Below, piece after piece: positions 1-64,000 of a stretch of 64,000 nt of DNA; the stretch's first letter is position 1; every line of letters starts with the position of its first letter. This DNA is from Sphyrna mokarran (lineage: Eukaryota): NCBI GenBank assembly GCA_024679065.1, contig JAGIQG010000018.1, positions 16,926,001 to 16,990,000 of the forward strand, given 5' to 3'. A program made the translations under genes and the position numbers. The notes beneath the pieces are model-generated. The model made no database searches. It was not told the origin of the DNA and was given only the letters and a program-made list of their open reading frames with translations.

Positions 1-229
1 AATTGACCCACGGATGAGCCTCTCTCATCATGGGTAAATCCCAGTGAAGGTGGTGTGATGATTAGCTTGGCACTGCTGCTAAGGTGCCTAATTTTACTGT
101 TTGCCTGATATACCATGTCAGGATGAGGGAGTCTTAATAGCCAAGTTTCGCTCAAGCTTTCTCTTGATATCCCTGGCTCTCATAAGGGCCTCAACCAGCT
201 GAAGAAATGAAGAAGCTGCAGTTGTCCTT

Positions 230-1050
230 AATGTAGGGAAAATTGAGAGGAAGTTTGATGGAAGTATTCAAAATTATGAATGATTTTGATAGAGTGAAAA
301 CAGCAATTATTAGTGAGGCAGAATTGCAGAATAGTTGCAGCACAGGAAGAGGCCGTTTGCCTCATCAAGTTGGTACTAGCTGTCCGCAAGGACAACTTAG
401 CTAGTCTCACTTCCCTGCTGTTTCCCCATAGCTGTGCAAATCTCTTCAAGTAAATATTCTTTTTGAAAGCCACAATTGAACCTGCCTTCACTCTCAGGCA
501 ATGCATTCCAGATCCTAATTACTCACTGCGTAAAAAAGCTTTTCCTCGTATTGTCTCTCGTTTTTGGCCCATCATGTTAAATTAGTGTCCTTTGATTCGC
601 GTCTCTTCCACCAATGGGAGCTGTTTCTCCCTGTCCACTCGTGATTTTGAATATCTCTACCAACTCCCTCCTTATTCTTTTCTCCTCTAAACAGGACAAC
701 CCAGGGGTGGGGATAGCGCGAGGACACAGACTTAAGGTGGTTGGCAAAGAAAGCAGAGGTTGCACAAGGAAACAATTTTTACACATGAAGTTTTTTGTGA
801 TCTGCACTGATTGAAAGAGTGAAAATAGATTCAGTAGTACGGTTAAGAAATAGAATTGGATAAATACTTGAAAACAAATTATAGGACTGGACAAATTAGA
901 CTGAAGAGCTGTTTCTATGCTGTAAACTTTTATGACTCCATGACTGTGAGATAAGAGCAAGGGAGTGGAATTAATTTAATTACTCCACCAAATAGCTAGC
1001 ACGGGTGTGATGGGCAGCAAGACCTCCTTCAGTGCTGTATCATGATATTA
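230..1050. mobile_element. Cluster of degraded CR1-like LINE 3' fragments, both orientations
   Basis: Remnants such as gaagtattcaaaattatgaatgattttgataga and cgcgaggacacagacttaagg (RGHRLK); minus-strand tail at about 330-690. Confidence 0.6.
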
Positions 1051-1589
1051 TGAACTAAGATTAAATAACTGATACAAATCTTTTGTCAGTGGATCAACTT
1101 AGCACAATGAGTATTACGCAACTTGGTTGGTAATCTGGAGGAGCTCTCCATCATAGTCAAACCTTCCTAATCTTCATCCCATTGATTTCAATGGGGTGAA
1201 AGTAAGCTGAGAGACTCATTCCATTCGCCGTCTGAACGGCAAAGGGGTAATTAGCTTCAGTGGCCACAGAAATGAATTCGCTCTACACATTTACCGTCAA
1301 CTGCTACACAGAGTCAAGTCTTCCACCTTCTCAGATCTGTCTGGCAGGTTGACTGGATAGCAGATTCCTGGTATCTACTTTACAGCAAGATAGACATGAC
1401 ACATGTAATTGGACTTTCATCTAGTGTGATGTTATTAATTAGCATGGATGTTTTTGTGTATGTTGCCAAGAATTCTATGTATTAAACTCTTAATGTGATA
1501 ACAAATTTGACACAAATTAAGTGTCCAGGTTTAACTCTGGAAGACACTATCAATAAGGGTGGCAGAATCAGGTTCCATCATACATTCTA

Positions 1590-1740
1590 AAGAAAATAGG
1601 ATACGTACTTGCAAGGGACATAGTTTCAGTTTTACAGGGGAAAAGCTGGAGTGTGGGATTAAGATGGACAATTCTTTGAAATAGCTGGTGCAGATGTGTT
1701 GGACCGAATGGCTCCCTTCCGTTCTGTATGATTCTATGAT
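1590..1740 (+). mobile_element. CR1/HER1 LINE 3' tail
   Basis: ggaccgaatggctcccttccgttctgtatgattctatgat terminus. Confidence 0.6.
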
Positions 1741-2448
1741 AGTTGGATTGTTTTACAGTAATGCTTACTCAGCTCTGAGTGTTAACCTGTATAATTATGT
1801 TCAAACTAAACAGCACAAGTAATTGCTGTAGAGATGTTTGGAAAGTTGCCTTCACTTGGTCAGCAAGTGCAGACACACTGAGAGGACCCTCAGACTGTTC
1901 TCTACACCTGGACTGTCAGCATTGGCAGCGTAGAGTAAAATTCCAGCAGCAATCTGAAAATTCATGCAAAAGTCATTCATCCGAATTGCACAGCAGGAAA
2001 AGCCTTTGTGACCGATATTGTTTTAATAAATAATGTCATATAATTGAAGATTATATTGAATAAAATGTCACTCCGCAGTAAATATATACAATTAAGTTAA
2101 ATTCATGATGGATGGTAAATTTTACATAATTCAAATGACACAAATAACTTTTTTCTTTTAATAATTGTCCAATAACTTTGATTTAGTAAGTGCTGCCAGT
2201 AACCTGGAGTTAGAGCAAACTCCATACTTCATATATTAATGAGGTGAGCCATCCGACTGCAGGGGCACTTTATACACTGGGAGTAATGTTAACCCTTTCC
2301 AGCCCAGGAAGCTGCAATCAGTAAAGCAACATCAAAGCTCACTGGATATCACCTGCAATGCAAAATCAGCAGTCTATTTATCCGGCCTGGCTGCCTGATA
2401 CCAGCAGAGTAATCGGACACGTGTAGAATTTTTATATAAGGAAAGAAC

Positions 2449-2741
2449 AGGCAGCACAGTGGCATAGTGGTTAGCATTGCTGTCTCACAGCACCAAGGAT
2501 CTGGGTTCAATTCTGGTCTTGGGTCACTGACTGGGTGGAGTTTGTCCGTATGGATTTCCTCACACAATCCAAAGATGTGCGGTTAGATTAATTGGCCATG
2601 CTAAATTGTTCCTAATGTCAGGGGAATTAGCAGAGTAAATATGAGGGGTTACGGGAATAGGGCCAGATTGGGATTGTGGTCAGTGCAGATTCTTTTGGGC
2701 TGAATGGCCTCCTTCTGAATTGCAGGGATTTTGTGATTCTA
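2449..2741 (+). mobile_element. HE1-type tRNA-derived SINE
   Basis: Head ggcagcacagtggcatagtggttagc (A box), gggttcaattc (B box), central core, LINE-derived tail ggctgaatggcctccttct...gattcta. Confidence 0.85.
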
Positions 2742-2979
2742 ATGGGAATAAATGATTTATATGTTTGGCTCAAAGGTGGTTTCTACGCCAAGCACAGAGA
2801 TAAGAAGATTTAGACATTGCTGTAAGCAGACTTTCAGAATTCAATATTCTTTTTTTCCTTTCATCCCTCCTCATTCTCCTGAAGAGGTGGGTGTTAGGCA
2901 ACAGAGGTAGTTTTAAATAATCAATATCTGTATGGGTATTAGAAATAAGCTGCAAGTAAATTTAATGTTTGTGGTAAAA

Positions 2980-3090
2980 TTAAACTACTGCTGGTGCTGG
3001 AATGTGAAACAAAGGCAGAAAATGCAAAGTCTTAGCATCTGCGAAGAGAGAAACAGCGTTAACGTTTTAAATCATGATGATCCTTCGTGG
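2980..3090 (-). mobile_element. Penelope-like terminal repeat fragment
   Basis: gctggaatgtgaaacaaaggcagaaaatgc...gagagaaacagcgttaacgttt, related to the termini at 13915, 38510 and 58620. Confidence 0.55.
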
Positions 3091-3237
3091 TTTGAGACTT
3101 TGTGCTTCTGCAGTTCAAAGAGTTAATTACTTCAGTTTGTTTCAGATGTTTGTATGGTAATGAGTTTGCAAAGTGAAAACAAACAGTATTTAAAAGATTA
3201 GATTGTTTCTTAGCCATTGCCTGTATTATTAGTCCAG

Positions 3238-5208
3238 ATGTGGAGATGCAGGCATTGGACTGAGGTAAGCACAGTAAGAAGTCTCACAACACCAGGTTAA
3301 AGTCCAACATGTTTATTTGGTAGCACAAGCCACAAGCTTTCAGAACACTGCCCCTTCATCAGGTGAGTGGGAGTTGTGTTCACAAACACGGCATATATAG
3401 ACACAAACTCAATTTACAAGATAATCGTTAGAATGCAAGTCTTTACAGATAATCAAGTTCTAAAGGTACAGACAATCTAAGTGGAGAGAGGATTAAAGAG
3501 GTGTGTATTGTCTCCAGCCAGGACACTTGGTGAGATTTTGCAAATCCAGGCAAGTCATGGGGGTTACAGATAGTGTGACATGAATCCAAGATCCCACTTG
3601 AGGCCGTCCTAATGTGTGCAGAAACTTGGCTATCAGTTTCTGCTCAGCGATTCTGCGCTGTCATGGGTCATGAAGGCCGCCTTGGAGAACATTTACCCGA
3701 AGATCAGAGGCCGACTGCCCGTGACTGCTGAAGTGTTCCCCAACAGGAAGAGAGTATTCCTGCCTGGTGATTGTTGAGCGGTGTTCATTCACCTGTTGTT
3801 GTAATGTCTACATGGTCTCTCAAATGTACTATACCTCGGGACATCCATTCCTGCAGCATATCAGGTAGACAACGTTGGCTGAATTGGAAGAGTATGTACC
3901 ATGTACCTGCTGGATGGTGTTCTCACGTGAGATGATGGATCCGTGTCGATGATCTGACATGTCTTACAGAGGTTGCTGTGGCAGGATTGTGTGATGTCTT
4001 GGTCACTGTCTCCTGAAGGCTGGGTAGTTTGCTGCAGACATTAGTCTGTTTGAGATTGTGCAGTTGTTTGAAGGCAAAAGGTGGAGATGTGGGATAGCCT
4101 TAGCGAGATGTTCGTCTTCACCAATGACATATTGAAGGCTCCAGAAAAGATATTGTACCTTCTTCTGTCCGGGCAAGTACTGGATAATGAAAGATACTCT
4201 GTTCACTGTATCCCGTGTTTGTCTTTTGAGGAGGTCAGTGTGGTTTTTCACTGTAGTGTGTCAGAACTGTCGATCGATGCGTCAAGTGTCATATCCTGTT
4301 CTTATGAGGGTATCATTTCAGCATCTGGAGGTGTCTTTTGTGATCCTCCTCATCTGAGTGGATTGCTAAGGCCATTCCAATACCCTCCACTTCTTGCCTG
4401 TAAACAACCGCACAACCTCAAACAGACCAATTTCCACAAAACTATCCAGCCTTCAGGAGAACAGTGACCACAACACCACACAACCCTGCCACAGCAACCT
4501 CTGCAAGATGTGTTGGATCATCGACATGGATGCTATCATCTCACGTGAGAACACTATTCGTCAGATACACAGTACGTACTGTTGCAACTCGGCCAACATT
4601 ATCTATCTAATACGCTGCAGGAAAGAATGTTCTGAGGTATGGTACATTTTGGAGACCATGCAGATGCTGCGACAACAGATGAATGAACACCGCTGGATAA
4701 TCACCAGGCAGGAGTGTTCTCTTTCTGTTGGGGAACACTTCAGCAGTCACAGGCATTCAGCTTCTGATCTTCAGGTAAGCATTCTCCAAGGTGGCCTTCA
4801 TGACCCGCGACAATACAGAATCACTGAGCAGAAACTGATAGCCAAGTTCTCACACGTGAAGAAAGCCTCAATTGGAATTTTGGGTTCATGTCACATTAGC
4901 TGTAACTCCCATAACTTGCCTAAGCTTGCAAAATCTCACTAATTGTCCTGGGGAGACAAATACACACCTCTTTAACCTATGCTTAACCCTCTCTCCATTC
5001 ATGTCGTTTTTTACCTTTAAGACTTGATTACCTGTAAAGACTCACATTCCAACTTTTATCTTGTAAACTGAGTTTGTGTCTGTATATGCTGTGTTTGTGA
5101 ACACAACTCTGACTCACCTGATAAAGGGCCAGTACTCCGAAAGCTTGTGGCTTGTGTTACCAAATAAATTAGTTGGACTTTAACATGGTGTTGTGAGACT
5201 TCCTACAG
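3238..5208. mobile_element. Penelope-like retroelement (GIY-YIG end plus terminal repeats), inverted arrangement, with TSD
   Basis: ORF 4394-4942 carries the PLE Cys linker and GIY-YIG (CKMC...CNSANIIYLIRC...WYILET...RQQMNEH...VGEHFS...EQKLI). About 3272-4105 is the reverse complement of about 4364-5208. Flanks ttattagtccag (3226-3237) and ttattagcccag (5209-5220). Confidence 0.9.
3331..3367 (-). ncRNA. Minimal type I hammerhead ribozyme motif in a Penelope terminal repeat
   Basis: Minus strand reads UCAC-CUGAUGA-A-GGGGC AGU GUUCU-GAAA-GC-UU-GUGG: intact core, stem II with G-U pairs, stem I UCAC/GUGG, palindromic AGCU in place of stem III. Confidence 0.7.
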
Positions 5209-5927
5209 TTATTAGCCCAGGCCATTGTTCATTAGTCCAGTAAAATAACCAATAGACTGCAGTTTATCTGTAATGTTTAACCATTTGGATGGGTAGTGGG
5301 GAAGGAATTGCCACAGTTAAACCTTGTACTCTCACTGACATCAATGGGGTTATTGAATAATGAGCAGGCCTGGAGCCTTGGCTGATCTTTCTTCACCCAG
5401 TCTACCCTGAGGCATTGTGACTAATTGATGGCTTCCACCACTGCGCTGATAGAAATTGGTTATCTGGGTACCATAATTTGAATTAGGCACCCAACTGACT
5501 TAATACTTCATACAGTGACACATCAGGGGAGCTCAAGCAGTTAAAGATTTTTGTGCTTTACAAAAATGAATATTAGTAAACGTTTTGCATGATCTGATTC
5601 CATGTTCAGTAGGTTAAGTGGAATAGCAGCCACAAAATTGTCTATTCCTGTGCTGTCATCAGTTGTGGAGTGGCACTGGCAACATTACTAGTTTCTGATG
5701 GAAAGCAATTAAATCGTGTGGAACAACAGAGTGGTGAGAATGTGGAACTCTGCCACATCAAGGTGAATAAGGAAGGTTTGCTAAGTACATAATGGATAGA
5801 GTTATGTGAAGCAGGGAAGAAGGTGGCTTGTCTGCAGCAGTGATAATATTGTAATTATTGATATTCTGACAGCAAAATTTAAGAAAAGACATTTTAATCA
5901 TTGGATGTAATTTTTCTGTTTGCCTAG

Positions 5928-6111
5928 TATTACAAAGGAAAGGACGGAGGTTATAATTCAAGGGACAATGAGTCAAGATCCTCAAGACCCCAGTGCCTTG
6001 TGGGAGGAATACGAGTTCAAGTGTAAACCTGGTGATCTGAAGCGAAGACCATGCATTATCACTCCGTACCATTACCGACTTGACTGGCTTATGTGGTTTG
6101 CTGCGTTCCAG
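5928..6111 (+). CDS. LMF1: Lipase maturation factor 1, internal coding exon (probably exon 9 equivalent), 184 bp
   Basis: Translates (S)ITKERTEVIIQGTMSQDPQDPSALWEEYEFKCKPGDLKRRPCIITPYHYRLDWLMWFAAFQ, with the LMF1 motif PYHYRLDWLMWFAAFQ. Acceptor tttttctgtttgcctag|T (phase 2). Donor CAG|gcaagt (phase 0, GC type). Confidence 0.96.
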
Positions 6112-6199
6112 GCAAGTGCTTTGTTGGCTGTTTGAATCAATTAATCAGTGAATTGAGCAAATCAAAATGTGATACTTGCTTTCTGTGATTAAATATGGA

Positions 6200-7060
6200 T
6201 ATACAAGACAGGAGCAGAAGTAGGCCACTCAGCCATTCCAACCTCCTCTGCCATTCAATACGATCATGGCTGTTCTGTTTGTGTTGAGCTCCACAATCCC
6301 TATCTATCTCCGATAATCTTTGATCCCTTTGGCAAGTAAGAATCTATCTAATTCCACCTTAAAGATATCCAGTGCCTCTACTTCCACTGTCTTCTGAGGC
6401 AGAAAGTTCCAAAGTCCCAAAACCCCAGGAGAAAAAACTTCTCCTTGTCTTTGACCTACAAGGGCCATCCCTAATTTTAAAACAAAATTCCCTAGTTCTG
6501 GACTTGCCCATAGGAAGAAACATCCTTTCAATGTCCACCTTGTCAATGCCATTCAGGATCTTGTAGACTTCAATCAAGTCACCCTTCATTCTCTTTCTCT
6601 TAAACTCTCAGGGAAAGAAGCCCAGCCTGTACAAGCTTTCCTTACAAGACAGGTCATTCATTCCAGGTATCAATCTATTAAACCTCCTGTGACCTACCTC
6701 AAATGCTTTCATATCTCTCCATAAATGAGTCCAAAATTACATACGGTATTTAAGACATGGCATCACCAATGCCTTGTATAACTGAAGCATTCCTTATTTT
6801 ATGTTCAGTTCCTCTTGTAATAAAGGATAACATTCCATTAGCTTTCTTGATCATGTACTGTACCTTCATGCTGACCTTTTGTGACTCAAGCATGAGAACA
6901 CCTAAATCCTGCTGTCCCTTGGCATCTGCAGTCTTTTCCCATTTACGTAATATTCTTTTTTTTAACTTTTCCTGCCAGAGTGAACAACTGCACACTTTTC
7001 ATCATTATGCTCCATTTATCAGATTTTTACCCACTCACTCAAGCTATCTAATATCCATAA
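6200..7060 (-). mobile_element. CR1 LINE 3' part (RT C-terminus and tail)
   Basis: ORFs read KGDLIEVYKILNGIDKVD and DLGVL..ESQKVS..V...IKKANGMLSFI; tail ggagcagaagtaggcc. Confidence 0.85.
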
Positions 7061-7061
7061 A

Positions 7062-7815
7062 ACCATAAGATATAAGAGCAGAATTAGGCCATTCAGCCCA
7101 TCAAGTCTGCTCCGCTATTTGATCATGGCTGATGTGTTTCTCAACCCCGTTCTGCTGCCTTTCCCATGTAACCTTGGATACCCTTACCAATCAAAAACTC
7201 TTTGTCTTGAATATACTCAATGACATGGCCTACACAGCCTTCTGTGGCAATGAATTCCACAGAATCATCACCGCCTGGTGAAGAAATTCCTCCTCATCTC
7301 AGTTCGAAAGGGAGACCCCTTTACTAGAGATCGTACCTCGGGTCCTAGTTTCTTCTCCTAATGGAAACATCTTTCCTACGTCCACTCTATTCCGGACTTT
7401 CTGTATCCTGTAAGTTTCAATGAGATTCTCCTTCATCCTTCTAAATTCCATCTAGTACAGACCCAGCATCCCCAGTGTCCCTCCTCATATGTCAAGCCTT
7501 TCATTCCCAGAATCATTCTTATGAACCTCCTCTGGACCTTCTCCAAGGCCAGCGCATACTGCCTTAGATACGGGGCCAAAAATTGCTCACATATTCCAAA
7601 TGTGGCCTGATTAAAGCTTTTTAAAGCCTCGCTAATACGTACCTACTTTTGTATTTTAGTCTTCTCAAAATGAATGCTAACATTGCATTTGCTTTCTGAA
7701 CCACCGACTCAACCTGCACGTTAACCTTAAGAGAATCCTGAACTAGGACTTCCAAGTCCCTTTGCACTTCTGATTTCTGAATTCTTTCCCATTTAGAAAA
7801 TAGTCTATGCATTTA
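7062..7815 (-). mobile_element. CR1 LINE 3' part
   Basis: ORF reads VQRDLEVLVQDSLKVNVQVESVVQKANAMLAFI; tail ccataagatataagagcagaattaggcc. Confidence 0.85.
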
Positions 7816-7996
7816 TTCTTTAAGCTTTGACAAAGCTTAACCATATCTCTTAATGCAGCTCTGTGTCAGTTTTTGTTTAAAGCTCTTATGAAATGATTTG
7901 GGACATTCTACTGTGTTGCTACATAAATGCAACTTGATCTTATTAAACTTGGTGGCACTATATTCATTTAAAAGCCCCTAATTTTATTGGAATGGA

Positions 7997-8400
7997 AACA
8001 TAGAAAACAGAATAGGCCATTTGGCCCTTTCAGCCTATTCTGCCATTCAATGAAATCATGGCTGATTATCTGTCTTAAAATTCCTACAATTTTCCCACAC
8101 ATCTTGACACCTTCAGAGTCTAGAAATCTATTTCCTTATATTCAGTGACTTGGTCTCCACAGCCTTCTGTGGTAGAGAATTCCACAGAGTCACCACACTC
8201 CTGGTGAACCTTCACTGCACTACTTCTATGGAAAATATATCCTTTCTTAGATAAGGAGATCATAACTGGACACAACACTCCAGTTGTGGTCTCACCAAGG
8301 CCCTGTACAGCTGCAATAGGATTCACTTTTGCACTCAAATCCTCTTGCAATGAAGACCAATATAACATTTGCCTTTCAAACTGTTCACTGTACCTGCATT
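7997..8400 (-). mobile_element. CR1 LINE 3' fragment with internal deletions
   Basis: Tail catagaaaacagaataggccatttggccc; RT remnant ggacacaacactccagttgtggtctcaccaagg. Confidence 0.75.
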
Positions 8401-8954
8401 ATTTTTGTTTTGTCCACATTTCTCGTGTCCTTTTCTTTATTGTAATATGTTCTTTCTATGTTTGTCTCATCGTCCATGCGTCACGTTTACTGCCATTACA
8501 TTTTCCTTTATTCTAATGACCTGAACAAGGGCTACTCTGGAAACCCTTCTAGTCTAAGCCAAATAGGAACGTTAGGAGCAGGCAGATCCATTTAACCTTT
8601 CTAGCCGACTTTGCTGTTCACTTGAATTGTAGCCACTCTGCAGCTCATTAAATTATCCCATTCGATTGCATCTTCAAGTAGATTTATGGACTGAAAAGCC
8701 TCAGAATTTGCAAATTGGCTTTAAAATCAAGCATCTCAATCAACTTTGTTCCGGTGGAAATCACGGAAAGATGAAGTGCCGTGCAAGATAATTACTCATA
8801 AATGCACTATACCTATTTACAACCACTTCAGTTTAGCCCTTGGTGCAAAACTGCACCAATCTAGGTTTGACTCGATAGCCTCTTCTGATCTGTAGGGATT
8901 CTATGATCCTACAAATACGAGCTGTAAAGGTTATTATACCTTATATCATAAAGA

Positions 8955-9150
8955 TAAAAGTGACATCATCACAGTTCCAGATGACCATAGGTTGCTCCCC
9001 CTTTGAGGGGCAGAGCTGACTGTTGATGATTTTAATCAGAGTGAAGGTTGAGAATTCATGAATATCCTCAGCTGGTACAGGAATTGAACCCGCGCTGTTT
9101 ATGTCACTCTGCACTACGAACCAGCCATCCAGCCAGCTGAGCTAACCAAC
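8955..9150 (-). mobile_element. tRNA-derived SINE (second family)
   Basis: Reverse complement starts ggttagctcagctggctggatggctgg...gggttcaattcc; homologous to the + copy at 20530-20755. Confidence 0.75.
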
Positions 9151-9869
9151 TCCTCATCATACTTGAAATCATACTGTGGTGATATAAAGTACAGAGATGG
9201 ACTGTCAACATCTCACTTTAAAGATGCAAGTATCGCTAACAGTATTTTAAACTGCTGAGAATATGCATGCAGCACCCAAAGGTAATGGTAACATTATATT
9301 TCTTAAGTAAACTGGTCAGCCTGCATATTGTCACACAGATTTAGCACGTCGAAAAATCCAGGCAGGAAGTATATTTTTCACCACTGACAGGGCATCTTTC
9401 CTCAAACTCTACTCGGTACCTGACACTTTATTTCACCAACCGCCTCGGAAAATATTTTCCAAATGTTTACTGTAATTAATGTCCTATCCTAAAAGGAGAA
9501 TGTGCTGATTGATGGGCTTGGAATCTGTCACTGAGTGACGACCTCTTGCTTATCACTTGCTTTATTATATATAAGGTTAGTAGTTTTAAGTAAAGAGAAT
9601 GCCAGAAATTCAAGGTATGTTAAAATGAAAATGCAAGTTCAGGCGGTATCGGTCCGCTGCTTAAAAATGAAATGTTTTCATGGAGAAATGCTTCCTTTTT
9701 TCCCACCCAAAGTATATTTTTTGAATGCACTGATACATTGGTCTGTGGATTTAAAACATATAAAGATTACAAAAATAAATCTATACAGTATTTTTCTTCC
9801 ACCTTAGCTTTAATGTTTCTTAACAGAAAAAGGAATGTTTACCCACTAAAGTGACTGTATATTAAGGCT

Positions 9870-10345
9870 AATACTTGCTGTAGTACTAGAAGAGTGCCAC
9901 ACTGTTAGAGATTCTGCCTTTGCGATGAGATATTAGTCTGCCCTCATGAATGAACATGTATCATCCGATGGTATTTATTTATTTAAATAAATTAGATAAT
10001 TTATATTTAAAGGAGCTCAAGGGAATTTGCCTCATGTCCTAACTGATATTTATCCCTCAGTTATCTTCATTAAGATTAAATATCAGGTCATTATCACGTT
10101 GCTATTTGTGGGACCTTGCTCTGCGGAAATTGGCTGCTGCATTGCAACAGTCATTCTACATCAAACAAACTACTTTGACTGAAGGTCTTTCTTTATCCCT
10201 AAAACAGATTAATTAGTCATTTATCTCGTTACTACGTGCAGTTTGGTTGCAGAATTTCTCAATATGGCAATGACTCTCAAACAAAACTATTTAATGCACT
10301 GTAAAGCAGTTTGGAATTTCCTGAAGCTGTGAAACGCTCCATACC
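9870..10345 (+). mobile_element. Deu-domain SINE (SacSINE1/AmnSINE-like), degraded
   Basis: Contains gatatttatccctca, ggtcattatcacgttgctatttgtggga, aaattggctgctgc and the tail ctgtaaagc...ctgaag..gtgaaa. Confidence 0.7.
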
Positions 10346-11190
10346 AAAGTACGTGCCTTATGTTATTTACCTCCTTTCTTGCTGTCTTTCTCATTAGCAG
10401 TTTTCTTCTTTGTTCTTTTTTCTCTCCTACTAACACATAATTCTGTATTGTCCTTTCACAAGAAAGATATCCTCCACATCATCCCATGGTCCCAAGCCTG
10501 ATTATGCGATGCTGTTATCCCACACTGAACAAGATTTTCAGCATCCACACCATCACCTTCCCCAACAATACTGCATTACACTGCAATATGTTCCAAGGCA
10601 TGCACCACTGCCCTGCACCGTTATTGTAAGCCGTTGCTCATTATTGTCCTCTGTAAACCAACTTTCCAAACTGTGCCACAGCAGTCTCTGGGGAGATGTT
10701 GTGATTACCTCCCAACCCAGGCTGCTTCATTTTTAAAAATTTGTTTGGTCGTGCAATGTGAGTATCGCTGGTAAGTCATTTCTTTCCAATTTCAAATTGC
10801 CCTTGATAAGATGGTGGGCTTGAACCACTGCAGTCCATGTGGTGTAGGCATATCTGCAATGCTATTATGCCATAATGTACAACACTATAATTGTCCCTGG
10901 CCCATTTTTTCAGTCCACATAGTATTTCCAGGACAGAAATCTCCTCCTCCAAACAACTCTCATATAATATGTCACCATTTCTACACCTGTGATAGAACAT
11001 GAGAGTGTTGGGAATGTGATTAAACTCATGGTACAGACTTTGTTTATGCACTTCAGGATCGCAGAATAAAATATATGGAGGCCTTGCATTTAGAACTTGC
11101 AACTTGATAGGATTATTTGTCAAAACAGCCGATCGCTTTGCTCTATGAATCTCCTCTTTTTGTCTCATATCCATCTGTACCATGTAAATA

Positions 11191-11502
11191 AGGGCGGCAC
11201 AGTGCCAGGGACCCAGATTCAATTCCAGCCTTGGGTGACTGTATGGATTTTGCATGTTCTCCTCATGTCTGCATGGATTTTCCCCGAGTGCTCCAGCTTC
11301 CTCCCATAGTCCAACAATGTGCAGGTTAGGTGGATTGGCCATGTTCATGGCCCAGTAGTGTGCCACGACCTGAGGGTTAGGGGGATTAGCAGGATAAATA
11401 CGTATGGTTACGGAGATAGGGACTGAGCAAAATGCTCTGGCGAACAGTGAGTGCAGAGTCAATGAACGGAATGGTCTCCTTCTGCACTCGAGGGATTTTA
11501 TG
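11191..11502 (+). mobile_element. HE1-type SINE
   Basis: gggcggcacagtg head, core tttgcatgttctcctcatgtctgc, tail gaatggtctccttctgcact. Confidence 0.85.
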
Positions 11503-11789
11503 AAATGCGCTGCCTCGCTTAAATCTCCAAAATTAGGCTTGGCTGTATTTAATGTAACCAATGTAAGAAATTACTTCGTGTTGTGAAAATCTAATCACTG
11601 ATTTATAACTTCCAGATTTAGGAATTAAAGTTTTGGTTAAAGTGGCTAAAGTGAAACTAAAGTTAAATGGATGGCATTAATTCAGAAACTGATAAGCAAC
11701 TCTTATTTAAATGCAACTCAAACAAGCCTGAGTTTATTACACTTTAAAACTACTGTATGTTTGTCTTGAAATGTCAGAATTGTTTAAAG

Positions 11790-12075
11790 TTTATTTATTT
11801 TGTGTCACAAGTAGATTTACATTAACATTGCAATAAAGTTAGTGTGAAAATTCCCTAGTTACCACACTCTGGCACCTGTTCGGGTACATTGAGGGTGAGT
11901 TTAGCTGGCCAATGTACCAGCACATTTTTTGGAGGAAGGAAACCGGAGCACTTGAAGGAAACCTATGCAGACATGGGGGGAATGTGCAAACTCTACACAG
12001 ACAGTGACCAAAGCTAGGAATCAAACCAGGGTTCCTAGTGCTGTCAGGCAGTGCTAACCACTGTGCCACTGTGGG
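11790..12075 (-). mobile_element. HE1-related SINE with alternative tail
   Basis: tRNA-like head at about 12075; tail tttatttattttgtgtcacaagtag; homologous to the + copy at 32008-32305. Confidence 0.8.
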
Positions 12076-13911
12076 CCCAATTGATGGTGAAATTATCTTA
12101 AACAATAATTGGTCCATCTCTAAGCTTGTTATGGAGTCAGGCAGAATGGAGAAAAAGTCGTAAAATTTCATTAGCATTAGACATGATTAATATGGTCTGC
12201 AGAATCAAAGAGTTGTATTGAAGGTAAAATAATTTGTTAGCATTTCTATTTGAATCATCGAAAGCATCCCACATTGTCATTGAGATGGTGATTCAGGGAG
12301 GAACCTTGGCTCAAAGGTTTTTGTCTTTAATTTATCTGTGTATCTTTTTGAAAGAAACAGGCAATTCATGAAAAAAAACAGGGTTTCGTGAGGGAAATGC
12401 AGCTGGAATTCTCTAATCTGCAGCGAAAGGATAAACTATATACTGACCCTCACATTGCCATATGGCAGAAAGCAGTCAGCTTGATTCTGAGAAGAGCTAT
12501 GCTGAAGCTGTGGGAGCAAATTAGGAAAAACAGCAATTCAAAGCCAAGATAAAGAGCTGAAGAATCTGCAATCATGAAGTCTTCAAAGAAAATTAGAGGA
12601 TCGTTTAGCCAAAGACTAATGGAAGAATCCCCAGATAATTTGTACTTTGAGGAATAGTTGGAAATTAAGGTGAAATTAAATGCTAAATGGCCATGGCATA
12701 CCTATTGGAATGATCTCAAGAAAAGTAAATGAATCTTTAATATTTCACAAGGTAAAGAATTCCTGTAAGGCAGGGGTCAGGAAAGTAAAAACTGGAAATG
12801 TAGAACTGAGTTCATAGCATTAGCCTTTATAGGCCATAATGTTGGATTAGTGATGCTTGCTTTGTTTAATATCACTTTGCAGACCAGTGTTGCAAAACTG
12901 GCAAATCTGAGACTGAGTCTGTGTTGGATTTTGGACTTTGCTGGTTTTCAGGTCGGGCACTTGGGTTTGGGTTGAGCATGTAGACTGTTGAGATTTTTCA
13001 AATAAGGATTGCAAGGGACTGTTTTGAAAGAGATAGAGACAGTGATGCAAGATGAACCTGGGAAATCATTCAGGGCTATATCAGGTGCATTAGTATTACT
13101 TGGCTGCAAGTGTGGCAGAAGCTCTGTTGGTGCTTGTAAATCGAGTTATCACTGCGCTGCAGTGAAATTTTGGTGATGGAGTGGCAGAGAATTCCCCAAA
13201 AATATAGTCGGACCAAAAATGTCAATGAGGAGAGAAATTTGGGTGATGCAATGAAAGAAGTCCAATTTTCAGATTGCTGGATTTGATGCACAGTTCCTGT
13301 ACATATGTAAAAATACTGTTGGCTTTTAATCAAAAAATGAGAAATCTGTTGGTGTAGTTCTCTTGGTTAATTGCAAAATGTTTGGATTTCTTCTTGAAAC
13401 CTTAATGGGATTATAATGCAAGCAATACATGTGTTAAGTGACAGCAAACTAGAATAGAAAATAAAAATATTCAACAAAAAACTAGATTTTGCTTCACTTG
13501 TGGCTGGCACAGTTATGTGATTGTTTGTTTACAAAAGACTTTTGGGATGTTGTATTAAATTGTAACGGGGTAGCACTGAGCCATGAGACATTTCGTTACA
13601 GCAGCTTCCTGACATCGATGACAAGTGGCCCAAGGATTTTTTTCTGCTTTTGTTGAAGAATTCAAAAGTAAAAAATGTTTTTAATTACATGTCTTCTTTC
13701 TCTGCAGTGGTCCATGTGGCCAGTTCCAACTTACTAATTAAAACAACTTGAAACTTTTTTTTCATGTCAGCATATTGTGACTTACACAATCCAGTTTTAA
13801 CTCCCTTGGAGGTCGTGTGAATGAGCCATAAGGGCACAGTTGTGTGTACGTGCAAATGAGCCATATACCTCATTGTTTTACTTACTTTGAATGAAGGCAC
13901 ATTTACCCTTT

Positions 13912-14000
13912 GTAAAAACAGAAAATGCTGGAAAAACTCAGGCAGCATTTCTAGAGAGAGCAATGGAGTTAACATTTTGAGTCCTTATGGCTTCTTATCC
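13912..14000 (-). mobile_element. Penelope-like terminal repeat fragment
   Basis: aaaaacagaaaatgctggaaaaactcaggcagcat...ggagttaacattttgagtcc. Confidence 0.55.
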
Positions 14001-14064
14001 TTGTTTGGTATTTTGTGCAGGTAGGTTTGTTTTAGAGCAACATATTATTCAGATAACTCCACAT

Positions 14065-14297
14065 ATTTACCGTGCCGATTCCCCAAACCAATATAACTTG
14101 GGACACTAAAGGACAATTGGATACGGTCAATCTATCTGACCTGCACACCTTTGGACTCTGGGAGCACCTGAAGGAAACCTACGCAGACAAGGGGAGAATG
14201 TGTAAACTCCACACTGATATTCAGCCAAGGCCAGACTTAAACCTGTGTTCCTGGCACTGTGAGGCAGTAGTGCTGAACACTGTGGCATCATGCCATC
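14065..14297 (-). mobile_element. HE1-type SINE
   Basis: ggggagaatgtgtaaactccacac...cctggcactgtgaggcagtagtgctgaacactgtg is the reverse complement of the head and core. Confidence 0.8.
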
Positions 14298-14599
14298 CGT
14301 TAAGGTGAACTCTTGAAGTGTTCTTCTACTTCTCTTGCAGTCCTTGCAGCCCTGTGCTGGATATTCATTCGTGACCAGCCCAGGTATGAAATATCAACTG
14401 AACTTGCATTGATTGTGATAAATACTGACAGCACTTCAACACAATTCATTGGCTGTAAAGTGCTTTGGAGTGTCTCGAGGTTTTGAAAGGCATTTGTTAG
14501 TGCAAGTTCTTTATTCCATTCTTTAAGTATTTCTTCCTAATGACTCTTGTTTGCAGAGATTTCCTTAACTATCTGTGTTCTCCTTGTAGTTCTCCTCAG

Positions 14600-15620
14600 T
14601 TGACCCTTGTAGATATCTTTTCATACAACCTCCCTGCTCTGTGCAGAACTTGCAGTCCTTTGTTAGTTCTCATATCCATCTGTACCATAGAAAAAATTGT
14701 GCTGTCTCTATTAAATTTTCCAAACTTAAGCTTGACTGCATATAACATGGACAATTTTCCTTTCTTTGATAAGTATTTGACTTGACTGTATTTGGGATCT
14801 TGAATCTGCAGCCACATGTTTCTTCCCTGTACTCAAATTCACTTTTGAGAAGGAGAAATCTAACACCCTGTTTCCTCAACAACAATTGCAAAATCTACCA
14901 ATGGGATCTCTACTACTGTCTGCCATAAGCCTACTTTCACTGGTCAAGATACATGTTGGGATTTATGTAGTTCCACATGCTATATGGTTGGTCTTAACAG
15001 CAATCTTTGTAAATAGGGCCCTAGCCATTTGCTGACTTTGCAAGCTTGATACAAATACAAAGCAATCTTGCAGGACAGTGGCTATCCTGATTGATACTTT
15101 GCTCTGTGAATCACAAATAGACCAAAGACCGTCACTGTCAGATCTGAAAAGTGCCTGACCTACCTCAAATTACCATAGAGAAAATATCTCAAATATCCCA
15201 TTTCACAGCATGGAATATGGAATAGCTCTGTAAATGATATTTTTTGCTCATCAATCTAATAAGAAATTTTCCTGACCAGACAATTGAGCGTACTATGTAT
15301 TAATTGTAGTGACCGTATATTGCCCAGTGCATAGACTATATATCCCTGTGTTTAGTTGTTGAATCCATGTTCCTTTGGTTGTTCAGAAAGCAGAATGCAG
15401 ACTCAACTCAACTCGCCTGTGTTAATAAAACTCACAATGTCTACTTTCAGTTGTGAATCTGTGATTGGGCACTAATAAGTACACTGAAAACCAATTTAAG
15501 ATAATCAGTCAAGCTTGTAACAGTTATACTTGCTAAAAGCAAAATACATCCATGTGCAGAGAGCCATTATCTGCAAACAAAAGGAATGTGTTCAAGCCTT
15601 GCTTGCTTTTTTGAATTACC
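14600..15620 (+). mobile_element. Old Penelope-like element relic (RT thumb to GIY-YIG end), second family
   Basis: Frameshifted motifs in correct order: LKFTFEKEKSNTL, TTVCHKPTFTGQDTCWD (cf. TSVYRKPTFTG), ILQDSGYP, EKCLTYLKLP, NQFKIISQA, YIHVQRAIICKQKE. Confidence 0.75.
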
Positions 15621-16759
15621 TGGGAGTGCAAGGAACATATAGTTCCCCATTGTTTATCTCATTTAACCCCACAATCAGAGTTGACTTATCAGCACCCCTT
15701 TCTGCCTGTAGTGTGAACAGCTGTGACCATTTGAAATTTAACATTCTTGCTTTTGTCCTGATGAATGCAAAACCTTGGCAACTTGTCTCTTTCTTCAGCA
15801 ATATTCAAGTTCTGTAAAGCCGAGGGACTTATTGTTTTGCATTTTCTCTCACTGCCTTGTTTACTCCTGTCCAATTCACTTCATTTCCTGCTCCTCTTGT
15901 TGTTCCTTGAACCTATGCAACCGTCCAGACCCTGAGATAATAAGCAATGTGCAATAACAATAACTGCCAAGATTATCTGAGAAAATAAGCACTTCTGAAG
16001 GATCTGGCACTCATTTGCATAGTTTCCTTATGTCATTTGAAAGCCTTTAAAAACTGACATTCATGGGAAATCCTTGATGTAATACTTTTTTGACTATAAG
16101 GTTCAGCAGAAGGCAAAAAAAAAACTCCATAAAGATGGGATTTTTGTCATCACATCATCTGAAACTGTATTGTATCTGGAGCATGAGAAAGCACAGATCT
16201 CAAGGAAAGTTGCAGACTAAAGCCAATAGCCTTTATTGATAAACTCATGAAGATCTATGTCATTTTTCTGTGGCATCAATTCTTCATGGATTTGTGTGCC
16301 AAAGTTAAAACCACTAGCAATTATTTTGACTGATAAAGTCTCAAAACAAGGCTTACACAATTTTATAGAATTTATTGCAACAGAGAAACAGACCATTTGA
16401 CTCTACTGGTATGAACCAACTCTCTTTGTTCTTCTCGTATCTAACTTCCTTTTAAGTGCAGTTACATGTGGCCGTGAGTTCCACATTCTCACCACTCTGT
16501 TGGTCTTTGAACTCTGGTACTGTACTGCCTTCTTAACATGTGTAGGGAGGTATTTTGATCAAATGCAGAACAAGAATCAAATGAGAATCAAGCATCATTG
16601 ATTGAAGTATATTATTGGAAAAGTGACGAGGGGAATCTTTACTTATGTCGAATTCTAATATACTTGATCTGACTGTGCTCAATATCGGCAGTACGGATCC
16701 AAAATGAAAAGGATAATGAACACGTCTCACCTGCTAAGCAATTAAAGTGCAGGAAAATG

Positions 16760-17690
16760 AGAGTAAATCCCACCAGCATTTTTTAGTGTGACTTTCTAAA
16801 TGAATCTCTGACACCTTGGTCATTACAGAGAGTCTGACTGTGATTCACTCTGAAAACCTGTGGGAGGAGCCTACTCCCACTTGAGAGGCTGGCAGCTTAG
16901 TGCTGAGCGGATCACTGCGCATGCGCTGATCTGTCAGCGCGGAGATTGGCACATGTGGAATGGCCACTATTGCTGTCCTCCAGATCTTCTCCCCCTGATT
17001 GCTGGCCTCCCTGACCTCCCAGAGCCAGCCCTTATCTCCCTGCTCACAATCTTCCAGATCCTGCTGATCAGCCCCAAGATGTCGCCAAACCACCAACTGC
17101 CCCGATCTTCCCCCCCAATCCAGATGGCCAGCCCCAATCGCCCACTTTCCTCCGTCTCCGAATGCTACAATTGTAGCATGGCATTGAATGCCCTCGATTG
17201 CCCCCTCATAGGCCTTGGCCTTCCCTCTCCTCCGGCCCAGTGTCCTTGGCACTGCCTGATGCCCAAAGGTACACTCTACTTCTTATCCCTGATATCCGGG
17301 GGTGGGAGGGGGATTGCCTCATTAATCTCTCTTCCCTCTGGTAGGGTCAGGTGCCTGTTCTCTATTTCATGGGGAGCAGCAGTAAAACCCACTGGAAGGA
17401 ACCAGTCCTGAAAAAGGATGGGAGTGGTTGGAGTTTGGAGATTTCAACCCGGGGCCCTCTAATCAGATGAAAATTGTGATTTTTGTTTTGTAATCAGCTC
17501 TGTGCCAATTTTCAGCACAGAGCTGATTACAATATGAAAATTGCATTGGAGTGGATGATGCTGAAAAACTGGGTTCCGGAAATGCTTGAACGCCACGGTG
17601 CCCAATGCGAAGCCTATGAAACGACCACCACTGACATCTCCTAACCGCTGCACTACCAAGCAGTGCAGTGGATGGGAGAATCACCCCCAG
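16760..17690. repeat. GC-rich unclassified interspersed repeat (possible non-autonomous DNA transposon relic)
   Basis: Abrupt GC/CpG-richer block with a C-rich low-complexity core. No convincing TIR pair was read. Confidence 0.35.
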
Positions 17691-18202
17691 TATCTCTTGG
17701 GTAAAGTAGTTAGTTGACTTTCTAGCCAAAAGAGTGAACCTAAATAACTTGCCTATGATTTTCTGTAGCTCAGCAATGAAGGGACTTCTCCTTCAGTACA
17801 GATCTGGCAATAAAGCATCAGCCTATGAAATTTCCTGCAATGCTGTTCATTCATTCAAACTATTTAGTGAGCAGTTGGATAGATTTTTATCTAACAAATA
17901 TTAAAGGATATGGATTTGGGGTAGAGGAAGGAAACAATTCTCAGAATCAATATTCAAATATGAGTTGTGAGACAAGTGAGAAGCGCAAGTGACAAGGCCA
18001 CACCTTGCTTTTACTTTGATAGGATGTAAATTATATCCATATTTCCACTTTATTCTTTCAATGGTCATCCACTCAGGCTTCACAGAATAAGCATAGAAAG
18101 TTATATCCTGGTACTTTTTATTTGGTTTTAGCCATTCTTTTCAAAAGTTACTCAGATGTTCTGTCTATAATCCAAATTATAGGATGCTGTCTGAAAATAA
18201 AA

Positions 18203-18465
18203 GTTGAGGAGGAACTTCTTCTCTCAAAGGGTGTTGAATCTCTGGAATTCTCTGCACATTGAAGTGATAGAGGCTTCCTCGTTGAGTATATTTAAGTCAC
18301 GAGTAGATAGATTTCTGATAGACAAGGGAATTAAGGGTTATGGGGAGAAAGCAAGAAAGTGGAACCGATCTACTGCAGACCACCTATGATCTAATTGAAC
18401 AGCGGGGCAGGCTCAAAGGGCTGGATGGCCTACTCCTGCTCCTATTTCTTATGTTCTTATGTTCT
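18203..18465 (+). mobile_element. CR1 LINE 3' end
   Basis: RRNFFSQRVLNLWNSL...FKSRVDRFL; tail cctactcctgctcctatttcttatgttcttatgttct. Confidence 0.85.
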
Positions 18466-18557
18466 AAAAAAAATTTCCAGTTTCCAATCTTTACCTTTAG
18501 GCAATTATCCTTTGCTAACATGTTACATGACTCAAGCCAGTTGATGAAGTCAAGACT

Positions 18558-18740
18558 AGTAAGAAGTCTGACAACACTGGGTTTAAGTCCAACTGATTTA
18601 TTTGACAGTAAACTCACAAGCTTTTGGCAAACCCCAAAAGCTTGTGAGTTTACTATCAAATAAATTGATTGGACTTAAACCTGGTGTTGTCAGACTTCTT
18701 ACTGTGTTTACCCCAGTCCAACGCCAGCATCTCCATATCA
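18558..18740. mobile_element. Palindromic non-autonomous Penelope-terminus derivative with TSD
   Basis: Arms 18558-18627 and 18634-18703 are inverted (64/70 match). Flanked by atgaagtcaagacta (18544-18558) and atgaaatcaagacta (18740-18754). Confidence 0.85.
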
Positions 18741-19136
18741 TGAAATCAAGACTAAGGCAGAGAGCCTTTTCAAGCAGGAAGAGTTTATTGACTTAGTACA
18801 AGTCAACAGTCGTCCACCCTACCTGCATTCCAGCTATCCCCATTTTTAGGTGTACAAATACCCATCACCTGATTAACGATGGAATTACCATTGAACAGTA
18901 ACGTGATTGCCATTGAAGTTTAACAATGTAATTGTCAATAATATCGACAAAAGAAAGAGAACAATAGTCAAACATGAGCTGAGTGACACTGGATGGACTT
19001 TGATCATAAATCTTCTATAACTGTGCATTTTTAATTCCTTCACTATTATTTACAACAAAAATACTTTGAAATTTCATCTGTCAAAAAAATTTCTGTTATG
19101 GTGTGTAGTACTGTCAGCAATAGGACAAATCTCTGA

Positions 19137-19158
19137 CCCCCCCCCCCCCCCCCCCCCC
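19137..19158. repeat. Poly-C tract (22 nt)
   Basis: Direct count. Confidence 0.95.
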
Positions 19159-20529
19159 GCCCTCCTCTGTCACCAGCTTACACAATTGATTAAATTTATT
19201 TTTGGTGAAGTAAGCTTTGAGTCAGACCTCATTGCAAAATGCTGCCTGCAGTGAATGGGCAGTTTGGATACTTACAGGTTTCAGACTGAAGGTAAGGGCA
19301 AAGGGTTCATGCCAAGTTTCTGTTTACGTTGTCAATGACTCAGACATTTACGACCTTTGCAATTTTTTCAGTCTCGTTATCCTGTTTAGTGGAATTGCTG
19401 AATACTTTCTCAAGGCAGCTGCTCTTTTGATGCTAATCTTTAATTGTCAATCTTGGTTAACGCGTGTAGGCATTAACCTTGGGAAATGTGCACTCTATCT
19501 GTTGAAGTTGTTGCTGTTGTGTTGACCTGTGAGTGCTGTTTTGGTTTCCTAGTTTCACTTAGGAAAATTAAGACTGGGTTTGAATTTCTTTTGCATTGAA
19601 TGGGTAGTATTCTGGTGGAACATTTCATCTGGCCATATAGAACACATCCAATTTTCATTGATTGGTTCAGTGGCTTACCATGTACTTGAAAGTGAAAGTG
19701 ATCTCCAAAACATCCTGAGGTATATTGTGATATTAAAATTATAAAATGATACAGAACACAAAGATACTATCATGTTTATGCCAAATATAACATTGTCCAA
19801 GTGAGACAGAGCTAGTAGCAGAGTTTTGAAAAAGTGTGTGAATTGGACTGAACATAGCTGGAGAGTGAAATCACGGCAACAGCATTCATCAGCTTTAAAG
19901 AGGAATAATAGGAAATTATTAACAGTCAATTTCTTCTTAGCAAAATCAAAGAGCATGTTCAGACATGTAAGCTTTCAAAATCTTCTAAATATGGAAATGT
20001 GGTTGTGGCAAAAGGTGGAATTTGTCCCTTGGTTGTAAAATGCAGAATAACAAAGATTTTATAAATTGGAACTATTTTGACACGCCTTTTTCAGATTACC
20101 ACTTCTCTCTTTGCACCATCTATTATTTTCTTGGCGATCAAGCAATCTGTTTCTCAACCTTTGTTAATGTCAGTTGAAGGTGCCATCCTTACCGTCTTTC
20201 ATATCAGGAAGGATCTTGCCTTATCTCTGCTTTATCATTCTGGCCTGATCAAGATACACAAACTCACAAACATACAAATTAGGATTAGGAGTAGATCACT
20301 CCTGCTGATCTGATTGTAACTTCAACCCCATATTTTGCCTACCCCAATAACCTTTCACACCTTTGTTGATCAAGAATCTTATGTTGGTCATGTTATGTGG
20401 AAAATCACAAGATCTGAACCCACCCCATGTCATTGCGTTCAGCAGTGCCATCTGATTGGTGTACAGATGGGAAATGAGAAGTGTTCCTTATTTAGGCCAC
20501 TCATGTTGGGCTGCTGAGTGTTTGCATCA

Positions 20530-20755
20530 TTAGCTTAGCTTGGTTGGCTGGATGGCTGCTTTGTGATGCAGAGCGATGTCAGTGACCCAGATTCGAATCT
20601 AGTACCAGCTGGTGTTATTCACGAAGGCCCTGCCTTCTCAACCTTGCCCCTCGTCTAAGGTGTGCTGATCCTCAGGTTAAATCAGCACGAGCCTGCTCTC
20701 CTACTCAAAGAGGAGAGCAGCCTATGGTCATCTGAGATTATAGTGACTTTACCTT
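20530..20755 (+). mobile_element. tRNA-derived SINE (same family as 8955-9150)
   Basis: tagcttagcttggttggctggatggctg head, attcgaatc B box, tail gcagcctatggtcatctg...gactttacc. Confidence 0.75.
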
Positions 20756-21254
20756 TTATTAAATAGTGTCAGTGGAAAAAGAATTGCTGGAAGTAGATGG
20801 AATAAACAGTTAATGAATTCAATTTTACAACCGACACAAATTAACAACTGAAGACTTAAACATCAAAAGCAGAGTCTTATTGTGGATCCATTATTTTGCT
20901 ATTCTGAAAGAAAGAAACATGTTGTGGTCTCAGTCAGGTAAATGAACAGGTGGGGTGAAATACAGTTATTAGCAGTTACTGTTTATTTTAGACAAGTCAT
21001 ATCAGACATTATATTTCCTCCTGATAAATGTTACTCTTCTCTGGCAAACTTCCATTCGAGTCATAGAGTGCATTATCCAAACTATTGTGTAGTTAAGGCT
21101 TAGACTAGCACATTTGTCAGTTTCTAATTCTTGAGGAAGTGCCTTTGGATGCGCCACAGTTTGTCTTTGAATTCACTTATGTAGGAATCTCTACAACATT
21201 AAATATTTGAATATTTTGCATTAGTTACTTTTATCAATTCGTGATATATCTGAG

Positions 21255-21512
21255 GAATGTATTTTATCTCTAAGATGAACATATGAAAAAAAACCACGTG
21301 CTGTTTTGAAGGGAAGTAGAGGAATTTTGCTTGGTGTTCTGGCCAATATTTATCCCTCAAGCAACTTCACTTCAAAAAAACATACAGACTATCACATTGT
21401 TTTTTTGTGGGAGCTTGCTGTGCATTAGCTGGCTGCTGCATTACAAACATTACACGAGTGGAAAATACTTTAGGATGTTCTGAGGTAGTCAAAAGTTTTA
21501 TATAAATACATT
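21255..21512 (+). mobile_element. Deu-domain SINE fragment
   Basis: ctggccaatatttatccctcaa...atcacattg...tgtgggagcttgctgtgc...tatataaat. Confidence 0.7.
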
Positions 21513-22334
21513 TTTTTTTGCTGTCTTATGCTTTTACAAATATTTTCTTATATTTAAATTGTGATATTACTAATGTGACGGTACAAATGTAACTGAACTG
21601 TCTCCATCCTGCTGGAAGCGTTCCTGTTTTGGGGTTGCAGTTGAGCGGTTGTTCTTTGTGGCTAGAGACACAGGTGGGTCTAATTTTAGCTTGGTGTTTT
21701 TAAACTGGTCAATGTGGTAGGAGCACAGTTTTGTCAATCTGAGCGAGCTGTACAATCTCACTGGCCCAGCATGATACAAAGGACTAGATTTTCTCACTAT
21801 TTGAAAGAAATAGCTGCAAAGTTTGGCTTAATTCTTGCTGACCTTGTGGAGTGGAGTCCCTGACGCTGTAGGTGGGCTAACTGATTATTGGGGTGCAGGG
21901 AGGGAGTTTCTAGAGGAATGTCTGAATCTAATGCAAGGGCAATATGAGACAAACTCATGTCCCACGGCTTTCCAGAGACACAAGTCTGTCAACCATTAGA
22001 TTCCAATTTCAGATGTGGTTGCAGAATTTTAGACTTCCAAGGATAAAATGTGTTCCAAATTGTTCCAATTTGGAATCAAGAATTACGTTAGCACCACTAG
22101 ACCAGATGTAGACCCCATGCAGATGTGGACCTATCTAAATCAATTATGTTTGAAATTCAAAGACAATTACAGTTTTTGCCATGCCAACCAATTTAATTAG
22201 ACTTTTTTTTAATTTGGAAGTGTAGACTTGGATAACATTTCCTAATCCACATTATTTATTTTTCATTGAGATTTTTGCCAGATATCTGTTGAAACTGATC
22301 TGTACCTGGCTCTTCTAGGATGTGCAAGTATTAT

Positions 22335-23315
22335 AAGAATATAGAATGGTTACATCAGAGAAGGACGCCATTTGGTCTATCATATTGGTTTTCTGTAAGA
22401 GCAATTTAGTTTTCTCCACTACCCTATTCTTTCCTGTGGCCTGGGAAATCTTTTCTCTTCAGGTACTCTTCAAATTCACTTTTGAACCTGTCCATCATAC
22501 CCTCAGGCAGTGTATTCCAGATCCTAATCACTCATTATGTTAAAAGGTTTTTCATAATGTTGCCAGTGGTTCTGTCACCAATCAGCTCTATCCTCTGGTT
22601 CTTGGTCCTTTCACCAACTCCACCTAACCTGTCTAGACCCCACATGATTTTGACCATCCCTATTAAATCTCCTCTCAACCTTCACTAAGGGGAATAACCT
22701 CAGCTTTTCCACCCTTTTCATGTAATTGAAGTCCCTCATCAATCTCACAATTTTTTCTGCAGCTGATCTAAAGTTTTCACATCTTTCCTAAAGTGCAGTG
22801 CCAAGAATTGGACTCAAAACTCTGGTTGAGGATGAACCAGTTCTTTATAAAGATTCACTATAGTTTCCTTGCTTTGCTATTCTATGACTCTGTTTCTATA
22901 GCCCAGGATTCCAAATGTATTTTTAGACACTTCCTCAACCTACCATATTGCCTTTGATTGGTTGTGTTCATACGCTCCCTTTGGAATTGTGTTTTTTAGC
23001 TTATGTCGTCTCTCCTCATTCTTACATCTGTAATGTGTTATAGAACACATAATTCTATGCATTAAATTTGATCTAACACGTGTCTGCCTATTCTATCAAT
23101 TCATCTGGGTCCTCTTGAAGTCTATCAAAATTCACCTCATGGTGTGCAATATTACAGTGTTTAATGTTATCTGAAAATTTTGAAATTGTGCTCTCACAAC
23201 CAACTTCTAGGTCAATAATATATATCAAGAAGGGAAATGGTCCTAACACCCACCCTGGGAACCTCAGTTTGTAGACCTTCCTCCAATCCAAAAGTAACTG
23301 TTCACCATTTGTCAA
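22335..23315 (-). mobile_element. CR1 LINE RT-to-tail fragment, degraded
   Basis: ORF 23088-23315 reads PGWVLGPFPFLIYIIDL...ISKFSDNIK...RLQED; tail tagaatggttac at about 22340. Confidence 0.8.
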
Positions 23316-23481
23316 CTTGGTGAATGGGTTAATTTCATATCTAGACTGCCAAATGAGACAGTGTCGGCTTATGCTTCTTTCTTCCCTTCTAATCTAGTAA
23401 CTCCCTCCTCTTGCCTCTGTGATGTGAATCCATTGATGGAATTGGAGATGTAAATCTTTCCTACCATGTCAGTGCACACTA

Positions 23482-23730
23482 TTCAGTCACTCTCTGTGTG
23501 GAATTTGCACATTCTCCTCATGTCTGCGTGGGTTTCTTCTGGGTGCTCCAGTTTCCTCCCACATGCCAAAGATATACAGGTTAGGTGGATGGACTGTGTT
23601 AAGTTGTCCCTTAATGCTGGGGGGCTAGCTGGATAAGTAGGTGGGGTTACAGGGATAGGGCCTGGCTGGGATTGTTGTTGGTGCAGACTTGATGGGCTGA
23701 ATGACCTCCTTCTGCACCATGGGGATTGTT
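23482..23730 (+). mobile_element. HE1-type SINE, 5' truncated
   Basis: gtgtggaatttgcacattctcctcatgtctgcgtgggtttc...gatgggctgaatgacctccttctgcac. Confidence 0.85.
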
Positions 23731-23739
23731 TTTTCTTAG

Positions 23740-24125
23740 CCATAGTTGCATTGATGGCAATTTAAAGCTTAGTCAGAATGTAATGAGTTCAAACCCATCC
23801 TCACAACTGAAGCAGACAACCTAATCAGCCCTGAGATCTGTTTCATTGATGTCATCTTTCAGATGAAACCTTAAATTATAATCCTGTCCACATTCTCAAT
23901 GGAAGAACCAAAGACACTATTCAAAGAAAAACAGGGGAGTTCTCATTGTTTATCCCTCAAACAGCATTATTAAAACAGATTATTTGACCACTATCTCATT
24001 GCTATGCACAGATTGTCGGCCGCATTTTTTACATTGCAGCAGTGACTACACTTCAAGAGTACTGCATTGGCTGTGAAGCTCTATGGGATGTGCTGAGGTT
24101 ACCAAGGCACCATATAAATGCAAGT
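23740..24125 (+). mobile_element. Deu-domain SINE
   Basis: gtcatctttcagatga...tttatccctcaa...cagtgactacacttcaa...cattggctgtgaagc...ataaatgcaag. Confidence 0.75.
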
Positions 24126-25749
24126 GCTATGTTTGCATTGGCAATGGTACCTTTCCTTCTGCCAAAGTTAACAGTTTCTTTCGTTTGTGTATGTGTGTAT
24201 ATGTCTATAGTTCATTTGGGATTGTTGTGCAGGCCCTGGTTTTGGAACCAGTCATGCATGTGAAGATCTTTGGGCTAGTGATGTACTCCATACCCATTTG
24301 TAATTAATCATTAGCTTGTGTTCTGTGTACACTGTGGGAATTGATTCATTATTCATGGCAAAATGATAGACAAGGGTATAGGGGGTGCTACCAGGTGGGA
24401 GACTGTTGGCACTGAAAAATAATAAGTGTGGGATCAAATAGGTATAAAAGATCTAAATTAATTGGAATCAAAAGTGCAACATTAATTCCTAATAAAATGC
24501 TGTTGCATATCTAGTTTAAAATTGAATCCAACAACAGACTATTTAAGGAGTTATTCATAGCAACATTTTAAAAACTGCTTCAATATAATTGAAAACTTCT
24601 TTTAAGGTTTTGACACACAGTTTGTTTATTCAGTGTATAGTGAGCTACTGGGGAAAAGAGCTGGACATTGTAGGTACAAATGACTGAAATTTTGTTCTGA
24701 TGTGGTCTATTAGAAATGTTCAGTATTTTGAACTGCAAGTGGCATTAGGGAATAATGATGGAGTCTGGGAAAAGAATGGAAGAGGTTCTTAAGTATGTTT
24801 CACGTGTGCATGCATTAATAACTGCGCTCTTGATTCTGTAGAGTATCCTTTTGTTCTAGTGCTCACAGTTTGCATTTTCTTATGATAGAACCATGATCAG
24901 ATTATTTGTTGGCCTACTTATGTTGGTATCGGCAATAATGAATAACTAGGCATGTGAAATTCTGTGCTGTTGCATGCCTGTGAGCATGGATTTCCTGCTG
25001 TGGCCAAACTGAAGAGCTGGTGGCAGCAGCTTAGGCTTCACTGGCACCAAGATATTGGAGGTACCTGGAAAGCTCCTTATTCTAACAGAAGATTATTTGG
25101 CCCAAGTTCTGTCATCCATTCAGGGAAATCACGATGTTTACTCATTGAGACTGGTGTCATCTTCTATATAGAGTTGCCTTTGGTGTTGCTCTTATCTCTC
25201 CAGTTAACTAACGTGTAGAATTGAGTCAATAATACTTCATACTCTATTGCATTAACAACGATTTGTATTAACAGGCTCAAAAATATTGGCAAAGATGTGT
25301 GGGACGCCAGTTCACACTGCCATCATAGAATCTGCTGTCACAGAAGCGGCATAGTTGGTGCAAGTTAATGAAACATAGTTCTGGAATGGTCTGTTGGAAA
25401 GTTTCAGTATTTTGAAAATGTTATTTGTGGTCTTAATAGACCTCATTTGCACACAGACACTGCACTGCCAGTGGCATTAGGAAATAATGGGGATGGATGT
25501 GCGTGTGCGCGCATTTCAGTTCGCACGATTCGGTACATTGTCATGAACAAAATGTATGTGTCTCTTATTACTTGTAATTGGTATGTTTTCTCTTCTAGAA
25601 AAAGATGTCTGGTTTCTTATTGCTGGAGTGTGTAATTAACAATTGGTTGAAAGATCAACCAATTAACAGTATTTTAAATTCACGAAAGCAAGCTTTTGTG
25701 AATTTAAAAATGAAGGTTATTTATTCTCGTACATTCATCCTGAATTATC

Positions 25750-26035
25750 ATAAAAACATACAGTGCACAAGGAGGCCATTTGGCCCATCCAGCCTGCGCT
25801 GACCACAATTCCACCCAACCTATATCCCCACTTATTTACCCTGCTAGTCCCCTGGAACAAAGGGTCAATTTAGCAAGGCCGATCAACCTAACCTTGCATA
25901 TCTTTAGAATTTTGGAGGAAAACAGAGCAGCTGAAGGAAACCCATGCAAACATGAGGAGAATGTGCAAACTCTACATAGACAGTGATCCGAGCTGAGAAT
26001 CGAACTGGGGTCCCTGGCACCATGAGGCAACCGCC
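25750..26035 (-). mobile_element. HE1-type SINE
   Basis: cagtgcacaaggaggccatttggccc tail; gagaatgtgcaaactc core; aatcgaactgggg B box (reverse). Confidence 0.85.
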
Positions 26036-26429
26036 CAATTAAATGCAGCATCAGATGCACTCATTCTTACACACACAATGATTAGATATGAGGAAAGGTC
26101 ATACGCTGGTGACAGGTATCTCAGTCCCTGGTTTATGATCTTCAGTGTCTCACGTGGCAGATGTGCAGTTTCTGGGCAGTTTTTGATACTTTTAAAACTG
26201 AAGGGGAGATCTTGTAAAGCAAAGAATTCACAGCAGTCTTTAGGTTTCTGGTCATGAACAGTTGTAGATGGGTTTTCAGATGAGTTTTTAACAAAACCAT
26301 GTTGGAGGATGGGAGAGACTGTTCTCCATGTTTTTCATTACCTTGACTACTTAAAAACTTGTAGCTAGTTCATAGTTTATCTTCCTGACCTACTGACAAC
26401 TCAATGCAAATAGATCTCAGCTGATTTTT

Positions 26430-27435
26430 AAAAGCAGACAAAAATGTGTTGATCTTCATACCAATGTGGAGATGGATGACAACTCCCAAAAACTGTTCAC
26501 CATTGATATCCACAAACGGTTATATTGATATACTTGCCTGTCATTAAGGTCTCATTGGCATGTGTCATTTTTTAGCGTACTATGGAAAGCTCATTGCAGG
26601 AAATACCTAGAATGGTGGTGTACTTGGATGGTGCCTAAATTACTGGAGCATCCCTAAGGAACAGAGAACAAACCTAGAAGAGGTCTTGAAAAGATTTAAA
26701 GAAACAGACATCCACTTAAAATGAGAGAAATGCATCTTCCAGGTGAGGTTATATACCTGAGTTTCAGGGTAGATGCCAAGGGTTTGCATCCCCTAGAGGA
26801 CAAGATGAAAGCTACCAAAGAAGTACTACAACCTAGAAATCATTCTTAGGGATGATAAACTACAATGGGAGATTCCTGCAAAATATGTCCTCAACTCTGG
26901 TCCTATTGTACCAGCCTCTGAAGAAGCATCAGTGATGGGAATGGGAGAGGACTTTGCTAAAGTAAATAAAACTGTGTAGTCTTCAGCACTACTTGTATAT
27001 TTTGTCCCCACAAACCATGAGTGGGAACTTGCGATGCTTCACCATATGGAGTTTGAGCAGTCTTTCCCTTAAGGTGTCAAACAGAATAGAGGGGCCAATT
27101 GCCTTTGCATCAAGAGCTCTGTCCAAGACTGAGAAGAAATACTCTCAGATTGACAAAGAGAGTCTGGTGGTAATATATATGATGAAGTTTCATCAATATA
27201 TAAGGAAAGCACCTCACCATTGTATCAAATTGCATATTCTGTTCGTGTTGTTTTGAGAAGAAAAGCCAGTGCCACTAATCGCCTCTCTGAGGGTACAGAG
27301 ATAGACTGTGATGTTGGCTGCATATAGCTACTTGTTCCGGCACAGACCAGAAACACAGATATCAAATACGGATGCATTCAACCACTTCTCCCTGGCACAG
27401 ACTCTATCACCTCCACCAATGCCACAATAGAACTG
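26430..27435 (+). mobile_element. Gypsy (Ty3) LTR retrotransposon pol relic: RT and RNase H
   Basis: With stops and frameshifts: MDDNSQKLFTIDIHKRLY, RTMESSLQEIPRMVVYLDG (YLDD motif), CDASPYG, PIAFASRALSKTEKKYSQIDKE, KFHQYI. Confidence 0.85.
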
Positions 27436-27461
27436 GTAACTCTGCAGCCTTGTTCCTATAG

Positions 27462-27584
27462 CCATAATGCAGAGATGCTGGCATTGGACTGGGATGGGCA
27501 CAGTAAGAAATCTCTTAACATCAGGTTAAAGTTCAACAGATTTATTTGGTATCAAGAGCTTTCAGAGTGCTGCTCCTTCATCAG
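27462..27584 (-). mobile_element. 123-bp Penelope-terminus insertion carrying a hammerhead core, with 10-bp TSD
   Basis: Same family as the 3238 terminus. Flanked by gttcctatag at 27452-27461 and 27585-27594. Minus strand starts CUGAUGA-A-GGAGCAGCACUCU-GAAA-GC-UC. Confidence 0.85.
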
Positions 27585-27594
27585 GTTCCTATAG

Positions 27595-28100
27595 GATACC
27601 ATTTGTGCAATTGACCCTAAAGTCTTCAGCATCTCTGTTGTATCAGAGAGATTCAGTTATGCCTTCCTCAGTGCATTCAGTCACCTAGGCCATCTGTACA
27701 GCTTTTTCCAATGAAATTTTAGTCTCAGTCAGCAGCATTTTTTTGTATTGTGAGATTGTTATCCAACAGACCAAAAAGTCTCTTAACATCTCCCCCAAAG
27801 CTGGGCTGAATTCCCAGTACAGTCCCAGCTGGAAGTCATAGTCTGGTCATGAATCTAGTGATGATTTCTCCTGGTTCCCTCACAGCCAAATGGAAACTTA
27901 TACCTCAACATGATGATGGATGGTCAGGGTTATAATGGTCTCACTATGTGGTCAAAGGTCTTAGTGTCCGAGGCATCAGGTGAAGATAGGCCTCCTCCGT
28001 AGGTAGTAAATTTGTTGACTACAGACTGCAAGTAATATCATCTTCTGCTTTTCTTCTGTAGTGATCTCATTAACCAGTGTAATAACTGGAGGTGACTCAA
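27595..28100 (-). mobile_element. Gypsy gag relic
   Basis: Minus strand at about 27690-27795 reads (frameshifted) EMLRDFLVCWI..TIQK.LLTETKISLEKAVQMA, like the gag motif EMLRDRLVCGI...IQKRLL.E..LTLEKA. Confidence 0.7.
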
Positions 28101-28467
28101 TGTGGCCCCAAATAACAAGGGATTTATTAATTAACAATAATAATATATATTGTTGCGAAGTTGAGTACAGTAATTGTAGATTGGTATTTGTAAAATTGTA
28201 AAATGCTAGAGAAAAAGCATTTCATGCTCCCTTTAAAAGGTGGTGCTTTTTCTGTTCTTAGAAAGTAAAAAAAAAATGCAAGCACGTGTAGAGTGCTCAA
28301 AATGAAACATCTGTATCAGAAGGCCAAGCAGCAGGATTACCAAGGCAACAGGGTTTTGAATTACAGTATTTGAATTTAACCTATAAATTTGAATCAGGCA
28401 TTTCAATACTTTCTTCCTTAGAAAGGAAAACAGCCTCAAAATAAGTTGGGGGGGCGCAGTTTAGATC

Positions 28468-28868
28468 AGAGTTGAGGAGGAACTTCTTCACTCAAAAGGT
28501 GGTGAATCTCTGGATTCTCTACCCATTGAAGTGGTGGAGGTTACCTCGTTGAATATATTTAAATCGCAGGTAGATAGATTTCTGATAGACAAGGGAATTA
28601 AGGGTTATGGGGAGAAAGTGGGAAAGTGGAATTGATTTACTTCAAATCAGCCATGATCTTATTGAAGTCACGATGTGGAGATGCCAGCGTTGGACTGGGG
28701 TAAACACAGTAAGATGTCTGACAACACCAGTTTTAAATCCAACCGATTTATTTGATAGTAAACTCGTAAGCTTTCGGCTCTATGGCCTTTGTCAGGCGAA
28801 TGAGGAATGCCAGGGCAGGCTCGAAGGGTTAGGTGGCCTTCTCCTGCTCCTATTTCTTATGTTCTTAT
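28468..28868 (+). mobile_element. CR1 3' end (same subfamily as 18203-18465) interrupted by a short Penelope-terminus insertion at about 28667-28804
   Basis: gttgaggaggaacttcttc...ttcttatgttcttat aligns with the 18203 copy. The insert begins gtcacgatgtggagatgccagcgttggactgggg. Confidence 0.85.
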
Positions 28869-29454
28869 ACAAAACCCTATTAAATTTAAGTCTGATGGTT
28901 TTGACAACCTAAGACCAATTCTATTGTGGGGAATATTGATATGTCATTAGAGGTATAAGTGGAAGGAAGCATTGTGACAAAGGGAGGGAGCAACTGCCAC
29001 CTGCCACAGTTCGTAATTTTTAGCTCAAAGTCTCATCTAAATAGCAAAGAAGAATCAACAGAGAAGGCCCAGAATATTCTGGAAGACACAAAACCTGGTT
29101 GTAATTTAGAGGGTGACTAAAATTCAGTTTTTTTTTGAATTTTAGAGGAGGGGATCCAGCTTTGTTTATAACAAGATGCATACAAATTAAGGGTCTGTCA
29201 GAAAATTCTCTCTCATCTCTACTCTCTTCTCCTCCACTGGCTTCAACAGAAGGTGCTCCACTTCTCCGGATTTGCGCCCACACTCCTAATAGGCTTGGTT
29301 TCCCACGTGGCTTCTCCATAGTTCTGCCCTGGTCATGTGACCTGCAAAGGATTGCCCCTTAAGGAGGCCACATTAACACAGTCTTGCTAATCTCTGATGC
29401 AACATTAAATAGTTGAAGTATTTGTATTCTCTGTTTCAACATCTCGGCTTGATT

Positions 29455-30637
29455 TCATGTCTCACAAATTTGATTAAGTGTATGAAGGGATAACCAAAAA
29501 GATAGATGAGGGCAGTGCAGTTGATATTGTCTACATAGACTTTAGCAAGGCCTTTGACAAGGTACCAATTTACATCTCTCAGGATCCAGGTTGAGGTATC
29601 TAAATGAATGCAAAATTAGCTCCTTGACAGAAGCCAGAGCTTGGTTGTGCAGGATTGTTTTTCAAACTGGAGGCCTGTGACCAGCGGTATGCCTCGGGGA
29701 TCAGTGCTGGGTTCACTGTTATTTGTCATTTGTAGGAAGCACTGTTAGTAAATTTGCAGATGACGCCAAGATTAGTGACATAGTGTACAATGAAGAAAGC
29801 TATATCCAATTGCAGTGGAATTTTGATCAATTGGACCAATGGGCTGATGAAGGGCAGATGGAGTTTAATTTAGACAAATGCAAAGTGATGCATTTTGGTA
29901 GATTGAACCAGGGCAGGACTTACTCAGTTAATAGTAGGACACTGGGGAGAGTTACAGAACAAAGAGGTCTAGGGACACATATTCATTGCTCTTGAAAGTG
30001 GAGTCACAGGTGGAGAGCTGAAGAAAGCATTTGACATGTTTGGTTTCATTGGTCAGAACACTGATTACAGGAGTTGGGACAAAATAAAAAACATTGGTAA
30101 GGCTACACTTGGAATACTGTGTACAGTTCTGGTCACTATTATAGGAAGGATATTATTGAACTAGAAAGGGTGCAGCTAAGATTTACTAGGATGCTGCCAG
30201 GACTTGATGGTTTGAGTTATAAGGAGAGGCTGGATAGACTGGGACTTTTTTCTCTGGAGGATAGGAGGCTGAGGGATGATCTTAAAGAGGTCTGTAAAAT
30301 AATGAGATCAGCTAGATAGTCAATATATTTTCCGAGAGTTAGGGGAGTCTAAAACTAGGGGGCATAGGTTTAAGTTGGGAGGGGAGACATACAAAAGTAT
30401 CCAGAGGAACAATTCTTTTCACACAGAGGGTGGTGAGTGTCTGTGGAACAAGCTGCCAGAGGTGTAGTAGAGGTGGATACAATTTTGTCTTTTGAAAAGC
30501 ATTTAGACAGTTACATGGGTAAGATAGGTATTGAGGGATATGAGCCAAATTAGGATTAGTTTAGGGGTTTAAAAAAAAGAGTGGCATTGGCAAGTTGGGC
30601 CGAAGGGCCTGTTTCCATGCTATAAATCTCTATGACT
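29455..30637 (+). mobile_element. CR1/HER1-like LINE, 5' truncated
   Basis: [42 protein letters not shown]; tail gggccgaagggcctgtttccatgc. Confidence 0.92.
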
Positions 30638-30639
30638 TT

Positions 30640-31015
30640 ATGACTTGCAGCTTACAAAATGTATTGCCTCACGTTTATCTGTGTTGAGTTTCATTTGCCA
30701 ATTATTTGCCCATGTTGCAAGATTATTGATATGTCTTCCCCCGCCCCCCCACCTCATCTCCCATAGACAATATGGTATTATCCACAAATTTATAAGAATT
30801 GTGTTTTTGATTCCAAAGTCCATGTCCTTAATGTAAATTATGAACAGTGGTCCCAGCACTCATCCTTGTGGAACACCACTTGCCACTTCTGCCATTCTGA
30901 ATAACTACTTTTTTATTCCCATTCTCTGCTTTTTACTTGAAGCAATCCATTTTGCCCTCTCTGCTGATGCTACATTCTCTGACGTCATTCATTAGTCTAC
31001 TGCACCTTATCAAAG
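30640..31015 (-). mobile_element. CR1 RT fragment
   Basis: ORF reads LGPLFIIYIKDMD...WANNWQMKLNTDK. Confidence 0.75.
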
Positions 31016-31039
31016 GGAGAACAGTCTTCGAACAAAATG

Positions 31040-31320
31040 CTACTTTGTGTTCCCAAATGATGAGGAAGACTCTTCCCCCTTCCTAGACCTCAGAAACCAG
31101 GACAAATTCCTAAAGGAAAAGTTCAAGATGGTTACCCTGCCCACAGTTATGTAGGCCATGTGCCCAAGAGATTTGCCTGCAGCCAAAAATACTTTTTTAC
31201 ACAGAGACATACAGAAAGTTTTATATCATTTCAGATGCTGAACATGTGTAAACAGAACATGATATGATCCTTCACACCGCCCTCTGCAATTTGTTCTCAC
31301 AAATATCTTTCCAAGTAATA
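31040..31320 (+). mobile_element. DIRS1-type retroelement RT relic
   Basis: From 31041: YFVFPNDEEDSSPFLDLRNQDKFLKEKFKMVTLPTVM*AMCPRD, resembling the DIRS RT motif YF.VPK..G..RPILDLR.LNKFL...KFKM.TL. Confidence 0.6.
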
Positions 31321-32007
31321 AATGCAGCTGTTTTTATAGCCTTTTTACAAATGACTAAATATCTCATCAACACAACCCTTTTGATGTCTCCTGCATAATA
31401 CCTGTATTTAGTATGTGGCCTCAGAAGATTGCACAAGCTACCAAATCAGTAGTTTCAACAGGGAAACTTGATGTGTGACTACAGAATTTACTGAATCCTT
31501 TTTAAATCTTCTACCAAAATATACTTCAAATCCTTCTCGTCAATAGAGACAGAACTGGCGTATTGGCTCTACCCAATGGTCTGAATTTGTATTTGAGTTG
31601 AGACATCATGGTGCCATCCTTCTATCTTCTACCAGAGTCTGGAATCCGGTGGTTAATCCACAAAGCTAAATCAGTCATTTAGAATTGGACCAGTTGGGAA
31701 TTTAGGGACGGTGGGGGTGGTGGAAGATGAGTGAATTGTTGGAAGCGTTCATTCTGGTGTCGCAGGATGAGCTGTTATAGTCATGAAAAATGCCTGCCTC
31801 GTTTCCCCGCATCTCAGCAGTAAACTTCAAAAGTTGTACAAAGCGCTTTGAGGTACTTTGATTTGTATTCTGTTATAGGAATTTTAAGTGCATTATTTTC
31901 TGTTATGTGGGTGAGTTGGAGAGGAGAATGCACAGTAGGGGAGTTGGATTAGATTGTTTAAATGATACATGAGCTGGAGCGACTGAGGTATGTTAATACT
32001 TTATTAT

Positions 32008-32305
32008 CGGTGGCACAGTGGCACATTGCTGCCTCATTTGTGCTAGGGACTTGGGGATCCCCAGCTTGGGTCACTGTCTGTATGGAATCTGCACGTTCTC
32101 CCTCTGTCTGATTAGGTTTCCTCTGGGTGCTCCAGTTTCTTCTCATAGTCTGAAAGATGCCCTGGTTATGTGCATCAGCCATGCTATATTCTCCTTCAGT
32201 GTACCCAGTTAGGCACCAGAGTGCGGTGACAAGGGGATTTTTACAGTAACTTCATTACAGTGTTAATGTAGGTCTACTTGTAACACTAATAAATAACTTT
32301 CAAAC
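32008..32305 (+). mobile_element. HE1-related SINE with alternative tail
   Basis: cggtggcacagtgg head; tail aacttcattacagtgttaatgta...aacactaataaataa. Confidence 0.8.
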
Positions 32306-32964
32306 TTAAAAAAAACTCAGTTACTCAACTCCATAAAGATTCTTCCAAGATAATTTCCCTTGATCACACAATGAACACTACTTAAATCAAATTTTCTGAA
32401 AATATTGATATTTTATTCTTTAATACAAAGCGCATGCACAAACCCCACTTCCTTAGCAACTGCTTGATTTTCTTGGAAAGGGCTGCTGATGTGAAACTCA
32501 GTCTTTTAAATAAGTGATCTCGAAAAATGAAAAAAATTGTGTTGGAGTGGGAGGTTAGGAAGTTAAATGAAGGTGAAATAATTTGCCACAATTTGAGGTT
32601 GAGCCAGGTGTTGTCATTTGCTACCATTAAACGCTCTGCACTATTTCTTCAGCATTTACCTGGCAGCCTAGTGTTTTCTAATCATAAATCCTGAGAGAAG
32701 TGTAGCTGGGCCGTGCTACAGGTCAGCCCATGGGATTTGGCACAAAGGCTTTGAAAGCTGAAAATGAAACAAAAGCAGCTGTTAGAAAAATATTGCTGCA
32801 CCTAATAACAGCAATAAAAATCATTTACAGTCTGCAGTGCAGTTTGAGTGAAGCCAGCCATGCTTTCCAAGCCTGCCAGTGTGGTATTAACAGCCTGATA
32901 TCATTCACAGCTTTTGTTCCCCTGCCGCGATTTTAAATATTTGCTGTCCTATCCTGTCCTGTGG

Positions 32965-33034
32965 ATTGGTAGATGTGATCGGCGCAACTCGTGGGCCGAA
33001 GGGCCTGTTTGTGCTGTATTGTTCTATGTTCTAT
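32965..33034 (+). mobile_element. Very short HER1/CR1 3' tail insertion
   Basis: gatcggcgcaactcgtgggccgaagggcctgtttgtgctgtattgttctatgttctat. Confidence 0.75.
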
Positions 33035-33419
33035 CCACAGATCTCGCTTGAGAGGGAGATGGGAATGATGCTGTATCCTATGCAAAAAAAAAACGGGTTT
33101 TACATTTTAACAAAGCACTGCCGAAGTAGCGTATGGTCTCTTACAGTCGGCAACAGGCTTCTTCCTTTGTTGGTGCAATCCAGTCCCTAATTTCTGTCAA
33201 GTGAGATAGAATGTCCTTGGTAGAAGTTACTGAAAGGTCTATAAACTGCGATTGGGCCTGGCTTAGAGTATATCACAGGGTAGAAGTTATAGTACAGGTC
33301 TATAAGCTGTTTAGGGTACTTTGGAAGGATCTAATGGATGAGATGCAGTATAGCTTCACCAGGGATAAAGAAGTAAAGATTGTGGTTTGCAAAGACTAAG
33401 TTTACACTTCACATAGTGT

Positions 33420-33762
33420 AAGACATTAAGGAGTGATCTAACTGATGTTTTTAAGATGATTAATGGAGCTGGTAGGATAGATGGAGAAAGATGAGGAATA
33501 AAGAACAAGGGGACACAATCTTAAATTTAGGAATCATGCCATTAATGGGAGATAGCATTTCTTCGCAATATGGTAGTGGAAATCTGTCCTCAGAAATCTG
33601 TTAAGACTGGGCATCAATTGAAAATGTGAAAACTGAGATTTTTTTGAAGGAGGTGACTAAATGACATGGAACCAAGGTGAGAATGTGGAGTTAAGATGCA
33701 GTTCAGTTCTAATTTAACGGATGGGATTGATGAGCTGAATAGCCTACTATTCTTCCTATGTT
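33420..33762 (+). mobile_element. CR1 3' end, degraded
   Basis: ggagtgatctaactgatgtttttaagatg, ggggacacaatcttaaa, tail cctactattcttcctatgtt. Confidence 0.7.
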
Positions 33763-34559
33763 GGAAAGTTTGGCTATCCTGTAGGGAGAGTATCATAATC
33801 AGTTATGATGTTTCTGGTGACTCAGTGTCGAGGTTCAAGTAACAGCAGTAATATATTCTAATGTGGTTGTGCCTGCTGAACCAAACCTGAACATTAGTCA
33901 GTGTTTGCAGGAGTTCCAGAGGAGAAAATAGGAAGATAAATTCCAGAATTATGAATTACAACAGCACTAAAAATATTACCATCTTCCATATGTTGAACTA
34001 TGTCAACCTTCCACTTACACTGGATTACTTTCCAATAAAGGAACAGCTGTCTGAGTAAAATTGAAGTAATTTGCACCCTATATATCTGGATTGATTGATT
34101 TACTTATTATAACAGTAAAGGAAAGGTTTGAGTAGCCTTCCTATGCTGCTGTAGGGCTGATTACGTTCTGTTACTGTTTGAAATTTTGACTTCTGTTTAT
34201 CAACTTCACAATTTCTAAGAGGATGTTGTCCAACATTACTATGTTATTCTGCAGGATAAATGCAAGATATAGATTGGACTCAATAATATCAAATAACTTA
34301 ATATTATTTATTTAGAATTTGCAGATCAGACTCAGTGGTAGCACTTTTGACTGGGAGTCAAAAGATTATGGGAAGATTATGAGCCCTACTTTAGAGATCT
34401 GAACACAAACAAGGCCGCTTATATTGTGCTGCATTAAAGAAGCAGGCATTGTTGAGGGCACCAGAATGCAGATAAGATGTTAAACTAAAGACCTTATATG
34501 CATTTCAAGGTGGGTACGAATTTCCAACGGCATGCCTTGCAGAATAGCAAAATACACTC

Positions 34560-35300
34560 TTGAGGAGTATACATGTAACGGAAAAGGAGTTGCTGAAGTC
34601 CTAAAGTGCATCAAGATAGATAATCCTCGGGACGTGAGGAAGTGTATCCCAGGGAGGTGAGGGAGGAAATTGTGGGTCTCTTTGCAGAGATAATTGAATC
34701 ATTAATAGTCACAGGTGAGGTGCCAGAAGATTAGAGGGTCGCAAATGTCCTGCAGAGAAAAGCCTGGAACTACACGCCAATGAGAATCACATCTGTGGTG
34801 GGTAAGTTGCTCGAAGGTATTTTGGGAGGCAGGATCTACAGGCATTTAGAAAGGTAAGGACTGATTAGGAACAGTCAGCATGGCTTTGTGACTTGAAAAT
34901 CATATCTCACAAATTTGATTGAACAGGTAACCGAGAAGGTTGATGAGGACAGTGCAGTTGATGTTGTCTACATGGACTTCAGCAAGATCTCTGACAAGAT
35001 ATCACATGGTAGATTGTTACCTCAATCTCATGGGATCCAGATTGAGGTAGCCAAGTGGATACAAAATTGGACTTGATGACAGAAGACAGAGGGTTGTTTT
35101 TCAACCTGGAAGAATGTGACCAGCGGTGTGCCTCAGAGATCGGTGCTGGATCTACTGTTATTTGGCATTTATATTAACGATTTGGATGAGAATTTAGTAG
35201 GCATGGTTAATAAGTTTGCTGATGACCCTAAAATTTGTGGTATAGTGGAAAGTGAAGATAGTTATCTGGGATTGCAACAGAATCTTGATCAATTGGGCCA
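34560..35300 (+). mobile_element. CR1/HER1-like LINE internal RT fragment
   Basis: EVPED, SQHGFV, VYMDFSK, TSGVPQRSVL..LLFGIYINDLDEN...NKFADD. Confidence 0.9.
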
Positions 35301-35304
35301 TGAG

Positions 35305-37205
35305 CCTCTGGACCTTTTTGTATCTCTCCCCCCACTTACCTTAAACATATGCCCTCTAGTTTTAGGCTCCTCTACCTTTGGGAAAAGATACTGACAGTCT
35401 AGCTGATCTGTGCCCCTCATTATTTTATAGACCTCTATAAGATCACTCCTCAGCTTCCTATGCTTCAGAGAAAAAAGTCATATTCTATCCAGCCTCTCCT
35501 TATAACTCAAACCATCAAGTCCTGGCAGCATTCTAGTAAATCTTTTCTGCACTCTTTTTAGTTTAATAATATCCATTCTATAATAGAGAACTGAACACAG
35601 TATTCCAAATGTGGCCTTACCGATGCTTTTGTACTTTGTCCAACTCCTGTATTCAGTGTTCTGACCAATGAAACCAAACATGCCAAATGCCTTCTTTACC
35701 ACTCTGTCCACTTTCAAGGAGCAATGAACATGTGCCCCTATATCTCTTTGTTCTGAACTTTCCCTAATATCCTACCATTAACTGAGTAAATCCTCCCTGG
35801 TTCAATCTACCAAAATGTATCACCTTGCCTTTGTCTAAATTAAACTCCATCTGCTGTGCATGAACCCCTGGTCCAATTGATCAAAATACCGTTGCAATTG
35901 GAGATAATTTTCTACACTATCCACTACACCACCAATCTTGGTGTCATCTGCAAATTTACTAACCATGCTTCCGATATTCTCATCCAAATCATTAGTATAA
36001 ATGACAAATAACTGCTGGTCACAGGCCTCCGGTTTGAAAAACAACCTTCTACAACCGCCCTCTGGCTTCTGTCAAGAAGCCAATTTTGTATCCATTTAGT
36101 CAACTCACCCGGGATCCTGTGAGATTTAATTTTATGCAACAATCTAGCATGCGATACCTTGTCAAAGGCCTTGCGAAAGTCCATGTAGACAACATCAACT
36201 GCACTGCCCTCATCTACTTTCTTGTTTACCCTTCAAAAAACTTAGTCAAATTTGTGAGATGTGATTTTCCACTTACAAAGTCATGCTGACTGTCCCTAAT
36301 CAGTTCTTGCATCTCTAAATGCCTGTAGATTCTGCCTCTCAGAATACCTTTCAACAATTTACCCACCACAGATGTGAAACTCACTGGCCTGTAGTCCCCA
36401 GGCTTTTCTTTGCAGCCCTTTTTAAACAAAGACACAATATTCACCACTCTCCAAACTTCAGGCACCTCACCTGTGACTATCGAGGATTCAAATATCTCGA
36501 CTAGGGGACAAGCAATTTCCTCTCTCGCCTCCCACAATGTCAGAATTGGCCTTGCCCCAATTTAGAATTTTAACTTTTGGGCAAGACCTATCATACTCCA
36601 TAGCTATCTTAAAACCAATAGAATTATGATCACTGGTCCCAAAGTGATCTCTCACTAACAATTCTGTAACCTGCCATCCTTACTTCCCAAGAGGAGGTCA
36701 AGTTTTGCCCCTTCTCTAGTTGGTCCATCCACACACTGAATAAGAAATTCCTCCTAAATACACTCAACAAATTTCTCTCCATCCAACCCTTTAATACTAT
36801 GGCTGTCCCAGTCAATGTTGGGAAAGTTAAAATCTCCGACTGTTATCACCCTATTATTCTTGGAGCTATCTGTAATTTCCTGCCGACTATTTTGGAACCT
36901 ATAGTACAATCTATCAAAGTGATTTCCCTCTTCTTATTTCTCAGTTCTACCCATATAGAGTCAGTAGCCAAATCCTCGGATATATTCCCTTTCAGTATGG
37001 TCATGATGCTTTCCCTAATCAAAAGTCCAACTCCCACTCCTGTCTTGCCTCCTATATCTTTCCTATAGCATCTATACCCAGGAACATTAAGCTGCAAATC
37101 CTGTCCCTCTATTAGCCGTGTTTCAGAAATTGCTGTAACATCCCAGTCCCACATACCCATCCATGCCCCGAGTTCATCTGCCTTGCCTGTCAGGTCTCTT
37201 GCATT
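35305..37205 (-). mobile_element. CR1/HER1-like LINE with endonuclease and RT fragments, internal deletion near 36540
   Basis: WDVTAISETRL..GQD.QLNVPGYRCYRKD (APE endonuclease), [47 protein letters not shown]. Confidence 0.92.
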
Positions 37206-37490
37206 TAATCTGGATTTCCCTTGTTTACAGACTATTGTATCTTTTTTCTGTTAGAAGAAGGTGGAAGGGAGTAAAACTAAGGTATATGGAACATTGCACT
37301 ACTGGTCTAACACAGGTGGGAGCAGTAGTTTACACTGGGATCTTAGAACTTAGAATCTTAAAACCTGAAGACATGATCATCACTGGTGGGACAAAGGTCC
37401 CTGGGATGAGAAGGTTTCCTGTGGGAGGCTGGGTAAATTGGATCTGCATTCTCTGGAGTTTAGGAGAATAAGAAGTGATCTCATTGAAAC

Positions 37491-38841
37491 TGTTATGATC
37501 AGGCCAGGCGGAACAAAATGGCTTCTCCTTATTCAGCCTCCTCAGTTGGTTGGAACAAAGATTTTTAAATTTATTTTCCCCGTAGATGCCTTTTCCAATC
37601 AATATGTATTTACTTTTTAATAAGGAGCCGATCAAACCAGGTTTTCTTAGTTGGGGAACAGGCATACTTAATAGCTGTAAGAAAAATAAAAAATACATGT
37701 GCAAGCATCCACATACAAATGCACACTCAAGTGTACACGTATGTATGCACACACATATCAGAAGAAAATTTAGATTCCAAATAAAAGTTAAAAGAATATA
37801 CGATTAAGTCCTTTGCTTATCCTTAAGATGTAGGTTGTTGAACTTTGTGGCCATTTGAAATTAGCTGGTTCCCTTTAAAATCCTGGAGCTGAATTGAATT
37901 CCAGGTAACTGCACTTAGTTAGAGACAATTTCCTTCCTTTTAATTCTGTGATTCGTAACTCAAAAATTGGTGTGTTTCTCCTGAGGTTCTTTCCAATAGA
38001 CAGTGACTACCTCTTGGGTTGGAGTTTTATGCTGCAGTGAGAGGACTTTTCTTAGCTTAAGGATGAGAGAGATAAAGATCTCGAATGGCTCCTCCCAGTT
38101 TTTCTTTGATGATTTGTCTCTGTGTCCAGCTTGGCAAAACAAGCTTATATAAACCTTCTGTCTGTATATTCCCTAAGAAGAATTTGATTAATTTTGTCTC
38201 ATGTTGTACAAGTAACCACGTTTTGATCTTTCATGTCATAAGCGTTTACCATGTTTCAGGATAGTAGCAACCAACAGGAAATGGGGTTATTCATCTCCCA
38301 CTGTGTGGGTTTGAGTATCTGATGGGTGTATCTGACTGGTTAGCAGTTCCCATTGTTTTTAACTGCTGGCTAAAGTTCAGCACTTTGTATTTTTAATCTT
38401 TTCATGTCTGGCGGATGACTTTGAAATATCCTTCTTCGCATTTCCTTTCGGAGAGGATTCTTGTTTGCTTTTCTCATCTTCAGTTTGGAAGGCAGCCCCA
38501 AAAGTATTTTAAAAGCAAATGACTGTAGATGCTGGAATCTGAAACCAAAAGAGAAAATGTTTCAAAATCTCAGCAGATCTGGCTGCACCTATAACGAGAG
38601 AAAAGAGCTAACGTTTCGAGTCCAGAAGACCCTTTCTCTAGTTTTAATAAATGAACTTGAAAGTCAGCTCTTCTCTCTCCTTTCAGATGCTGCCAGACCT
38701 GCTGAGATTTTCCAGTGTTTTCTCTTTTGGTTTCAAGTTTTTTAAAGCAGCTTGCCATCTCATTTTTTAAAATACCAAATTTTCAGTTAGTTAAAAATTT
38801 TATAAAAATCATTTTCCAGAAGTAGTGACAATTTCATGACT
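37491..38841 (-). mobile_element. Solo LTR (Gypsy-like) inserted in a CR1 fragment, 4-bp TSD
   Basis: Termini tgttatga...tcatgact. AAAC at 37487-37490 and 38842-38845. Removing it restores CR1 gatctcattgaaacctacaggattctg (DLIETYRIL). Strand is inferred from poly(A)-signal-like text near 37615. Confidence 0.75.
38510..38745. mobile_element. Palindromic Penelope terminal-repeat derivative nested in the solo LTR
   Basis: gaaaccaaaagagaaaatg...ctcagcagatctggc...gagctaacgtttcgag is inverted relative to cttgaaagtcagctc...gccagacctgctgag...tttctcttttggtttc. Same family as 58620. Confidence 0.75.
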
Positions 38842-38869
38842 AAACCTACAGGATTCTGACAGGGCTTGA

Positions 38870-40000
38870 CTGTGTAGACAGCCCAGGTGAGAGTGACTGC
38901 TCTTAACATTAAGGCAGCATTTGACTGAATGCGTGCATCTAGATCCCAAGCAAAACTGGAGGCACTGGGAATCAGTAAGGAAATTCTCCACTGGGTGGAA
39001 TCATTCCAAGTGCAGAAGAAGATAGCTGTGGTGATTGGAAGTAAAATATCTTGGCTCCAAGACATCGCTTCAGGAGTTCCTTAGAGTAGTGCCTCAGACA
39101 CTTCAACTGCTTTCATCAACGACCTTCTTTCAATAACATCAGAAGTGGGGATATTTTCTGATTGTTGCTCAATATTTAGTACCATTTGCGACTTCTCAGA
39201 TATTGAATCAGTGCAAATTCAACAATACCTGGGCAATATCCAGGCTTGGGCTGACAAGTGACAATAACATTTGTGCCATGCAATGACCATCTCCAATAAA
39301 GAGAATCTAATTATTGCCCCTTGACACTCAATGGCGTTAGCATCACTGAATCCCCTACTGTCAACATCCTGGGGGTTACCATTGACCAAAAACTGCTGTA
39401 TAAATACTGTGGCTACAAGAGCAGTTCAGAAGCTTGGAACCCTGTGTCAACTAACTCACCTTCAGACTTCCCAAAGTGTGTTCACCATCTATAAGGCATA
39501 AGTAGGGAGTGTGATGGAAAATTCCTCACTTGCCTGGATGAGTGCAGCTCCAACAACATTCAAGGAGCTTGACACCATCCAGGATAAACCATTCTATTTG
39601 ACTGACAAACGTTCAGTCCCTCCACTATTGATACATAGTGGCTTCAGTGTCTACTATCTGTAAGATGCACTGCAGGCATTTACTATGGCTGCTTAACAGC
39701 ACCTTCTAAACTCTCAACTGCTACCATCTAGAAGAACAAGGAGAGTAGGCACCTGGGAACACTACCGTTTTGAACTTCCCTTCCAAAACATTCACCACAC
39801 TGAATTAGAAATGGATTACCATTTCTTTACTGTTGCTAGGTCAAAGTCCTGGAGCGTCCTCCCTAACAGTGCTGTCGGTATAACTGCACCACATAGATTG
39901 GAACTATTCAAGAAGGCAATTTCTGACCACCCTTTCAAAGGCAATGGACAATAAATGCTGGCCTAGTCAACAAAGCCCATATTCTGTGAATGAATAAGAA
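38870..40000 (+). mobile_element. Non-LTR LINE RT-to-tail fragment (second LINE family)
   Basis: ALNIKAAFD, SGVP..S, FINDL, IYKA.V.S.ME remnants; tail ataaatgctggcctag...gaatgaataa. Confidence 0.8.
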
Positions 40001-40270
40001 AAAGCACTGAGAAATTGTTCCCCTGGCTGGGAAATCTGGAACACAGGACACAGTTTCAGAATAAGGGGACAGTCACCTAGGACTGAAATGAAAAATAGCC
40101 TCACTGCCAAGGGTTGTGGATCTTTGGAATTTTGGGGTTTTGGGTATTCCATTATTAAATATATTGATTTTTGGTTTCTAAAGGAATCAAGAGATTTCAG
40201 TAGCGGGCTGGGATGTGAAGTTCTAGGTGATGATCAGCTGTGACCATATTGATTGGTAGAGAAGGTCAAT
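40000..40270 (+). mobile_element. CR1 3' end fragment
   Basis: ggacacagtttcagaataagggg; agggttgtggatctttggaatt. Confidence 0.65.
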
Positions 40271-41379
40271 ATCATGAAATCTGGGATGTGGATAAGAGCA
40301 GATTTGGAGGAATGGAGAATTCTTGGAGGGCTGCTCTCAACTACTTGAGGATGACTAGACTATTTTGTTGAAGTAGTTCTCTTTAAACTTATGTATAACA
40401 AATTCCTTGATAACACATCTGTTTTCTAAAGACATTTGGTACTGATTGGTGCAAAGGAGGTTTACAACCGAGGTCTTTCAACTCTTGGAATCCAGCCCAG
40501 ATCGATGGGGTTGAAACCTCTTCTGTCTATATGTTGTAAGGCCCCCATTACAATAATGAATGCACTTTAAACAGTGCTTCAACGGCTGTCAAGTGTTTTG
40601 TAACTTTCTAAGGTCATGAAAGGTGCTATAAATGCAATTTGTTCCTCCCGTTTACAGAAAATGAATTGAGGCAATCTTAGTCCAATTCTTTTTGGGTGCT
40701 AACCCATTGCATTTAAATGTCCAAATTGTCAGCACCATCATTTAAAGAGTTCCAAGGTTTGTTGATGAGAGAAATGAAAATTGATGTCTTCAGCTGAAAT
40801 CAGAGGTTAAAGCAGCTGTTATGAAGAATGGAAGGAGCTAAACTGTGTGATGTGCCTATCCTTAGTAACCGGGTTCTTGCACTGGGTGGCCACAAGTGAA
40901 ATAATATTTTGCCCCATCACCTGAAGTTCCTCACCCAAATGGATGACAATGGAAGGCCAATTCTCTCACCACAGGTTAAACCTCCATACTCCATTTCTGC
41001 ACTGCCATCAGACAAGAGGGAAAATATCAGCATTAACATTTAACTAGATTTCTAACTTATTCCACCAAATCAAAACAGATGTTGGTGGAGTTCCCCACCC
41101 CTCCCTCTCCTAAATTACCCACATATGTTCCTTATAAAGAAGTGCTGATTGTTTTATGTGCAAATTGGATTTTTTTTCCGTTGAATTTAAAGCTTTTCTA
41201 CCTAGAGGCGATGAAAACAAGCTCGGGAGTTATTTGTTTGTGGCCCTTTTCACTATAGGATTCCAAAATTTTTTTTTTTTTTCTGTTTGGTTGGGATACC
41301 ACATAACATGCAGGACTACCTACTCCCCTGTATTCCCCAGGAAACTTGGGCCTAAGACCATAAATCTCTCATTCTGCAG

Positions 41380-41800
41380 GGTCAAGAGGTGATTTAAGAG
41401 AGATGTGCAAATTTGTAAAGGGTTTTGGTAGACTAGACAGAGAGATGTTATATTCTATCAACTAACATAGTGGAACTATGTTAGTTCCACTGGCCTAACA
41501 TAGTTTGAAGATGATGGTTTAAAAAAAAAGCCCGGCATTTGAGTGGGGGATGGGAGTGATGGGGGAGCAGGGTGCTGTAGGGGAGGTGAATTATGATTTG
41601 GAACGTGTTGCCTGAAAAGGTGGTGGAAGGAAATTCAAAAATAACTTTCAAAGGGATATTGGATGTATTCTTGAACAGAAGCCAGTTGTAAGGATATGCA
41701 GAAAGAGCAGGATAGTGAGGCCAGTTGCATACTTCCTTTAGAAAGCCAGAAGAGACATAATGGACCAAATGGCCTCCTTCTCTGTTATATTATTCTGTGT
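41380..41800 (+). mobile_element. CR1 3' end fragment
   Basis: ggtgatttaagagagatgtgcaaa; tggaacgtgttgcctgaaa; tail ggaccaaatggcctccttct. Confidence 0.7.
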
Positions 41801-43849
41801 AGAAGATAAGTAATCTTAGTTGACTGGTTTCTCTATTCTACTCAGGGACATTGAAGCCAGTTGCAACTTTCCCATTTTTTTTGAACTGGTTGACATCAAT
41901 CAATTGTTCCAATCAGGCATTCAAACTGGAATCTTGTTGATCTGGGTGACTGAATACGGGGTGACGCATCTATCTACTTGAGGCACAGAGAGACCCATCT
42001 TTTATCTCACCACCTCTTTATCACCTGTCCCTCTCCGTCTCCTACTTTTTCTATTTCCCTCTCTCTTTCCTTCTCCCTGCCTTACCTTTGGCAAAAAGGA
42101 TTACAGTCGATATGAATCCGAATAAAGTGTTTATGGAATCAGGCCAATCGGCCAACAAATTCACACCAGTATTTATGCTTGCCCGAGCTTCCTCCCACAT
42201 TGCATCATTTAATCCTATGAATTTATCTTTCTATTTCGTTTCTCTCTTGAGTGTTTATCCAGCTTCTCCCTTAAGTGCATTGGGTATGCTAGAAATGGTT
42301 GGACTGCCAGATTACCCTTTCATTTTTCCTTTTTATTAATTTGTCTTAACATTGTTATTCCAACTCGGATTTTTAAACAATACTCTGAACCTTAAGCAAA
42401 TGTTTTTAATCATTGCAGCAACACCATAGCCTGAGGTTATTCCCCAGCCCTGAACTATAGTTTGTGCAAGCTCCAGATTCAGCTTTCATCAAAACTGAAC
42501 ATGCTTTTCAGCACTTGATATTAAAATTATAATATTAACTCTGATGTTGGGGTTTCCTAGAGCTTAGATGGATATTGGCTTTTGATTATCAACAAATGAA
42601 TGTTCAGCCTGGATGTAATTTCCTTGGCATAGTTAAAGCCATGTGGGTTCAAGTTCCTGCATTACTACACTGTCCCCTAGAGTTTCAAAAGAAAATCATT
42701 CTGTGTACAATGCAACATGCATTTTGAGTCTGCAGTCGCGGCAAAACTTCAGGACTTTTCACCAGGCATTTATCTAACAGCATGATAAAGGCATGATGTG
42801 GGTATGACAAGGCCACATGTTAACATGTGCCGTATGAACATGGAAGCAAGCAGGGAAATGCTATCTTCGTCAATCTGGCTGAGCCAAAGAGATTTATACT
42901 GCCAAATTAGTTGGAACTGTCAGAGAGGGACTCTAAGGCCTTATGTTTGCAAAGCCTGCTCTGTGCCACTAAATCACTGAACTACATCTCCCACTGTGTT
43001 GACATGTTTAATTTTGTTGATTAAAGTCATTAAGTGATGCTGTTTGCGTGTAGTCAGTATTTGCTGGCGGGTCCTGAATTGTTGAAAGATTTATCGATGA
43101 TGACTTTTGCGATTTCTCCACATCTGGTGTCTTTGCATGAGCCATTTCCTAAGGTTTGCCAGCCTCTTGCAAGTGGAAGTAGTTCCGTTCTTTATTCTGT
43201 TGTTATTTTTTAAATTTTCTTCCATCAGACCACTTAATTCATGAAATAAACTTGTCAACAAATTTGTCAGCCGTAACTTTTAATCCATTCTTGATTATTC
43301 TGTGTAAACTGCCCCAGAGAAGTAGCATAACAATTGTACTGTAAACCTCTGCTGCTTCAATCCAGCATTTGTGTAGTTTTATAATTTACAAAGATTGCAA
43401 TTCTGCTGCAAGTCACAAGCAAGGAACACCTATCAAAATTTAAAATAGTAATTACACATTTAGAGTGTCAGTGCTAATTCTCCTAGATTTACTGTGATGG
43501 AACCTGTTCCTGGAGATATCATCGCATGGCCCTCCTTGTATACAAGCGCTGTATCCTCATATTCCTGCCATTGGCCACCAACATGCCAATCATAATGTTG
43601 TCGCCTCTCTCAGTTCTTGCCATTGGCTGCCAATGTGCCCCCTCCTTGTGCTGCACTGTCTTCTCACAACCAATTGGAAAGTGAGTGAGTTGACTCTTCA
43701 TTCACTGACTGTTGGTGAAATTCCCATTATTCACACATCCAATATTTTTGCTATATATGTATTCATAAAATTATTTTCATGAAATAGAGTTTTGTTTACT
43801 GCCCTTCAGAATCTTCTCCTGTATCACTTGCAGTGGTGACCCGGAGATT

Positions 43850-44040
43850 TTTTTAAAAATTCATCATGGGATGTGGGTGTTGTGGCTAGGCCAGCATTTA
43901 TTACACCCATTCCTGAGGGCATTTAAGAGTCAACCACTTTGCTGTTGATATGAAGTTACATGTAGGCCAGACTGGGTAAGGATGCCAGATTTCCTTCCAT
44001 AAGGAACATTCTGAAACCAGATAAGGTTTTTTTTTAACTA
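43850..44040 (-). mobile_element. SINE sharing its tail with the 38870-40000 LINE family (other copies at about 46790-47130 minus and 57485-57675 plus)
   Basis: atgggatgtgggtgttgtggctaggccagcattta is the reverse complement of that LINE tail; shared core gtcacatgtaggccag...ggtaaggatg.cagatt. Confidence 0.7.
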
Positions 44041-44101
44041 GCTTCTGCTAGTGAAACTCTTGGCCTTATATAATTGTCATCCTATTCTGAGTATAGACTT
44101 T

Positions 44102-44948
44102 GGGCCTGATTTTACCATTTTGATTGAAAGTGCTGAAACTGGGAGTGATCTGACTTGTAGACTGGTTCTCAGGCACCTCCATATGCGCTCTAATTGAAAA
44201 AAAGCAGCAACTCTGAATCGCAGTGTAGAAGCCCATGGGTGGGGCTTATCGCACCCAAAATGCTGCTGCTCCAGTTGGCGATCCGATAGTCTCCAACTGT
44301 GCTTGCGCAGCGAAAAACAGGTAGAATGCTGGTCCACTGCTACATTGCTCCTGGGCTCGATAATGTCTCCCTCCTAGTCCCCACCCTTGCAACATTAGTG
44401 TCCCTCTTATCCCCCCACCATTCAGACTGATGGCAAGCCCCTCCCCTCTCCCCCCGGCTGATCGTGAGCAGAGTGGCAGCAGACCCGCTGCATCCCCCCC
44501 ACCAGAGAACCATCTGACCCGTCTCCCTTCCCCCCCACCACACCAGTGAGCCATCTGACCCACCTCCTTCCCTCTCCTCCAGCAGAAAGGCATCTGATCT
44601 CTCCCTTCCCTCTCCACCTTTGTAACCAGAGAGACATCTCTGCACCCTCTTTCCTCCCCAGAAAGTGATCTGACCTGTCTCTTCCCTCACCACCAATCTC
44701 AAGCAGAGAAAAACTAGAAGCTCTGAAACTTATTTCCTCAAAAACCGGCAACTCCCGAGCCGGACCTTCACGGGACCATGCCTGTTTCATGCCAAATCTG
44801 GATGGGCAAACACAGTGATAAAGGGGGAAATGCAGGTAGGTTTGGGCATTTAGCTCATTGTCAATTTAAATGCATGCCTGACTCACGCCTGACTTTACCA
44901 AGTTTTCACGCCTGAAAACTGGCGCAACTTGGTGGTAAAATCAAGCCC
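44102..44948. mobile_element. PIF/Harbinger-type MITE, 847 bp
   Basis: TIRs gggcctgattttacca (44102-44117) and tggtaaaatcaagccc (44933-44948), 15/16 match. 3-bp TTT on both flanks. No transposase. Confidence 0.8.
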
Positions 44949-45130
44949 TTTATCTTCATTCTTGCCGAATTGTCATGCGTGAACCTATCAATAACTCCTC
45001 AGTCTGTTTTCCAATCTCATTGCAGCTTATACTGTACTTCATTGTGGAAATCTTGTCCCAGGTCTGCCCAGATTAACTAGATGTTGTGCTATTATTGGTA
45101 GAGTCTTTGAATTCTGCACTAGCTGTGCAG

Positions 45131-45415
45131 TGTTGTGATGTATCTTTAAGGGAGCATACCTGACACTGCCGTCCATTACTATCCATCGCGAGACAGGCTG
45201 TGATGTATAATCCCATGACTCTATGGACAGAACACAACAGCAATCCAACAGGTCAGGCATGTCCACATAGTCTCCTAGTTACCATTGCATGTATACAGTT
45301 TGACCTTCAAATAAAGAACCCACTTTATTGTACTTCCAATCCTTACTGTATGATTGGTATGTTTGTGCTACACAGAGGAATGCACCATGTCCGCTATATC
45401 TAAAGGCACAATCAA
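45131..45415 (+). mobile_element. Possible short solo LTR
   Basis: Starts tgttgtg, ends cacaatca, internal aataaa near 45309. No clear TSD. Confidence 0.35.
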
Positions 45416-45589
45416 TAGCAATGAGGGCATGTTAGTGACAGTAGAGAAAAGAAGCATAGGAATTTGCCAAAAATATCCACTGATTCAGGCAGTAGATAAC
45501 TGAGATATACGGATTGGGAAGGAGCCAATCGCTTGTTATGCCGTGGTTGGTGATCTCAGCAGAGGTGATTGTAGAGCCGCTGCAGTCGT

Positions 45590-45800
45590 TAGCTGTGGCT
45601 CAAAGCGCAACAGTCCTGCCTTTGGGTCAGAAGTTAAGTCCCACCCGAGGACAAACTCTAGACTGATATTCCAGTGTAATACTGTGGGGAGTGCCATCTA
45701 CCATTTGTCGTATTAACCAATGGGAATGACCCCCTTCCCAAGTGAGTGGAAAAGATTCCATGATACTGTCTTGAAGCAATGAGGGGGAATTCTCCATGGA
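45590..45800 (+). mobile_element. Deu-domain SINE 5' half
   Basis: ctgtggctcaaag...ccagtgtaatactgtggggagtg...aaagattccatg. Confidence 0.6.
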
Positions 45801-46211
45801 CTGCAAACAGAGGAATTTAACGCACAGAGATACTGCTTAATAAACTATAACATCTCTGACTGTATCAGGCTGCTCACAATTCGATAAGGGGATGTTGTAG
45901 GAAAATACAGCAAGTCAGAATCACTTGCTATTTGGTCATGTGATTATGATGTGAGCCTTTCCATCTCTCACAGAACTGAACCATGTCAGATCATTAAATT
46001 GGGTTCCAGCAGTCCTCAACTTTCTCATGCACAGGGATCACAAATCATAATTGGGAGAGCAAAACAAGACTGATTTTCTTGCCCTTCCTTCCAACAGTTC
46101 CTCAACTTCTGAGCTGACAGAGAAGCATATCAAGGGCTCAAGCTGGTACTCTTACAATCTCTGGAAAAGCGCATGATAACAAGTTCTATTTTGTCTCTAT
46201 TAACTTTTCAG

Positions 46212-46324
46212 ACCTATGAACAAAATGAATGGTTAATCCACCTGGCAGGAAGACTGCTGACGAACGATAGCCTTACCCTGTCGCTAATAGGCCACAACCC
46301 TTTTGAGAATCGAGGAGCACCAAG
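46212..46324 (+). CDS. LMF1: Lipase maturation factor 1, next coding exon (probably exon 10 equivalent), 113 bp
   Basis: Translates TYEQNEWLIHLAGRLLTNDSLTLSLIGHNPFENRGAP(R), similar to human TYEHNDWIIHLAGKLLA...HNPF...PR as recalled. Acceptor ctattaacttttcag|ACC (phase 0, matches the upstream exon). Donor AAG|gtgaga. Not listed in the ORF track. Confidence 0.95.
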
Positions 46325-47968
46325 GTGAGAAGTCTATTTCTTTGCTTATTTGGCCTGCTCTGAGTTCAGTTGGGGGGGTGGTATTAAGCTGAGTGTGTCC
46401 TTTTCCTTTTAGTTTCAATCAGTAGGAATCCCGTGTACATTTTTTTTAATTCATCCCTGGGACATGGACTTCAAGGAATTATTATTCGTCCGTGTTGTTC
46501 TTGAGAAAATATTGGTGGGCCTTCTTGAATGACTGCCATCTGAATGGTGAAGATACTCCTACAGTATCTGCTAGAGAGGGAGCTCTAGGATTTTGACTAT
46601 TTCTCCCAAGTTCACATACATTACGAATGTAAGATTAATTCAGCTGTAGTATTGGAATATTTCATGATATCTACTGTGGTTCAAATCGTCAGATTAAATT
46701 GTCATTGGAACTTTTCCTGCTGCTTTATTTCCAGGCTCAAAGCAGCATGAAGGGATTAAAAATCTGATTGATCTGTAATTAAACAAAACATGTGGGTGTC
46801 ATTGGCAAGGTCAACCTTTGTTACCCATTCCTCATTAGCCTTGAACTAGAGACTAGAAGCCAAGTGCCTTGCTAGGCCATTTCCAAGGATCTGGAGTCAC
46901 ATGCAGGCTGGGCCAGGTAAGGATGGCAGATTCTATTCCCTAAAGCATATTACTGAAGCAGATGAGTTTTCATGACAATCGATGATAGTTTCATGGTCAA
47001 TAATACTGAGATGACTTTTAGTTCCAGATTTATGAATCGAATTGAAATTCCACAAGTTACAGTGTTTGAGTCTCAGATCATCATTCTTCAGCTTCTGGAT
47101 TACTAGTCTAGTGATGTTACCATTATATCACTGTCTCCCCCTCCAATTGGTCACATGAAAACCAGTAACGGATTTTGTGTTGGCTATGGCATGCCTTAGC
47201 GAATGGTATGAAGTATTTAAATAAGGTCTCAAATAACCATGCACTGTTTGCCTTTGAAGCATTAATTTTCCATCAAAAGAAAAATATGTGACAGTGTCAG
47301 ACAGATAAAGCACTAGCAAACTATTGCAAACATCACGCGTTGACTTGTGTGTGCGTCTACTTCTGAGCTGACCCCACAATATAGGGAAAGGTGGGCTGCC
47401 AATTTCAGCACATACCCACCATATTTAAATCAATAGTTCAGGGTCAATTAGGATTGTCATCAAAATAGTTGACTCTGATAATATGACCACCCACGCGATG
47501 AAGTGTTTGGTGTGGGCAGCAGGGAAGGTGCAGGAAGTCTGACATTTTATCTCAAGTTGTTAAAGAGCAGGAAGGAAGGAAGCTCTTCAGGGCTGCCTTC
47601 CTTAAGGTTTACTCCCCTTCCTTCCTACCCATTCCCTCCCTTAATTCCAACCAACCCCACCCCCACCCTTCCCACTGCTCCTCTCCCTCATCAACTCAAA
47701 AACTCCCTGCCCAAGACTCCAGATGTACCTGTTCTAAGAATCCAAAGCCTTGGGGTCCTTTGTTATTGAGCAGTCCTGGCAGCGGCTGTTGATGTCTTCC
47801 TGGCACTGCCATGACTGAAGCAGCTGATGGCCAACTGATTCGGCTGGCAGCTCCAGAAGGCAAGGAAATACCACTCAGCCTCATTAATCTGCCTCTCAGT
47901 GCTTTATGGCTGTGGGGCCAGGCTGGCATGGGATCTGTTGATTCGCAAAGACGGGGGTTTCTGTGCCG

Positions 47969-47994
47969 CCCCCCCCCCCCCCCCCCCCCCCCCC
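47969..47994. repeat. Poly-C tract (26 nt) ending a GC-rich unclassified block (about 47380-48000)
   Basis: Direct count. Confidence 0.95.
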
Positions 47995-48819
47995 ACCATA
48001 TTATTCAGTCAAAGTCTGTTTATTTTGTACCTAACCTAGGAATGACTGTGAGTCATGTTACCAAAAGAGTGTCTTAACACACTTAGAACTTGTGCCTCTG
48101 CCTTAGGTTGTTTTGCTATTTTAAGGAACTGTATTATACAAGTTGTTCCTATGCCAATTCAAGCAAGGCATTGACCTTAGTGTAAATTGCTGTTGTAAAT
48201 AAATTGCATTGATCTATGGATAAGCATTTGGAGTAATTAATAATTTCAAAATAACAAAAATTGGCAGAACAAGCCCTCTAATGTGTAACTAACCAAATGC
48301 CTCTTTTGTTCTGCCCCATCCACAACTAGTAAATAACTTCTTTGACTCACTGACACTTGAATGGACTGACACCAAGTACAGTATGTGTTGATCATTGTTA
48401 AGTGAATTGGCTGTTCCCCAATGGCTGGACCAGTTAAAGTATCAGTATGCGGGCCAGGAAGATCCAAGGGCAAACCACTATCTGTGTTGAGGTAGCTGAC
48501 CTCAGCTGGTCAGTGTTGAGAAGAGCTCTGATATAGATGGTGCACTCCTAATGGCTATCTAACACCTCCTGTAAACACATGCTGCCTGTTGAGGGCAGGG
48601 TCAGAACCTTGCAAAATTCTTGACACTGACTGCTTCTTTTGTATATAAAAGGGGGGTTAGGCAAGAGAGAGAAAATTGATGAAAGATAGTGAGCATAAAA
48701 GAAAATGTGGAATATTGTTTATAGTTTAATTCCTCTCTGCACAACGTATGGTTTCCCTATCTGTTACTCACAGCTACCTCTGACATGGCCCAAATTTCCA
48801 TCCTTAACACTGTTTAGCA

Positions 48820-49220
48820 GACTAGCTTTAGCTTAGTGATTCGAACTGACTCTGAAAGTTATGGGATCAAATCCTACTCCAACTTCTAGATCTTCAGTAT
48901 AAGGGAGACTGCACTGTCAAGAGGGCTATCTTTCAAATGAGAAGCTAACTAAGGCAATGACTGTCCACCTTGAATTGCAATGGGTTGCATGGTGCTACTT
49001 GAAGAGCCAGAGAATTTTGGCCTGTCTTTACCTCAGACCCAAAGTTATCAAAAAAAATCAAGTTATTTATTTTATTGCTGTTTGCAGAAGCTTACTATGT
49101 GCAAATCAGTTGTTGAGTTTCCTGCATTGCAACAGTGACTGCATTTCAAAGTATTCATTAGCTGTAAAATGCTTTGTGACATTTCAAGATAGTAAGAGAG
49201 TGCTGTATAAAATGCATGTT
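48820..49220 (+). mobile_element. Deu-domain SINE
   Basis: gggagactgcactgtc...tctttcaaatgaga...cattgcaacagtgact...attagctgtaaaatgctttg...tataaatgca. Confidence 0.7.
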
Positions 49221-51252
49221 CGTTCCTTCTTTCAGGTTGAGTTTATCACTTGTCATTTACTAGATTCATTTTATTATTTAGAAGTCTCAGTGGCTGGTAG
49301 TGTTTTGAGCTGTAAATGTGTTTCTTTCATTTCTTTTCTCTTCTTTCTTTTGTTGAAGGCGGTTGCCTTTTTATCTTCTTGGCCAGAAACGCTTGCTGTG
49401 GGGAAACAGAGAAAAAGAAAGCATGGCAAACAAATTAAAATAACCACCCACAGAAGCCTCTAGAAAGATAATTTCGCAGCCTAAAATTTTAAACAGACTT
49501 TTTTTCTACGTCTCTTACAATACTAACATGAAAAGAAACACAGAACAAAACTGGTAAAATAGTAATAAAAAAGTAACCTAGAATAACAGCACACTTTATA
49601 TCACAAGTTTGGTGATTTAAAGAGCGGCACTAGAGAGAAAGAAAGTGAAACTTTATGGGGGAGAGCACTGACTTGCAGTAACTACACAAAAGGAAAAGAG
49701 ATGTAAAATTCCTGCTTTGCTCAGTTTTGCTCTTGGATGCCCAATTTCCCGCTGGACTGTCAGGCCATTAATCCTGACACAAGACATGATTACGTTTTCC
49801 CTCCAAAACCTCCCAGCTGTTGCCTAGGAGCAGCTGCTCCCCTCTGGAATTAATTCCAGCTGTCGGGAGTCTTAAGTGCTAAGCATAACATTACGAATAT
49901 AGCCGTGTGGTTTTTAGTTTATATTGCATTTTTTTGTCCATGTTATTCCCCCCTCCCTCCCCCACCTCCACCCACCCCAAACCCCCCCACAAGTAATTGG
50001 CTGACCAGGGCTGGTCTTGCTTTTTCTAACAAATCTCTGGTCATGTTTAATTTATTTGTCTTTAAAAAAGCTAATATACTTGAAGCAAATGTGGCCTGTG
50101 TTGCTTTCAAAGTTGTACTCATTGGTCATTAATTAATCTATTCAACCAAAGCAAGATTATTACACAATTCATGCATTGATCCAAGGTATCTTATACTCAC
50201 TGTAACCTGTGATTGTAATGGCCATGGAAGGTCAGTCCTCAAGGGGTTAAGTCTATCTTTTAACGCTTGAAGCACTTGATGTAGTTCACTTCTTTCAAAG
50301 TGAACAATCGATTGTAAAAAATTATATTCTTTTGATTTCATTTTAACTCCTGCCCTCCCTTAAAGATGCTGAATGTTATTAGGATGCAGTTCCTGATCAA
50401 CAACAGCCTTCTGTATCTTGCTGAAAGGCACGGCTGCGTACAACTGGACTAATTTCAATACGGGTTTAAATCCCACCTTGACAATTTTGAGCACTGGAAT
50501 TTGAATCCACTTCAAAGAATCTGGAAATTGTAAAAACTGTTATCAGGAAGAATGATAATGAAGCTGTCAAATTCAAATACAAACTCAACTGCGTGTATTT
50601 GTAGGACAAAGAGAGATTAGTACATGGGCATGGAGTCCAAGTACCAAACTGAACTGGTTAATGACTTGTATAATACATGCGGAAATGTCCACAAGAAGCT
50701 GCTACAATCACTCTTTCCCCTTAATGAAGAACTTTGCCCAATCTTCAAAATTCCACAGAACTTGCACAAATTTCTTGTTCATTTATTTGCACACTCAATT
50801 TAATCACTGGGCTCCTATTCCTAAGAGGACATCTCCTTTCTTGGCCCAACTTTGGGAAATACCATCACCCCTTCTGAAAAGTTTTTCCAACAAAGACTGA
50901 TTTTTAACCTTGATCTTCAGTTCCACTTACCACTTCATCAGAAATGTCTATCTGACGCTAACTCTGATATGAACTGGTTTCAGACACAACTTGTTTTTGA
51001 GTAACTATATGTATCCCAACTATGTAAACCATCAGACATATTTCATTCTTCCCAAATTCCTTCTTTGTGACTCTCTAAAAATAAACCATCATCTAAATGT
51101 ACACACCTGATATTTCCACTATGAAAAACATTGGCCAAATATTTTTGAGGAGCACCCATTTTCACAACTCTTCCAGCAGACAGTTCAATCACTTAATATA
51201 ATGACCTTTCACTTTTTGATTGAACTTAAGACATCTTTCTCTCACTCCACTC

Positions 51253-52422
51253 CTTTAGTAAGGACTTTAGTAAGGCTTTTGATAAGGTGGCCCATGGAAG
51301 ACTTCTACAGAAAATGCAGATGTGTGGAATAGAGGGTGATTTAGCTAATTGGATTAGGAATTGGCTGGCAGATAGAAGACAGAGGGTGGTGGTTGATGGG
51401 AGATATTCATCGTGGAGTTCGGTGACGAGTGGTGTGCCTCAGGGGTCTGTTTTGGGGCCCCTGCTGTTTGTAATTTTTATAAATGATCTGGATGAGGGTA
51501 TTGAGGGATGGATCAGTAAATTTGCAGATGATACTAAAGTTGGTGGTGTGGTAGATAGTGAAGAGGGGTGTTTTAGTTTACAGAGTGACTTGGACAAGTT
51601 GCAGAGCTGGGCCGAGAGGTGGCAAATGGAGTTTAATGTGGAAAGTGTGAGGTAATGCACTTTGGCAGGAACAATAAATGTGTAGAGTATAGGGCTAATG
51701 GTAGGGCTCTTAATAGTGTTGAGGAACAGAAGGATCTTGGTGTATGTGTCAATAGATCCCTGAAAGTAGGCAGTCAAGTGGATAAAGTTGTTAAGAAGGC
51801 ATATGGAGTCTTAGCTTTTATTGGTAGGGGGATTGAATTTAGGAGCCGCAGCATCATGTTGCAACTGTACAAAACTCTAGTGCGGCCGCACTTGGAGTAT
51901 TGTGTGCAGTTCTGGTCGCCACATTATAAGAAAGATGTGGAGGCATTGGAGAGGGTACAGAGGAGGTTTACTAGGATGTTGCCTGGTATGGAGGGCAGGT
52001 CCTATGAAGAGAGGTTGAAGGATTTGAGGTTGTTTTCGTTAGAAAGGAGGCGGCTAAGGGGGGATCTTATTGAAACATATAAGATGATTAGAGGTTTGGA
52101 TAGGGTGGACAGTGATAGCCTTTTTCCTAGGATGGAAAAAGCTAGCACGAGGGGACACAACTTTAAATTAAGGGGTATGAGTTATAGGACGGATATCAGA
52201 GGTAGGTTCTTTACTCAAAGAGTGATTAGGGAGTGGAATGCCCTGCCTGCAGCTGTTGTAGATGCGCCAAGTTTGGTGGCGTTTAAGAGGTTAGTTGATA
52301 AGTATATGGATGAGAAGGGAATGGTTTAGTTAGGAGGGGCATTGCTTTTTATTTTGGTCGGCACAACATCGAAGGCCGAAGGGCCTGTTCTGTGCTGTAT
52401 TGTTCTATGTTCTATGTTCTAT
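51253..52422 (+). mobile_element. Young 5'-truncated CR1/HER1-like LINE, one frameshift
   Basis: DFSKAFDKV...[22 protein letters not shown]...KFADDTK (ORF 51287-51655) continues as MHFGR...RPHLEYCVQFWSP...FFTQRV..WNALP (51655-52329); tail (tgttcta)x3. Confidence 0.96.
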
Positions 52423-54109
52423 CATAATCCACTTTCTGCCTGCGTTGTTTGTCTTCTACTGACTGTGCTAAATGTGATTTCAACAACGCAAACCTCATTC
52501 TACTCTGTCTTCTGAGAAACAATTCAGGCAATGTTCTGCCAATATAGTATGAAGTGCCGATACACTATGAGGTGCAGTACAATAAATAAGCAAAAAAACT
52601 TGCCAGATTTGTGGTTCAATGGCAATTGACATTTCTTCAATTTTTATCTATCATTTGCTTAACAAGGGCACCATTAAAAATGTGTACTGTGTGCATTGTG
52701 ATAATAGGATGGAACTCTAGTGTGTTTTACCTTGTTTGTTTTCATGAATTTTACAAACTTTTTTGAACAAAACTATTATCAGACACAGTTTCCTCTGTGA
52801 ATATAACGAACTATCTAGAGTTTTGTTAATTGTTGTTTGATTTATTGGGACCTCCCCTTAACCTACTTTGAATGGCTATCTATCATGGCGACTAGTTGTT
52901 GAAGGGCTATAACCCATCAAATTCTTCAAGATTTATCTGCAGCCACTGCCACACTGTAGCTGGCCATTTTTATGTTTGCAAGGATACCAGTGATAGCCTC
53001 TTTTCTACCACTTGACACACTATCCACCGTTCCCTCTGTCTTCTATGTCCAATTCTAACCCTGGCCACCAAAGAAAATTTTGGCATTTTGTCAAGCCCAT
53101 CCCTGAGTTTTGATCACAAAGATTTCATAACATCTGCGGTGTGTACTTTACAGGAATTACAACCTTGGTTTGCCTACAAAACACAATCTTTATCAATTGA
53201 CAACTCATTCTTATGTTATGCCTTAAAAATGGGCCTGATTTCTAAACCTAGTACCTAGTCGGCCGCCCATTTGTGATTTAGCCATAAATTTTGCTAAAAT
53301 ACAGACTGCTCACAGGTTGTTCTATCAACGTCACTTAGAACGTTGATAGAACGTTCTAAGTTAGAACATAGTTGTGACTGCAACTCATCTACATGTGGAA
53401 ACAAAAATGCATTTTTTCTTTTTTGAGCATTACCTTGGTTCAGGTTGGTAATCTAGACAACACATTGGAATTGTGATAACTCTGTATTTAAATGTTGGAA
53501 AGGAGCTTGAGAGGTAGATGCTGCAGGAAAACTATTCATAACTCATCCTTTCTTCGGAAGTATTGTGATTGATACTCATCAACAGAGCTTTTTATGAATG
53601 GAGAGCAGCTGATGAATAAATATGGATGATGCCCTCAATTGAGAAGAATTTGCATCTTTCTTGTAATAGAATTCATACAATTGGAGCAACTATGGAAATT
53701 TAAGAACTTTAAAAACTACAGTATTAAAAAAGTGTATTGTCCAATCCTACAGTGAAAATTCTGCCCAAGGTCCTGATCGGTGCTGTGTTCCCATTAACCT
53801 GTAAGTCTGATATATCCAGCTGGATGTCGAGATTCAGCACACATAGGCACCTGCCACTTTAAGTGAACCTTCTCCACCTAGGAAGACAGAAATATTCACA
53901 GTGTAGCTTATGGTTTGTGAAAGTTTTAGATGACATTGCCTCATGCCTGCTTCAGTCTTGAATGAATATCATTGACAGTTAGAATCATAGAAGTTTACAG
54001 CATGGAAACAGGCCCTTTGGCCCAACTTTTCCATGCCACCTGGTTTTTATGTTTGTGAGAAACATGAAAAGGAACTATAAAAACTTCTAAAGGAAGGGAA
54101 CTTAAAAAA

Positions 54110-55340
54110 AAGGATTATCAAAAAAAAATGTGGATCCATTACAAGCCGAACTAGGAACATTTGTAATGAGGGAAATGGAAATAGTAGAGAAACTAAACAA
54201 ATACCTTCTGTCTTCACAAAGATACTAAAAACCTCCCAGCAATAATGGAAAATAAAGGGACTAGTGTAATTGAGGAACTGCAAGATATTAATATGAATTT
54301 AAAGAAGTACCAGAGAAATTAATGGGGCTTAAATTAGATAAAGACCCTGGATTTGATCATCCCAGAATGTTAGAAGAGATGTCTTTTTGACTTGACTTAT
54401 TATTGACACATGTATTGGTATACAGTGAAAAGTATTGTTTCTTATACACTATACAGACAAAGCATATAGCTCATAAAGAGGGAAAGGAGAGGTGCAGAAT
54501 ATACTGTTACATTCATATCTAGAAAGTAGACAAAGATAAACTTAATATCAGAAGGTCCATTCAAAAATTTGTTGGCAGCAGGAAAAAGCTGTTCTTGAAT
54601 TGGTTGGTACATGTTCTCAGATTTTTGAATCTTTTCCCAATGGAAGAAGACGGAAGAGAGTATGTGTGAGGTCCATGCGGTCCTTGATTATGCTGACTAC
54701 TTTTCTGAGGCAGCAGGAAATGTCGACAGAGTCAATGGATAGGAAGCTATTTGCATAATAAACTGGGCTACATTCACAAGCCTTTGTAGTCTTTTCGGTT
54801 TTGGTCAGAGCAGGAGCAATACCAAGCTCTGTTACATCCAGAAAGGACGCTTTCTATGGTGCATCTATAAAAATTGGTGAGAGCCATAGCAGACACGCTG
54901 AATTTCCTTGACCTCCTGAGAAAGTAGAAGCATTGGTAGGCTTTCTTAACTATAACGTCATTGTGGAGGGATCAGGATAGGTTATTGGTGATCTGGATAC
55001 TTAAAAACTAGAAACTTACATCCCAATTGGTGTAGACAGTGACATGTCCTCCACAACACTTCATGAAGTTGATGACTATCTCCGTTGATTTACTGACATT
55101 GAATGAGAGATTATTGTTGTTGCATTAATTCACCAATTCACTATCTCTTTCTTTAGAATCTGTTAAGATAGTAGCTGCATTGGTGGTCATCTTTCAGAAA
55201 TCTGTAGATTCTTGTAGAGCCCCTGGAGATTGCAAGATGGCAAATGTAACTCCACTATTTAAGAAAGGAGAAGAAAGCAGGAACTACAGACTTGTTAGCC
55301 TAACATCAACAGTAGGGAAAATTCTGAATTCAATTAAAGT
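54110..55340 (+). mobile_element. CR1 fragment split by a nested minus-strand LINE
   Basis: KLDKDPG..HPRMLEEM at about 54330-54380 resumes at about 55168 as IVAALVVIFQKSVDS...ANVTPLFKKG...NYRLVSLTS. Confidence 0.75.
54385..55155 (-). mobile_element. LINE 3' part (L2/Rex-Babar-like)
   Basis: Tail cttgacttgacttattattg; minus strand reads HFLRR..KFS.S..AL.NFYRCTIESVLSGC-like and FLSIQITNNLS. Confidence 0.7.
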
Positions 55341-55344
55341 GGGC

Positions 55345-55625
55345 GCTGGAGACTTTGGATTAAAAATTGCCTTGGGTGACTGTCCATGTTGCGTGTTCTC
55401 CCCATATCTGTTTGCGTTTCCTCTCACAGCCCAAAGATGGGCAGGTTAGGTGGATTGACCATGGTGAAAAAAAATGCCCATTAGTGTCCCAAGATGTATA
55501 GGTTAGGTGGATTTGCCATGGTAAATGTGTGATGTTATGGTAGGGCGGAGGAGAAGGCCTGGGTAAGAGAGTCAGTGCAGACTTGATGGGCCGAATAGTT
55601 TCCTTCTGCACTGTAGAGATTCTGT
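55345..55625 (+). mobile_element. HE1-type SINE
   Basis: ccttgggtgactgtc, ggttaggtggattg (twice), tail gatgggccgaatag...ttctgcactgtagagattct. Confidence 0.8.
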
Positions 55626-55627
55626 GC

Positions 55628-56560
55628 TTCAACAGTGGCATATGATCAGTTTCAATTGTGAAACTATGACCGTACACGTATTTATGCAATCCTCTCACAA
55701 AACTTTATGCTCAATCAGAGCAGAATTTCACTCACTGGAGTGAACAACATCGCATGCTAGCTTTGTCTTTTTGTTCACATTCTGGTGCCCGACTTAAGTT
55801 TGCCTTATTATCCCCACATATTCTTGCAACTAATTCTTGCATTTTGGTTCTACCACAATGGAAGTAGCCCAATTAATCTATCCTACTTTTGTAATAATGT
55901 TCTCAGTCTCAAGTGTTTTCCATTCTAGCTCTGCTTTTTCTGCATGAGAACCCTGGACAAGGCCTGCAGTAAACTAGTCCTGCATTCCTCCAAATCTGTA
56001 CATTGTCCTTATACTCTTGATTCTGTTTGCCCAATTTCACTAACACTTGAGGGTACTTGGCAATCACATTATCTTGCAATGTGAATTTTGCTTCTATACG
56101 AAACACATCATTTCAAATTAGCTTAAATGCTGTTAACCAATTTCCTTACAACAAGACTGGTTTCCCACTCTTCACCACAATGTTGGGCAATTTTGCACGT
56201 TGCTCTTTGTATTTGACTGGAACTGGCTTACTTCCCGGATGGGAACTTTGTCTTCTCCATAACCTCTAGGTGTGATTTCTCTAGCTAATGTTGACTCAGC
56301 ATTGTAAGACATGGAGATTCAGAATCATACTAACCGACCTACTGCACTGACCTCCATGTTTACTGGATCTCCATCCACAGGCTACACTGCCCTGCAAATA
56401 TCCTGCAGATTTTCATTGGACATCTTTGTGCTTTGAATTGTTTGGGTCTCAATGGACCACTCATTGACCTGGTGTTGTTTCACAACCCTATACAATGACT
56501 GCTGCACCTGTAGCATTCAGCCTTCACAAATGGACAATTCTGTGCCCAATCTTGACCTAA
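55628..56560 (-). mobile_element. Gypsy pol relic (RT/RNase H)
   Basis: ORF start RGLHKYVYGHSFTIETDHMPLL matches the RNase H motif FHQYVYG..F..ETDHKPL. The upstream extent is approximate. Confidence 0.6.
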
Positions 56561-57849
56561 ACACCGGTAAAAAGACCTTGTAGCCCTTTTTCCAGCTGTC
56601 TTCATTGAGGCTTTCTGCTTGTTCAGCTGCAACTTATTTACTTTAGCAGACGACTAACTTCTTTCAAGTCATGTTCCGGTATGTGCATGGACAGACAAAT
56701 GCCGTTTGATAAGCTGTGTCAAAAGTTAACTTTGGCAATGTCAGTAACTGACTGCAAATGTGTTTAATTTTTAAACAACATACAAATCTGCCTGACAATG
56801 CTCTTTCTCGACATTCTCCAAAATTACAATAAACATACAGCTTTTCCAAAGCCACAAGAAACTCACCAATGTCCTCAATGGAGCAATTGATTTCTTATTC
56901 CAAACTGATGACTTTCTGCAATCTCCATTGACCTGGGACTGTAGTGCTGCGTAAATTTGCATGAAGTGTCTGACACCAGTATGTCTTTTCTTTTATTAGG
57001 GGCAAGCAAAATCGTGCTTTCATACACTTTTAGGCCTGCTGCTGTCAAAAATATAACTTTTTTCTTTTCCCCCACTGTCTGATTATCAGCTGGATTATCA
57101 GGATATTGAGGATATTATTACCTCTGAAAAACATTTCAGAGCTGGTACACATACTATTGATTATGGCTTTTACTCCCAGATGCCTACTACAGCCTGATGA
57201 CGCAGCATCTTTAAAGGTCAATCCATTAATGTATTGAAACCACCTTTTCTCCAAGACTGGATTTTTGAGCCACTTTTTCAGCAAACAGACCTCTCAGTTC
57301 CTCTGTCAATTTGCCAGAGACTGCTCAAACCAGATTTGTTCAGCTGGGGAAATCCATAATCCAACCTACTTACCAGGCTGTGATATCTCTGCAGGGCAAA
57401 AAGAGACAGGTTCATGCACATAGAGCTCAATTACCCAACCAAACTGGTTTATTCTAGTTTGACATGTATGTACATGCTAATATATTATCCTGGACTGTTC
57501 TTGCTGTAATGTGAGTCTAGTTTCACACCAACATGGTTAGCTGCTAGCAACCTTCTGAAGAGAGCTAGTAAGACACTCAATTGTCTTAAGCCTACTTCAT
57601 TACAATTGTCTAAGGGCACTGGGGATGGACAATGAATTGCCAGCCTTGCCAGTGAGAACAAAGACCATTCTTTACTTACAGCTGAGATTTTTGAAGTAGA
57701 ACAGTAATAATGGCTCAGTAATACTACAGGCATCATCTCTGGTGTAGGTTCTATGAAGTCTGAAATTCAGACTAGACTTTTAGCTGGTCAATGTCATTAC
57801 TTAAAAAAAGCATAAACATTTAGAATTGTTTATCAACTAGATGAACAGA

Positions 57850-58195
57850 GGCAAGGTGATGAGGGGGATAGATAGAGTGGATGTACAGAGACTATTTCCT
57901 TGGATGGATGAGGAACTGTTACTAGGGGGCATAACTATGAGGTTCATGGTGGGAAATATAGGAGGGATGTCCGAGGCAGATTCTTTACTCAGAGAGTGAT
58001 TGGAGTGTGAAATGCACTGCCTGCTGTGATAGTGGAGTTGGACACTTTAGGAACTTACAAGCGGTTATTGGATAGGCACATAGAGCACACCAGAATGATA
58101 GGGAGTGGGATAGCTTGATCTTGGATTTGGACATAGCTCGGCACAACATTGAGGGCCGAAGGGCCTATAATATACTGTACTGTTCTATGTTCTTT
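57850..58195 (+). mobile_element. CR1/HER1-like 3' end
   Basis: RGIDRVD..RLFP, TRGH, FFTQRVIG; tail gagggccgaagggcct...tgttctatgttct. Confidence 0.85.
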
Positions 58196-58618
58196 GTATC
58201 AGGATTCACCTCGGCTGAGGGGAACTGGAGTTTTCTCGATCAGCTAGCAGAGGAGTTTAACTGAATTCTTACTTGCCGCTAATCTGGGGCTCTTGAAGAA
58301 CATCTGATATTATGGCAGTTGAATGGACAAACTTGTCCACTTCACCCTCACCCCCACTAGGAAATTCTTGGCAAGAGCCAGGAGCATGGGATCTCGATGA
58401 TGCCATTCAGTTCCTTGGGCCTAGTTCGACATTTAATCAGATCGTGCCTGATCTTAACTCCATCTATCTGACCCAGCCCTGTAATTCTTTAATACCCTTT
58501 CTGAGCAAAAATCTACCAGTCTCAATTTAGAAGTTCCCTACTGAACTCCAGCTTTTTTGAAGAATATTGAAGCTTTCTGTTATCCTTTGTGTGAAGTGCG
58601 ACTTGACGTCAACCTAAT

Positions 58619-60310
58619 TAAAAGCAAATTACTGCAGATGCCTGAATCTGAAACCAAAAGAAAAAAGGCTCGAAAATCTGGCAGCATCTGTAAACAGAGA
58701 AAAGAGCTGTTGTTTCGAGTCCAAACGACCCTTTGTCAAAGCTGAAAGGTATAGAAAATGGAAGATATTTATACTGTAGGAGGAAGAAATGAAAGATGAA
58801 TTATAGCCACAGAAACCAGGGTAAAAGACTGCGAACGGTTGTGTCCACAGAGAGAATAAAGAGTGTGAATGTCCAAATGGCAAAGAAGCTAAAATGAAGA
58901 TGTTGGTGGAGAGGCTGGGGGGAGGAAAATAGATGGGATAGAGGTGAGATTTAGAAAAGGAGAAGCAAAAGGGGAGAAAAGATAAGGGGAGGGAGATAAA
59001 ATAGGGGGAGAGAGGGTTGTGGAAGAAAAATAAAATAAGACAATAAAGAAATAAAAGATAGAGAAAAGTAAAACATTAAATAGAACAGAATGAATACAAA
59101 GGTGTCAAGGTGGGATAGGGCTAAAATCATCCAAAGTTGTTAAATTTGATGCTGAGACTGGAAGGCTGTAAAGTGCCGAGCCGGAAGATGAAATGCTGTT
59201 CCTCCAGTTTGCGCTGAGCTTCACTGGAATATTGCGGCAAGCCAAGCAAGATATGTGGGATGGGAGCTGGATCGTGTATTGAAATGGCATGTGGGGTATA
59301 ATGGAGGAGTGGATTAGGTTATCCCAGAGGGAATGGTCTCTGCGGAATGCTGACAGAGGGAATGAAAGGAAGATGTGTTTGGTGTGGCATCATGCTGGAG
59401 ATGGTGAAAATGGCAGAGGATTGTGCTTTGCATGCAGAGGCTGGACGGATAACATGTGAGAACAAGAGGGACTCTATCCTTGCTCTGGGAAGGAGGGCAG
59501 GAGTGAGGGTCGTGGCGCACAGTAGATGGGAATCCATGGTTGAGGAAAAAGGAGCACATATTACAGCATCTAATCCTTTCCTCCACTAAACCCAACACTT
59601 CTCCTGTCACCCATAGCACCTTCCCATATAATCACAGAAGGTGTCACATCTGTCCCTTTACCTGTTCCATGCTCACCATCCAATGTCCAAAACACTCATT
59701 CCAGGTTAAGCAGCTATTCACTTGCACCTCTTTTCTATTTGGTGTCATTCGCTGCTGCCAATGTGGTCTCCCTTATAACAGAGAGACCAAGCGTAGACTG
59801 GGTTTTCACTTTGCTGAGCACCTTCAGTCTGTGCAGAGTCAGGACCCTGACCTTCCTGTCGCTTGCCATTTTAACACATGATCCTGCTCTCATGCCCACA
59901 TGTCTATCTTAGCCTGCTGCAACGTTCCAACAAAGCTCAACAGAAACTGAAGGGACAGCATCTCGTCTTCCAGCTAGGCACTTTACAGCCTTCGGTCTCA
60001 ACATTGAATTCAACAACTTCAGATGATTTGCTCTCCCCACCATGACTCCTTTGTTTTCATTCCAGTTTATTTTTTTTACTGTTAGCTATCTTTTACTTCT
60101 TTCTTTAATGTCTTTCTTCATTTTTCTTCTCCCCCCCCCCCACTCTTTACCCTTTCCCTTATCTTATCTCCCCTTTTGCTGCACCTTTTCTAAATCTCAC
60201 CTTTGTCCCATCCATTTCCACTCCGCCCCGCCCTGCCCCTGCCCCTGCCCCTGCCCCTTTCCCTTCCCCGCCCCTTCCCCTTCCCCGCCCCTCCCCCTTC
60301 CCCACTGTGA
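58619..60310. mobile_element. Penelope-like element (third family), inverted arrangement
   Basis: ORF 59540-59881 reads CHICP...FQVKQLFTCTS...IRCCQCGLPYNRETKRRLG..FAEHL..V...PVACHFN. Minus ORF 59314-59619 has GFPS...DRVPLVLT. About 59105-59290 is inverted to about 59870-60040, and the purine tract 58900-59100 mirrors the pyrimidine tract 60040-60200. Confidence 0.85.
60225..60305. repeat. C-rich microsatellite (CCCCTG/CCCTT)n
   Basis: ccctgcccctgcccctgcccctgcccctttcccttccccgccccttcccc. Confidence 0.85.
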
Positions 60311-60429
60311 ATTTTCCGTTTTTGAGGGAACACTAACAGAATCTAAAAGCTTGCCCTTGTCATTTTGCTTTTAGCCCCAATGTCAATCTGGTGAATTTGT
60401 GCTGCACTCCTTTCAGGGGCAATTGAGAA

Positions 60430-60720
60430 TATATTGGAATAGTGTGGGCTAGATGGACTTTAGATTGGTTTCACAGGTCGGTGCAACATTGAGAGCTGAA
60501 GGGCCTGTATTGCGCTGTAATGTTATGTGTTCTAAAGCATGCCACCGTGAAAGAGTTAATCATTGTAGAATGCCTACAGTGCAGAAGCAAGCCATTGGGC
60601 CCATCACGTCTGCACCAATCACAATCCCACCCAAGCCCTATTCCCATAACTCCACACATTTATCCTGCTAATCTCCCTGACGCTAGGATCAATTTAGCAT
60701 GGCTGATCCACCTAACCTCT
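60430..60720. mobile_element. HER1 tail (+, to about 60535) followed by HE1 SINE 3' part (-, 60565-60720)
   Basis: ggtcggtgcaacattgagagctgaagggcctg; agaatgcctacagtgcagaag...atccacctaacct. Confidence 0.75.
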
Positions 60721-61189
60721 GCAGCTTTAATCTTGCTGCAGAGATGAGCTTTAACACAGAGTCACAATAAGTGACAAGCCTTTCAAGACTTGGACAAGGA
60801 TATCTGTGAAGCTTCTTTGTCGGAATTACGCAGGTATTTGGATGAATGCACTATTTTTTTCTCCTTTATTAGAAAACAAAATGTAAATCAGCAATGCTTT
60901 TGGAATAACAGATTGCTGTAACTTTGTCATGAATCATAGCTTGATATAATGTACCCCCCGGGTTGGAAAGCACAATATTTTTTAAATGAAATGAATCATA
61001 TCTGACTCAGAAATGAAATAATTGCCAATAAATTCAAGCTCTGCTCCAAAATTGTAGCTCTGGCACTGCTGGACTAGTTACTGACTGTTTCTGCATGCAG
61101 ATTTATGGGTTAGGTGCATTTGCCCACTGGTGAGACAGAGTGGAGATCTGGCAAAGATTCAGGAACACTGTTGTTGTCTTTATTTAGAT

Positions 61190-61878
61190 GGCAATCATGA
61201 CTCTGGACAGCACTTGTGCCTCTGAATCAGAAGATTAAGTGTTCAAGCTCCATTCAAGAAGATTGAGCGCACAATCCAGACTGATATATCAGTGTAGTAC
61301 TGAGGGAGTGTTGCACTGTTGGAGGTGCCACATCTTTTAGATGAGATGTTAAATTGAAACCATCTCAAGTGACATAAAAGATCCCATGATACTCTGTCAA
61401 AGAAGAGTGGCTGAAATTCATCCTGATATCCTAGCCAATATTTTTCTGTCAAGCAACATCACAAAATTATCTGGCCATGATCGTGATTTTTGCGGCATGA
61501 TGGCACATGGTTAGCATTGCTGTCTCAAGCACAAGGGACATCAGTTTGGTTCCAGCTTTGGGTGACTGTCTTGTGTGGAGTTTGCGCATTCTCCCTGCAT
61601 CTGTCTGAGTTTCCTCCCACTGTCCAAAGATGTTCAAATTAGATGGATTGGTCATGTTAAATTGCCCCTTTGTGTCCAAGGACGTAAAGGTTAGTGAGGG
61701 GGGGCGGTTGTTTAGCCATGTTAAATGTTTGGGATTACAGTGACAGAGCAGAGGAGAGGGCCTAGGTAGAGTACTCTGTCTGAGAGTTGGTGTAGACTCG
61801 ATAGGCTGAATGGCCTCTTGTCCATTGTAGAGATTCTAGGGAGCTCATGAAAGGTGCTACATAAATGCAAGTCTTTCT
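61190..61878 (+). mobile_element. Deu-domain SINE (61190-61482, tail 61842-61878) with nested HE1 SINE (61492-61839)
   Basis: gtgtagtactgagggagtgttgcactgttggaggtgcc...attatctggcc, then the HE1 head gcggcatgatggcacatggttagc, then the tail tcatgaaaggtgctacataaatgcaag. Confidence 0.8.
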
Positions 61879-63099
61879 GTTCGTCTGGTTGCCCCTCTAT
61901 CTGTTTATCTTTCTTCTTCCTGTCTAGTTGAACCAACACATTCTTAATCCAAAAAAAGGCATGTTCTGCCCAACATATATCCACATGGATGCCTTCCATC
62001 CAGTTCCTATGCTGGCTCACCAGGGGACAGCACCTGAAAAATCGGGGAAGTACCCCTCCTCCAACCTTCCAACTATGACCTGATCAGTGCAGAGGTCAAG
62101 GTGACTTGTGACTCCTCTCTGACAGAGAGGAAAAGCATCACTATGTTACTAAGCATCAACCTTCCCCCTAAAGCATTCCAGCCCTGGCAGCTCGATATAT
62201 GTGACAGACTGCTCAGGACTTGAATATTAATGGGGGGAATTCTGACTCGGCAACTACCAGATATCGAGCCCTCACTTTTAATGAGCCCAAGCTGCCAGGT
62301 GCACTGTAGGATTTATCTAAACCATAGTAAAGATTAACCTGGCATTTGCCCATGTCATAACAAAATGGAGATAACGCTTTCTGTTCATTAAGTGTTACTT
62401 CACTTCTGGTTAGTCTGTGATAAGGACAAAATATTGCTGACTTTCAAATCCTTTTTTAAACAAAACAAAATCTTCAAAATAATTAAATGCAGCAGTCCCT
62501 TTTTCTCAGTCATTTGCAGAATTACACGTAAACTGCCTAACAGTGTGAATGTGAACTTTCTACTATTTTGACCTTCTCAGTTGTCCTCTCTTTAACTGAG
62601 TTTTTAAAAATAATCCCCAGCTTGTGTATATGGAAACCATCCGATGGCAGTGAGTGCATCTGGAACTGACATTGGCTTTTTAAACCTTCCTTTGAAAGGA
62701 AGATTTGCTCTTTTCATTGGTTAAAGGGCCGCTGTCTTCAAGAAAAGGTCTTTCGGAACTTCTGCTTTTTTTAGTTGCTTGATCAGGGAGAGCCATGGTG
62801 TCCTTGGCACGTGTCTGTAAACATTTAACAAAAAATGTTTGTTAAACATTTGCTTCCATAAAAAGATAAAACATATTCTTGTTCATTGAATCTCTCTCTC
62901 CTTGTTCCTCCAGTTTGTCCCGCAATTGCTTGAAGATTCTGACTTTCATTGTGCTAATAGTCCGGGTGGCCATTTTTTATGTTTGAGCCTTAAGTGTTAG
63001 CAGGCTATTTGACACCTGCAGGCATCGCAGCCATTCCAATTCACTCTACTGTCCTTTGGACAATGATTGGTATTGAGAATTCTGAAATGACAAGGCAAA

Positions 63100-63870
63100 A
63101 TAGGGCAACAAAAAGAGACTCAATAGCGTACCTGAATGATTATTAAAATATATCCTAAGAGATAGAGTACAAAAGCTAGTTATGCTAAATCCATGCAAAC
63201 CACATAGTGGACCCCAGCTGGAGAATCAGATCCGATTCTGGGCTTTAGGAAAGATGCCAAAGCTTTGGAAGATATAGAAGAGATTTACTAGAATGGTTCC
63301 AGGCATGAGAGATAGCATAGAGACATAGAAACTAGAAACAGGAATAGGCCATTTCCCCATTTGCCCCATTTCCTTGTAACCATAGAATCCCTACAATGCA
63401 GGAGGCATTATGGTTGGAGCAGTCTCAATGGGCCGAATGGCCTTGTTCTGCTTTGAGCCTGCTCACCATTCATCTTGATCATGGCTGATCATCAAATTCA
63501 ATATCCTGATTCCCCCCTTCCTCCCATATTCCTTGATCCCTTTAGTCCCAAGAGCTATATCTAATTTTGTCTTGAAATCAGACAACCTTTTGCCCTCAAC
63601 TATTTTCTGTGATAGTGAATTCCACATATTCACCACTCTCTGGGTAAAGAATTTTTTTTAACCTCAGTTGTTAAAGTTTTATCCCTTATCCTCAAACTAT
63701 GACTCAATGTTCTGGATTCCCCCACCCATTGGGGGTATTTTTTATGAAACGACTTGGTCTAACCCTGTTAGAATTTTATAAGTTTCTATGAATTCTCCCC
63801 TTACCCTTCTGAACTCTCGTGAATGTAATCTTGACTGAGTTACTCTCTCCACATACAATAGACCTGCCAT
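63100..63870. mobile_element. CR1 fragments: plus (about 63100-63315) and minus 3' end (about 63320-63870)
   Basis: agaagagatttactagaatggttccagg (RRFTRMVPG); catagaaactagaaacaggaataggcc tail; gaattccacatattcaccactctctggg. Confidence 0.75.
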
Positions 63871-64000
63871 TATAGTTAAATGCATACTCTGAAGAATCTG
63901 GTGTTGTTTGTGATGGTGCAGAGAATGCTTTGAGGAGAATTGATAAAGTTGTTTGAAATCATGGAGAGTTTAATTGAGTAAATGAGGAATAAGCGTTCTC

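Follow-up and report, generated by a model that had tools for sequence, protein, structure and literature searches.

Short hammerhead-bearing inserts in Sphyrna mokarran are end-pieces of a Penelope-like retrotransposon, probably left by reverse transcription running off a capped RNA

Introduction

Endonuclease-bearing (EN+) Penelope-like elements (PLEs) of the Neptune and Penelope-Poseidon kinds are described as combining an RT with a C-terminal GIY-YIG domain, hammerhead-bearing pLTRs, a tail of 30-40 bp, inverted arms and TSDs, and their insertions are often found truncated (PMC8557442, PMC3846280). The pLTR of the rotifer Penelope Pen2a contains a TATA box and an initiator-like motif (PMC8557442, PMC3846280), and the transcript of Drosophila Penelope starts inside the pLTR (PMC2377424). 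Questions raised for PLE replication concern the template strand, the use or not of RNA cut by the hammerhead, and the way in which the pLTR is restored (PMC3846280, PMC2377424, PMC4209133). For the origin of head-to-head inversions, self-priming of an antisense template has been favoured (PMC3846280).

The closest biochemical account concerns PAc, a Poseidon element of Anolis carolinensis. Its tail is defined in vitro by internal RT starts at either end, both target strands are cut and extended, and uncleaved RNA is the main substrate, i.e. hammerhead cleavage is dispensable (PMC11167929). Minimal hammerheads of metazoan PLEs have been characterized by their core boxes, a bulged base before stem II and a palindromic AGCU replacing stem III, mostly as single dispersed copies from truncated PLEs (PMC4209133). 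Finally, the non-LTR retrozymes are non-coding, carry a type I hammerhead and are related to pLTRs, from which they are proposed to derive (10.64898/2026.07.22.740005).

Here, we analysed a 123-bp insert with a hammerhead motif in a 64,000-nt stretch of the Sphyrna mokarran genome (assembly GCA_024679065.1, contig JAGIQG010000018.1, positions 16,926,001 to 16,990,000), hereafter the window, together with its relatives in the same genome. The traits of build listed above for EN+ PLEs, for the minimal hammerheads and for the sequence make-up of non-LTR retrozymes have their likeness in the shark copies, and those of PAc in the mechanism proposed for them; the differences are taken up below.

Methods

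Copies were collected with a 29-nt anchor at the 3' end of the element, which occurs 1,876 times without mismatch in the 2.77-Gb genome, and with two further anchors (744 and 965 genome matches). From the 210 anchored loci taken, six duplicates (L013, L037, L102, L104, L118 and L120) were removed, leaving n=204, and L001-L010, which had been picked with the whole 123-bp query, were excluded from every end count. Altogether, about 1.8 Mb of the 2,773 Mb was inspected. End rates are expressed as ends per nt at risk over the 204 copies anchored on their 3' end, and the peak window of -125 to -144 was chosen after the data had been seen. Counted back from the ATG of the ORF, the hammerhead C3 lies at -126 and the predicted cut between -98 and -97; C3-6 and similar terms give the distance upstream of C3.

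Results

Insert and hammerhead remnant

The features of the window are listed in Table 1. A first-pass annotation had described a 123-bp insert with a perfect 10-bp TSD, and both points hold, as GTTCCTATAG is found at 27452-27461 and again at 27585-27594. It had further placed the start of the minus strand exactly at CUGAUGA; this strand of the insert does open with CTGATGA, but the two TSD bases adjoining the core (AC) are also the element's own upstream bases, which leaves the 5' boundary anywhere from C3 to C3-2. At the other end, the first three TSD bases past the 3' end (CTA) match the continuation of the ORF, ATGG-CTA. With 2 nt at the 5' and 3 nt at the 3' junction shared in this way between TSD and element, the insert length is 123-128 bp. 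The absence of the 5' strand of stem I was confirmed in the sequence, and so was the assignment to a Penelope terminal segment, i.e. the pLTR and tail of an endonuclease-bearing PLE. Among the short inserts that had been named as related, the one at 28667-28805 indeed ends about 10 nt past the core, but its TSD is unclear, and the one at 18558-18740 is a fold-back joined in stem II. Elsewhere in the window, long direct and inverted repeats at 29455-30396 and 34652-36533 resemble pieces of another LINE-type element.

Table 1. Coordinates of the insert, its parts and the related copies in the window
Feature	Position	Strand	Description
Insert, 123 bp	27462-27584	-	Penelope-like 5' UTR segment, from hammerhead core to ORF start codon
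TSD copy, element 3' side	27452-27461	+	First 3 nt on the minus strand (CTA) are also the ORF continuation
TSD copy, element 5' side	27585-27594	+	2 nt adjoining the core equal element upstream sequence (microhomology)
Start codon (ATG)	27463-27465	-	Start of the RT-endonuclease ORF in ORF-bearing copies
PLE tail	27466-27503	-	About 35-38 nt, from the outer end of the inverted arm to the main 3' end; basis includes PMC11167929
AATAAA	27541-27546	-	Possible poly(A) signal by motif; GT-rich stretch about 20 nt later
Minimal type I hammerhead remnant	27556-27584	-	By sequence; motif definition from PMC4209133
Remnant, CUGAUGA	27584-27578	-	Followed by a bulged A
Remnant, stem-loop II	27576-27564	-	One mismatch
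Remnant, GAAA	27563-27560	-	
Remnant, palindromic GCUC	27559-27556	-	Predicted cut between 27556 and 27555
Short copy, other subfamily	28667-28805	-	Reaches about 10 nt beyond the core at its 5' end; TSD unclear
Head-to-head fold-back	18558-18740	.	Junction of the arms in stem-loop II; TSD of 15 bp, one mismatch (18544-18558 and 18740-18754)
Longer copy, same element	3231-5227	.	Minus arm with endonuclease-coding DNA, TATA-like box and full hammerhead; inverted plus-strand arm

The hammerhead assignment is made because of the minimal core boxes and the covariation of stem II. The core boxes are intact in 101 of 445 arms, and pairs 3 and 4 of stem II show compensatory double changes across subfamilies (p 0.003 and 0.005, uncorrected for kinship), while Rfam at its gathering score returned nothing in the window. 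To judge from its sequence, the copy in the insert cannot be a working ribozyme, since stem I has lost its 5' strand, T replaces G at position 1.1, and stem II holds a mismatch. The AATAAA motif is kept in most aligned copies.

Read in antisense, positions -132 to -124 of the element, the exact span of the C3 boundary, form what we take to be a perfect splice donor. Through this donor-like motif, copies lying in host introns could create cryptic donors.

Identity and abundance of the element

The insert is the 3' terminus (pLTR and tail) of an endonuclease-bearing PLE. Long copies continue upstream into DNA translating to a GIY-YIG-type endonuclease, and the tail is joined to one common coding start at 83 places, the ATG at the 3' end of the insert being the start of the ORF. 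Among the 46 ORF-start loci examined, six continue past RT and endonuclease as far as a second terminal repeat, with the ORF start and the 3' part within about 2.3-2.9 kb of each other. The broken frames of ORF-bearing copies still show RT motifs and others of GIY-YIG type. In the RT-EN linker, where the Neptune clade has a Zn-finger-like Cys motif, the translations look Cys-rich by eye. Atlas look-alikes of two ORF pieces carry RVT_1 in 11-27% of members and, likewise on a minority of them, HTH_animal and GIY-YIG (10-27%); a Pfam scan of 10 short stop-free ORF pieces gave one weak irrelevant match and nothing relevant. The EN+ Penelope-like set of an RT plus GIY-YIG ORF, pLTR arms, tail, hammerhead and TSD was found in full.

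An adjacent inverted arm is present in 118 of the 204 copies, with arm starts centred on -33 to -39, i.e. about 35 nt inside the 3' end. TSDs of at least 8 bp, mostly 11-13 bp, occur in 83 of the 204, compared with 0-2 per class for shuffled flank pairs. The main 3' ends of inserts fall at ATG +1 to +6, and the 3' junctions match the target over a mean of 1.6 nt vs 0.4 nt when shuffled; among the 83 TSD-bearing copies, the match between target and first ORF bases reaches up to 7 nt.

With about 52 tail-bearing arms per Mb in the fetched loci, the genome would hold a rough 10^5 copies, among which the insert is an ordinary dead one. The suggestion that this class was a candidate for a poorly described system was not borne out: it is a by-product of a known element, not a separate system.

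A different product of the RT start region is seen at L255 (G000:C1326:49725582-49726360 approx.), a minisatellite of about a dozen tandem 43-bp units without hammerhead, each made up of the last 14 nt of the tail and the first ~29 nt of the ORF.

Distribution of 5' ends

The 5' ends are strongly clustered. From -125 to -144, 61 ends over 1982 nt at risk give 0.031 per nt, about six-fold the flanking rates of 0.0052 on the 3' side (68 ends; p~5e-21) and 0.0047 on the 5' side (34 ends; p~5e-19, n=204). A uniform spread, named beforehand as the outcome that would speak for ordinary truncation, was not seen. The same pattern is found with the first 88 copies only (0.018 vs 0.0059 and 0.0032; p 5e-4 and 6e-6).

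The pile-up spans CUGAUGA to about 18 nt upstream, with the highest bins at -130 to -139, i.e. 4-13 nt upstream of C3. Base by base, L011-L270 contribute 17, 9, 5, 7, 19, 21, 21, 11, 7 and 13 ends at C3-0 to C3-9, and 22 further ends at C3-10 or beyond. Inverted arms behave alike, as 44 of the 72 at risk end in the peak (110 far ends in total). For the subfamily of the insert this applies to 42 of 64 copies at risk, for the remaining subfamilies to 19 of 66, and among ORF-bearing copies to seven of the 11 that reach -125 (hand tally).

On the 3' side of the fold (-90 to -119) the rate is 0.003-0.007 per nt without enrichment, and the window around the cut site holds six ends over 1525 nt (0.0039 per nt), no excess over background. 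A minor rise (0.006-0.010 per nt) is seen at -60 to -79. The UTR contains an 8-bp inverted repeat at -72 to -65 and -25 to -18 (about 27530 and 27490 in the window), one arm of which coincides with this rise.

One further copy, L261, carries a second insert at about +2430 to +2840 from the ATG, in which the hammerhead segment (-134 to -95) recurs five or six times in staggered units of ~43 bp. Their arrangement suggests that RT primed several times over at the peak position, or slipped locally; the lower end of the repeats is near the predicted cut site.

An extra G and a candidate start site

The base next in line after the cDNA copy of the A at C3-6 was tallied wherever it differs from the templated G, which is the case at 570 places vs 1,982 with G. 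Among the 100 matches listed of the 570, it is C in 52, A in 26 and T in 22. When the following bases were fixed (AAD or TW) so as to keep out junctions with the partner arm, whose start is rich in C, the base before AAD was C in 89 and T in 11 among the 100 matches listed of 168 (background C share 0.52), and before TW it was C in 66 and T in 34 among the 100 listed of 156 (background C share 0.39), these two sets overlapping partly with the unfixed one. A control two bases away gave C in 46 and T in 33 of all 79, in line with the background (AAD junction vs this control, Fisher p 3e-6). At C3 itself, likewise used as a control, C also exceeded T (23 vs 15 among the 100 matches listed), an excess that comes mostly from partner-arm joins, which confound this control.

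A scripted count over 228 arms ending near the core yielded 34 G, 11 A and 7 T at the C3-6 junction and 15 G and 28 A at C3-0/-2/-4. Under the strictest exclusions, i.e. with the loci of the unfixed count and palindromic joins out, 14 G, 7 A and 2 T are left at the junction (p 0.012). By a hand split, the extra G is present in 23 of 30 tail-less arms vs 11 of 22 tail-bearing ones.

TATAWAWR is found in 20 of 163 long arms, in 14 of them 37-38 nt before C3 (31-32 nt before the A), and the full consensus is absent from the other 143; most subfamilies match TATA only poorly. We take the CC-A-CT surrounding the A at C3-6 to be an initiator-like context, so that TATA and initiator-like motif would occur in the pLTR together. 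This is the arrangement of rotifer Pen2a (PMC8557442, PMC3846280).

From these junctions we infer that the A 6 nt before the core is a main Pol II start and the extra G a copied m7G cap, as 5' guanines of full-length LINE-1 copies have been read (PMC2831318). A non-templated base at one position points to a physical 5' end of the RNA as the cause of the stops. Because the peak is broad, the capped A would not be its lone mode, and ends upstream of the A need extra start sites or chance matches. The insert itself has no extra G and sits on the shoulder of the peak, in the bin -125 to -129 with 0.012 per nt; since this is only about 2.4 times background and the G is lacking, it may be an ordinary truncation.

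In the literature searched, we found neither a cap-G signal, strong-stop, strand transfer or capped starts for Penelope nor a paper on Neptune in sharks; Repbase, supplement figures and subscription papers were outside this scope and may show end peaks. New here are the cap-G evidence and the base-level predictions; the element, like its truncated copies, belongs to a type already described.

Discussion

Run-off at a capped 5' end

The insert is a PLE end-piece, and we consider it probable that such stubs arise when RT begins near the ATG and continues until it runs out of template at the 5' end of a capped, uncleaved RNA. A pLTR transcript from the element's own terminal promoter would begin 6 nt before the ribozyme core. 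The 3' end of the cut target would then prime RT at ATG +1 to +6, aided by 1-3 nt of pairing, and RT, starting about 130 nt from the cap, would run off the end, often adding a C opposite the cap. The inverted arm would result from another priming event, on the opposite strand and about 35 nt further upstream, and the cDNA would be joined to the target or to the second cDNA by short microhomology, with a few bases trimmed. For the copy at 27462-27584, 4-6 nt and the G may have been lost when the cDNA end met the target via the 2-nt match. For longer copies, the source would be tandem RNA made by read-through, or a jump between templates. The tail-less inverted arms, too, appear to have been copied from capped sense RNA, because they carry the G signal best.

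Splicing to a shared upstream exon was considered as well and rejected, as the flanks of 23 non-inverted peak copies show scattered pairwise matches and no common sequence.

Alternative explanations

The ribozyme fold is an obvious place for RT to pause or fall off, or for the cDNA to fold back on the stems, in which case no RNA end would exist there, and the first-pass annotation had offered RT arrest at this fold as one of its two readings. Some fold-back joins do lie within stem II, as in 18558-18740, the rise at -60 to -79 matches one arm of the 8-bp inverted repeat, and the breadth of the peak speaks for such arrest. However, RT meets the fold from its 3' side (-97 to -106) and the ends lie 0-18 nt after it, beyond the whole motif, and a pause predicts no single extra base at one position. 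Arrest at the fold therefore fits poorly and, as a general account, is quite unlikely; it explains some of the stem II joins and perhaps the minor rise, not the main peak. The other reading, a retrozyme-like family in which self-cleavage yields monomer or circular RNAs that PLE enzymes insert, could draw on the conserved motif with its compensatory changes in stem II and on the proposed derivation of non-LTR retrozymes from pLTRs (10.64898/2026.07.22.740005). Self-cleavage would leave ends at the cut site, where no excess was found. The look for tandem copies that had been recommended gave four head-to-tail pairs among 268 hammerhead-bearing, tail-reaching arms in the ~1.8 Mb inspected (two of the pairs being one duplicated locus), none of them of equal monomers. 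Moreover, short copies form no separate lineage and ORF-bearing copies share the peak, so this proposal fell as well and is highly improbable. A fixed circular RNA was rejected since the ORF-to-pLTR joins differ per copy, spreading from +21 to +208.

Stubs might also be copied from short non-coding masters, i.e. solo pLTRs with a promoter and a capped start, mobilized in trans in the manner of SINEs. The subfamily of the insert is rich in stubs compared with the others (see above), and short copies resemble each other slightly more (0.84) than short resemble long (0.82) or long resemble long (0.80). Yet long and ORF-linked copies occur in this subfamily too (L103, L117, L171, L240 and L243), the stubs are without promoter and cannot re-seed themselves, their 3' ends carry the first bases of the ORF, and the RNA of the Anolis element needs the first 172 nt of the ORF (PMC11167929). 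Such masters are possible but not needed, and we give them little probability.

A strong-stop jump?

In retroviruses and LTR elements, minus-strand strong-stop DNA is made by an RT that starts shortly inside the RNA and runs off its capped 5' end. The proposed stub mechanism resembles this in the short distance to the RT start and in the run-off at a capped end, an analogy of mechanism and not of membership; unlike strong-stop DNA, the stubs would be primed by cut chromosomal DNA, not by a tRNA, and inserted directly. An extension of the run-off model holds that PLEs make strong-stop cDNA in the retroviral manner, whose jump onto the 3' end of a unit-length RNA normally restores pLTR and tail, the stubs being failed jumps. 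The pLTR would then consist of a U3 (promoter), an R (from the cap to a poly(A) site near -57) and a U5 (to the RT start at the ATG). AATAAA and the GT-rich stretch do lie downstream of the inferred cap site and upstream of the RT start. Were AATAAA used, the processed RNA would have the RT start at its 5' end only, and long copies would need such a jump. We regard this extension as tentative and on the whole doubtful.

Peak-ending arms at five loci (L161, L240, L243, L244 and L245) go on into the ORF at +52 to +72 with junctions that vary per copy, and these are candidate template jumps at the inferred RNA 5' end. In a mosaic test for strand transfer on 45 long copies, upstream, middle and tail regions were mostly concordant, with one clear mosaic (L175), in which the tail of one subfamily is found on the hammerhead and upstream region of another.

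Comparison with described elements and implications

Compared with truncated EN+ PLE insertions as described (PMC8557442, PMC3846280), the truncation of the shark copies is strongly non-random and accompanied by an extra G at one base. In contrast to antisense self-priming (PMC3846280), the two arms of the shark copies end at one place, arguing for a sense capped template. Unlike in PAc, whose hammerhead overlaps the ORF start and whose RT start lies about 110 nt inside the ORF, the shark ribozyme lies within a 5' UTR some 130 nt long, with the probable RT start at the ATG; for PAc, priming is also reported as non-homologous (PMC11167929), whereas the shark 3' junctions show the microhomology given above. 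A cleaved or circular RNA template was proposed for the minimal hammerheads (PMC4209133), while the shark junctions point to uncleaved RNA. Tandem units each with a complete ribozyme, which define non-LTR retrozymes (10.64898/2026.07.22.740005), were not seen among the 268 arms.

For PLE replication, the junction record predicts that transcription starts at one A, and that a capped, uncleaved sense RNA templates both arms. It further predicts that the ribozyme stands at the very start of the transcript (its first ~35 nt), and that cleavage there would take the cap off the RNA. If the strong-stop jump were true, it would supply the missing mechanism of pLTR regeneration and a link between the replication of PLEs and that of LTR elements.
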